Shown in pieces: positions 1-64,000 of a DNA stretch of 64,000 bases. Numbering within the stretch: the stretch's first letter is position 1; each line of letters begins with the position of its first letter. A model generated the notes under the pieces. That model ran no database searches and was not told where the DNA came from. It saw only the letters and a list, made by a program, of their open reading frames with translations. Made by a program: the position numbers and the translations under genes. Source of the DNA: Octopus sinensis (lineage: Eukaryota); NCBI RefSeq assembly GCF_006345805.1, contig NC_043001.1, forward strand, positions 59,272,001 to 59,336,000. Reading direction: 5' to 3'.

Positions 1-236
1 ATGACTATTTAATTTTTTCCACTAGGCCGCTGGTGGCAAAAAAATTCTACAAAATTTTTTGCCACACTATATTGATTAATTATGAATTTTCTGGTTAGTT
101 CCGTAATGGAATCGGCGGCTTATATTTATTTGCTGCCGATAAATTTGGCGCGAGTGCGATGATTTGAAAATTTTAGGTCAGATATTGCCGAGGCAGGGTG
201 GGAAATGCTCGTGAAAATATCTGTTCCGACTTGGCT

Positions 237-343
237 ATTTCTTACTGATGATTCTAAGGGCCTATGGAAGATTGGCTTGATTTAATTTAATCAGGTTAGT
301 TTACCATTAAACAGTAGATGAAACGGTGCATCGTATAAGAAAT
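237..343 (+). ncRNA. Type I hammerhead ribozyme, array copy 1
   Basis: Stem I ATTTCTTA (237-244) pairs with TAAGAAAT (336-343). Core CTGATGA at 245-251, stem II TCTA/TAGA with a long hairpin extension, GAAA at 320-323. Stem III is ACGG-TGCA-TCGT, with the GTA triplet at 333-335 (predicted cut after 335). Confidence 0.85.
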
Positions 344-723
344 TACAGGGTAAATGTTTTTTAATTTTCTCCTGGTTTACGGAATTGATGTTTATTTGCG
401 GTTGAAGCTTTGGCTGTTATTTCTAGTGGGTGAATGGCCTATTATGGCCGTTCCTTGATTGTGATGTTGAACTTAAAAATGGTCTATGACTATTTAATTT
501 TTTCCCACTAGGCCGCTGGTGGCAAAAAAATTCTACAAAATTTTTTGCCACCCTATATTGATTAATTATGAATTTTCTGGTTAGTTCCGTAATGGAATCG
601 GCGGCTTATATTTATTTGCTGCCGATAAATTTGGCGCGAGTGCGATGATTTGAAAATTTTATGTCAGATATTGCCGAGGCAGGGTCGGAAATGCCTCGTG
701 AAAATATCTGTTCCGACTTGGCT

Positions 724-830
724 ATTTCTTACTGATGATTCTAAGGGCCTATGGAAGATTGGCTTGATTTAATTTAATCAGGTTAGTTTACCATTAAACA
801 GTAGATGAAACGGTGCATCGTATAAGAAAT
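724..830 (+). ncRNA. Type I hammerhead ribozyme, array copy 2
   Basis: Same motif as copy 1. CTGATGA at 732-738, predicted cut after 822. Confidence 0.85.
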
Positions 831-1210
831 TACAGGGTAAATGTTTTTTAATTTTCTCCTGGTTTACGGAATTGATGTTTATTTGCGGTTGAAGCTTTGG
901 CTGTTATTTCTAGTGGGTGAATGGCCTATTATGGCCGTTCCTTGATTGTGATGTTGAACTTAAAAATGGTCTATGACTATTTAATTTTTTCCCACTAGGC
1001 CGCTGGTGGCAAAAAAATTCTACAAAATTTTTTGCCACCCTATATTGATTAATTATGAATTTTCTGGTTAGTTCCGTAATGGAATCGGCGGCTTATATTT
1101 ATTTGCTGCCGATAAATTTGGCGCGAGTGCGATGATTTGAAAATTTTAGGTCAGATATTGCCGAGGCAGGGTGGGAAATGCCTCGTGAAAATATCTGTTC
1201 CGACTTGGCT

Positions 1211-1317
1211 ATTTCTTACTGATGATTCTAAGGGCCTATGGAAGATTGGCTTGATTTAATTTAATCAGGTTAGTTTACCATTAAACAGTAGATGAAACGG
1301 TGCATCGTATAAGAAAT
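1211..1317 (+). ncRNA. Type I hammerhead ribozyme, array copy 3
   Basis: Same motif. CTGATGA at 1219-1225, predicted cut after 1309. Confidence 0.85.
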
Positions 1318-1697
1318 TACAGGGTAAATGTTTTTTAATTTTCTCCTGGTTTACGGAATTGATGTTTATTTGCGGTTGAAGCTTTGGCTGTTATTTCTAG
1401 TGGGTGAATGGCCTATTATGGCCGTTCCTTGATTGTGATGTTGAACTTAAAAATGGTCTATGACTATTTAATTTTTTCCCACTAGGCCGCTGGTGGCAAA
1501 AAAATTCTACAAAATTTTTTGCCACCCTATATTGATTAATTATGAATTTTCTGGTTAGTTCCGTAATGGAATCGGCGGCTTATATTTATTTGCTGCCGAT
1601 AAATTTGGCGCGAGTGCGATGATTTGAAAATTTTAGGTCAGATATTGCCGAGGCAGGGTGGGAAATGCCTCGTGAAAATATCTGTTCCGACTTGGCT

Positions 1698-1803
1698 ATT
1701 TCTACTGATGATTCTAAGGGCCTATGGAAGATTGGCTTGATTTAATTTAATCAGGTTAGTTTACCATTAAACAGTAGATGAAACGGTGCATCGTATAAGA
1801 AAT
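1698..1803 (+). ncRNA. Type I hammerhead ribozyme, array copy 4 (1-nt deletion in stem I)
   Basis: ATTTCTA then CTGATGA (1705-1711) ... GAAACGGTGCATCGTA-TAAGAAAT. Predicted cut after 1795. Confidence 0.8.
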
Positions 1804-1922
1804 TACAGGGTAATGTTTTTTAATTTTCTCCTGGTTTACGGAATTGATGTTTATTTGCGGTTGAAGCTTTGGCTGTTATTTCTAGTGGGTGAATGGCCTA
1901 TTATGGCCGTTCCTTGATTGTG

Positions 1923-2930
<1,008 letters not shown>

Positions 2931-2931
2931 T

Positions 2932-2974
<43 letters not shown>

Positions 2975-3009
2975 CTAATTCGTCGTTCAACTCCATTCTT
3001 TCATTTATT

Positions 3010-3040
<31 letters not shown>

Positions 3041-3042
<2 letters not shown>

Positions 3043-3361
3043 GTTTAAATATTTGTTGTGCAAGATTTTTTATATATGTGCATTTAAATATTTGTTGTGC
3101 AAGATTTTTATGTGAAGTCGTGTGTTGAAACAGATATTGTTATATTTCGGAATGGTCATATTGCCAGTTTAGCCAATAAAAACACACGCACTATATATTT
3201 GGTGTTATTTTGCTTCAGTGATATTTATTATTTACATTAATCTTAATCTTATTTCGGCCAAAGTTCTTTCGTCACACTCCTGTGACCTCATCAGTGGTCC
3301 TTTGTTTTCTTCTCACTTACTTGTGTCTCTCCTTACTAACCGTCAGCCATTTTGTATTTCT

Positions 3362-3396
<35 letters not shown>

Positions 3397-3590
3397 AGTA
3401 GATAAAACAGCCGGCAACTGATGAAGGGTCGTTCTTTATGTTGCTTATCTTGTTTTCCATTTGATTCTTTCGTTCGCAAAACAAGTTCATATTCCATGTT
3501 TTCATATTTCGTATTTCATTTTGCTTACATTCTATGACGTCCTATAACCATATATGCATGTGTATATGCATATATATGTATATATATATG
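3041..3590. mobile_element. Non-autonomous Penelope-like fragment flanked by (TA)n, containing an inverted copy of the 474-bp unit and a hammerhead
   Basis: 3393-3580 is the reverse complement of ~2235-2422. Minus-strand HHR at 3256-3300. (TA)n on both sides. Tandem plus inverted arrangements are typical of PLE pseudo-LTRs. Confidence 0.6.
3256..3300 (-). ncRNA. Minimal type I hammerhead ribozyme motif
   Basis: Minus strand reads GGACCA CUGAUGA G GUCACA GGAG UGUGAC GAAA G-AA-C UU UGGCC. Stem II is 6 bp, stem I is GG(A)CCA/UGGCC, there is an extra nucleotide after A9, and the triplet is CUU. Confidence 0.65.
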
Positions 3591-4014
3591 ACGTTGTTGA
3601 AAAGCTGGTCACTTTGTACTCAGAACAGTGGCCTATGACCACCTAAGGCAATAAAAACTGGAGATAAAATTTTTTATATAGCAAAACAAAAAGTTGCAGG
3701 GGCCCTCTAAAAGTCATGCGACGACCCCGTCTAAAATTTCAGCTTAAACTCTTTATCAAAGTGAATTAAAGAATTATGTGAAACTGATTGCGTCGACAAG
3801 AGAGAACGAGAGATAGGGAATAAGAATGTAATTGAAATAGTTTATATTAACATTTTTGCTTTTATTTATCTGTGTTCAGTTATTTCAATAAATTTGATAA
3901 TTTTGTAATGAGAGTATAAAATATATAAGTCAACTCCAGTATCAAAAGATATTGCCAGCCGTTGTAGAAAGACAATGCTGCAAGTAGAAGTAAGACAATA
4001 CTTATATATTTAAG

Positions 4015-4345
4015 GGCGGTGAGCTGGCAGAAACGTTAGCACGCCGGGAGAAATGCTTAGCGGTATTTCGTCTGCCGCTACGTTCTGAGTTCAAATTCGC
4101 CGAGGTCGACTTTGCCTTTCATCCTTTCGGGGTCGATTAAATAAGCACCATTTACGCACTGGGGTCGATGTAATCGACTCAATCCGTTTGTCTGTCCTTG
4201 TTTGTCCCTTCTGTGTTTAGCCCCTTGTGGGTAATAAAGAAATAGATATTTCGTCTGTCTTTATCTTCTGATTTCAAATTCCACCAAAGTCGACTTTGCT
4301 TTCATCCTTCGAGGTGGATAAATAAAGTACCAGTTGCGTGCTGGT
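4015..4345 (+). mobile_element. tRNA-derived SINE family A (full copy 4015-4243 plus partial tandem duplicate)
   Basis: Head GGCGGTGAGCTGGCAGAA, B-box-like GAGTTCAAATTC, body GACTTTGCCTTTCATCCTTTCGGGGTCGA. Many homologous copies elsewhere in the window. Confidence 0.85.
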
Positions 4346-5154
4346 ATTTAATTTAAATTTTAAGTTGAAACTGCTTCCCAGTGACTGACGCATCCCTTTA
4401 AAGACACTTTAACCCCACTAATTATTAAATAGTTTTAAAAGCTCCTGTGAAACCCAGAATAAAGGACACCTCTAATATCTGAAATGGTGTTACTACTAGA
4501 AGAGAAATTCTAGATTGCATCCAGAAAAGTTCCATTCGCCTGATTCGCACAAAACGATTCACAGATACGCCCCAACATTCGACATAAATGTGTGCTGCAT
4601 CCTCTTTGTACCTGTTCTAAAAGTAACTATAATGGCACTTGCTTCTCTCCGTGTAGTCAATCCTGCAAAACTATTCATATCTCATATGTTCGAAGCCAAG
4701 AGAGATAAATTCATCCCACGCATTCTCTTCCTGCTATTAGATATACCGTTTTAATCCAATTGCCTTTAGTTTCCAATAACACTTTCATTTTCTATAACAA
4801 TCAGCAAATTTCATAAAGAGTCATCAGGGTTATTGAAATGAAACTGACAAAAGCATTTCTTTCTTTTGTCCTGTTCACCTTTATGTTGAAAACTCAAGTA
4901 ATAGAATAAACTGACATCCTTTCATAAGCCAACATACATCAGAAGAGAAATGCCTTCGTCTTTCTCCTGGCTATTTCTGACAAAATTATTTCTCTCTTCA
5001 AATTGTTCCTGCTTTATGTGTGACATATCAATTGAGAAATCACAATATGTATTTAGAAATGAAAAATTAGAATATTGTTTTTTGAAGACACAAATCTCTC
5101 AGACTTGAAAAATTCTTGTTTTACATACACTTCAGGAATTAATTAAATTTATAT

Positions 5155-6085
5155 TAAACTTAGATGAACTTTAGATATGTTTCGACCAAAGATTGGTCCA
5201 GGCCATGCCTAACTTAATAGCACCACCTGATAGGATTATTCGAATCCTGTTTAAGTCAAGTTTTGTTTATGGTCCATTCAAGTAGTGAGTTCTTGTTGGG
5301 TGAGTTGTATCCAATTATGGGTGGCTTATCTGGTATTCTTTGAAGGAATCTATCCAGACTCCGTTTAAAGTTGATGGGATCCTTTTCCTCTTTGAAATCC
5401 CTCGGGACAATGTTAAATAGGGCAGGGCCTGTTGAGGAAAAGAAATTATGTTGCAGTGTACATGTATGCTGTGATCTTGAATTGGGCAGGGGACGTATGG
5501 CCCGTGGTCCCAGTCTTGGATGAACCTTGAAGCTAATGTTAAGGTCGTTTGGGCAAAGTTGGCGGTATATTCTCCACATCGTACAAATGATGTACCGCTC
5601 ACGGCGACGCTGGAGAGAGTAAAGTTTCAAGGCTTTAAGGCGATCCCAATAATCGAGAACAGCCATGCCTTCAATTTGTTTAGTGAGTGCCCTGTAGCGT
5701 GACTCAATCCTGGAGATGTTTTGTCTTGTATGGGGAGACCACAGTGGGCAGCAATATTCGAGGTGTGGCCGTACAAAGGAGGAGAAAAGTGGTATGATGA
5801 CACCTTGTTCTCTGCACCGGAAAGTTCTTAAGATCCAGGAACTCATCCTACGAGCTATATCGACCTTCTTGTTGATGTGTACACTCCAACTGAGATCGTC
5901 ATCAACAATTACACCCAGGTCTCTGATATTGTTAGAGGCTGTGAGCGGTTCCCCTGATGGAAGAGATTATGGCTGTTTTAGTGAGGAATTTCTTCCAAAA
6001 TGCATCAGCTCAAATTTTCCCTCATTCAGTTGCATTTTGTTTCTGTCTGCCCATTGACTCACAGCATATAGATCAGACTGGAGTT
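5155..6085 (-). mobile_element. 5'-truncated CR1-clade LINE (RT C-terminal region, 3' UTR and short tandem tail)
   Basis: Minus-strand peptides LQSDLYAVSQWADRNKMQLNEGKF, IRDLGVIVDDDLSW, VRPHLEYCCPLWSP and RLKALKLYSLQRRRER (ORF 5256-5846) are typical of the CR1/L2 ORF2 C-terminus. A frameshift lies near 5960. Confidence 0.85.
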
Positions 6086-7286
6086 GAGTTCGGTCTGCTT
6101 CTTCATTCAATTAAAATCACGTACAAAAAGAAACAGATGTATGCTATGTAATTTAGGTTTCAAAGAAGGAAATCGGGAGAAAGGCCCCTTACATATTTGA
6201 GACACGGCGACGACATGGTGCCGAATATGCAAATTATGAGCTCAAGTACACAAGAACGCAAGCACACATTCACACGCAAACACATAAGCGCGCGCGCACA
6301 CACATACACGCACATAAACATACACACACATACATACATACACATACACACATACTCAGAGGCACCACGCACATAGAAACACACATACAGACATACAAAC
6401 TATATGTATCCCCATCTCTCTCTATCTCTCTCTTCCTCTCTTTCTCACTCTTAAACTCCATCCTGTCAACACCTCAAATGTAAAATTCTCCAACATAAGA
6501 TTCTTCCCCGAAGAAGAAAGCTATGTTATCCGATAATGGATCCAAGATCTACCATTATTCCGGACCACCAAGACCCCCAAAACAGCTGTTGGACTCGTAA
6601 AACTCTACCCATATAACTCCTGATATCATTTATGTTCTGTAAGTTGGACAATTTTATATTCATACGCACGTACATTCTTTCTATTAAATATATTTAACAT
6701 TCTATGCAAATTGATTTGTCAACTTGCTTCTCATTACACTATATACATACTTACATATATATTCGCGCGCGCGCGTCTTCAAACGATATTTGCGTACTTG
6801 ATGGCATTGGGGAACGAACTTTCTACACACAATATTCCAAACAGGGAAAAATTGGGTTAGACTGAATATAACTGGAGGTCATATCGGAGTAGATGTGAAT
6901 AGATGTCCTCTAATAATGCTAAGAGTTGTTTGTTTTAAATTTACTTTTCTTTTCCCTATTCGACTAAAACTGGAGATATTCAGATGAGATATTTGCCTAA
7001 GCAGACTTGGATAAACACATAGACTTAATCAATTCATGTACATACACATCACAGTAAAAGATGCTTCAATGGGTTCCAGAATCTCGGATTACAAACCAGT
7101 CAATTGTAAAGATTTAATTTGTTTGTAGCCATGTAGAAGCTATTCTACCAGTGAATCTATAGGATGACGAAAATTATTAATGGCAATAGTTTTGAAGAAG
7201 CCTACTCATAAATTCTCTAAAGATTTTAATAATGATTAAGACTATATGAACCGTATGTGAATTAATCACCAACATTTCTTTTGTAG

Positions 7287-7345
<59 letters not shown>

Positions 7346-7346
7346 C

Positions 7347-7400
<54 letters not shown>

Positions 7401-7486
7401 TGTATGTAGTATGTATGTATGTATGTATGTATGTATGTATGTATGTATGTGTGTATCTATATGTGTATGTATGTATATATATATTC

Positions 7487-7530
<44 letters not shown>

Positions 7531-7631
7531 AATATATACATATACATATACATATGTATATATATATATATATATAATATATATATATGTATATATATAT
7601 ATACATACATTTATATATATACATACATACA

Positions 7632-7665
<34 letters not shown>

Positions 7666-7676
7666 CATACATATAT
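7287..7676. repeat. Compound (TA)n/(TATG)n/(CATA)n microsatellite
   Basis: Directly visible. Confidence 0.95.
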
Positions 7677-9124
7677 TAGGTTTGGATTACAAAACGCAGG
7701 GATTTGTTGAATGCATAGAAATAGGCAACTGTTGATAATAATAATCTATGCTTGAGCTTCAACTTCACACACCTTCCACCACTACTTATTAGTTTATCTG
7801 AAAATCAGGCATGATTCTTACGTTCTTATGGATTTTGATTTAAGTATTCAACAATTAAACAATTAATGGCGTACACGCTTAAATTGGATTCTAAATATTT
7901 TGAAAGACATATTATAGTGATTCTTTTGCTAGCCTTAATTTTTGCATAATCACAGGCTAGACTATGACTCACTCCCACAGCCGGTACAGTATTTTTCTTT
8001 CAAAGCCTAGTCTTAACTATCAATGCATACAAAATACTGAAAACAAGTAAACGAATGTTGCATAGGAGAAAGACGAAAGTTATTTAAAGTAGGCAGACTT
8101 GTATTCAGTAACTACCAGACATCAAATAGGTTCAAAGAAGCGTCGAAAACAAAAAAAAAGTAATGAAATATAATATGCAGCAGTATGTTTTTGTTTATTT
8201 CCAAATCAATGAGCGAGTAATTAGTTTCTAGTTTAGTAATTAGCATACCGATACTCTAATTGATCTGCGCTTTTTCAGGCGATATTCTAACGTGTATTAT
8301 AAAATATAAATAAATCAGAATGCGATTTGGGTTAACCTTTTCCTTTATAAATAGCATAAACATCATCATATCAATAAATAACATCTTAAAGTATCTATAA
8401 TGAATCAGAAAGAAAGCCGCCTGTGAAGCGAATAGCATACTTCGTTTCAGTTTTGTGACGTCCTAATACACTGGAGCGATTAATCGTATGTACAGTTTGA
8501 TCAGTATGTGCAGTGAAGGAAAAATGATATTCATCAACATTGATACGACGATTTAAATTTTATGGCATGCATTGTATTTTAATTGGTACCATGTCACCGT
8601 CACAGTACCTCAGTAATGTATATATAGTTAACATGATTATAGCACAGCATATTACTTGCAACGAAACTAGGTTTTTTCTTTTTAAGAAATGGGACTGGCG
8701 ATATTTATAGCTCATTAGAATTTAAATTCACCTACAAAATCACAGTAATTAATCTAAACTATTTAACAATGAATAGTCGGAAAATAATTATTTAAACAAA
8801 TAAAAAAAAATGGATGTAAATTTGTACATAATAACTGGAAGTGACTCTTATAAATTGTCGCTGACTTTTATACTGTATAATATTGACCAAAAATATACAA
8901 AAGTACGAAACGTTATGTAAAAGCAAACAAAATAAGATACAATGATGTTCAGGGACTGCAGATACTCAGTTGTAGGCCATTACATCAAAGAGCAGGCTTA
9001 ACACAATTTAAGAATTAGCTGTACGTCATTGATTATAAATGATTGACGGATTGATTTATTGATTAGTAAATTGGCTTATATTTTGCATGGGAAACCTTTG
9101 CCCAATAATCTTTCACATTTGAAT

Positions 9125-9368
9125 TCTTTTATTCTTATATTCTTTTACTTGTTTCAATAAACTGACTGCGGCCATGCTGCAATACCACCTTTTGTCGAAC
9201 AATAAAACCCCATGACTTATTCTTTTGTACGACTAGTAATTATTCTATCGGTCACTTTTGCCCAACCGTTAAGTAACGGGGATGTAAACACACCAATATC
9301 GGGTGTCAAGCGAGGGCGGGGAGTCAAATATAGGCATGCAAAGATATATATAATATATATATATATGT

Positions 9369-9459
<91 letters not shown>

Positions 9460-9622
9460 GGCGGGCTTCTTTTAGTTTCCGTCTGCAAAATCCACTCACA
9501 AAGCTTTGTTCGGCTCGAGGCATTATTAGAAGACACTTTCCCAAGGTGCCACGGACTGGGACTGAACCCGAAACCATGTAGTTGGGAAGCAAGCTTCTTA
9601 CCACACAGCCATGCCTGCACCT
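9125..9622 (-). mobile_element. tRNA-derived SINE family B with internal (TA)n
   Basis: Minus-strand head AGGTGCAGGCATGGCTGTGTGGTAAGAAGCTTGC ... GGTTCAGTCC. 3' part CAGCATGGCCGCAGTCA ... GAAACAAGTAAAAGA. Homologous copies at 14432, 16397, 56240 and 58262. Confidence 0.85.
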
Positions 9623-9625
9623 ATA

Positions 9626-10539
9626 TCTATATATATAAAGCTCAACTTGTGTGTCTGTGTGTGTATCTGTGTGTGTGTCTGTGTTTAAATTCCCGGCACA
9701 TCTCTTCCTAGCCAACAAATCGTAGAACCACCAAAAATGGGTCACTTAAAGTTTAGGCGAATGAAAACTGAACTGCGCTATTTCTGTTCCGAAATTCATC
9801 TCGCAAGTGCAAAAATCGATAATATGTTTGTTTAGGCCTTATCCTATGCATTGAATAGTGAACTTTACTCAGTCAGCTGTTTGACGTGAACTGTGTTCAC
9901 CACGCGTGCAAGCATGCGTAAATTGCATGAAAAATAAAAAATCAAGATATAAAAACGAATCGCCGTAAACATTGTAGAAATTCGACAAAGAAATGAATTT
10001 TCAGGATGTAGCTAGGAAGGTTTTTTCGTATTAATCGTTTGGACTTTGTGAACATATACCAATTGTTTTCATAACATTTTTAACGCTTTGAATTAAATGT
10101 GACCATTTTGTGTTGAGACTGCAGTTTGAATCACTTTAACCAAATTTTAGCAGGCCAGATTTTTGATCATCACGATACATCGACAGCGACTCCCTGAAAC
10201 TCTCCCCTGAAATCCCCGTTGAGAAATACTGATCTAAAAGAATAATTCAACAATGCAATTATTTGATCAACAAAAATTTAAGAAACGCTTCTACGCACTT
10301 CCTATTGAGGAAATGGAACACATAAGCGCAAAAATAGAGGGCATTAAATGCTTGATTTTAAAACCAAAATAATTGAATTTTGATTGAACTTCATCCAAGT
10401 TTAGCTTAATTCGCGCGTGCATAGAACGTACGAGCGCACGTACGTACATTGTGTAAGAAACTATTGATTTTGCACTCGCAGATTAATCGATTTTCCTCAG
10501 TGCGATTAATAGTCACACAAAGCCGGGCAATACTGCTAG
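9626..10539 (+). mobile_element. Non-autonomous Helitron
   Basis: Starts A|TCTATATATATAAAG followed by (TGTC/TG)n. Ends GCCGGGCAATACTG-CTAG|T. This gives 5' TC, 3' CTAG, an A|T insertion site, no TSD and a degenerate subterminal hairpin. Confidence 0.7.
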
Positions 10540-11949
10540 TTATATATAAAGTCTATATAAGTGTAGCAAAAAGCTGTGTTTTTTTTTCTCAATTAACACG
10601 CAGTCTCTGAGTGTGTGTTTTGAAATTCTATATTACTATTTTTTGTGCTTAAATATCGATGGTCTAAATATGGCGGTTTAATTGTATATGACGGATGAGA
10701 AATGCTCATATTTGTAAATAATTAGGGATATATTGACTGATAGCTAAAAGAAAATTAACTTCACAAACAAGCAGAGTTTACAGTTACGTAGTAAATGCTC
10801 AAAGAACAATGATCTTAGAGTAGGATAATTGTACAATTTCTCTCCTAATTACCAACACTGAATATGGTTTTATGACATCGGAGAACAACTTACTTAAAAG
10901 AGTGACATCGATATAACAAAATAACGATCAAAATGATGTAACTACGACAATTGGTCCTCGGCCAAAACAGATGAATATTGCACTTTCACTTCTCTATGGG
11001 CGTAATGACTAGCAGGAGGTAACTGTCAGTTTAACTGCGTTAATCTAGGTGATCCGTTTTAATATATGAGATTTGTATAGAGATGACAGATTGCCAGTCT
11101 CATACTGCATGAATTGCATGATTCTGGATAGATTCGATATAACATAGGAGAAGAAAATCGAATTAATTGGTTTAAATAATACCTTTTTTTTCTCATAAAG
11201 TAAGTTACAGTTGATTTATTGTTGTATTATATAATATCTTAAGACTTGAGATTGCATAAAATGCAAATATACGAATACTACATATACGCACGTATATATA
11301 TAACTAAAAATTACAATCAACCCATCAGCTATAATCTGCTGCCAATTAACATGCATGGGCAATGAAGTTTGTAGTTTCTCCTGCCATAGGAAAATTTCTG
11401 ATTGCCCAGAGCCCTATTGTGACAAGGACCTGCTCAGTTTTATCCTCATTCATAAAGTAGACTTTATAAAATGATAAACTATAGTACTCTCAGATCCTGA
11501 TAGAAGCAAGAAATTGAAAGTAACCAGAATTAACTACCTACACAGGTCACTGCAAATATTAATAAAAAATTTCTGCACCTCGAAGTATAGAACTCCCCGA
11601 CTACATACAATTACAAAACTCTTTCCAAAGAACATCATGTTTGTTTTATCTGTCCTTGTTTAGACAACAATGCGTTACACAACACAAGCTACTAAATTAT
11701 CGTTCCACCGGCGATTGATGCAGTCTAGCTACTTGTCCATTGAATAATTCTCCATTTTATACATGCCATACATATTTCCCGAAGCTCAAACTAATGGTAA
11801 ATACACGGGGCATGTCTCTAATAATTGGAATATTGGCAACATTTGCCCGAATTTAGATCCAGAGGTAAAATTCCATGTACCGAGAAAGCTTACACAGCAA
11901 GATTATGAAAAAGCCTAACTTGGAAAGCTGTTGACAAAAACTCACCATA

Positions 11950-13400
11950 TTTATGTACTTATGTAACTTCTAGTTTTGCATGTGTGAGAAATCAACATGT
12001 CCTAAAGCAGTACAATATATTCCTCGACGAAATATTCGATGCGATTACCAATTGTCGTTACGGATGTGAATTTCTCGAAGCACGATATATTGTAACAGTA
12101 CCTCACAGCGACACACAAATTTTAGAAAATTTTCAACATGAATGCCACCTCGTACAAAAGAAAACCAAGTGAGAATCTGTTGGTAAATTGTTTTAATAAA
12201 CTTTTAAACAGATTGCACAAGAACTCCTCATATAGTAAAGTCAATGAATAAAGCGACTGACTGTATGTGAAATTATTATAATCAAGATTTTCCCTGAATT
12301 TACTTGGCTAACTAAAACGAAGATGAACTCAATACTCTTCAATACTCTTCAATACTTGTCTAATTGCATTTGACAAAGTCTAATTATACCTGCTCATAGG
12401 TAAATATTTTCTAGATACTAGGCATATGAAATTTCCACACATCAGCCAGTGTGTATGTCTAGCAGTTTATTGTTACATGCAATATGAACGGAGATGCATT
12501 AGGTTTATGATGGGCTTAATCATGCTCTTTTCAGTTTAAATATCTTTGTTAATATGAAATTTAACTGCGTCAGAGTCTTAGACGTTTCATTAGATCTGAA
12601 TGTTAAAGCTTTTATTTAAAATAAGCCCTATTATTTACAATAAGCACTATTTCATAGTGATAAAACTCCAAACACCCGCGTAGATTCATTAGAATATTAG
12701 GTCATAATATCAATAACCAAATATCGTCGCGGAGAATGGATGAGAGGGCATTCATAAAGACATCGCCATACTGCAGAAATGCCCGTAAGAGCCACGAGTT
12801 CACAGAAGAAATGTATTAAGTGAGCACTGAAGAAAACCGCAGGAGGTTTTACAGGAAAATAACCAGAACAGTGGTATTGTTTAATCTGACATTCAATACG
12901 AATATAACGGCAAATTTAGCTGAAGAATCCTTATAGATGATATCAAAGGAATTTCCATTAGATACAGGTATTGTAGAATAATCAGTAGGAGTACTGATTA
13001 TTCGAGCAATAATTTCACATTGTTGACAAACCGAAATAATGGAGAACAACTCTCTGAAACTAATGAAAATAAGCAAGATCATAAATATAATTGCGTAGAA
13101 CAATAGCTGCCCGCTTAATGGAAACTACATGATCAAAGGTGATGTATATAAAGTTAAGATTCAAATTAATAATAATCATACATAAAAAGCTTATAGTGGA
13201 ACAATAGAAAACGACTTTAAGATAAGACGTCACCTGCGTAAAATTCATCTAAATATCCAGAAAAGGGTTTGGGCCTAGCCTGTTAAATATCTTTGAAGAC
13301 TGAAATAATCTTTTCTGTATATTTCAAGATCTATTAGTCAGGTTTCCCATTTCAAGCTAATACAAACTTAGCTGCCATCTCTTATTCCTTCAGATTTCCG
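11950..13400 (+). pseudogene. Heavily degraded Penelope-like element (RT and GIY-YIG relic)
   Basis: Scattered + strand remnants VLDVSLDL (~12575), NSKHP (~12663), RTVVLFNLTFNTNI (~12865) and SCPLNGN...VYKVK (~13105) occur in the same order as motifs in the PLE at 51960-54132. Boundaries are approximate. Confidence 0.55.
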
Positions 13401-14431
13401 TTACGTGTGAATTTTCAACTGAAAATAGGAAACATTGAACTTCTAGAAGAATTTTTCCTGTGTTGTGAGGCTTTTCAGTCGAACTGATGATATGCTTAGT
13501 TACTCTCCTCTCTCAACAACTGTAATTGTTATTATTATACGTTAGAATAGGTTTATTTTCTCTCCGACTTATGAATGCCTTTGAATCGCCGCATTTTATT
13601 CTTGCATGACTTTTACACAAATTTCATCACCCATTATATAAGTTGAGCTAAGGGCATATACAGAAGTCTTCGATTCTCCGTTTCTATGGCTTCCCAACAT
13701 TTCATGCCATGTTTTTCGCATTAACTTTGAGCACATTGTGATCTGTGAATTAACTACGAAACAGGTGTATAATTCATCATCTGAAACAGTAATCCATTAA
13801 TATCACATCAATATTTTCTCCACAACTTCACCCACTCTTCCTTCCACACACATATTACTTATCTACCTTTCATGATTTCTTTAATTTCTATTTTTTGTAA
13901 ATCTGATATATGTGTTATGTGTTGGCAATGAATATACAATTCCTTTCAAAAGTTTCTCGCTTTCAGACCACATCTAAACAACTTCTTGGATTTTTTCACA
14001 CACCTCCATGTCATATAACACATCGCATACCTGTGCTACACAGCTTCTGCATTTCTTACCGATAATAATTTTCTACATTAATTTATATATTTAATCTTGT
14101 TTTATGTTAAGCTTTTATTGGCGATTCATTTCGTCTGTGTTCCGTAAAATCTAAAGAGGCTTACCTGAACTTATTCTAAATAACAAAAATTATAAGTATT
14201 TTGTTTCAAAGCATAAAACTGCATTTTTTAAAATAAATTTACGTCAAAATTATTTAATACTTTGTGAATTGTTATTGAGTTTATTGAAAATTGCATGGAT
14301 TTAAAAATGAGAACAGCTTGTTCAATCATTTGGAATTGATTATTGAATAATTTGCCCGTTGATTCTCACTATACTATTTAAATCCATTGTATTGTTATAT
14401 ATGTATATATATATATAATATATGTATATAG

Positions 14432-14678
14432 TCTTTAATTCTTTTACTTGTTTCTATTATTTGACAGCGGCCATGCAGGATCACCGCCTTAAGTCGAGCA
14501 AATCAATCCCAGGACTTATTCTTTATAAGCCTAGTACTTATTCTATCGGTCAATTTTGCTGAAAAGCTAAGTTACGGGGACATAAACACACCATCATCAG
14601 TTGTCGAGCGATGTTGGGAAGACAAATACAGATACACACCCACATAATACATACACACACACACATAATGCATACACA

Positions 14679-14738
<60 letters not shown>

Positions 14739-14882
14739 GTAGGACAGACTTCTTTCAGTTTCCGTTTACCAAATCCACTCACAAGGATTTGGACAGCCCG
14801 AGGCTATAGTGTAAGACACTTTCTCAAGATGACACGCAGTGGGACTGAACCCGGTACCATGTGGTTGGTAAGCAAGCTACTT
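14432..14882 (-). mobile_element. SINE family B copy
   Basis: Homologous to 9125-9622, with internal (CA)n(TA)n. Confidence 0.85.
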
Positions 14883-15019
14883 TATTTCATTAAGATTTGC
14901 CATAAAAGCATTACAAATAGTAGCTTGCGGGCTGGACACATACATTGATGAGGTGAATGATGAAACAAGGATGATATTGATGGTAGAAGACAAAAAACAC
15001 CCGTCGATTTCTGCTTCTC

Positions 15020-16390
15020 TAAAACATTATTCTTCTTTTTTTCAACAGAAAAAAACAAAACGAGGTATTGAACCTCTCACGACATTTTTTACAATTAATA
15101 GTCCATTACAAATAATAAAATATTCAATATACAATAAGCACTAGTCCATTTACAAAGGAGGCACTGAGCCTCTTACACTTTATAACACTGAGGCTTTTCA
15201 ACCTCTTGTCAATTTTCCCCTACATCATCGCTTGTGTCCGAATATTCCACCATCGTCCATGCTTGTTCTAAAACCAAGGCGTGCTCCGAGCTGGCGTCAT
15301 CCTGCCACAAGCGATATTCCTCTTTTATTCCCTCCAGCCTATGTAACATGCGCAACGTTATGACCTCCACAGCTATCTGCGGAGGCCATTCGAGATCCCG
15401 TGTGAAGGCCAAAGGTACTCCCTCGTCGTGTTCTTCCACCAACTTTTCCACCACTCCGCCTCTATAACAGAAGACCTACAGTTCTTCGTCCGCCGGGTCC
15501 GAGGGAGTTCATTTCTAACTTTGTCGGCACAATTCTCGCCAATTGTGTCTCCCCCACCCCGGTAGCACAACCGACGAGGCTTCGGGACACTCCGGTGCTA
15601 TATCTCCGACTGCCGGCAATGTCCCGTTTCTCCTCTTCCGATTTGTTTTCTTCTCGACTGGATGAGGGTGCGTCTCCTCCATGACCGAGAGATTCGCCTC
15701 CCTTCCCTCATCCCCAGGATCCTTCGGTAAGCACCCATTATTTCTCACCTTCTTCCTTTTGCGGCTCTTCTTTGAGGAGTTCTCAGACTCCTCGGCCGCC
15801 TTCATTCCCTCTTCCACAGAGGTCTCCGTTAACCGCTCAAGGATTTTGCTTTGCCCTCGAGGACAGTTCTTTTTTATATGGCCAGGCTCCAGGCTGACTG
15901 GGACAATAGGGTAAAAAAAAAAATTATCTCTCCCAGTCAGGCGCAGGCAGAATATTTACGTTGAGGAGCTTGCCACCTAGACCCCGGCGGATAGTATCTC
16001 CTATCCACTCTGGCTCAACTCCGGGTGACAAGCCGCAAACCCAAGCCCTCGTCAACTTCTTCCCACAATAAGTGGGAAGAAACAAAATTTCATTGCCCTC
16101 CAGGGGCTGGCTCGCAAATTCACAAGCCACTTCTAAGGAGACGAACAGCAACCACATGGTTGCATATTTGACACCCCTCCCTCCGAGCGATAAACTGAAT
16201 CGCTGAATCTTACTTTCATTTTCTTTTAATCATCTTTTGTGTTGTATAATTTTCCACTCCATCAACTTTGCGTTGTCATTTACATTCTTTTTTTAAAGAG
16301 TCCAAAAATACAGTTCTTAAAATTCAAAATAATTAAGGAAAAAGAAGTAAGAGAAAAATGTCCAAACGAAATGGAAGGAATAAAAATTTA
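15020..16390 (-). mobile_element. L1/Tx1-like ORF1 (gag-like) relic with no adjacent ORF2
   Basis: Minus-strand frameshifted ORF pieces (15924-16157 PTYCGKKLTRAWVCGL; knuckle-like GHIKKNCP at ~15860-15890; basic tract KKSRKRKK; 15209-15454 ending in a stop) are followed by ~190 bp of AT-rich 3' UTR-like sequence. GC content is higher than the flanks. Confidence 0.6.
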
Positions 16391-16410
16391 ACAGTAAGGC
16401 GCAGGAGTGG

Positions 16411-17152
16411 GAAATCTTTTCGGTTTGAACGGCAGTTTTTAACATAATTTCTAGGTAACTAAAAGATTTTAAACTTCGTATACTGGTAGAATGTGTTTAT
16501 AAAACATCTTTTTCTCTTGGCTTTATTGAGAAAATTCTATAGTTTGTAAAATATTTGGCCTTTAATTTTTTGCATTTCGGCAATTTCAACCAATCAATGA
16601 CCGTCTCTTGAGGTGAAAACATTCTGTGCCGTATTAATATGTCCCTCGTTTAAGAAACAGATTGGGTTTATTTACATTTGTGAAGAAAAAAAGATACCCT
16701 TCTCCCCACCCATAACCCTAACCCTGCCGTTTTTTCTAGCCGTGTCATATGAAATTGTCACCCATGATGATGACCCTAGAATCGATCTATTGCATTTCAA
16801 TCTATTTTAGATTTAGGGTTAGTTAGGGTTAGTTAGGGTTAGGGTTAGGGTTAGGGGTGGGGGAAGGGTATCTCTTTTTCTTCACAAATGTAAATAAATC
16901 CAATCTGTTTCTTAAAAGATGGACATATTCATACGGCACAGAATGCTTTTTAACTCAATAGACGCCAATGATTGGTTGAAATTGCCGAAATTGAAGAAAT
17001 TAAAGACCAAATATCTTACAAACTACAGAATTTTCTTAATAAAGCCAAGAGAAAAGTATGTTTTATAAACACATTCTACCAGTATGAAGTTTAAAATGTT
17101 TTAGTTACCTAGAAATTATGTTAAAAACTGCCGTTCAAACCGAAAAGATCCA
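16411..17152. mobile_element. Palindromic MITE with ~300-bp inverted arms and internal TTAGGG repeats; 6-bp TSD GAGTGG
   Basis: ATCTTTTCGGTTTGAACGGCAGTTTTT (16414) pairs with AAAAACTGCCGTTCAAACCGAAAAGAT (to 17149), and the arms match inward to ~16725/16845. GAGTGG occurs at 16405-16410 and 17153-17158. Confidence 0.85.
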
Positions 17153-17308
17153 GAGTGGCTGTGTGGTAAGTAGCTTGCTTACCAACCGCATGGTTCTGGG
17201 TTTATTCCCACTGCGTGGCACCTTCGGCAAGTGTCTGCTACTATAGCCTCGGGCCGACCAAAACCATGTGAGTGAAGCTGGTAGACGGAAACTAAAAGAA
17301 GCTCGTAG

Positions 17309-17340
<32 letters not shown>

Positions 17341-17866
17341 CGAGCACCCCCCCCCCCGTCCAATGGACTGTGCTGAATCGTATCTGTTGAATAAAAAGCT
17401 ATCAGTGTTTTCTTTTCATTAACAAATAATTAAGCATGCCTTTATTTCAATAAAATTTTTGATTTTGTTAAACGAAGTTCAGGCAAAAAAAAAATATATT
17501 TTTGAGAAAGCAAATAGTCTTTCTTTCCTTCAGGCCAAGTTTGAAGAAAATATCTATTTTGCATCTTACTTTTTTGGTCTCTTAAATATACTGCATTTTG
17601 AGGCATTATTTCAAGCCTGCATTTTTCTCGCGTACGCGTAGTATTGCTCGCAACAGCTGATGTACTTGCGCGTACAAATTCACGTTCCCACGGCTTTATC
17701 AATCACATTCTCACCTGGAATCGATTTTTGTAATTTTTCAAGATTTATACACGCCTCAATACCGTCGGTATCTACATATCAAATTTGAGCGCAATCGGAT
17801 GGAGGATGCCCGAGATCGTAGAAGACACACACAGAGACAGACAGAACGGATTTTATATAATATACA
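17341..17866 (-). mobile_element. Non-autonomous Helitron-like element inserted in the (TA)n tract of a SINE
   Basis: On +: A-CGAG-CA (mutated CTAG end), hairpin GTCC-AAT-GGAC, CAAATTTGAGCGCAATCGG, (ACAG)n, then TTTTATATAATATA. This is the reverse of the layout at 9626-10539. Both termini are mutated. Confidence 0.55.
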
Positions 17867-18479
17867 TATATATATATATATATATATTGGTTTGGCAAAA
17901 GAGACCGATAGAATAAGTACTAGCCTTACAAAGAGTAAGTCCTGGGGTCGATTTGCACGACTAAAGGCGGCGCTCCGGCATGCACGCAGTCAAATGACTG
18001 AAACAAGTATATGAGTAAAAGAGTTCAAGAAAGAGTTCTTTAAAAAATAAATTATAGGTGAAGAAAGAACAACAGTTCAAGACAGAGCAAAGGCCACTCG
18101 GTACTCCAGGCCAAAATTTTAACGCAATTGTTAAACATTTAAAAAAATCATTCCAATTTTGAGAGGAACAATATTGTTGAAATTTTTCTAAAAATTCCCA
18201 CGGAGTAATTCCTGGACAAACACTACTTTCAAACAAAATTTTGCGGCAGGATACGCCATAATCCACATATCCAAACACACACTTCAATAGCGTCACCTCT
18301 TTACACACCCCACACAAGTACATAATACCTGAGCACAGACAATATATAGACATGCATGCAACAAGCATTAACGCACGCAAAACGCATAGACAGATAACTT
18401 TCGCCCGCAGAAACTTACATACTCACCCCCATTCATATATACTCACACACACCATTTTCTCATACACCTTCGCGCGCGG

Positions 18480-18760
18480 GAGTAAATTCGTTCGACCGGG
18501 TCACCGTCATTATCTCCCTGACATTCATCCTCTCCTGGCTGTTACATAACGTTGAACCGTTAATCGCTACACGTTTCTTCTCTCTCCTTTTTCGTTTATT
18601 TTCATTCTCTCTCATTTTTCCCCCTCTTAATCCCTTCTGTCGAAGACCGTAGGCTCGAAACGTAAACGACTTTACTATTCTTTCCGAACGTTAAACTAAT
18701 ACACCTACTTGTTGTTCCTGCACCTGTCTTTGTCTTTTGCTTTCTGTAAATTTGAACCAT
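18480..18760 (+). mobile_element. PLE-tail-like short element with variant hammerhead (18633-18668), ending in (TA)n
   Basis: CTT-CTGTCGA-A-GACC-GTAG-GCTC-GAAACGTA. The following ~100 bp is homologous to the reverse complement of 34851-34945. The 5' boundary is approximate. Confidence 0.55.
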
Positions 18761-18777
18761 ATATATATATATATGTA

Positions 18778-18821
<44 letters not shown>

Positions 18822-21242
18822 TAGTGAATACCATGCCAGTATAGACGTAGGGTAGATACACACCGAATTCGGGGTTGTCAAGAATCTTGAAATCCAACTT
18901 ATCCTAATTATGGTAACATAGTCAGGCACATTAATTTCCAAATGTAAATGTACGTACCCTAAAAAGTCTGCTGTTTGGACCACGGAATTGCAAGGAAACA
19001 TAGGTTGAAGATAAAGATATAGATGCAAGAATATGGGTGTATACAACTTGAGGAGATTTAACACAGATAGCTACAACGGGATCATAGTAGCTTGTGATAG
19101 AATTCTTTAGATGGGAACGGACACTGTTGTCTAAATCTATTGAGGTCCAAAGTCGATATCAACAGATAATCTGAGATAGGTATAGAACGTTTTTTAAAAA
19201 ATAAAGTTATACGTCTTTGGTTGTTCTGTACTAATTAAAATATAGAGTTTTTATACTGAGATATTTATATATTATGCAAGATCAAATAAAACATTTTTTT
19301 TGGTTTTCTATTTACTTTGCATGTTTCTTTATGCAAAATAGTGTGGTGAAATAGCTTTTGTTGCAGTTCGAGTGGATGGGGTTCTCTTTATGATAAATTA
19401 AGGTTTAGCAAATGCGCGTCGCGAAATGGCAATGAAATAGATCTGGTGAATGTAGCTGATTGATAGATTGAATGTCCGAACAATTAATCAAGTAGACTAT
19501 TAATTTATTTGTCAAATGCTTAACGAGTTGACTAATAACGAGGAAGCAAAACTGTACCAATGCCTGTGTTTCTTATTAGCATAATGACGCTCTTGAGTTA
19601 CAACAACATAAAATCAAGTCATCAGAGATTAAAAACTGGAAAAAAAACATGGATTTTTTTCGTTTACTTCTAACTCCTTGAAAATCTTCAGTTGATTGTT
19701 TCCAAATTTTAAACATACATGTAATTTCGCATGCTGATGACGAATATCGCATTCAATTTTGAGAAAGTGAATAGTAAAGAAGTTAGAGGCAATTAAAGTT
19801 ATATAGTTTTAGCCAATGAAATAAGTCCAGCTTCACAAGCGAAACTCCAGTGTTTGGCAACTCCAGTGTATCGCTGTATCCACGGAACCATATACAAATT
19901 TTGGAAAATGAAACTTTCTGTTCAGATCTCCCGTACACAAATTCTATAGTCAACTAAATCATCCTTAGAAACCTAGTAGTTGTCAATGTTTTCCCCACAA
20001 CAGTATGAGTAAACAATGATAAACTGGGGTTGCTATAACAAACAGTTTCGACTTCCGCTAAAAAGACACTGTCTTGAAATCAATTGTCTAACAATATGTA
20101 AACTTAAATCCTTCTTACTTCTCTATTATAAATTTTGCAAAATAATAAATGCGATACCTGTCATAAGAATGCAAAAATATACCAAAAGTACATTTTTTGA
20201 AAATTTTCAGAAAAAATTTGTGGTTGGAAGAAAACGAAAAACATCGAAAAATATAATACCTGATAGTTTTAAATATTTTCGCATGATTGTTTAATTTAAT
20301 TGTATATTGGTTGGGTGTCCTTTCCTGTTTTCATTGTTGAGACAGATCGAGAGTGTCTTGATTGTATAAACACGTAGTCGTTGAAGGTCATAACCATTTC
20401 AGTTTTTTTTTTTTTCAGACAAGTTCAATTCAGTTACGATATACTTATCGCTTAGACTAATGGCATCTCCACAACAGTATATTTCATAAAATTTGAGATT
20501 GTATGAAATTTGAAATTTTATCACAATCATAAAAACTGCAAAGTCCACATCGCACATATATATTCACATATTTCCAAGAAAATACACTCATTCATGCACA
20601 GTCAAATTCACAAAAATACAAATACGTCGACTTGCATGGATATATGATTAAAGAAATGAAAAACAGAAACGTTTAAAGCGAAGATGAAGGCGTTACTAAA
20701 GAGAACATTATTATGAATACGTATTTTATATGAATAGGGCTCCATACGAAACAAGCTCAACAGACACATAAATCAGGTAATCTCGTTCAAAACATTGAAA
20801 CAACGAATCTCTCCAAAACCTGAAGAGTAACATCAATGTGACCGTGCTGTTAGAACTATATCTAGACTTGGCAGGCCTTGTTCTTATGAGGCAGGATCAT
20901 TGTCTGTACAAGATAGTACAATGGCACGGTAACCATTGGCCATCGGGACAGTGGAGCACTTAGCAAAAGATAAAGTTTCTTTTTTCTTATGGGCCCATCA
21001 TTACTGTCACATTAACCATCTCAAAGATTCCTGGTGCCACAGTATTCAACATTGTCTTCTCTTTGTAGAATGCATGCAGGATTGTCCTTGACAATAGCAT
21101 AACATAAAGAACAATGACACAGCAACACTGAGCCTTTCCGTTCTGCATTTGTCACGTGACTACGAGTAAAACTGCAATAGATATGGGTAGTCCTATTCTA
21201 GAATATTCTTTCATAAAACCAAGAGATGAAGATATAGTTTTG

Positions 21243-21246
<4 letters not shown>

Positions 21247-21308
<62 letters not shown>

Positions 21309-21385
21309 CACACACGCACACATACACACACACACACACACGCACACATACACACACACACACGCACGCACACACACACACATAC
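21247..21385. repeat. (CT)n-(CA)n microsatellite
   Basis: Directly visible. Confidence 0.95.
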
Positions 21386-22319
21386 CAAGAGGTAAATATG
21401 CGCGTGTTTGAGTATGTGTGCGTATTAAGATTGTGTGAATATAGAGTAAGTTATTGAAACTATGAGTCCATTAGGTATTCAAGTAATTTTTGTCTTTAAA
21501 TATATTTTACTGCTGGCAATAACATTTTTGTATATTTAGGCCTATTATTATCGACAAATATGACTTGGTTATTATTGAGAAAAATTTGCATTGATCAAGA
21601 AGATTTTCAATATAATGATGTTAATTATGTGTCGTCAGAGCTGGCAATGATGGATATATGCCTGCAGGCTATTGTTAGGTTACTTTTCTAAGGCTTTATT
21701 ACATTTATTGTAGCCAATAAAAATATCTATTAGCCTGCCACTAGATATTATAAGTAACTAGGAAACCATCCAATTCTAATTCTTTTCGAATTGAAATTGT
21801 GGTAATGGTTCATTATTGAATATACTTACTTGCAGGCTTCTTTCAATAATGATTTTGAAATTATCTAATATTTATCACAATATATAGTAGGTTTCATATA
21901 GATTATTTTCATTCTACAAATCTTGTTTTCTTATTTTCTAGTTTGGGGTTGTCTACATGCAGATTTTGACCCTTTTCAATGTCCTTGTCGATTTATAGAA
22001 CGCAAAATCATTTTCCATGTTGAATGTCATATTGGAATTTATGGCTGACCTACCTTAAAAAAGTCAAGTCTATTTTCTTTATAGATTATAAAATATCCTG
22101 TATATTCTGAATATATATGTATGTATATGTATACACACACACAGACACACACACAGACACACACACACATATATATATATATATAAAGAGAGAGAGAGAG
22201 AGGGGGGAGGAGAGAGAAAGAGAGAGCGGAAGAGAGAGAGAAAGAGGAAGCTAGATAGATAAATAAATATATATACATGCCTCTGCTTCTTTGTCTCTTT
22301 ATATATGTACACTTACATG

Positions 22320-22432
22320 CAAAAAAGATCGATAGAATAAGTTCTCGTCTTACAAAGAATAATTCCTGGGGTCGATTTCATCGACTAAGAGCGGTGGTCC
22401 AGCATGGCCTTAGTTAAATGACTAAAACGTGT
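22320..22432 (+). mobile_element. SINE family B 3' fragment
   Basis: CGATAGAATAAG ... CCTGGGGTCGATT ... CCAGCATGGCC matches the other family B copies. Confidence 0.7.
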
Positions 22433-22445
22433 AATATATATATAT

Positions 22446-22770
22446 GCGACTCCATCGGTTACGACGTCCAGGGTTCCAGTCGTTCGGATCAACGGAAAAC
22501 TTGCTCTCGTGAAATTAACGTGCAAGTGGCTGAGCATTCCACAGACTCGCGTAGCCTTAACGTAGTTCTCAGGAGAATTCAGCGAGACACAGAGTGTGAC
22601 AAGGCTGGCCCTTCGAAATACAGATACTACTCATTTTTGCTAGTTGAGTGAACTGCAGCAACATGAAATATAGTGTCTTGCTCAAGAACACAACGCGTCG
22701 CCGGGAATTAAACTCATGACCTTATGATCTTTAGCCGAATACCCTTACAACTAAGCCACGCGCCTTCAAC
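22446..22770 (-). mobile_element. tRNA-derived SINE family C
   Basis: Minus-strand head AAGGCGCGTGGCTTAGTTGTAAGGG (A box), GAGTTTAATTCCC (B box), then GTGTTCTTGAGCAAGACACT. Confidence 0.7.
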
Positions 22771-23062
22771 CATGGTGAAAGTAGATGGCTCAGTGGTTAA
22801 GGTGTTGCACTCACGATTGCGAGATTGTGGGTTCGTTGTGTTCTTGAGCAAGTCATTTCATTTCACGTTGCTCTGCGATAATTTCGTCATCGGATATATG
22901 GCACCCCTTGCACCTGTACAGGTAATGTCGATTTGATGGAGGGGGTGAACTTATGTGTACACAAACATTTGATCACTACAAACAAATCATCTGTGTGGTT
23001 GTTTGGTAAGAAACTGTGGAACCCACATACGTCATCTAACGATGGGAGAGTCCATAACAAAC
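22771..23062 (+). mobile_element. tRNA-derived SINE (family D), head-to-head with the preceding SINE
   Basis: A box TGGCTCAGTGGTTAAG, truncated B box GGGTTCG, GTGTTCTTGAGCAAG, AC-rich tail. Confidence 0.6.
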
Positions 23063-23073
23063 ACTTACACACA

Positions 23074-23139
<66 letters not shown>

Positions 23140-23172
23140 ATGTATGCATGTATGTATATAATACAAAGATGT

Positions 23173-23677
23173 AATCTATATAAGATTTTATCAAGTAGCC
23201 AACGTGCAAGACTAATTAAGGAAAAAATTAATACGATGTGTATAATTTTTTCCTTATATATAAAATACATTATTATATCAAGGGCTCTTACTATAAGTAA
23301 AGCAACACTTCTGTATTGGGACTCTAAAGTCAAGCTACTTCAATAAATATATACAGGGATGGAACATAAAGTTTAGTATTATATCATTAATGATGTCATG
23401 GTCAACATGTATAACGTGCTCTCCATTCATCACTACGAACATAACCAGAAAAATATAAACATAAACAACTATATATGGCGAACACAAGCGCGTCCAGCAG
23501 AGCATATACCAATGTTCACACTTATATATCCATGAAAGGGGCTTCTCTTTCTTTCTCATTTCAGCCGCATGTGCATAATCGGAATAATTCAGCACTGAAT
23601 ATATTCCTGTTTAATTTTCATAAATAAGATATAAGGATAAAATCTATATAAGATTTTATGAAGTAGCCAGCGTGCAA
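23173..23677. mobile_element. 468-bp unit with a 37-bp terminal direct repeat; structured non-coding element related to 57140-57602
   Basis: AATCTATATAAGATTTTAT(C/G)AAGTAGCCA(A/G)CGTGCAA occurs at 23173-23209 and 23641-23677. It shares TTTATCAAGTAGC ... GGGACTCT(A/T)AAGTCAA ... CTAC with 57160-57292. Confidence 0.6.
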
Positions 23678-24519
23678 TTAATGACGTTTTGATTACATGT
23701 GCGGTGTTCTTTTAAGTGGAAGATTTATCATTGACGTTTACGGGGAGAAAAATATTCAAATTTAATGCTAGCAGGGCAGAAATATTTTATTACTAAGGAT
23801 CGATAATCCTTAATTTACTCGACCCCCACCGCCACATACACACACACTCCTGCATACATATAAGCTCGAAGAAACTATTCTTTGAATAAAGGTTAATGAA
23901 TCGTGTGTATAAAATTTTAGATTTCTTAATGAATAAAGAGGTTTCAAAAGTAAATAGAAAAAAATTAATGTAAATAGCCCACCGGTCATCAAGCTGGCGA
24001 ACACCGTAAACTAGTCGAATATACCCACAGGAGAGACAGACAGTTCAACTTTTGACTGCAGCCTGTTCATTTCGTTAAACTCACTAAACATTATTTTAAC
24101 ATCGCTTTTAAACTATTTTACACGTACTGCAATAGTGAATGGAGTCATTTAGATATTACTAAGTTATGTTCTTGCATTTTAATGTAATTACTTTTGAAAG
24201 TATGCTGACTATAATATAATGAGAGGGTTTATTGTTATTGCTCTTGTTTTAAAAATCTGGGTTCGCACTAATCGTAGACTGATGATCAAATCCAGTTAAG
24301 GACATAGCAATAAATAGTGTATCGAGGACTGCATTATCCAATATGCCATTCTTTGTTTTTTAGGGGTCGGGGTGAGGAACAGACTGCTATATTTAAGTCT
24401 GTTTGCAGTTTGTGATATATGTATTAAATTGTTTTTTATGATTAAGCAGAGCTTCTTAAAAGAACACCCAATTAAGCTACAATGTTTAGTACCTGAGATA
24501 TCATAGCTCGGACACAGCT

Positions 24520-25075
24520 TGCAACTGGGTTGAAAATTGTTGCGGAAGGATTCTGACCAACAGATTATGGATGCAATGTTAGTGGACTGTGAATTCGCAG
24601 TACCATATCTGGAGAATATAATCATCAAAAGCTAATGTTGGGACCAACATGTAGAGCACATAAAATATGTGTTCGAAAATATTGAAATAATGTTATTCCT
24701 CGTAAAAGGAAAAAAATGTCGAACATAAAAGACATATTAACCAACTTCAAAAAAAGATTCACTGAAACTACAGTCACGAGAAATGAAATCCCCATGGACG
24801 TATTGTACGACATGTGTGAGGTACCAACAGGTTGCCCTACTCTTCCCTCAGGATTTTCCTGAGATGATCAACAATTGGATGCGAAGTTCTTTTGGTAGAG
24901 TGCTCCAATTTTCCCTATACGGTACAGTCTAAGGTCTTCAAGTCTGGACTGGAAGAAGTTCAGAATTTTGCAGGCCAAAGGTCTTCGCAGAATTTTTGCA
25001 CTTTCTTTGCCGAATGAGCAGGAGCACCATCTTTGGTCCACATATAATAAAGACTGGAATTGAACACTAAGCATA
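24520..25075 (-). pseudogene. Mariner/maT-type transposase C-terminal relic
   Basis: Minus strand YMWTKDGAPAHSAKKVQKFCE ... SSSPDLKTLD resembles the QQDGAPAH and SPDLNPLD catalytic motifs. Frameshifted; boundaries approximate. Confidence 0.6.
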
Positions 25076-25535
25076 AGAGATATTAAAACTATGGGCGGAG
25101 TTTGAATCTCGAAAGAGGAGTAGTTAGGGGAGACTAATTCTGAAAAGGGGAGATTTTGAAAGGATTCCGACCACCCTCATTTGACTAGAAAGTGGACTGA
25201 CATATATCTATAAAATAGACAACTGTCGAGTTGTCAGTAATAGATATGAGCCTTTGATTAGTAAGCAATTAACTGTGAGCCGTTGTCAGAGAGCGCATTG
25301 CGTCGTGCAAATACCCTCCTTCTCTCCGCTTCGTTAAATTATATATCCAGCACCAGGATATAAAAAAACATATTTTCAACTATATGTACACAGGAGAATA
25401 TGTTTAAGTTGGTAGAAATATAGTATTTCTGTTGTGTATGGGTGAATTTCGTTGTCCTATAGTTCTGAATTATTCCGTGTGTGTGTGTTTGCGTGTGCGC
25501 GCGTATGTGTTTGTATGTGTGTGTATGTGTACGTT

Positions 25536-25568
<33 letters not shown>

Positions 25569-26512
25569 CTGTGTGTTTGTGTGTGTGTACTTATCAAAAC
25601 AAAGAGGAATTGATAGGAATTAGTTACCCGGGTGAAATACTTAAGCTCTCTACACATAAAATGCACCTGTCAAACAAAAGAATCTGTATTGAACTCCAAG
25701 TAGTACGAAATCAAACACAGTCACCAGTGAAATTTACAAACACCTGGTTGCATTACCCAGCTTGCGATGGTAAGTTTTTACCATCTTATGATAGTTTTTA
25801 CAGAATAATACATAAAATAGACAGATATTTCGTCGTCCTCTGTATATGTTGCAAGAATCTTTAAAATATGTAGTTTTAGTTATGGACAATACTGTTTGCT
25901 ATTTATATAAGCAAACCAGTTCTTTGCATTTGATATTTACCATGAAACTGCATATAATTTAAATCTTGAATTATAGAAAGAAAAAAATTCGAATTGGCCT
26001 CACATGTTAGCTTTTCATATATCCATATATTTAATTACATCTAGCCACACTGGAATTGCACACAATATCTGTAGATCACTAATTCATAATCCACCTAAGG
26101 CGAGGGTTTTTAAAAATATACTTTGACCAAATTAAAGGTCTCGGTATTGCGAATTCGAGCATTAAACTTAAGTTCAAGATAGGGTCTCGCTGATACCAGA
26201 TTTTCAAATCTTCTGTTCACATTCTTATTACTCAAAAGCTATATTAATTTAGCAAAATAACACTGGTGAAATTTACGTACACTTCGAACCACGTTAGTGA
26301 ACGAACCTTGAATAAATTTGCATAAACTAATAACCAGTCAAAAGTAACTGGATGTAAATGCTATTGCTAGTTGTCTATCAAGGATAAACATGTTTCGGAC
26401 AGATTTAAAACCAAATATGCCGTACAGATGACGGTAGAAATAAAAAATATATATATACAGATGCCCTAATTCACGTATTTATTGCGATTGTCTTGTGTAT
26501 ACTTATATATAT

Positions 26513-26910
26513 AGAGGGTGGGGAAGCTAAACTTGGAATATGTTGGAAGCCTTATTTTTCATATATTCCTGAGTGTAAATACTAGAATATTGTTTTCTAT
26601 ATCAAGGTGGAAGCATATAGTGCTCAGTTAAGCAGAAGTTCCAGTCATACGATTTAGCATGTCCACTTAAGAAGCCAACAGACAACGCATTGCAGATTTG
26701 CTTGGTGCCGGGGTTGCAACTAGACGTGTTGCTGGGACTGTCAGGACCTCTGTAAGCACTGTCTACAATGCTAAGAATCGAATGTTTGTATGGGAGGTAT
26801 CACGAGAAAGCGAGAAAGCAAGAAAGTGTAGTCATAAAGAAAAAAGGATAATGCAATTCTTAAATCTCTCAAAGCCAACATTTCGAAAGACCCAACAACA
26901 TTCATGAGAA
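26513..26910 (+). pseudogene. Tc1/mariner transposase N-terminal (HTH) relic
   Basis: LGAGVATRRVAGTVRTSVSTVYNAKNR (HTH-like), followed after a frameshift by KDPTTFMR. TA-GAGGGTG at ~26513 is a possible TIR start. Confidence 0.45.
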
Positions 26911-27532
26911 ATAATTATATATATATTGCTTCATCATCAGATATGTATTTCTTTGTTTCTTTCCATGAATAAATAGAAAGAGGATTACTACGTGTCGAAA
27001 ATACTTTTGTATCTATTAAGTATAAACTTGATTTTCCTCAGGCTACTCTACATTGCGTGTCATTATGTTTAACCATAATAAATCTTCTAAATTTATTCTG
27101 CCGTTTATACTTGCGTTAGATTTATCCTTCAGTAGTTTAACAGAAATGATTTTAGTCTTCATGCAATGAAAATATCTATTATATTGGTGGAAATGCTACA
27201 TAAATATGTTTCTGCTTAAAATTCAATAATCCTCTTCTACAGTCAACGTAGGTGAGTCATTTCAAGTATTCATACATACAACAATTAAGAACTACTTGTG
27301 TCCCCTAGAAAAGAAACAGATCAGACAAATCCTGATTTTCCAAATACAGTTATTTAGTCACATGGTGCAAATTTGTAAACTATTTTTTGATATTATCTAC
27401 TTGACGTTACTCATTGAGCATGTGCAGAAATCGCAATATATATATATGGAATACAATAGCACAGAGACACATAAAGTACAATGATGTACAAAACATTTTA
27501 CACTTGTGCAAGTTAATCCACTCTCACACATA

Positions 27533-28759
27533 CAGGATTTGGACAAAATAATGGAGACACCTAGCATCATAATTTTGAAATATCTATAAAACTGTCAAAA
27601 ACTTGTTTATTTTTATGTTTTTTGATTTATTATAAGTGTTGTTGTTTTGCTAAAATTGCTGTTTCTTTTCAGATATCATCATAAAAGGTTATTAAAATTC
27701 AATACAATGACAGACTATCGGACTTTCAAAGAGGTCAAATTGTTTGTGCTAATATGGCAGGCGCTAGCATAACGTAAACAGCCGAAATGCTTCGTGTATC
27801 AAGAAGTACTGTCTCGAAAGTAATGACAGCCTTTGAGAAAGTGGGAAAACCTCCTCGTCGACACAAAAGTCCTGAAGAAAACTAAAACTTTCAGATAGGG
27901 ACCGAAGGATGCTTACGTGAATTGTTAGAAAGGGTACATCTCCCAAAATTACTGCATGGCTTAATGACCACCTCGAGAATCCAGTTTCCACAAAAAACTG
28001 TTCGCAGGGGACTGCACAAAGCCGGATTTCCCAGGAGGGCCGCAATTAAAAAACGACTACTTTCAAAAACAAATATTGCAAAGCGTTTAGAGTGGAGTAG
28101 AAATCTACAGAATTGGTCTCTAGAGCAGTGGAAGAATGTTATTTTCTCGGACGAGTCATCCTTTACCTTATTTCAGACAACAAGCCGAGTATACGTGTGG
28201 ACAGCCAAAAAATGAATTTGACCCAGACTGCATTCTTCCAACTGTGAAACATGAACGAGGATCTGTGATGTTCTGGGGGACTATACCTTGGAAATCCGCC
28301 GGCCCAACAGTCTCCTTTCATGGCAGAATTAACAGTCAAGACTATTTAAGCATTTATTCGTATCAAATTCATCCTATGGTTTCGGAACTGTTTCCGGAAG
28401 GAAACGCAATCTTTCAGGATGATAATGCACCAATTCACACAGCTAAATTTGTTACTGAATGGCACAAGGAAAATTCTAGTGAAGTTGAACATCCTATCTG
28501 GCCACAACAGACCCCAGATCTTGATATTCTTGAACATTTATGGTGCATTTTAGAAAAACAAGTAAGGCGTCGATAGCCTCCACCATCATCCCACAAAAGC
28601 TGGAGACTGTTTTAGCTGAAGAATGGACAAAAAATTCCTTTGGAAACAATTCAAACTTCGTACGAGTCCTTACCTCATAGAATTCAAGTTGTATTTACTG
28701 CCAAAGGTGGTCCTACCCCATGTTTAATTAAATTTTTCCATTATTTTGTCCAATCCCTG
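27533..28759 (+). mobile_element. Full-length but inactivated Tc1-like transposon, DD36E spacing
   Basis: TIRs CAGGATTTGGACAAAATAATGGA (27533, after TA) and TCCATTATTTTGTCCAATCCCTG (to 28759). Transposase pieces SDFQRGQI, WKNVIFSDESSF, FQDDNAPIH, WPQQTPDLDILEHLW, with several frameshifts and stops. Confidence 0.92.
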
Positions 28760-29339
28760 TCTATGCAAATCTCACATATACAGTAAATAATTCAAACAAG
28801 AACAAATCCAAACAGCTGTCTTTCACCTAAACAAAGCAGCTTGCAATCTTGTTAATAATTAGCCTGAGTTCTACATTGAAAAATACATTCATATCTATAT
28901 TGTTTACTTACAACGAGGCATGAAAGACACAAAAATGCAAATTTGGCTATCCATTAATGCACTATTTTAATTTATGGCTATTTCGTATAATAAAACATGA
29001 TTTTGTACCATTGATTGTCTAAGTGCACTGATGTATGCTTCAAATACATATATTTATATTACGGATGATACTTCAAAGACAAATATATGGAAATTAGGTT
29101 TTCCGTTAATCTACTAACTTAATAAATTATTGCTTTATAAGTAAGTGAAAATTCTGAGCCATTTTTGGAGGAGTAAGCTTTCTCTGAGGAACGATCAAGA
29201 AATCGTTAGGTGGTAGAAGTCTCTTTTATAATATATACATACGCAAACACACACTCATATAACATGCATACATACATACATACATACATACATACATGCA
29301 TACATACATACATATCCATACTCAAACATATATTAATAG

Positions 29340-29368
29340 GGATAGATAGATAGATAGATAGATAGATC

Positions 29369-29410
<42 letters not shown>

Positions 29411-29411
29411 C

Positions 29412-29484
<73 letters not shown>
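29340..29484. repeat. (GATA)n microsatellite
   Basis: Directly visible. Confidence 0.95.
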
Positions 29485-29485
<1 letters not shown>

Positions 29486-29492
29486 GCCGTCT

Positions 29493-29670
29493 AAGGCAGC
29501 ACGCTGGCAGAAACGTTAGCACACCGGGCGAAAATGCTTAGTGGTTTTTCGTCTGCCGTTACGTTCTAAGTTCAAATTCAAAAGCGGTCGACTTTGCCTT
29601 TCATCCTTTCGGGGTCGAAAAATTAAGTACCAGTTACGCACTGGGTCGATATAATCGACTTGATCCCTTT
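29493..29670 (+). mobile_element. SINE family A, 3'-truncated
   Basis: GCTGGCAGAAACGTTAGCAC ... GACTTTGCCTTTCATCCTTTCGGGGTCGA, as in 4015-4243. Confidence 0.85.
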
Positions 29671-29671
29671 A

Positions 29672-29941
29672 TTCTAAAGAGATAAACTCAGCTATGATGT
29701 GTTTGCAAATATACATACTCATACACATACATGCGTGCATCGTTATACCGTCAGTCTTATATTTTTTAATGTTCTACACAAGACTCAAGTAGGTTCCTAA
29801 CAAAGTGATACGGTGTTTTTGTTGTAAGAGTATTTCTGAGATTTGTTAGCATCTGAGTGAATTAGTTCGCACATACGCATATATATGTGTATGAGTATGT
29901 ATATTTGCAAACACATCATAGCTGTGTTTATCTCTTTAGAA
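29672..29941. repeat. Inverted repeat, ~65-bp arms around a ~135-bp spacer
   Basis: TTCTAAAGAGATAAACTCAGCTATGATGTGTTTGCAAATATACATACTCATACACATA pairs with TATGTGTATGAGTATGTATATTTGCAAACACATCATAGCTGTGTTTATCTCTTTAGAA. Confidence 0.9.
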
Positions 29942-31334
29942 CAGTTGTGTTTCAGCTTGTTATTTTATGTGTGTATATATAAGCACAAGTGATTTCTAGC
30001 ATACATTCATTTTAGGAAATTCAGATGTAGAATCTTTGGAATGCTCTACAAATCTTCATTTTTCTTGTAATCGTTTGGAAGTTTCAAGTTAGTTTCGGTT
30101 TTACTTTGATGCAAAGTTTCGACATTCTGAATTTTGCTTTCTCCCCTCCCCCCACTCCTTGTAAACCAGTGCTTGGAATATATAGCCGGACTTTAGGTTC
30201 CGAAATATTTATTCCCAAATCGCTTTTACCACAACTTTAGTCGAGTCATTTGTTTTAACATTCTAAAACAGTGCATGATTTTCGCTCTCTGCTGCACAAG
30301 AGATAATCAGCTGTGTTGTATTTGCACCTCGTTGCTGCATTTTTGGAGTGTTATTTCATCAGTATTCTTATTTTTTCATGGCTGTGGACATATTCAGATC
30401 CCGGTGTGTCTTCGGGATAGTCGCCCGCAGAAAGATTTGCAATTGTTTTTGGAAAGAATTTCATGCTATACCTCCATATAACATTAGGTATTAACTGGCG
30501 TATGTTTTGGAGCAGTTCTAATACTAATTTAAATAGATCTTTTCCTTTCATTTCTTGCTTTCTAACCGTGACATATATCTCATAGGAAGGCAATTACTTG
30601 TAGGCATTTATGTGCAGCTGATGATGATGTGCGTTATATCTTCCTTTTTACACAAGACACTATGGATTATTTCTTCAGCAATGTTGATGTGTGTCCTCTT
30701 TTCACTTACTGAATAAAATTCTGATTCCTTTTCCTGGATAGCAAGGATGTATCATGCTAGGTAGGATGTGAATTATCTATACCTGAACCAAGATTTGCTA
30801 TAATTTCAATTATTTGGTAATCTCTATTTCGAAGATTAGGTTCACATGTGTGTGTATGTATATATGTATAATTAGATCTCTATGATGTGTGTGTATAAAC
30901 CATTTATTTGAACTGTATTTTTTCTAAATTTTGAAATAAAAGATTTGTTTAACGGTAATGTTGAGCAATCACGAATAGTGAATCTTAGCAACATTAGATT
31001 TATATATTTAAAAATATTTCAATTGACAAAGCATACAAATTGAAGTATTTGGAGCTAACTGATAATTGAAAGTGTGACAAGCGTATCGATCTTGTTTGAA
31101 ATCCTGTTGCACTGCGATTCCAATAGTCTGATTTTCTACAGTATATGTTTACAGGAAAGTAGTGTTTGCAGCTGAATTACTGTTAGTGATAATACTGATA
31201 CTAGTTTTAACGAATTATAAATTGGTGGCTCCCAGATTCGTTTGCCTCGCATTTTGATATCAACACAAAGAATGAGGACAACTATTGTGTCATTCTAACC
31301 TTTCCCCGTATCACCATTCTTACAAATAAAAATA

Positions 31335-31540
31335 TTGGTTTCAAATATTGGCACAAGACTAGCAAATTCATGAAAGAGTAAATTGGTTACATTGACCCTA
31401 GTGTTCAACTTTCATTTGTTTTATTGAAGGACGAAAGTCGACCTCGGCGGCGTTTGAGCTCACAAAGTATAATCGGAAGAAATACCGCCACTAAGCATCT
31501 TTTTCGGTGCGGTAATGATTCTACCACCTCACCGCCTACA
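31335..31540 (-). mobile_element. Degraded SINE family A
   Basis: AAAGTCGACCTCGGCGG ... GAAATACCG ... GATTCTACCACCTCACCGCCT is the reverse complement of the family A head and body. Confidence 0.65.
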
Positions 31541-34500
31541 ATGAAATTAACAAAAGTACCTCATATAAGATTCAAAGTTTAATGCAGTGATATGAGATGG
31601 CATGATCATGTTGTTTGATGCAGTGGTATGAGATGGCATGATCATGTTGTTTCGCACTAGCAATATTCCAATAGTAATACTGATGTAGCAACGAAAGTTA
31701 TTTTTTAGTAAAACATGATGTTTCTACGGTGATAAAACACTTTAAAGAGCATAGTTGTGTTCTGGAAGATGAGTAATTGAATCTAGAACATTACGAGATG
31801 AAATATAGCAAGGAATTTTTCGGCGTTCTACCGATATTACCACTAAGACCGTAATGAATCCTATGTAGTATATTAAATTAATATCTCCATAAAGAATTAA
31901 TTTCCTGAAGCACGGAACGTTAACAACGTATTTTGTTTTATTTCTTTAGTTAAAAATACTTTACTTTCACACTCTACCAAATTATGTTTAAATTTCAGAA
32001 CATATTTCTTTGGAATTGAAATTTTAACCATCTTCGTTCGTATCGTTTTGTTTTTCAGTACAAATTGACTGGTAACATTAGCAATCGATTTCGGATCCGC
32101 TTTATATGTGAAATAAGTTCTCAACTTCAGCTTTTCACGTTATTCGCACCACATAACGCTGAAACCGGAAGAAACCTATACAGAGTAATTCAACTTACGC
32201 GGAATGAATAGTAACTAAATCTCTCGTAATTCCCAATCCATCGTCTTAAAGAAAGGAACACGCAATTATAGAAAAATGAAAATGAGGAATGGTCATAGTT
32301 GGAATGACTGACATAGATCTAAAGAAGAATAACAACAACATATCATATAACATCCAATGACACTGAGTTGAAGTGTAATGTTTTTGATGAGAAACTAAAA
32401 ATGTTCACTGACAGTTGATGAATAGTTTGTCGTTGCTAATGTATTCTATGATCGGAATACTTCAGTATAACTTGCCCTGTTCACATTTTAATCCTAATGC
32501 CAGTTATGTCAACTGAATTAATAAATCATATAATAAATGCTTAAAGTTCACAACGTTTTATTTTTCTTTTACTGTACCCCTATACAGTCCCAGCCAAAGA
32601 AGAAATCTCTCGCTTGTCGATCGACATGCTAGAAATACCAGACGTATCTCTCTAAAAATATTATCTTATCATCTAAAAAGAAGTGAATGATAACTTGAGT
32701 GATATAGTCCTATGACACTATGCTTCAATAAATAAAAAGTTGGACATGTCTAGATTGCCGTTCCTCTTCGACAAAAACAAAAGCTTCATTCAGTTAACCT
32801 ATTACATGAAATTAATTAATTATCTTCTTCACTGAATACATCTTATATTATTAAAATCATTTTCGTGGAGATTGCAGATCCTGAATGTGAATTACATTTT
32901 CTGTTAGGTATAATTTCATCTCCAATTTAAATTACAACAATTTCCAGCTTAGTGAACTATAAAACTTTTCTAATGAGCAAATAATTTTGAGTATTGAACA
33001 TTTATGCCTCATATTGGCCTTTACTCGTAAGTCGGAACGGCATGCTAAACATGCGGTCTTACTTGGCCACTCTTACCTGCCCCAAGTGACTCAAATCTTT
33101 TTGCAATAAAGATAAAGCGCCAGTAAAATATTCTAAAACATACATTTATGTACATCTGCTTTCATGCAAATCCATGCATGTATGTACGCGTATGAATACT
33201 GAATTATTTTATACAATCCTCAAATGTCCCACCCTTGCACATGTTTATTTGCAGTCATTGACACGCAACAATTTAAGCAGTACTTCAGCATCATTAATTT
33301 CATCCGTCCCTAAGGACTTGAGAAGAACCTCAGGGCACCCCGTTTGCGTAAAAACAAAAATATTTATGAACATGTGTATATTTAAATATGTGTGTGGATA
33401 TATATATATATATGTGTGTGTATGTATGTATGTATGTATGTATGTATGTATGTATGTATGTATATATGTATGTATGTATGTGTGTGTGTGTGTCTGTGTC
33501 TGTGTGTGTGTAGTTGGATTCCAATAAATCAGCTAATACATCACTTATGAAGGAGAATCACGGACGGTGCATATATCAAATTAGCAAAGATTTTACATAT
33601 ATTTTTTAAAATCTTCTTAACTTAAATATATATTATATATTTAAGATTTTACATTAAACATGATTTAAATATAGATTCTATACTGAGGTTAAACATATAC
33701 AACTTTATTGCTAATCACCCTGAAAAGCGTTCATTTCCAAAATGATATCTACTAAGTTTCAGTCACAATCTGCAAATAAATATTTTATATATCTGGATAG
33801 TAACGAAATATCATAAAACACCTATACTTTGGTGTAGATATTGGAATATCTATAGTAATGTACAAGTATATTTTCCTCATTTAATCAAGTGAAACATTTT
33901 ACTTTGTCGCAAATTGTAGTGAGTATACGAAACATATTGAGGTCTCGAGTATTATGGTGTACATCAGATTTCCTTATTATCAGCCTAACGAAATGGGAGA
34001 GTTTACAATATTAAGGGAGACTAAGGAAGTGAACTTTCAGAATCGTTAACATGTCAGGATCGGAGAAACGGAATGAAGGTAGTCAACTTACTCCTCCCCG
34101 AAAATTGCTGGCTTTCTGCCAAAATTTGAAACCAATAATAAGGGGAACTTTTTAGCCCGACAGGCAAAATTTGTTGGCCTTTACGTTTTGATTTCAAATT
34201 CCCTCGAGGTCTACTTCGCCCTTCATTATTTTGTGATCGATAAAATAAGTACCAGTTGAAAATTGAAGACAATGTAATTGACTCACCCCTCCTTTGATGT
34301 TGCTGGCCTTGCGCCAAAATATCGAACCAGTTTTAAGGGTGATATTGCCTTTTCCACGCCACCTATTTGAATATCGTTTATCTAAGCTTCAGAAACAATG
34401 AGGATCACAATTTAATTAAGAAACGAGCAGCGTAGTAGAACGATGAAAATACACAGATATACTCAACCGTTTACAAAAACATATCTGCGCTAGTGTGGCT

Positions 34501-34850
34501 TATGAGCTCATCTTCAGACACGTTTTTGTTTTGCTAGTGGCATGTGTATTATATGGTGGTGACTTATTTTTGTTTACCTAAATTTGTGTCTGAAAATCTA
34601 TTAAAAGAGTTGTCTCTGCTTTACAACATACTGAAATTGACAAAGTTAAATTAGTTAATAAATTCATTCAATTTCATTTATTTATATCCTGATCTCTCGC
34701 AATTGTATACCCATATGGTTCAGATGGAAATCCTGAGGTTTGATGATAAAAACTAATCGAGAATCATAAAAATAAATAGATTGGTAAATAAACTATATAT
34801 CTGTGTCAAAATAATAAACTTTAAAGCAAAACATGACACTATATATATAT

Positions 34851-34977
34851 AGGGAGAGTTTACGAAAAAAACAAAAGACGAAGACAGGTGGTGTACAAAA
34901 CAAACAGATGTATTAGTATAACGCTCAGGAATAGAAAAAGTATTTTACGTTTCGAGCCTACGCTCTTCTACAGAAAG

Positions 34978-34981
<4 letters not shown>
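34851..34981 (-). mobile_element. ~130-bp PLE-tail-like element between two (TA)n tracts, with variant hammerhead (34943-34977)
   Basis: Minus strand CUUU CUGUAGA A GAGC GUAG GCUC GAAA CG UA AAA. Homologous to 18633-18760. Confidence 0.6.
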
Positions 34982-35025
<44 letters not shown>

Positions 35026-35169
35026 GCTAATACCTAAAAGTGGGAAAGAGCGCTCAACACTGCATTGGAGGATAAATATTCTTTAGTTTTTGGTTAACAA
35101 GGTTAGCAATGTTTTCATGTAGAGAGATTTTCCCAATCGTTCAAGCTCACCACATGGAAATGTTGGTAC

Positions 35170-36202
35170 TGTAGGAATACGACCGTATGTGAGGAGGTTG
35201 GGGACATAGGTCTCCCTTTGTACGCCGCACGGTCGCATCCCTAACAAAATAGGATAAGCTATAATATTACTTATATAATACGGTGCCAACAGAATATAAA
35301 TGAATGACAACAAGCCGTTTCACTGTTTGAGAGAAGAGAAGATTTTATTAACAAGGTGTTAAAGTTAGAGTGTTGTGAGTGCTAGCAAGTGTTGTGTATG
35401 TGTGCATGCAACAAGTGTTTGTGTCTGTGTGTGACAGAGGCAAAGGTGAACGTGTATAACATAGAAGTAGAGTATAAGACAAAAGTCTCAGCCTAGTGTT
35501 AAGATGGAATTTAGATTACCAGTTCATGCATGAAGTACACGATATGCAAGAGTTCTATACAAGAAGTTGTGTCTCGAGGCGGAGGCATATTGGGCGAAAA
35601 TGCTGTGCCGCGGTTGTAGCCTCAAAGCCGAGCTGGGTCTCTTAATATAGAATTCTTCAGATGGATTGTTTTACTTGGTGAAAGGTTCACTCTAACAGCG
35701 TGAGTCTATGTAGTTGGTGTGTACATATCTGAAGTTGATGATGGTAGAGACGAGGTAAAGTTGGTACGGTGATGGTTACGACGGCGGCGGAGATAGAAGA
35801 CGTTCTGTCTGTCGCTGGTGTATAATAGCGTCGTAGTGGCTGGCTGACTGGTCGTCTGTCGCTGGAAACTGGAACATGGCTGAGTACGAAGCTGGTCAGT
35901 GACTAGACTGGACCTTAAAAGGTCTAGAGTCAAAGACCCTGTATACTGAAAGCAAACCCTTTATATAAAGGAGAAATGGATCAAACAGAGCCTAGGAAAA
36001 GCAGTGTCACGAGACCTTAACCAAAGGCCGTGATTGGTTGGCTGTGCAGTGGCGTGAAATAAGTAGAGACAAACCGCGCCACATGCCAATCAATCAGATC
36101 TGTGGACACAACAGGAACAACCCGGCCAAAGATGGCTGTAATCTCAAACGAGATCATTCCTGTTGTGTCTCCCAAACAGTGAGGATATCAGATACCGCTA
36201 CA
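35170..36202 (-). mobile_element. Solo LTR (1033 bp), Gypsy-like 4-bp TSD
   Basis: Termini TGTAG (35170) and CTACA (36202), flanked by GTAC at 35166-35169 and 36203-36206. TATA-like CTTTATATAAAG at 35959-35970 and minus-strand AATAAA at 35344-35349 fall in U3-R-U5 order on the minus strand. Confidence 0.8.
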
Positions 36203-36888
36203 GTACTTATCTCCATCTTGGATGGGAAAATACGATATCGCCCGAGACTGAACGGGATTTCAAAATCAATGCACAGACTACAGGAGGGCACTCTAGTTTA
36301 GTAAAATATATGCAACTGTCACTAACATCGACATGGCTATTATAATAAACTCAAGGAACTCATTGCTTTTTGATGATAATTTTTACTGAATGAAAAGGAA
36401 AGCAGATGAGGTATTTAATGTCATCATGAAGTCTATAACGGAAAGAGATAGCTTCCACGAAACACAGCGTTTCGGCACAAGAGACCGATAGAATAAGTAC
36501 CAGACTTTAAAAACATTTATTGGTCGATTCCTTCAATTAGAAATTCTTCAAGGCGATGACCCAGCATCGTTGCAGTCTAATGACTAAAGCAAGTAAAATA
36601 TAAACGAACGTACTCGTATGAGATACTTAAGGAATTAATTAATCTATGGTAAAACCAATTTCTTGCAAAACACTGCGGCGAATGCAAAAAAGATAACAAT
36701 CAGTACATTCTCATAGCTTATCTCCCTTGAGTTGTTTATTTATTTCGAAATCCAATTCAGCTTCATGTAAGCTCGTCTACCTCCATCCCACATGGAGACA
36801 AGTGCCAGTACATGTATGTGGTCTGCTTGAACAGTTATGATGACCTTTCACATGAAACCATTGGTAGACATGTCAACCCATATATATA

Positions 36889-36961
<73 letters not shown>

Positions 36962-37959
36962 GTATAAAGATTTATAAATATAACACACATATATATTATA
37001 TATATTAGATACTTAATATATATATATATACATATATAAATATAACACAAACACACACAAATGCACATACACATATATATACATACATATACACACATAC
37101 ACATATATAATGAAAATATAAGATATACTGAAAACCGATTGATAAATCAATTTTGCAGCCCAAAACTTCGCTTTTCTAAATTCTTCCCAATGCAATTTGC
37201 ATTATGTGTACCAGTGTTAAGCATAATTCAGTTCTTGATACTCGTTTTTAGTTAGTGTTGTTCTATTCTACTTTTATTGTTTAGCTATCGTTATATTTTC
37301 TCTCTTGTATTGTTGTTAGTGCTCCTGCTAATATATCATGGAATTGTAAATACATATAATAAACAAAGTAAAAAAAATCTACAGAGCAATGATATATGAA
37401 ACACCTTCTTGGGAATTAATACAGCAGATCAAGTGTTCCTAAATAAAAGGCAATAAAATGTAGTGAAAAGATGAGAGAATTTGCGAATGAGGAACAAAAA
37501 ATAGAAAGCAGAAAAAATAAGTGGCCCTTGATGTAAAGCAATATTAGCGTAAAAACTAGAAATACATAAAAAGAGGGTAAAAGTGAAAGACGCAAGAAGA
37601 GGAGACAAAAAGAAACAGAAGCTTATTGTCAGATTTTTGCCATCACCACATTTCTGACACCCTTTAAAAAATGTTCTCGAACTGTCTGAAAATGTTAGTT
37701 TATTGTTCAATCATAGGGTTTGGTGGACAACAGGAATTTGTGTGTGGTCTTTGGGATAAAGTTTCCGCAACTTTCATCCTTCTGTCATTTCGCTGGCATT
37801 GACAAAGTAATCGCTCTAATATATTCGGGCAGAAAGGTTTTACTGTTCTCCACCAGGGACGGGAAGGACAATGGCACACGGCTTGTTTAAGATTTGTTTT
37901 ATGTGTCATTTATATTTATCTAAATCAACGCACTAAAAGAAGCTGGAAAATGGCAATAT

Positions 37960-39270
37960 CATCAGCGGTGGTCGTCGCAACGAAGAAAATTTGTAGTAGT
38001 TGTAGTAATGGTGGTGGTGGCGGCGGCATAGGTGGTGGTGGTGGCGGCAGCGGAGGTGGTGGTGGTGGTGATGATTGTGGTGGCGGGGGTGGTGGCGGTG
38101 GTAATGGCGCGACTGTGTGTACGACTGATGATAGGTGCTGTTCCGTTTTTCTTTTTTGTTTTGTTTTTGTAACAGTATCAGCAACAACGGAGTTATCAGT
38201 AATAGTTATAATAAAAGGTCACTCAAAGCACGCGCTTGAGCATTAATAACTCGGCTGTCCCTCAGGAATACAAACACCACTATCACCACCACAAACAACG
38301 GCACCACCTCTTACGAGCTGCACCGCCACAAGCACCAACAGCACCGACAATATTCACACTCATTTACCAACTCTTACAACCCTACCACATGACCACCACT
38401 ACAACTACCATTTCCACCTCAAGCAACATTAACACAGCGAAACCAATGCTAACAAAACAACCAACAACAACAATAACAACAGCAACAACATCATCCCTTC
38501 CACCATGATCATCACCACGACGACCACCATCAGAAATATCCTCCGAGAGTCACTACCTCCATCTTCTCCATATCAGCCGCCCCTTTACTACGCATCTTTC
38601 CCGATATGATGTCATATATAAAGAAAATTGTTTTGTAGACATCAATAAAAAAGAAAATAACAACAGTTCGTTTACCAAAGGAATGACATTTGGACAGAGT
38701 GGAACGGCATAACAAGAAATACCATCATGGTGGTGGTGGGGATTATATTGGTGGAGTTGAAGTGGACGGGGTTGATGGTTGCGTGAATATGTTGTTTAAG
38801 GCGGTTTCGATGCTGTCGGTGACATTGGCTGTAGTCGCCCTGGTTGAAACGGTAATATTCATAATGGTGTTTCTCGTGATATTCATGTTAAAGGGGTGGA
38901 GGTAATAACAGAGGCGATACTAGTACTGATTTTTGTTGTAGTGATCATAATGGTGCCAGTAATTATTGGTAGTTATAGTAATATACAGGGATTATACTGG
39001 TGATGACTATCGTTCCGATGGAACACATGGTGGCGCAGTTCAGTTGGTGATGGAGAGAGTAGTGATGGTGTTGTTGTTGTTGTTGTTGTTAGTGGTGGTG
39101 ATGGCAGCAGTAATGGTGATGATAGTCGTAGTTGTGAAGTTGGTGGTGGCGATTTTTATGCTGGTGATAACAGAGGCGTTGATGGAGTTTAGTAATAATG
39201 GCGGTGGTGGTGGTGGTGGTGGTGGTGGTGGAGGTGGTAGTTGCGGTGGTGATTCTTTTTTCTAGGTTTG
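37960..39270. repeat. Degenerate (GGT)n/(CAC)n/(CAA)n trinucleotide low-complexity region
   Basis: Alternating GGT-rich and CAC/CAA-rich blocks. The ORFs here are poly-G/H/T/V artefacts. Confidence 0.8.
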
Positions 39271-39859
39271 GCGGAGTCAGTGTTGCCATTCCTGCTAATG
39301 ATACCAGAGGCGGTCCTTTAAGTAGATGCAGTCGGACTGCTGTGATAGATGAGGCACCGGGAGAACTGTTGGTATTTAGAATTAGGATAACGAGAGATTG
39401 ACAGTTTCGTTAGACCATCGTAGAGAATGCCAAGCACTATTTGTACACGCTCAATACGTCTAGAGTTCAAATCACGCATTGGATTTATACGGCTTCTCAC
39501 TTTTCTCTCTCCTCTCCTCCCACATCTCTCTGGAAGGAAAGAAGGAAGGAAGGAAGGAGCAAACGAACAAATTAATCAGATATGATCTTGCCTAGAAAGG
39601 AATGGGCTGCACCATGTTTCACAAATGCTCAAGAAATAATGTATGCTTAAATAGCACGTCTACAGCGCATTCAAGAATTCAAGGCATAGGAGAATAAAAG
39701 ATATTTACTCTTTAGCTGGTTCTTAGGTGGCATATACTAGTTTACATCAGACATGACCGAAATGACCTATGATTAGAAAGGGTACAATCATATATTCTTT
39801 ATCATTTTTAATATAATGCATACTGTACGAAATGTTTACCATCCTTTTTCCAAATAGAG

Positions 39860-40030
39860 TAAGTCGATTACATCGATCTCAGTGCTGAACTCCTGCTTAT
39901 TTTATCGACCCCGATTAGATAAAAGGCAAAATCGATTCCTTCGGCGTCAGTGCTCAGAACATAAAGACGGACGAAATACCACTAAGAATTTTGCCTGACA
40001 TGGTAACGATTCTGCCAGCTCTCCGCCTTC
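39860..40030 (-). mobile_element. SINE family A copy
   Basis: TTTTATCGACCCCG ... AAAGGCAAA ... AACGATTCTGCCAGCTCTCCGCCTT. Confidence 0.75.
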
Positions 40031-42440
40031 ATTTTCCTCTTCATTTTCCTAAACATTCAAGTGCGAATTGTATGAGATTTTGCTGGTCACTTTGCTGTAG
40101 TATGCGAGTGATGTTTTCTTGGTCCCAGTACAAACCTAACCAAGTTTATTCTTAGCCTGCGATTCTAAACTTCAACGGTACTATAAATTTTAACATGTAT
40201 ATGCTTACTTTAGGCGATAGAATTTAATGTTAGATTTGGCTGCTATTTCTAGCAGATAATGCGGATAAGCAAGGATTCCAAGATAGGTTCAGGAAGAAGA
40301 CAGTGGCCACAGTGGGAGTACTGTGCTGTTGTTGTTGTTGTTGTTGTTGTTTGTGGTGGTGGTGGGGTGGTCACTGATACTGGACTATGTGTCAATGGTG
40401 ATAGGCTTAATATTGACAATGTTATTGGTGATATGGTGTTGGTTGTAATGTGGTGGTAATGGTAGTGATGATATTGGTGGTGGTGTTAGTGGCGGTAAAG
40501 TAATGGCGGGGTTGTAGGTGATGATAATCTTTGTTGGTGGTCAGAGAAATTCTAGAATAGACAGAGAGTGAAATGGTTGGTGATGATGGATTTTGGCAAT
40601 AGTAATGATGTTATTGTTACTGTTATTGGTGATGGTGATGTTAGTGGCTGTTGCCGCGGTGATGTAGAACCATAGGTACCAAAACTACTGGTGTATTGGT
40701 GAAATGGATGGTGCGATAGCAAGTCCAGGAGTGTTTATGATGGATGTCCGCAAGTGCGAACCTGTGAATCAGAGTCGACGTTCCAGTGCATCTTCCGGGG
40801 CACACGCGTACACCCACACATACACACACGCGCGTACACACACACACACGCAAATACTGCGGTTTGTTTCTCTTTACAGAATCAGATATAAAATTCTCAA
40901 CTATTTCCTAGGCCTTTGAAATCATTTACAAGCATCACACAGAAACTGTTTTAACACGCTGCTCTCCAAATGACTTTCCCCAGTAAAAAACATTAAACAC
41001 ATCGTTTACGATGGGTGAAACTAAACACAGTAGAGACGACAATATATATATATATATTTGGTGTTTGTATGTGATTTAGCCATAGGTTGTTCCAAATAAA
41101 GCTGTACGAGAATGAAAGACATTCCAGCAGTGACCATTCCGCCATTTTCTTATGTGCAATATCGCATTATCGAAAGAATCCTTTGCTAAGAGTACTGGGA
41201 TGTGATTCGAGATAAACATGGCTGCTATTTTTAAAGGGTTACGACAACTCGTAGAGGTTTCCCCCGTCAGCATATGTCAAGATTGTTCAATACAGCAAGA
41301 AGCAGACACTGATTTTGGAGCTTTAGTAATGTGTTCAATAACAGTAAAATTTGCAGGTTAATAGTTTGACGTGTTTGGTAGTGGAGTAGCGGGATTAATA
41401 TTGCAGCATTTGATGATGATGCTTCTGCTGCAGACGGCAAGCCGGCGAGTAAGAGAATAGTCCAACGGATGCCGGTGGTGGAAGAGGATTAGTGTTGAGT
41501 CAACTAATAGCGGTAGTAATAGTGAGGCATAACGATGTAATGACAACTATGGCGTCGATGTTTTAGAATGGTAATGGCATTGCTGCTGCTGCTGCTGATG
41601 ATGATGTCAAAGACGGAGACGATGTTGATGATGTTTATGATGATGGACGAGAATGACGGCTATGTTAGAAACTTTGCATTGTTGTTTTTGTTGTTATAGT
41701 TGATGCGAATATCTATTTCGCCCGGTTCAACACTCATGGGTTTCTCTTTTTACTTTCACCTTGTATGCAGTTTTGTTTCTGTCTCCTTTAATTGTGTCTA
41801 TCTCTCTCTTCCCTCCTCTCTCTCCACCTCTCTCTTCTTATCTCCCTATCTCTCTTTCTCATTTTCACACTGAACATTCTATTTGTCTTTTACTCATCCC
41901 CTCTACCTTCTTCGGTTTCTTTCATTCTGCCATTTCATTTCTACTTTCATTCTTTCCTTCTGTGTAACGTTCATAGTTTCTCTGTCAGATATTTCTATCT
42001 GCTTTTCTAATGATTATTCTTTATTAAACCGCTTTCCCTTAATTCTTTTTGTTCATTTTTACACATTTCCTCCTTTCTGTTATATTTCTTTTATTTCTAA
42101 TTTACCATTCACTGTCCTTCCTTCATTCATATATTTGTTCTTTCCTTTACTCTCTCTCTCCCTCTCTCTCCTGCCTCTCCTTCTGTCACTCAATTTCTTT
42201 TACATTCATCTTTTTATTATTATTATTAATATAGCTATTTTCCCCTCTACTTCTCTGTTTTACTATTCTTTTCATCCCTGTACAACCATTTATTGTTTTT
42301 ACGAAATAACTTCCTGCCAATTTTGTCTGCTATATCTTCCGACTAGCAATAATGGTTGAAGGTTATTGCTTGCAATTATTCTTCTGGGGCGTTTTATGTT
42401 TGTCGAAATTTGTTTTCATTTTTTATAGTTTTTCAGCATT

Positions 42441-42442
<2 letters not shown>

Positions 42443-42474
<32 letters not shown>

Positions 42475-42478
42475 TAAA

Positions 42479-42562
<84 letters not shown>

Positions 42563-42680
42563 AAGAAGAAGAAGAAGAAGAAGATAGAGAAGAAGAAGAA
42601 GATGAAGAAGAAGAAGAAGAAAAACAACAACAACAACAACAATAACAACAATAACAACAGTAGCAACGACAACGACAATG
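42443..42680. repeat. Compound (AAT)n-(AAG)n-(AAC)n microsatellite
   Basis: Directly visible. Confidence 0.95.
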
Positions 42681-42859
42681 GCGATTTCTTTTATTTACCC
42701 TTGGGCTATTCTATGAGTGAAGCATAACAAGTGCAGTTTACAATTTGTGTGAACGGCTATACAAAAGGTGATGGGAAGAAAGTGGGGAGATGGAAGAGAT
42801 AAAATACATATTATACAAAATATGCTATCAGCTGAATAAAGCAGTTAACACGTGAATGA

Positions 42860-43900
42860 GGGAGAAGAGACTCCAGCTCGGGTCAAAGGAGGAAGCTCGC
42901 AGATCTAGTAACACCCCGACCAACAAAGTCACAAGTTCTTGTTCAACAGCTGTTCTCCACTCTACAGGCGCATTCTTAGAGTAGTTCAAGTCACCCACCT
43001 TTTGGCAAGTTTGTTGGAAGGAAAACTTCCCTCCTGAACTGCAGTTTCCTTATCCAAGCGGAACATGAGAATGTTGGTGTCTTCAATGCTTAGAGCTTCA
43101 CCACTCAACCATAGCCACCAGATAAAGAAATATACCTGTAAAGACAGGTGTGGTGACAATACTCATTATTGACGCAGACGATATTACTTGGGAAAAAATC
43201 TCGGTATAGCTTCATATGTCAGCAATGCTCGAACACTGCATGAGTAAATGTATTACAGTTTCATCGCTCTGCATACATATGGGACAGTCACGTCTGGTTG
43301 ATTTTCCGTAATTTAGATATTCTCTTAAAACGGTAGCGCCATACGGTAACACTGCCAAGGCTAGGATTTCTGGAAATTATCGATTGAAATCTCCGGCTCG
43401 AAAGCCCTCTGAAACAGATCTAAAAAATCATTCTCGTCGACACCTAAAGTTTTCTCGAGAAAGTCATCGCACTTATCCACCGTTAGTTCGTTATATATTG
43501 CAAAAGTAGAATTTACTCAACCGCATATTTTGACAGTTAGAAGGCGGCGAGCTCCTAACTACATTCCAAAAGGTGGGCGGTTAATCCTGGTCTACCAGTG
43601 ATTCGGATCTGCAGTTCCATAAAAGGAATGAAAAGTGGAAAATGGTGCCTTATGGACGACGAGAACACCTGCTCACCGTCGTGAGAAATCTGGAGATGAC
43701 ATAATTTCAGTGTTGGACAAGGAGTGAATTATGGCAGAGAAAGCGTAATCATTCGCCACCTCCGCTGAGTATTGCAGAAATATCTTCTGAGCCTGCTTCT
43801 GAATGAGGCTCATTCGTTAAACAATCTCAGTTTCAGTTCAATTGGTAGTCGCGACATTGTCACAATCCAAGAATTTTAAACGATCAGCCTGTCCAGCGAC
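42860..43900 (-). pseudogene. L1/Tx1-clade LINE ORF2 C-terminal relic
   Basis: Minus strand NFQKS/LAWQCYRMALP and the CCHC zinc knuckle RDCPICMQSDETVIHLLMQC (~43232-43292). Many disablements; boundaries approximate. Confidence 0.7.
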
Positions 43901-45256
43901 CCGCAACGCAGTTTATCCCGTCCGTGAGGATCAGCGAACTTCAATTTTTACCTAAATGTGTATACAATATGTGAAGGTGTAACATTTCATATTTCCGTCA
44001 AAATAAGGTGATGTTGTGTACGTACGGAAAACGATTAACTTATTGGCGTTTTATGTCTTACTTTTGCTCAAAAGTAGATTTGTGTCGTCACAGGCATATT
44101 TCACAACGTTCAATATAATTACTTTTTAATTATGAGAAATCTAAGAAGTCATGTCAGTGTCTCAAATGATCTAACATTTCTGCAGATTCATAATAATTGG
44201 ATTGCAAATTAAATGATGATTGATTCACAGAAATTATCTACGATTTCATTACATTAGTTTTGGTTTCTAATAAAACTATAGACTTCTTTTGTCTCACATA
44301 CTAGTTCATAAGCTAGAGAAAATTATTTCTTTGGATAGTTACGAAGTTAGAAACATAGAGTATTTTTGCGAAAAATATTGACATTTTCACATTTATCTGA
44401 ATCCAGTTATTTCATTTTATTTATTTATTAAATATCAAATCTTTTAAATGAGCTATCACATAGAATGAAGATAGAATGTCCGGTTTCCTAATGGAATTGT
44501 TTCGAGGTTTGTGCAAACATAGCCAAAAGATAGTGCTTGGTGGTATAGAGACGAATAACGAAACCGTTAAGGTCAAATGTGATTTCGCTGTTTTTTCATT
44601 TGACACATTATAAGATGAATATAATATATTGTTAGCCCAAGTAGCTATCTTTACCAATAACAAGAAGAGGTTGACACGATATTAGCTAGATTCTAGCTCA
44701 AAATATGTATAGTTTTCTTTAATTTCTGCTTAAGAGTGCTGATACGAATTCGCTTACAGAATACCGGACATATATAAATACAGAAATTACGCTTAATTTT
44801 AAAGTTTTAACCACCTCTCTTGTTCATTTTATAATACTAATCTTTTGAAAAGGGGCATTAATGTTATCTTTCTTGTTCTTTTAAGACCGTGTTAATGCTA
44901 AAATTTCATTAACTTGAGACTCATATCCCGATCAATTTATAATTGATTGCATAATCAGATAAACCCTGGTAATTAGGCGAATCAGTAGAGTGAAAAAATG
45001 AGTGTGGTATTTCGTTACGCCTTGCCAATTTTAACATTATACTATTGACAAGAATTTTGTCTGCCATCCTTCTGACGCAACAGTAGTTGTGAGCACACTT
45101 ATGGGTTTGTGGTTGCTAGCTATATCGTGAACTGATAGCTTCTAAATGTTGAAAAAAGGTATGAAAAGGAAATTGGATAGCGGCAAAAAATGTCCAAAGT
45201 TCACCATGCATTTATAAATTTCCGAAGCTCATCATATGCGTTTAGATATACATATG

Positions 45257-45327
<71 letters not shown>

Positions 45328-47084
45328 TGTGTGTGTGTGTATGTGTGTGTATGTGTTGTGTGCGTGTGTGTGTGTTTGTGAGTATGTATGCATGTATATA
45401 TGTATATATGTATTTATGTATGTATATATATATCTACAGGTATATGCGTATATATATCTATATATATTGTTTTCTTTCTTACATGCACGCACACACACAT
45501 ATATATACACACACGCACCCACACACACACTCACGCATACACACACGGACACAAGTTGTTTGCATCTTTTGCTGGTTTTGGTCTCGTGATATAGACATCT
45601 TTGATGAGATCACAATAATATTCGAAAATCGATTCAGCATGTTCATAATTTTATCTTCCTAATCTACATAAAATTGTTTAATTTGCCATGGTTATTTATT
45701 TACCTCTTTTGTAGGTTTATATGTGTGTGGGGGGGAGGGGTCTTGCATGTACGTTGTGTGCGTGTGTTGTGTTTGAGCTTAGGTACTTGTGTTGTTCCTA
45801 ATATAGGTACGAGGACAGCAATCTTGAGAAAAATGGCTTTATCAATTATAAGTGACAGCTGATTTCTTTTATCGACCTAAATATTATGGAATATAAGACT
45901 AGTCACAGTGGGATTTAAAGTCGAACGTATGGAGAACCAATGACACAACATAAGGCATCTGGTCCGTCACATTAACAATTCTGTCACACCACAACCCTTT
46001 CCATATTCAACGAAATAAATTAGAAATTATATTTAAATAGATAATATCAAGCACATAGCTTCGTAATTAATCTCATAATTAACCAAATCTTCATGTGCCA
46101 GAATAGAGAGGTAAAATGAAAATAGAATTATGTGTGTGTGTGCGTGTGTGTGTGTGTATACAGACACACACAAACACATACACACTCATCAACGTACACA
46201 TATATACGCACATATATAAACACACACCATCAGGCACTTGCACACATACATCATTATAATTTAGAGACTCATAAATAAATCGCGTGAAATTTAAATATTA
46301 TTGTTATTCACTGAAAAGAAACAAAATGAAATTTCTTTAAACGTCTCTTATTGAAATCTATACAGCTTTCTAATGTTGGATGCTTTAAATAACCTATAAT
46401 GTTTCCTACATTCATCTGTTCTGAAGAATCAGTTCATTTGCTTAAACTAGGTTCCTGATCGAGCTGAGTTTTTACCGAAGGTTTTCCCTTCGTGATCAGC
46501 TCGTTTTTTATTCATTTAGAATAATTTTTTACGACTATGGACCCGGTACCGTTTATTTTTACACTGTGAGACATTTTCTCGCTAAGTCCTCCAAATTTCT
46601 TCAGATCATCCGAGCCATCAAGCTAACGCTAAAGAGATGAACATGCTGTTCTTTTCGGTGGGTAACAGTAAACTAAACCCTATCTGATACTTATCACAGG
46701 CATATTTCAACTACACCAGAAATATAAAACGGAAGCAGAATACTGGTAGGATTTGACTCCATCAATTCAAGAAATTACGCAAAATACCATCGGTTATTTT
46801 GCGCACAATCTGATTTTCTGCCATTGTAAGATTTTGCCTTATAGGCACAAGTTCACCTGGTTTTTGTATATAAGCTGAAACTATTGTTTTATGCTGGTAT
46901 CGTTACCAAATAGTCCTCGGTACGATCGCATAATTTTTAAAACTATATTTCTATGAATAGCGTTAAGCAAATTTACAAATCACATTAAAAGGTGAATACA
47001 ACAAAAGAAAAAGACAAATCGTTCAGAAAATAACTACCACTACTATTTCTACTACTAATAATAATGATTTTCAAATTTTTCCAC

Positions 47085-47250
47085 CATGGCAGGCGTTTTG
47101 GGGGAGGGATTAAGTCGATTACATCGACTTCATTGTTCAGCTGCTGCGTATTTTCTTGACCTCGAAAAGATAAATGTCAAAGACTACCTCGGAGGAATTT
47201 CAAGTCAGAACATAGCGGCCGACAAAATACTGCTGGCATCTGTTCGCATT
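47085..47250 (-). mobile_element. Degraded SINE family A fragment
   Basis: AAGTCGATTACATCGAC ... CTCGGAGGAATTTCAAGTCAGAACATAGCGGCCGACAAAATAC. Confidence 0.6.
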
Positions 47251-47800
47251 GCCTGGAAAAGAAAAAAATCGGGAATGCGATTTATTTCTTCTGGAGAAAC
47301 TAGTATCTCAAATTCCATAGGAATTCCAGTTTTGTTGAGTTGTGGGGTGGACTTCACCTCCACAATCTCCCCATGCTTCTCCAGAACGGCTAAAACCCTC
47401 ACCGGATCCCGTGACCCGGTACGTGTTTGACACGAATTCGAGTCAAACTTTTACCCATGTAATATATCTCTTTATTGCCCACAAGGGGCTAAACATAAAG
47501 GACAGACAAAGGGTTTAAGTCGATTACGTCGACCCCAGTGTGTAACTGGTACTTTATAGAATATAAGCCTGGTACATGCAAGTTACAGTAGCCATTCTTC
47601 TGGCTTCTTGCTCACTGTTACCTAAAGCAGTTACCATCGCATATTGTTTACCTTTCTGTATGTGTAGTATCTTCGAGGCATTTTTCAGTCTCTGCTGGAG
47701 TAGGGAATTTAAGTTTCCTCTCCTTACGAGAAATACATTTATAAACAATTGTTCGTCTTTTTGAGTTTTCGTCCACTCCCTCACTAAGGTGCATAACACC
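47250..47800 (-). pseudogene. ORF1 (gag-like) relic related to 15020-16390, interrupted by a SINE A 3' fragment (~47462-47555)
   Basis: Minus strand YMGKSLTRIRVKHVP aligns with YCGKKLTRAWVCGLS in the other element. ORF pieces at 47554-47799 and 47205-47402. Confidence 0.55.
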
Positions 47801-48533
47801 TGATTTCATAACGTCACCCTTGTATTTCAGTGCCTTATTTATAAAATCTACTGGAAATATAGTCGACTTGCTAACAGCAGTAGCTTTGTTGAGGTCGTTG
47901 TGTTACTATTGCTGCTGCTGCTGTTGTTGTTTTTGGTGGTGGTGGTGGTGGTGGTGTCGTTGTCGTTGTTGTTGTTTTCAGTTTTGTTGTTCGTGACACT
48001 TTTTCTTTTCGATCTTGTTCATCTTGTTGCTGATGTTTTTGTTGATACAGTTGTTGCTAATGTTGTTGTTTCCGCTGTTTGTGGAGATGGGGGAGTGATT
48101 AGGTGATGGTGGTGGTGGTGCTGTTGCCGTTCACATCATTATCGTTGCTGCTGGTACTTTTGCACTTGTTACTGATGTCATAGCAACAAGAGGAAATTAT
48201 ATTTATCGGGAGTTATAACTGTATGTTGCTCTTCGTCGGAGTTAACAGAATGCTGCTCTTGGTCGATTATTATTATTTTTCCGTCATCCGACATTTTTTA
48301 AAATGGGAAAAATGAATAAAATCCTGTCTTCACAAAAAATGCGAAAGAGCAAAATAGTTATTACAACCCCCAAAAGGGGGCTGTAATAACACAAAATGTT
48401 ACCACCGTGATCCAGACAACGTAAGCAAAATACTTGTTAAATAAAAGTTTGAATAAATGGGCTGCAACCAGCTGAAATGTTTGATTAAACACTTACAAAT
48501 TACGGAGGTCCAACATGCACGATTTCACAGACC

Positions 48534-48591
<58 letters not shown>

Positions 48592-48629
48592 TAATAACAA
48601 CAACAGCAAAAACAATAATTTCAGAGTAA

Positions 48630-48776
48630 AGGGTACGTCGATTAGATCGACCCCAGTATTCAACTGATACTTATTTGATCACCCTCGAAAGGATGATTGG
48701 AAGTGTCGACCTCGGCGGAATTTGAACTGAGAACGTAAAAGCCAGACGTGCTAACGATTCTGCCAGCTCGCTGCCT
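48630..48776 (-). mobile_element. SINE family A copy (internally deleted) between (AAT)n/(AAC)n tracts
   Basis: GTCGACCTCGGCGGAATTTGAACTGAGAACGT ... GCTAACGATTCTGCCAGCTCGCTGCCT. Confidence 0.75.
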
Positions 48777-48789
48777 AAATAATAATAAT

Positions 48790-48831
<42 letters not shown>

Positions 48832-51213
48832 AATAATAATAACAACAACAACAGCAACAAGAACGACAACAATACTTTGCAATTTCTTGTCATATTGCTG
48901 TTATCACCTCCACCAGCAGTATAGCATTACTACAAATCGTGCTGTTCACAGCAACTTAGACTGTAACATCATTAATCATATACAGAAAGCAAACACTGCT
49001 AATAGTAATGAAAATATCTTGCCAGAAGCATGTCTAAATCCAATCCTGTGCTCTATTACCATCAATACCACCAATACCACCACCATCACCGCCATAACCT
49101 CACCTACAGCTGCAACCATCCTAACAATAATAATGTCATACTGTGTAAACAGTTCCTTCCACAAGCTCAGTCTCCTCCATTTCCGTTCCCACAAGCTGCC
49201 AAATAACCCCTTTCCCCATCAAAAAGTGGAATTGAACCGAATATCTCACGTAAATGGAGATTTCTTTTATTCCTTTATCAAATATTTTGAGAATCTGTCG
49301 GATCTGTGCTCAACTTCACAATTTGCAACAGTAAAGACTTCATTATTATCAGCACGATCGTATCACCGAAGACTACATTCTTTGATTTGCTTGTGCATTG
49401 TTCCACCGTGATTAATCTTTACTTAAATTTTGACTGAACCGGGAATACTTAGATGAAATTGTAAATGATTTTGTGCCAGAATGCGAAAAGACAACAAATG
49501 ACAATAACTTTTCAAGAATCCTCCTAACATCTTTGGTGGATGAGAGATTTCGTATACGTTTGGGTAAAACGCTAGGAAATCGCTTCGTCATATATTACTA
49601 ATATAATGAACCATCGTGAGTAATGTAGATTTCAGAATGTACACATTTATGGCTATTTAAGAATCAACGCAGAGTATCAGAGATTAAAGTCAAACATATT
49701 TGTGGAGATATTCCATTATTTTTTTAGAGAATTTCCTTCTCTGTTTTAAATTCTGTTAAATCGATTGCTATATTTTGAAGGCAGACGAAACTTGAAATGA
49801 ATTTGTCTACTTTCTGACTGACGAGAATTTGTTACATGCTAGTGCTTTTCCGCTGCAGGCAAAAATAAACTAAAACACATTGCCCTGGGCCGTAGACACA
49901 AAGACTAGAGAGTCTCATTCACTTGTGTACGTACCAATTTTCTTTGAAGAGGAACCTTTGACTGAAAAAAAACTCTGCTTTCATTAAAGATAACGCTTTA
50001 CTTCCAAAGCAGTTCAAATGTTCGGGTAGACATTCGTTTGTTTTTGAGGGTGTTTATATATGTACATATATACTAACCATTCATAAACATACACACACGC
50101 ACACCCACGGATGCACAGACATATGTATACATGCACATACGCACATATGCTACTATGTATGCACACACACACGTACATACACACACACATACACATATAT
50201 ATACACATACATTTTGTATGTATATGTGTACCAGAGTGTAGAAATACACACATACGCACACTCACAGTTAGACATGCATACACATAGTATCAATCGAAAC
50301 TTCATTTTCTTCTTTATTTATTGCAACTTGTAACTTACCGCTTTACAGGAAACATACTTTTTCTGTATAAATGCATACTTATTCATATGTATATGATCTA
50401 CTTCTCGTACATCTCTCTATCCTCTCTCTCTCTCTCTCATTCTGTCTCTCTGTCACTCTGTCTCTCTTTATGATACTTATGATACTTAAATAGAGTGAGG
50501 GAGAGAGGAAAGAGAGGTATGGAAATGAAATAGAAGGTAACTTTAGTACATTAATAAATATTACATTGTTACATTGTAAGTATGTTTGCTTACACGATGT
50601 GAGGGAAAGAAAGTAAGAGTAAAATCGAGTGAGGAGAGAGAGAGAGAGAGATACGTGTGTCTTCGTTGGTGACTGTCTCTGTGGCTAATAAATAGTGGTG
50701 ACCACTAAAATATTCAGCTCCTGCGGAGAAGCTGCACATATTACTTAATATTTTAATCTGTAAAACTAAACAAACTTTCTTCTTATGCTCTCTAGCTGAC
50801 CTTTACAAGTCATGTCCACTCAATTTCTTAACCTTTGTCATGTTGACTACACATTTGTCTTGTTCGGATCAAGACAACCGTACAAGAAAATTATCGATTA
50901 TTGCTTTAAGCTCTCCTCTCAATATAGTGTTAGCCTCAGTGCGCACAGGGTGTTAGGTTCGCACGGTATAATTGACATCGGCCAATAAAATCAATTTACT
51001 TGCTACCATCGACTGACGGCATTGCTAATATTCTAACACACACATCCAGGCATTGTAAGTTTAATGAAATCATACACAAAGGGGAAAGCAAGACAGATGC
51101 ACACTCAGGCACACAAGAACAATCATTTGAATTTACTGCGAATATATGACAGTGTATATTTGCAAAATGACTATATTGTATGATTCTGAAGGTATTCGTT
51201 AGATGGGTAATAT

Positions 51214-51314
<101 letters not shown>

Positions 51315-51370
51315 TATATATATATATATATATTATATATATATATATATACATACATATATCAAAACAT

Positions 51371-51427
<57 letters not shown>

Positions 51428-51430
<3 letters not shown>

Positions 51431-51804
51431 ACGGCAATAAGAAAATAGAGTGGATATGAAGAGGTGGTATTCATCAACTTTTAGACATTAAATTTATATC
51501 TATTTATTTAAAAAAACAATTATAACAATATACATACGTGTATAACATATGCATTAAATATATAAAATTCCAGTAATTATTAAAATATATAACGTAGAAC
51601 CTAGAAACTATTCTACTATGTTCTACGTTATATATTTTAATAATTATTGGTATTTTTATATATGTAAAGTATAATATGTTATACATGTATGTATATTGTT
51701 AGAATTGGCTTTTTTTTCCCAAAAATAAATAATAGATATAAATATAATGTCTAAAAGTTGATGAATACCACCTCTTCATCCCCTCTATTTTTTATTACCG
51801 TATA
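51428..51804. repeat. ~375-bp imperfect palindrome between a (TA)n tract and the PLE
   Basis: ATGAAGAGGTGGTATTCATCAACTTTTAGACATTA pairs with TAATGTCTAAAAGTTGATGAATACCACCTCTTCAT. Pairing continues inward to AATTATTAAAATATATAACGTAGAAC / GTTCTACGTTATATATTTTAATAATT, with the centre at ~51610. Confidence 0.92.
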
Positions 51805-51964
51805 AATTAAGGGTAAAACAACTTTTTACCCCCAACCATTTATTACATTCAGTAGTGTAATTACCATGCAATGAAAAATCACTTGTGTATTAATAATAGG
51901 GTATTCTCCCAGCAGCATATTGGATATATATTATCCCTTAGTTGATTGGATTCACAACCTCTAA

Positions 51965-54132
51965 CTTTCTTGGGTTCTCGTGATTCGGCTGAGATAACTA
52001 ACTTAGTAGGTGCATATCTATTAAAGTGCATAAAAAGGGAAATCCCGGAATTACAAAGTGGTCTATATATAGGGATGATGCTCTGTTTGTTATTCCTAGT
52101 AATAATAAATCTAGCATTGAACGGATTAGAAAGAAAATTAACAAGTTCTTTAAAGATTTTAACCTTAACATAACTTATGAACCTGGCACTAATTTCCTGG
52201 ATATTACATTAGACCTTAACTCTAATCTGCATTACCCATTTAGAAAAGAAGGTGAAATCGCTATATCACGTGACGTCACGTGACGGACCAGCCCATCAGA
52301 TGTTGCTACACATCGCTGGTCACAATGCGTTCGCATTGTTTTAGCCTTCGAATGACGCCACCTCGCTGACTAAGCGAGCAGGCCAACAAAAGAGTGAGAG
52401 AAAGAGTGATGAAAAAGTACAGCAGGGATCACCACCCCCTGCCGGAACCTCGTGGAGCTTTTAGGTGTTTTCGCTCAATAAACACACACAACGCCCGGTC
52501 TGGGAATCGAAACCGCGATCCTACGACCGCGAGTCCGCTGCCCTAACCTCTGGGACATTGCGCCTCCACGAAATCACTATATACGTAAATAAATTATCTA
52601 ATCATCCCCCAAATATAATAAAATCTTTGGTTAGAAATATTTCCCTAAGAATTTCCAAATTGTCTTCTAATAATGATATATTTAACTCTCACTCTAAGCA
52701 TTATAATACAGCATTATCTAAAGCAGGATATAATCAAGAGATTACCCTTATTGATAAAGAGAGCTTACATATTCCTAATAATGGAGTGAACATTAACTAC
52801 GCAAACATGAATATAGATCACGCCCATAATAAAAATAAAAATAGATTTACGGTGACAACTAATCTAGCATCCAAACCAAATCGTAAGAATAAAAATATGG
52901 ACCAGAGCAAAGTAATTTTGATAGAACTAATTTAGATAAATCAAAAAAGCATACAAATAGTAGTAATAAGAATAATGACTCTGGCGAGATCAATAATAAT
53001 TCAACTAACTCTAACTCTAATTTAAGAAGATATAATCTGGTTCAATGTTCCATTTAACTGCGCGATATTATCGGATATATACGGCGAATTCAAATTAATA
53101 CTACAAAAAAATTTTCCAGCCTCTCATAAATATCATAGAATAATTTCTAAGAGAACGGTTTGGATTTCTTACTCAATCCTCCCAAATATGTCCACTATAA
53201 TAGCTAGAATTAATAATAAAAACATTAAGTTAGCCAGGAATAATAAGACTAATACCAACATGAATACCAATAATAATTGTAATAATATTATCATAGATAA
53301 AAATAAAAATAATAACAACAATAATAATAATTATCAAAATAATTGCAGCATCAACAGCAATATAATAACTAATAATGATATTGATATTAATAGGAATAAG
53401 AATAATGATAATAATATGAGCAATACAAAAAGAAATATCGAGAATGAAGATAACAATGATATCTATAGCAGTAATGAGCATTCGGATATAAATACAAACA
53501 ATAATAATAGTAATACCAAGAATACTGATAAATATGATATGGCTATAGTAGATCTAAATGATAGTGTAAATGGATCGATAAATGATAACACAACTTCAGA
53601 TAATAATATTACCTATAATAACGAAAATAATACTCATAATAATTTGAATAGCAGCAATATGAGAGATCTATCCTTAAATAATTCTAAATCTGAAAATTAT
53701 CCCCCTAGTTGCAATTGTAAGTTTAAGTCAAAATGCCCGGCATCTGGTCAGTGTGGGGTCCATAATGTAATCTATAAATGTACTATAACTACTGCGAATT
53801 GCAAATTTTTTTATCTGGGTTGTACTATAAAATTTAAGCAAAGAATTAGCAATCATCTCTCCTCCTTTAAGTTAGGTCATAAAGCTGGCTGCACCACACT
53901 TTCCAGTAAGATCTGGGAACTCAAAACTAATAATATTAAATATAACCTAAAATGGGAAATAGTTAGAAAGGCAATACCATATAGAAATAATAGGGCAGGT
54001 TGCCAACTCTGCTCCATGGAGACATATGAAATTCTAAAACATAGAAAAAATAAAAACCTATTGAATAACCTTTTAGAGTTAGGTCTGTCTTGTATTCACT
54101 CAAAAATCAAAACTCTAAAATATTTTAAATAG
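51965..54132 (+). pseudogene. PLE RT/EN polyprotein, frameshifted and SINE-interrupted; the EN-containing segment 53188-54132 is still open
   Basis: ORF pieces 51946-52173, 52026-52283, 52570-52935 and 53188-54132 are colinear with a single RT-linker-EN protein. Confidence 0.85.
52267..52569 (-). mobile_element. tRNA-derived SINE inserted in the PLE RT, 13-bp TSD
   Basis: Minus-strand head GTGGAGGCGCAATGTCCCAGAGGTTAGGGC ... GGTTTCGATTCCC. TSD GAAATC(G/A)CTATAT at 52254-52266 and 52570-52582. Removing it restores YPFRKEGEITIYVNKLSNHPP. Confidence 0.9.
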
Positions 54133-55075
54133 AAATCTTTAGGCTCTTCCACTGGTGTTCCATCTTTCTAACTGTACCTTTTTAATATATAAAAATAAAT
54201 AGTATTTGTACGATGCTAATTTTTAATTGACTATATAGTCAATTTGACTAACCTAACTTAAATCATATAAATTTGATAATATTTCCTAATTCTATTCTAA
54301 ATTTAATAAATAATACTATTCCCTTAAGGATACAAGTAATTTTCACTATATACTTTGAATAAGTAAAATTCTCCCTCAATTTACTATTGAATTTATTTGA
54401 CCTCTGGATGTTGACCTAAATTCTTTCTTACAATATATAAACATAAGTTAAAATAGAAACAACAATAATAAATAAATAACCTTCTATTCTAGTGTTACCC
54501 TTAACTTTCTTACTGTATCTTCCTCTACTGATGGCCTTTGACCCCTTTAATGTTTTCCTTTGATCTCTCTGTATTCTTTATCCTAACATTAACTCTGGGA
54601 GTGTCTCAGTTCATAGCTGGTGGTAGACAAACTTTTATAAATCTAAGATTCCTTCAACAATGACCTAGATTTTCTGTCACCACAGAAATAAACTAACCTT
54701 TGTCTGTGGTATATCTAGGCCTTCTTACTCCCCTACTCCCTTCCTCCCATAATGTCCTTTATTTGGACAGAATCTGCTTCGCTGACTTTCTTACTACTAC
54801 AACCAAATTCTGTTTGCAACAGCTTAGTTGTGAAATGAACTGCTGTGTGATCAACAGCTTTCCTCATGTCTCCGGAAGTTATATCTGCATTTTTATGGAT
54901 GGATTCACCTTCTCTGGGAAGTTAACAATCTTTTTAAAAACTTTTATAAAACTGTGCATCATTAGAAAGCAATTTGAGTCTGCTTATAATTTGACTTTAA
55001 ATTTCATAGAACTCACTCCTAATACTTCATGAGGATATACACACTCTCTAAGATGTCTGGAAAACATATATGTGA

Positions 55076-55164
55076 TTTAGCTGATGAATACTGGACATTT
55101 GTATTTGCTGCAATACTTGCAGCTTTAAATAAAATTGTTCTTGGTATGAAACAATTGTACTAAA
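55076..55164 (+). ncRNA. Type I hammerhead ribozyme at the PLE 3' end, with extended stem II
   Basis: Stem I TTTAG (55076-80) pairs with CTAAA (55160-64). CTGATGA at 55081-87. Stem II ATAC...GTAT encloses GGACA/TGTTC and GCTGCAA-TAC-TTGCAGC. GAAA at 55148-51, palindromic stem III ACAATTGT, GTA triplet with predicted cut after 55159. Confidence 0.85.
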
Positions 55165-55197
55165 CTACTAATCCATTCTTGTTGCTTTTTTCTTGGT

Positions 55198-55250
<53 letters not shown>

Positions 55251-55467
55251 CGTCGCAAGAAACGTCGCAAGAAATTTGAAAAGCTACACGCGAAACCGGT
55301 CTTTCTTTTAAATTATGTCATTACAAGAGGAAAAAAAAATCTTTTTAAAACTTTTCTAATATTCTTCAGACATATTGACGCAAATATATATATTTTTTAA
55401 CATTCAAGCCTTCTGTAGTTTTTTCACTCTTTACTATTTTCTATATATATATATATACATAGCGTGG

Positions 55468-55687
55468 AAGGTGTTTATAAGCCATTTAAAAACACATAAA
55501 AACCGTTAGATTCACTTCAACATTTAAATTTAATTAATATTTTCGTCGCTTTGAAACCGTGGGTTGTTCACTGACAAAATTCCGTGCCGCATCTGAGAAA
55601 GTAACAGTTAGTTCATGACAAATTAATTTTAAACTTTGAAGCGAATTTGACGGTTTTTGTGTATTTTAAATGGCTTATAAATACCTT
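55468..55687. repeat. Inverted repeat (~68-bp arms) next to (TA)n; PLE-tail-like
   Basis: AAGGTGTTTATAAGCCATTTAAAAACACATAAAAACCGT pairs with ACGGTTTTTGTGTATTTTAAATGGCTTATAAATACCTT. Confidence 0.85.
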
Positions 55688-55786
55688 ACAATCTGCAGCT
55701 GTTTTTGCTTCAGCACACGATCCCAGATCAAGTCACTTGCTATGCAAGTATATCTCCATAACACACACACACACACAACACACACA

Positions 55787-55862
<76 letters not shown>

Positions 55863-56175
55863 CATATATATAACATTTTTCATATCTTAAATTATGTTTA
55901 ATATAGACAAGAAATTTTGATGTATATTTCTCAGTAAGTGTATATTGTGTGTGTGTGTGTGAACTCGTGTGTGCACGTGCATGTACAAGAGCATATATGT
56001 GCGTGCATGTGATAGAATGGTGGTACATTCTTATAATCTGTTAGATGTCGGTATTTCGTAGTATGTCGTAGCTACAGCATTTGCAATAATGTTAACAACG
56101 ATTTCATGACAAGAAGCGAAAAATCCTATAAATGTTGATTACATGCGTATGTGTGTGAATATATATATATATATT

Positions 56176-56230
<55 letters not shown>

Positions 56231-56239
56231 GTGTATTCC

Positions 56240-56632
56240 TTTTTTCTTTTTTCTTTTATTTGTTTCAGTCATTTGACTGCGGCCATGCTGAAACAACGCC
56301 TTTCCTCGAACAAATCGACACCAGAATTTTATATTTGTAAGCATAGATCTTATTCTATCGTACTCTTTTGCTGAACCGCTAACTTGCTGGGACGTAAACA
56401 CCAGCATCGGTTGTCAAGCGATTGTGGGGGGACAAACACTCACACACAAACTCACAAACACACACACGCACACACACATACGACGGGTTTATTTTCAGTT
56501 TCCCTCAACCAAATGCACTCACAAGTCTTTGGTCGGCCCTGGGCTATAGTAAAAGAAACTTGCCCAAAGTGCCACACAGTGCGACTAAACCCAGAATCAT
56601 GTGGTAAGTAAGCTATTTACAACACAGTCACT
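56240..56632 (-). mobile_element. SINE family B copy
   Basis: TGTTTCAGTCATTTGACTGCGGCCATGCTG ... TTGCCCAAAGTGCCACACAGTG ... CATGTGG. Confidence 0.85.
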
Positions 56633-57139
56633 CATTTTTCTATGATAAATATGGAATACTTCACAAAATTGTGTGTCATTCTTGCGCACTGTAGTGCGCA
56701 GGTGCTCACGACTGAAGTCGAATCAAATAGCTTGAAACCGAGTTAGTCTAGCAATCCTGTTAGCTGCAAGAGGTTAGAAGGTGTTCGTTTCCCCCGCAAG
56801 TGGGTTGGTGTATATTGATGCATAAATCATCAAACTTCAGAACCAAATAGTTCTCTGCACTCATAAGCATTATTTCTTCAGATCTGCTACTACCTACCGA
56901 GCCTTCACAAACTAAAAGAAAGACAGAAAAAGGAAAATGTCCTACCTACTTGAAGACTATGGAAATATTTTCAAGCCACTTCGTTTAATTTGTTGTTCAA
57001 TTTAATTGTTTTTCTTCTTTTAATTTTAGTTGAAAAAATCGAAAACACAAATCCGGTACTAACCTTTACAAAATGTATTTCATGATAAAATTATTTTAGC
57101 GTTTTCTACCTTCTCTTATTTTCCTAATATATATATATG

Positions 57140-57602
57140 TGATAAAATTTTTATAAGAATTTATCAAGTAGCGTGAAAAACCTCATAAGAGAACAATCCA
57201 TCAATTTTTCTCTTAAATATAATTTATTTATATTGAAGGCATTACTATACATAAATGCCGCACGCTAGGAGGGACTCTTAAGTCAAAACTACCAAAATAA
57301 ATAAACACATAGTACCGAATACGAGGGAATGCAACTCGCGAAGTGAGCCTCTTAAAAACAGAATTCAGCTGCATATCATGATTTCACAAAGATATCATAT
57401 GATTTCATAAGATTTCATAAGATATCATATGAAATCATTTGATATGCAGCTGAATTCTGTTTTTAAGAGGCTCACTTCGCGAGTTGCATTCCCTCGTATT
57501 CGGTACTATGTGTCTATTTGTTTTGGTAGTTTTGACTTTAAGACTCCCTCCTAGCGTGTGGCATTTGTGTATAGTAATGCCCTCAATATAAATAAATTAT
57601 AT
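57140..57602. mobile_element. Structured non-coding element with ~162-bp near-perfect inverted arms (57217-57378 / 57440-57602), flanked by (TA)n
   Basis: GTACCGAATACGAGGGAATGCAACTCGCGAAGTGAGCCTCTTAAAAACAGAATTCAGCTGCATATCA and its exact reverse complement are both present. The left part is homologous to 23186-23346. Confidence 0.85.
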
Positions 57603-57635
57603 ATATTATATATATATATATATATATACATACGT

Positions 57636-57671
<36 letters not shown>

Positions 57672-57900
57672 CACACACACACACACATATATATATATAT
57701 GAAAACGGGTTAAGAGTCCATACAAATCAAAGATTATGATTAAAAAGATAAATGAATTTGGGAATGGCACAAACGTATATTTCAGAGAATGTTTAATATT
57801 TTTGTTACACAGAGTGATTTAAAATATTACCAATTTCGATGTATCCATCTTATCAAATATTAAAAAGCATTTCTGTTTTTCCTTCTCCTATTGATAGAAT

Positions 57901-57990
57901 ATGGTCAGTGGTTAAGTGGCTTTTTAAAGGATAGTCAGTGGTTTTTTTAAAGGATGGTCAGTGGTTAAGTGACTTTTTAAAGGATGGTCA
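57901..57990. repeat. Short minisatellite, ~3 copies of GGTCAGTGGTT(AAGTG)...TTTTTAAAGGAT
   Basis: Directly visible. Confidence 0.8.
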
Positions 57991-58261
57991 TTCAAAAGAT
58001 TGGGAAGGAATTATTTTTCATTTGCTTTATTGTGTGCGTGTGTTGTTTTGTTTAAGTATGTGTGCGTGTGTGCCTATGTAGGTGATGAAATGTGTCTTGT
58101 ATATTGTAGTGGATGCATATGTGTGTGTGAGTGTGATTGTGGTATGTTTGTGTGTGTGTTTGCATGATTGTGGTGTGTGTGCGTGTGTGTATGATTGTGA
58201 TGTGTGTGTGGTAGTATCTGTGTGCGTGATTGTTTGTGTTTATGTGAATGATGCATGTGCC

Positions 58262-58550
58262 TGGCCAAAGCGTTGTGAATGGGTTTGATAGACGGAAGGT
58301 GAAAGAAGCCCGTCGTAAATATATATGTATATATCTATGTGTGCGTCTCTGTTTATCCCCCCCAGCACTTGACAACCGATGTTTATGTGTTTACGCCCCC
58401 GTAACTTAGTAGTTCGGCAAAAACAGACCGATAGAATAAGTTCTAGGCTTGCAAAGAATAAGTTCTGGGGGTTGATTCACCCAGCTAAAGGTGATGCTCC
58501 AGCATGGCCGCAGTCAAATGACTGAAACGAGCAAAAAATAAAAGGATAAG
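58262..58550 (+). mobile_element. SINE family B, 5'-truncated
   Basis: AGACGGAAGGTGAAAGAAGCCCGTCG ... CCAGCATGGCCGCAGTCAAATGACTGAAAC. Confidence 0.8.
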
Positions 58551-58798
58551 AGTGTGAGTCGATGAGAAGGCCAGTAGCTGGTGTTCGACCCGGTGGTGAG
58601 TGGCGAGATACGAAGTGAATATGTGCAAGTGGGTGGGTGAGACTGTGTTGATATGTATTTGTTTACATGTTTGCGTATGACGGTGTGGGAATTAGGGTGT
58701 GTGTATGCGTATGAGTGCCTGTGTGTGTATTTATGTGCGTGTGAGTGTGTGTGTGTGTTTATATATGTCCGTATAAAACTATATATATATATATATAT

Positions 58799-60900
58799 AA
58801 AATATTATTCGAGACAAAACCACTATTTTGCAAAACAAACAAGGAAAGACTAATTAATACATAAAATTTTAATAAATAGTCAAAAAAACCGCCACTACAA
58901 TCGTTTCTTGTCTTGATCGACAATCTTCAGGTGGACTTCCAATCTAAAAAATCAATATTTTAAAATATAAAAATAATAATTTTAAAATAATTAAAGTATG
59001 AATGAAAAAATATAAGTATATAATCCATATATAACCTATCTATAATCCATATATAAACAATATATAAACAATATATAAACTAAAAAAACCTATCAACAAT
59101 TAAATATAAAATATAAAATATAAAATATAAAATATAAAATATAAAATATAAAATATAAAATATAAAATATAAAACAAAACAAAAAAAAAATAATAATATA
59201 ATAATAAACTATATATACACCCATACGCATATACCTAATTATATATAACCATATCTAACTACATACACTAAATCACACACCTATATATATATCCCTATAC
59301 ATACACATAAAAATGTCTAGGCAACTATAAATAAATAAAATAGCTAAATACTTCAACACAATACTTATTCATACTCCCACACACACACACATACAACCCA
59401 CATTCACGCTCTAGAAAACGGACATCACTCAAAACTATGAACGGAGAAATGGAATAAATGGAATTAAAAATTATATACACTTGGTAAAACAAACACTACT
59501 TAAAAATTATGAATGAAACAATGCAATAAAACAGCAGACATCGCAAATATACACAAATTACTACAAATTCCTTATCAAACCTACCATGATAACCAAAATT
59601 CATAAAAACATATAATGATAAAATCTCCCTTTACTAAACTCTATAACAAACCTATATAGCAATCCCCCTAACCTAAACATTCACACACAAATACACACAC
59701 GTAAACCACACACCCACGACATATACAAATACCCACACCACTTACACATACCAATACATACATATAAACCTCAACATATACTCCAAAAACCCACTCAACC
59801 CCACACAGACAAATAAACACAAAAATTATGAATGGATTCATTTATAAAACTACCATGATAATCTAAAACTCACAAAACAGAAATGATAAAACCTCCCTTT
59901 ACTAAACACTAAAACATACTTATATAGCAATTCTTTTAACCTATACATTCACACACCAAACCACTCGTAAACCACACACCCATAACAAATACAAACTCCC
60001 ACCCCACTCACACACACCCACAAGTACATATAAGCCTCAACATATACACCAAACAAAATTACTTTACCAAGGAACTTAACATATATATAAAAAGTATAAC
60101 CGCTCTGGAAACGAACATCTCTAAATTAATGAATGGAGAAATGGAATAAATGGAATTAAAAATAAAATTTACGTGGCAAAACGAACACCACTCAAAAATT
60201 ATGAATGAAACAATATAATAAAACAACCAACATCGAAAATAGACAAATTACTACGAATTCCCTAAAAAAAACCATGATAAACCAAAACTCTTAAAAAACA
60301 TATAACGATAAAATCTCCCTTTGCTAAACTCTATAACAAACCTATATAGTAATCCCCCTAACCTAAACATTCACACACAAACACACACGTAAACCACATA
60401 CCCACGACTTATACACATACCTAAACTAACTTATAAACCTCCATATACACCAAAACCCACTCCCTCCCACACAGACAAATTAACTCATACATCCCAAAAC
60501 CTAAATAACAAACCCATATACACATTCACACACAAACACACACACACGCAAAACACACAAACACAACATATACATATACTCCCTCACATATACGCATATA
60601 CATACTCACTAAACTCAATATATACAACAATATTTACACACCCACACTCATACAGATAAATAAATTATACAACTAAAAACTCGCACACAATCTCATATAC
60701 ATAAACACTCCTATGAAAACAACATTAAATACATCGTAATTAACCAGAATATCAAAAATAACAATATGACATAAAGGTAAATAAAATACATACTTACAAT
60801 TCAGTGTCAAATTATGAAGTGAAATTAAATTCTTAGCCGTTAAAAAATCAAACCAAAATTACGTTACCATAGAAATAACTTATGTAATCCATAGTGATAA
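58799..60900 (-). mobile_element. ~2.1-kb non-coding, strand-skewed element with internal direct repeats and a hammerhead near its (TA)n-abutting 3' end (PLE 3' UTR or non-autonomous derivative)
   Basis: The + strand is very A/C-rich and G-poor. Block ~59410-59815 recurs at ~60105-60480, with a partial copy at ~59820-60050. HHR at 58892-58934 and (TA)n at 58780-58798. The 5' boundary is approximate. Confidence 0.6.
58892..58934 (-). ncRNA. Minimal type I hammerhead ribozyme, canonical core
   Basis: Minus strand CCAC CUGAAGA UUGUC GAUCAA GACAA GAAA CGAUUG UA GUGG. Stem I is 4 bp, stem II 5 bp, stem III is the quasi-palindrome ACGAUUGU, and the triplet is GUA. Confidence 0.85.
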
Positions 60901-60922
60901 GATTACACCCACTCACACCCAG

Positions 60923-61096
60923 ATGGGTGAATTGCACAACTAGGGAACGCACACACACACGTGTGCGTTTTTTGATTGTGCAATTCGCCCATATGCATGT
61001 ATGCGGGCGCGATTACATTGTTGCATATATCGAGCCCAAATAGCATGCATATGTACATGTGAGGGGTACACGTAAACGACGTGCGCGTGTACCCCC
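60923..61096 (+). other. Cluster of three consecutive hairpins (structured non-coding segment)
   Basis: First, a ~31-bp stem at 60923-60992. Second, ATATGCATG...GGGC...CGAT / ATCG...GCCC...CATGCATAT at ~60991-61052. Third, GGGGTACACG/CGTGTACCCC at ~61063-61095. Confidence 0.6.
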
Positions 61097-62125
61097 TGCA
61101 GTTATTTATACCCGTGCGTAATATACACATGGAGACTACCACATAGGTACAAATGTGTATAGTAATGGGATACATACACACACATACTCACGCTCACGCA
61201 CACACACACACACACACACATACACACACATATACATCTATATATATAAACTTGGTGTAATTATATACAAGTTACGCCATGAAAAGTGCCCAGTTTGTGA
61301 GCGGCGAATGTGTGCTTAACTCAACCAGAATAAAATCATAATACCACATCTACAATGAAGTGAAAAGAAAAGAGGTAGTTAAATGCCCAATTTAAATGCC
61401 CAATATGTAATTTCTTACATATTTGCTTTTATTATATTATAACACGCCGATAATGAAAATTAATTAACGAATAAACAAATCTATTTGTTGTTTGACAGTT
61501 GTTTGACCAGTCAAAGAAGGAAGATATTTTAAATCAGTCCATTGCATTTTCATCGATCCAGCTGCATAAACGTCGCATTCGATTTTCATTTTTGTCAGTC
61601 CCTTTTTACGCAATTTGGCTGTAGTCAATATATTTAAGCTCTTGGGTATCGCTTTCCTTATTTCACTTGGTTCACGCCAGCAAGATAAGTCGATAGATAG
61701 TACAAGTGATTTTATATATTGAACGAACGGTTCGTGTGTTTCGGAAGACGTATATTTGAAAGAGTGCATATGCATGCGTCCAGACGTGCTTACTGATGTA
61801 AATTTTCTTGTATCTGCGCGTTTGCACACCTGTGCGCCGGCACGCATGTGTCTGTGTGTGTGTCTATTTGTGGGTGTATATGTCTGCCTGAATTTAATGT
61901 TGGGTGTTTGTGCACGTTGCATCTCAGTGAGATTCGAGGTTTAGTGAATATTTAAAAGCATACATTAATACACGCGTGCGTTCAAATGATTTATCATACG
62001 AGTGTTTGTCATAGTCGTGTCATATATACCAATATACTTATATATGCGTATTCCGTATCTTATGTTTGCGCATTCCCATTACCTAGCATAAACATATATA
62101 AGCTTGTGAGTGTGTGTGCGTGTAT

Positions 62126-62169
<44 letters not shown>

Positions 62170-63189
62170 ACGCGTATGTACCTGTTTGTGTTACGAGCTT
62201 TCTTTTACATATTCATGCAGTTAAACATATATTCAGTTTATCTATTTCGTATTCGTTACATTATCCTACGTACATCGGATGACATTTAAATATTAATCTA
62301 TCAATTTTCTCGATTTTTTCTTCTTTTCTGTGTTGTCCAACTCTTTCCATAATTTGTTGCATATTATTTCATTGTATTTGTTTAGTCTTTCGATGGTTTG
62401 TATCGATAAAATATAAAAAAAACTTTATTTTCGTGGTGAATTTTACTTATGTATGCAGTGTTGTTTTTCTGTAGCGAAAAATAAGCTTGATGCATCATAT
62501 CTGGTTATATCAACTTTTCTTTTCCTCCATTTAAGCCGGATTTATACTCCCCCTCCCATGCATATATCATTGTATTGAATTCTACATATATTTATTACTT
62601 ACTTCAATTTGATTATTATAAGAGAATTAACTGGCTATTTCTCGATAAGAATTTTAAATAGCACACAGGAATGCAATTCTATACGATTTGTAAGAAGACG
62701 TGACTAGCAACTTTTGTGTCAATGATGTACTTTAGTTGGTGTGGTAGCACTGTCTCTGAAAGAGGCGAAAAGACGTTGATGCCTACGCTTCTAATGTTGG
62801 CTTCAAATTTTGGCACAAGACAAGCAATTTTGGGGGAGATATAGGTTGATTACAAATAGTAACCAACTGAAAGGGAAATTATATAAAGGAATTTCGGAAG
62901 TGAGTGATACTTTCATTGTTGCAGTTGAATATGATAGTACTTTTATATTGCTAATTGTAGAGCTTTTAGGGAGGGTTCAGTATTTGGTTCATTATTACCT
63001 AAACATAATCTTATAGTGAATTTACAAGATTAATACTTGTGGAAACAAAGTTTTTTTTTTCTCACTTAAAGACACCTTTTCGTAAACTGCTTCGTATTTG
63101 AACAATGTGTTTCAAATAAAATCTACGGAGGCTCTTATACATTTGTGACTCATTCTGCTCCATCAGGGCTCACATTGTGCTAAACAATA

Positions 63190-63214
63190 GCTGCTGCTGC
63201 TGCTGCTACTACTA

Positions 63215-63309
<95 letters not shown>
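63190..63309. repeat. Alternating (GCT)n/(ACT)n microsatellite
   Basis: Directly visible. Confidence 0.95.
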
Positions 63310-63310
<1 letters not shown>

Positions 63311-64000
63311 ATAATAACAATTGTCCCCAGACCAGAAATTAGGAAGGGAAAATGGCAGTTTCCATGGAGCCCTGTACTTCACAATTACATTAATTTATCG
63401 ATCCTGGAATGATAAATAGCAATAGTGAGTTTTGACTAAGAACATAGGAAACAAGATAAAAATACGATAGGACATTTTTTTCGCCTCTATACCGCTTATA
63501 CCAATCAACCGCCCATTTGTGTGATTCTAAGGCAGGAGGTCAACAGTTTCGAGGTGATTCTGCTTTATTCTTTCCATCCAGGAGAAGTGAAAAACAAGTT
63601 TGAAGTCGGTGGGGTTTCAATTCGGGGCGCTGTGAACCATACGATTGCTGCAACGTAATGTATTCGATCTACTAACGACCGTGTTACTTGGCTTTTAGTT
63701 AAGATATAGGAGATATCAGTCGAGTGAAAATTAGTCATATTTCTTAGACTAATAAAGTTTCTATAATTTTTCGAAAATTACATGAATTTGAGGTTGTAAA
63801 ATCAATGGATTTGCGGATTGTGTTGATATTTGAGAAGAAAGGGAAGAAAAGCAGAAAAAAAAATCATAATTTTATTCACATAAAATTTAGATGAAAATTT
63901 CAGGATTATTATTAGTGTTGGTGGCAAATACACTTCCTGCATATTACATTCTAAGGTAAACATAGTCAAACTGAAAGACAGCCATTCAACTCGATCATTT

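What the first reader, a model, noticed from the sequence alone, without database searches (positions are those of the whole stretch)
19..495. The whole monomer appears to fold into a branched structure, with G-U wobbles that identify the + strand as the functional RNA
Seen in the sequence: outside the HHR most of the unit pairs. Hairpins include GGUGGCAAAAAA/UUUUUUGCCACC, AUCGGCGGC/GCUGCCGAU, GAUUUGAA/UUUAGGUC, CAGAUAUU-CGAGGCA/UGCCUCG-AAUAUCUG and GAAUGGCC/GGCCGUUC. Long-range pairs include UUAGUUCCGUAA (~96-107) with UUACGGAAUUGA (~378-389), and CCACUAG (~19-25) with CUAGUGG (~423-429). AAAUGGUC-UAU-GACUAUUU also pairs at ~477-495. Most deviations from Watson-Crick pairing are G-U on + and would be A-C mismatches on the minus strand. 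Inference: selection acts on RNA structure rather than on DNA palindromy, as in retrozyme and viroid circRNAs.
Basis: partly seen in the sequence, partly recalled or inferred. Interest (0 to 1): 0.72.

Follow-up and report, generated by a model that had tools for sequence, protein, structure and literature searches.

The report
Folded hammerhead retrozyme with two-ended insertions
This is one copy of a 487-base non-coding repeat with a hammerhead ribozyme motif, present thousands of times; changes inherited between copies tend to spare its predicted RNA fold, G-U pairs alone do not mark the strand, and it is likely copied by a borrowed Penelope-type enzyme from two fixed points of one RNA.

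Summary
Nearly all listed helices are present and the unit folds far better than shuffles (z about -6). It does so equally on both strands; G-U pairs (15-18%) are no commoner than in shuffles (21%), and the strand energy gap is compositional. The G-U argument fails as stated, although + is the RNA strand: the hammerhead lies on + and both fixed insertion ends are + 3' ends. Across 108 insertions, inherited substitutions outside the hammerhead are less destabilising than type-matched random ones (p=0.001; 0.02 without one loop). Six double changes support hammerhead stems, only one supports an outside helix, and two listed hairpins are broken in subfamilies. The element is a non-LTR retrozyme (3,294 exact hammerhead cores). 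Insertions are head-to-head arms in (TA)n ending at two sites 104 nt apart (67 mixed pairs, 1 like pair), and the arms share rare variants (27 vs 0.6 expected): likely twin priming by a Penelope-like RT on one RNA. Cleavage, circularity, expression and the partner element are not shown. The scan had already noted this two-ended geometry on other DNA of this genome.

The parts
1..1924 (+). Last four units of the + arm of a head-to-head retrozyme insertion; period 487; the insertion begins about 1.8 kb upstream of the window
336..822 (+). Unit-length RNA between predicted cleavage sites (also 823-1309, 1310-1795); no ATG ORF of 35 aa or more inside the unit
237..343 (+). Type I hammerhead: stem I 237-244/336-343, CUGAUGA 245-251, long stem II, GAAA 320-323, short self-complementary stem III, predicted cut after 335 (copies at 724-830, 1211-1317, about 1697-1803)
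751..794 (+). Distal extension of stem II (q416-459); four of five inherited changes keep or create a pair
377..592 (+). Long-range helix 377-388 with 581-592 (q42-53/246-257); three of three inherited changes are G-U/Watson-Crick swaps
423..511 (+). Multiloop closed by 423-430/504-511, holding hairpins 432-453 and 477-495 and end site A
518..552 (+). GGUGGC hairpin (q183-217); carries the only double change outside the hammerhead (2 insertions, one event)
597..626 (+). Hairpin q262-291; predicted, but broken at one pair in 13 insertions
665..710 (+). Two-part hairpin: outer helix q330-337/368-375 without inherited change; inner helix q340-363 broken in two subfamilies; loop hypervariable
454..465 (+). 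End site A (q130): fixed 3' end of one arm; this insertion ends here at window 1924
557..569 (+). End site B (q234): fixed 3' end of the other arm, 104 nt downstream of A; predicted mostly unpaired; lies in a block with one inherited change in 43 nt
1925..1945 (.). (TA)n target microsatellite

Best explanation
The unit is a non-coding tandem repeat with a type I hammerhead motif whose inherited changes tend to spare the predicted fold, and it likely spreads as a non-LTR retrozyme: a predicted self-cut, probably circular RNA copied by a borrowed Penelope-type reverse transcriptase. Shown: repeat, hammerhead motif with compensatory stems, thousands of dispersed copies, (TA)n targets, head-to-head arms ending at q130 and q234, rare variants shared by both arms, low predicted folding cost of inherited changes. 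Inferred: arrays are transcribed on +; hammerheads cut, probably as dimers through the self-complementary stem III; a host ligase closes the unit; a Penelope-like protein cuts (TA)n on both strands and primes once at each site on the same RNA; the two cDNAs join head-to-head. The fold outside the hammerhead is likely kept as a stable RNA body and RT-recognition surface, with some hairpins dispensable.
For: Fold z -5 to -6. Inherited vs private changes outside the hammerhead: mean ddG 0.06 vs 0.97 kcal/mol, n=60 vs 170, p=8e-5. Type-matched null p=0.001, or 0.019 without loop q347-356, while 264 private changes match the null (p=0.96). Hammerhead stems: 13 of 18 inherited states keep pairing vs 25 of 92 private, p=6e-4, with double changes at q1/396, 4/393, 5/392, 8/389, 408/467, 409/466; tool count 5 pairs, 4 of 500 shuffles as high. 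Core columns invariant except N7 and one singleton. 3,294 exact cores vs 1 control. Ends in 107 insertions: 67 A/B, 1 A/A, 0 B/B, 8 with one end elsewhere, 29 single-armed, 2 cut by the fetch; 144 of 152 flanks (TA)n. 27 rare variants shared across arms vs 0.62 in 2,000 permutations, 17 of them fixed in all covering units. Genome holds RT plus GIY-YIG open frames of 775-781 aa; the 781-aa family also ends in (TA)n at two sites. PMC11167929 ties the tail to two RT starts.
Against: Each compensation is only 1-3 events on the tree. The folding-cost signal also holds on the minus strand (p=0.004) and the strand difference is not significant (p=0.34). Ten of 27 cross-arm variants are in only some units, and several arms show 2- or 4-unit periodicity, which a pure monomer circle does not give. 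No Penelope-like element among 54 sampled loci resembles the unit (best E 0.05). The monomeric hammerhead is predicted 1.5-3.4 kcal/mol short of its active fold, and this array has U-U at the base of stem II; Li et al. found cleavage in only 1 of 9 tested retrozyme dimers. The fold test uses predicted energies only.
Confidence: 0.72

Rival explanations
1. Same element and enzyme, but the template is a linear multimeric transcript of an existing array; arrays lengthen afterwards by unequal crossing-over or slippage, and circles are a by-product or absent.
For: Partial cross-arm sharing in 10 insertions, once with the variant in the same unit of both arms (L005), and periodic arms. The window's own insertion is locally duplicated with its flank. 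In the Anolis PLE system uncut RNA is the main substrate (PMC11167929).
Against: 17 rare variants are fixed in every covering unit of both arms, up to 8 units. Arms reach about 14 units, and linear copying with 5' truncation can only shorten arrays. Stem I and II compensations show the hammerhead fold is maintained.
Confidence: 0.22
2. The hairpins are DNA-level inverted repeats or compositional by-products, with no selection on RNA outside the hammerhead.
For: Equal z on both strands, no G-U excess, pair count at shuffle level; covariation outside the hammerhead not significant; two hairpins broken in subfamilies.
Against: Inherited changes are depleted of destabilising ones while private changes are not. 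None of 60 changes costly on + only is inherited (12 are seen as private), against 4 of 72 costly on minus only (19 private). Helix q42-53/246-257 varies only through G-U swaps.
Confidence: 0.1
3. The G and U richness, and thus the G-U pairs, arise from A-to-I editing of the RNA written back by reverse transcription rather than from selection.
For: Tree-polarised inherited changes: A>G 35 vs T>C 29, p=0.018 against base composition; unit composition G110, C70, T181, A126.
Against: Not different from private changes (47 vs 52, Fisher p=0.42); only 2 of 17 insertion-specific fixed variants are A>G; several counted events are one homoplastic site.
Confidence: 0.12

Closest known systems
Metazoan non-LTR retrozymes (Cervera and de la Pena 2020, PMC7229834; Li, Clavereau and Pollet, bioRxiv 10.64898/2026.07.22.740005)
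   Same: Non-coding tandem units with one type I hammerhead each, GC below 50%, thousands of dispersed copies, predicted self-paired monomer; U-U at the stem II base as in axolotl HHR_Amex2; weak stem III suited to dimers.
   Different: 487 nt against about 170-400 nt in the 2020 paper (within the 51-972 bp range of the preprint); about 67-nt stem II; head-to-head arms with two fixed ends in (TA)n are not described in the parts I read; cleavage and circles untested here.
Endonuclease-bearing Penelope-like elements: inverted 5'-truncated copy and tail (Craig et al. 2021, PMC8557442; Frangieh et al. 2024, PMC11167929)
   Same: Tandem plus inverted insertion structure, AT-rich or (TA)n targets, two 3' ends separated by a tail, hammerhead in the repeat.
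   Different: No ORF; tail 104 nt instead of 30-40; near-strict pairing of one short and one long end, whereas the in vitro study saw no difference of start site between strands; no sequence likeness to sampled autonomous elements.
Hammerhead viroids and plant LTR retrozymes (as reviewed in PMC7761336)
   Same: Structured RNA with a hammerhead; variation that spares helices.
   Different: Type I rather than type III; no LTR, primer-binding site or polypurine tract (not searched for specifically); hammerhead stems form in the predicted fold instead of being blocked by a complementary strand; genome-encoded, no sign of infectivity.

Membership tests
Non-LTR retrozyme | Tandem units each with a type I hammerhead motif | tested here: met
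   Rfam gives no hit at gathering score or for a hammerhead at E<=5, probably because of the long stem II (inference)
Non-LTR retrozyme | No protein-coding capacity, GC below 50% | tested here: met
   only a 34-aa ATG frame per unit; 37% GC
Non-LTR retrozyme | Many dispersed genomic copies | tested here: met
   3,294 exact cores; 5,817 matches of the q97-125 segment with up to 3 mismatches
Non-LTR retrozyme | Predicted stable self-paired monomer | tested here: met
   z -5 to -6
Non-LTR retrozyme | Self-cleavage in vitro | not testable with these tools
   core invariant and stems compensatory; monomer misfold predicted
Non-LTR retrozyme | Accumulation as circular RNA | not testable with these tools
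   only contigs of runs guessed to be RNA were available
Non-LTR retrozyme | Large target-site duplications when present | tested here: inconclusive
   both flanks are (TA)n, so duplication length cannot be read
Non-autonomous Penelope-like element | Inverted 5'-truncated arm and a tail at one end | tested here: met
   tail 104 nt
Non-autonomous Penelope-like element | 3' sequence similarity to an autonomous family | tested here: inconclusive
   none in 54 loci drawn from 150 scored of 5,029 GIY-YIG candidates
Autonomous Penelope-like element | RT plus GIY-YIG open frame | tested here: not met
   no such frame in the unit; tblastn with the 781-aa frame found nothing in the window

The most novel reading that the evidence does not exclude
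The non-hammerhead body is a selected docking structure: two hairpin-plus-UUGAUU modules 104 nt apart present two start sites to a dimeric Penelope-type RT on one RNA circle, which copies it round and round from both broken DNA ends. That would explain retrozyme mobilisation and the inverted-arm-plus-tail signature of Penelope-like elements in one model, readable from hundreds of genomic insertions.
Probability: 0.35. Interest if true: 0.75.

Novelty: new variant of a known kind. Interest (0 to 1): 0.47.

Why it matters
Retrozyme monomers are routinely drawn as folded circles, but in the papers I read that rests on energy predictions. Here inherited versus private substitutions give a built-in control, and they indicate that part of the fold outside the ribozyme is constrained. 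They also show that counting G-U pairs does not reveal the strand in a G+U-rich repeat. The insertion ends name two exact RT start sites and suggest one template for both arms, which makes the proposed but unproven Penelope-driven, circle-templated spread testable in vitro. The folded monomer itself is expected for this class.

Tried and rejected
Rfam: no family at gathering score; one chance snoRNA match at E 0.73. Short-stem-II version of this hammerhead in the genome: 0 matches. G-U count, strand energy gap and mismatch census as strand markers: rejected. Possible pseudoknot q349-355/376-382: perfect in unit 336-822 but broken at q350, 352 and 376 in large subfamilies; rejected. RNAalifold on 46 per-insertion majority rows was disturbed by homopolymer indels and was not used for counts. 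Partner search by blastn and nhmmer: nothing significant. Expression: no RNA holder listed; contigs of five runs guessed to be RNA cover the unit, but contigs cannot show level or strand; summed depth relative to a neighbouring repeat was lower than in the DNA run; not used as evidence either way. Inner junctions: only 36 of 73 resolved; 19 with overlap of 0 or more (mean 1.7 nt vs 0.73 null; 7 with 3 or more), 17 with inserted bases; too thin to test whether junctions follow helices. The single B/B call of the motif-based tally was a misread 5' truncation. Editing write-back: inconclusive. PMC9977147 passages added nothing.

Full report
WHAT IS THERE. Window 1-1924 is four copies of a 487-bp unit. 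Each carries a type I hammerhead motif on +: CUGAUGA at 245, a stem II of about 67 nt, GAAA, a short stem III and a GUA site ending at 335, 822, 1309 and 1795. Positions are given as q, counted from the cut (window 335+q). No call names the host; genome size and repeats look octopus-like (my guess; earlier scan notes say the same).

CHECK OF THE OBSERVATION. The listed helices are present, with three copy-specific exceptions, and have pair probabilities 0.79-0.99. Unit 336-822 folds at -143.4 kcal/mol as a circle, z -6.0 against 100 shuffles; its reverse complement at -104.2, z -5.6. For the non-hammerhead part of unit 823-1309 (q9-388, 150 shuffles), z is -5.7 on + and -6.5 on minus. It has 120 pairs vs 118+-6 in shuffles, G-U is 18% vs 21%, and the strand gap is -27.7 vs -30.8+-5.0. 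Among 14 mismatches embedded in Watson-Crick helices, 4 are G-T and 1 is A-C, as composition predicts. The stability is real and comes from long Watson-Crick helices; the G-U census does not mark the strand.

THE FAMILY. A genome search gave 259 matches in 40 scored of 904 candidates. The 16-nt core occurs 3,294 times exactly (control 1). I assembled 567 pieces from 108 insertions: 30 close to the window unit, 34 taken by position along contig C1, 37 from a search with a divergent copy and 7 further C1 loci. Dropped before counting: overlapping fetches, three local duplicates (in L031, L090, L091) and pieces under 45 nt (under 80 nt in two loci). Pieces are mostly 88-100% identical to the window unit. 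A state was called inherited if it is the majority in at least two insertions, and private if it occurs once in an insertion with at least three covering units. Private changes (mutation after insertion plus sequence error) serve as the neutral control.

IS THE FOLD SELECTED? Hammerhead stems: 13 of 18 inherited pair states keep pairing vs 25 of 92 private (p=6e-4), with six double changes. On 34 real units the tool counts 5 such pairs, reached by 4 of 500 shuffles and by at most 2 in slid controls. Core columns are invariant but for N7 and one singleton. Helix q42-53/246-257 varies only by G-U swaps (3 of 3), whereas q262-291 and q340-363 are broken in subfamilies of 13-14 insertions. Each compensation is 1-3 events on the tree (75 insertions). 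A structure-free test is stronger. Sixty inherited substitutions in q9-388 cost 0.06 kcal/mol on average vs 0.97 for 170 private ones, a random subset of those available (p=8e-5). Against all 1,140 single changes matched by type, p=0.001, or 0.019 for the 45 outside loop q347-356, while 264 private changes fit the null. The same holds on the minus strand (p=0.004; 0.059 without the loop), and the strand difference is not significant (p=0.34). Inherited changes are sparse in q61-87 (1 site of 27), q218-260 (1 of 43) and q261-337 (3 of 77), where private ones are common. That fits selection on structure but also on sequence, for example a protein-binding site.

WHICH STRAND. The hammerhead is on +. 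Both fixed outer ends of insertions are + 3' ends, and the variable ends are 5', as target-primed reverse transcription of a + RNA gives (established for this class). Inherited pair types lean to + (22 vs 4, against 85 vs 48; p=0.042).

HOW IT INSERTS. Of 107 insertions scored by alignment (L020 left out because it spans two fetches; it is also A/B), 67 have one arm ending near q130 (A) and the other near q234 (B). One is A/A, 0 are B/B, 8 have one end elsewhere, 29 are single-armed and 2 are cut by the fetch. In the 34 positional loci there are 19 A/B, 2 with one end elsewhere and 13 single-armed. 144 of 152 flanks are (TA)n, and either arm may be the longer (37 vs 30). Several single-armed cases keep a stub of the other end. 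Both sites follow a strong hairpin and share UUGAUU upstream. In 79 two-armed insertions the arms share 27 rare variants vs 0.62 expected (maximum 5 in 2,000 permutations): 17 fixed in all covering units, 10 partial. Both arms therefore come from one template or source; polishing artefacts or gene conversion could add to this count. Craig et al. (PMC8557442; 12 of 16 passages) describe inverted truncated copies and a 30-40 bp tail for Penelope-like elements. Frangieh et al. (PMC11167929; parts 1-2 of 4) show extension of both DNA strands, a predicted dimer and a tail equal to the distance between two RT starts. The genome holds such elements with open RT plus GIY-YIG frames, but none of 54 sampled loci resembles the unit, so the partner is unidentified.

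CUTTING AND CIRCLES. Not shown. The monomeric hammerhead is predicted 1.5-3.4 kcal/mol short of its active fold in four copies. The 12-nt stem III segment is self-complementary (duplex -17.5 vs hairpin -0.2 kcal/mol), which favours dimeric cleavage as reported for amphibian retrozymes (PMC7229834). Fixed variants over up to 8 units and arms of about 14 units favour rolling-circle copying; partial and periodic sharing points to multimeric templates in some cases.

COMPARISON WITH PRINT. Cervera and de la Pena 2020 (PMC7229834; parts 2-4 of 6; supplement unreadable) already predict self-paired retrozyme circles and propose Penelope-like elements as mobilisers. Li et al. (bioRxiv 10.64898/2026.07.22.740005; parts 1-3 of 5; supplements not seen) derive retrozymes from their terminal repeats. 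PMC7761336 (8 passages) states that the repeats show no motif revealing the partner. I found no paper describing two-armed retrozyme insertions with paired fixed ends or a substitution test of the fold (searches; listings only for papers not named here). Unseen supplements and subscription journals may hold either. Earlier scan notes report the same two-ended geometry for what appears to be this family and for others; they are not independent evidence, and I had reached this reading before seeing them. One note prompted the editing test, which was inconclusive.

VERDICT. A real, partly constrained fold in a retrozyme; the G-U strand argument is not supported; the more informative feature is the insertion footprint. 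Interest 0.47.

Noticed in passing
L031:3940-9501 and window 1925-2972: The window's insertion is preceded by a near-identical copy with the same flank, and the 474-bp downstream flank repeats 2.2 times: a local duplication or an assembly artefact.
   Followed up: partly
L031:7460-7880: The head-to-head junction of the window's insertion falls in hairpin q262-291, so its arms may have been joined through that inverted repeat (read).
   Followed up: no
L033, L034, L103, L131: Long arms show variants recurring every 4 units; others every 2. Multimeric circles or later tandem duplication.
   Followed up: partly
L192:2264-3375: A different hammerhead-like repeat with a long stem II, also arranged as inverted arms between (TA)n tracts; similar motifs at L192:2037 and L193:786-1728.
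   Followed up: no
L115:1174-4874: A young Penelope-like family with open 781-aa RT plus GIY-YIG frames and an overlapping upstream 479-aa frame without Pfam match; ends in (TA)n at two sites about 35-40 nt apart.
   Followed up: partly
window 55076-55170 (+): Isolated hammerhead-like pattern match unrelated to the array; may be chance.
   Followed up: no
window 739 and 806 (q404, q471): The pair closing stem II varies among insertions: A-U 52, U-U 22 (this array), A-C 8, A-A 1; subfamilies may differ in cleavage rate.
   Followed up: partly
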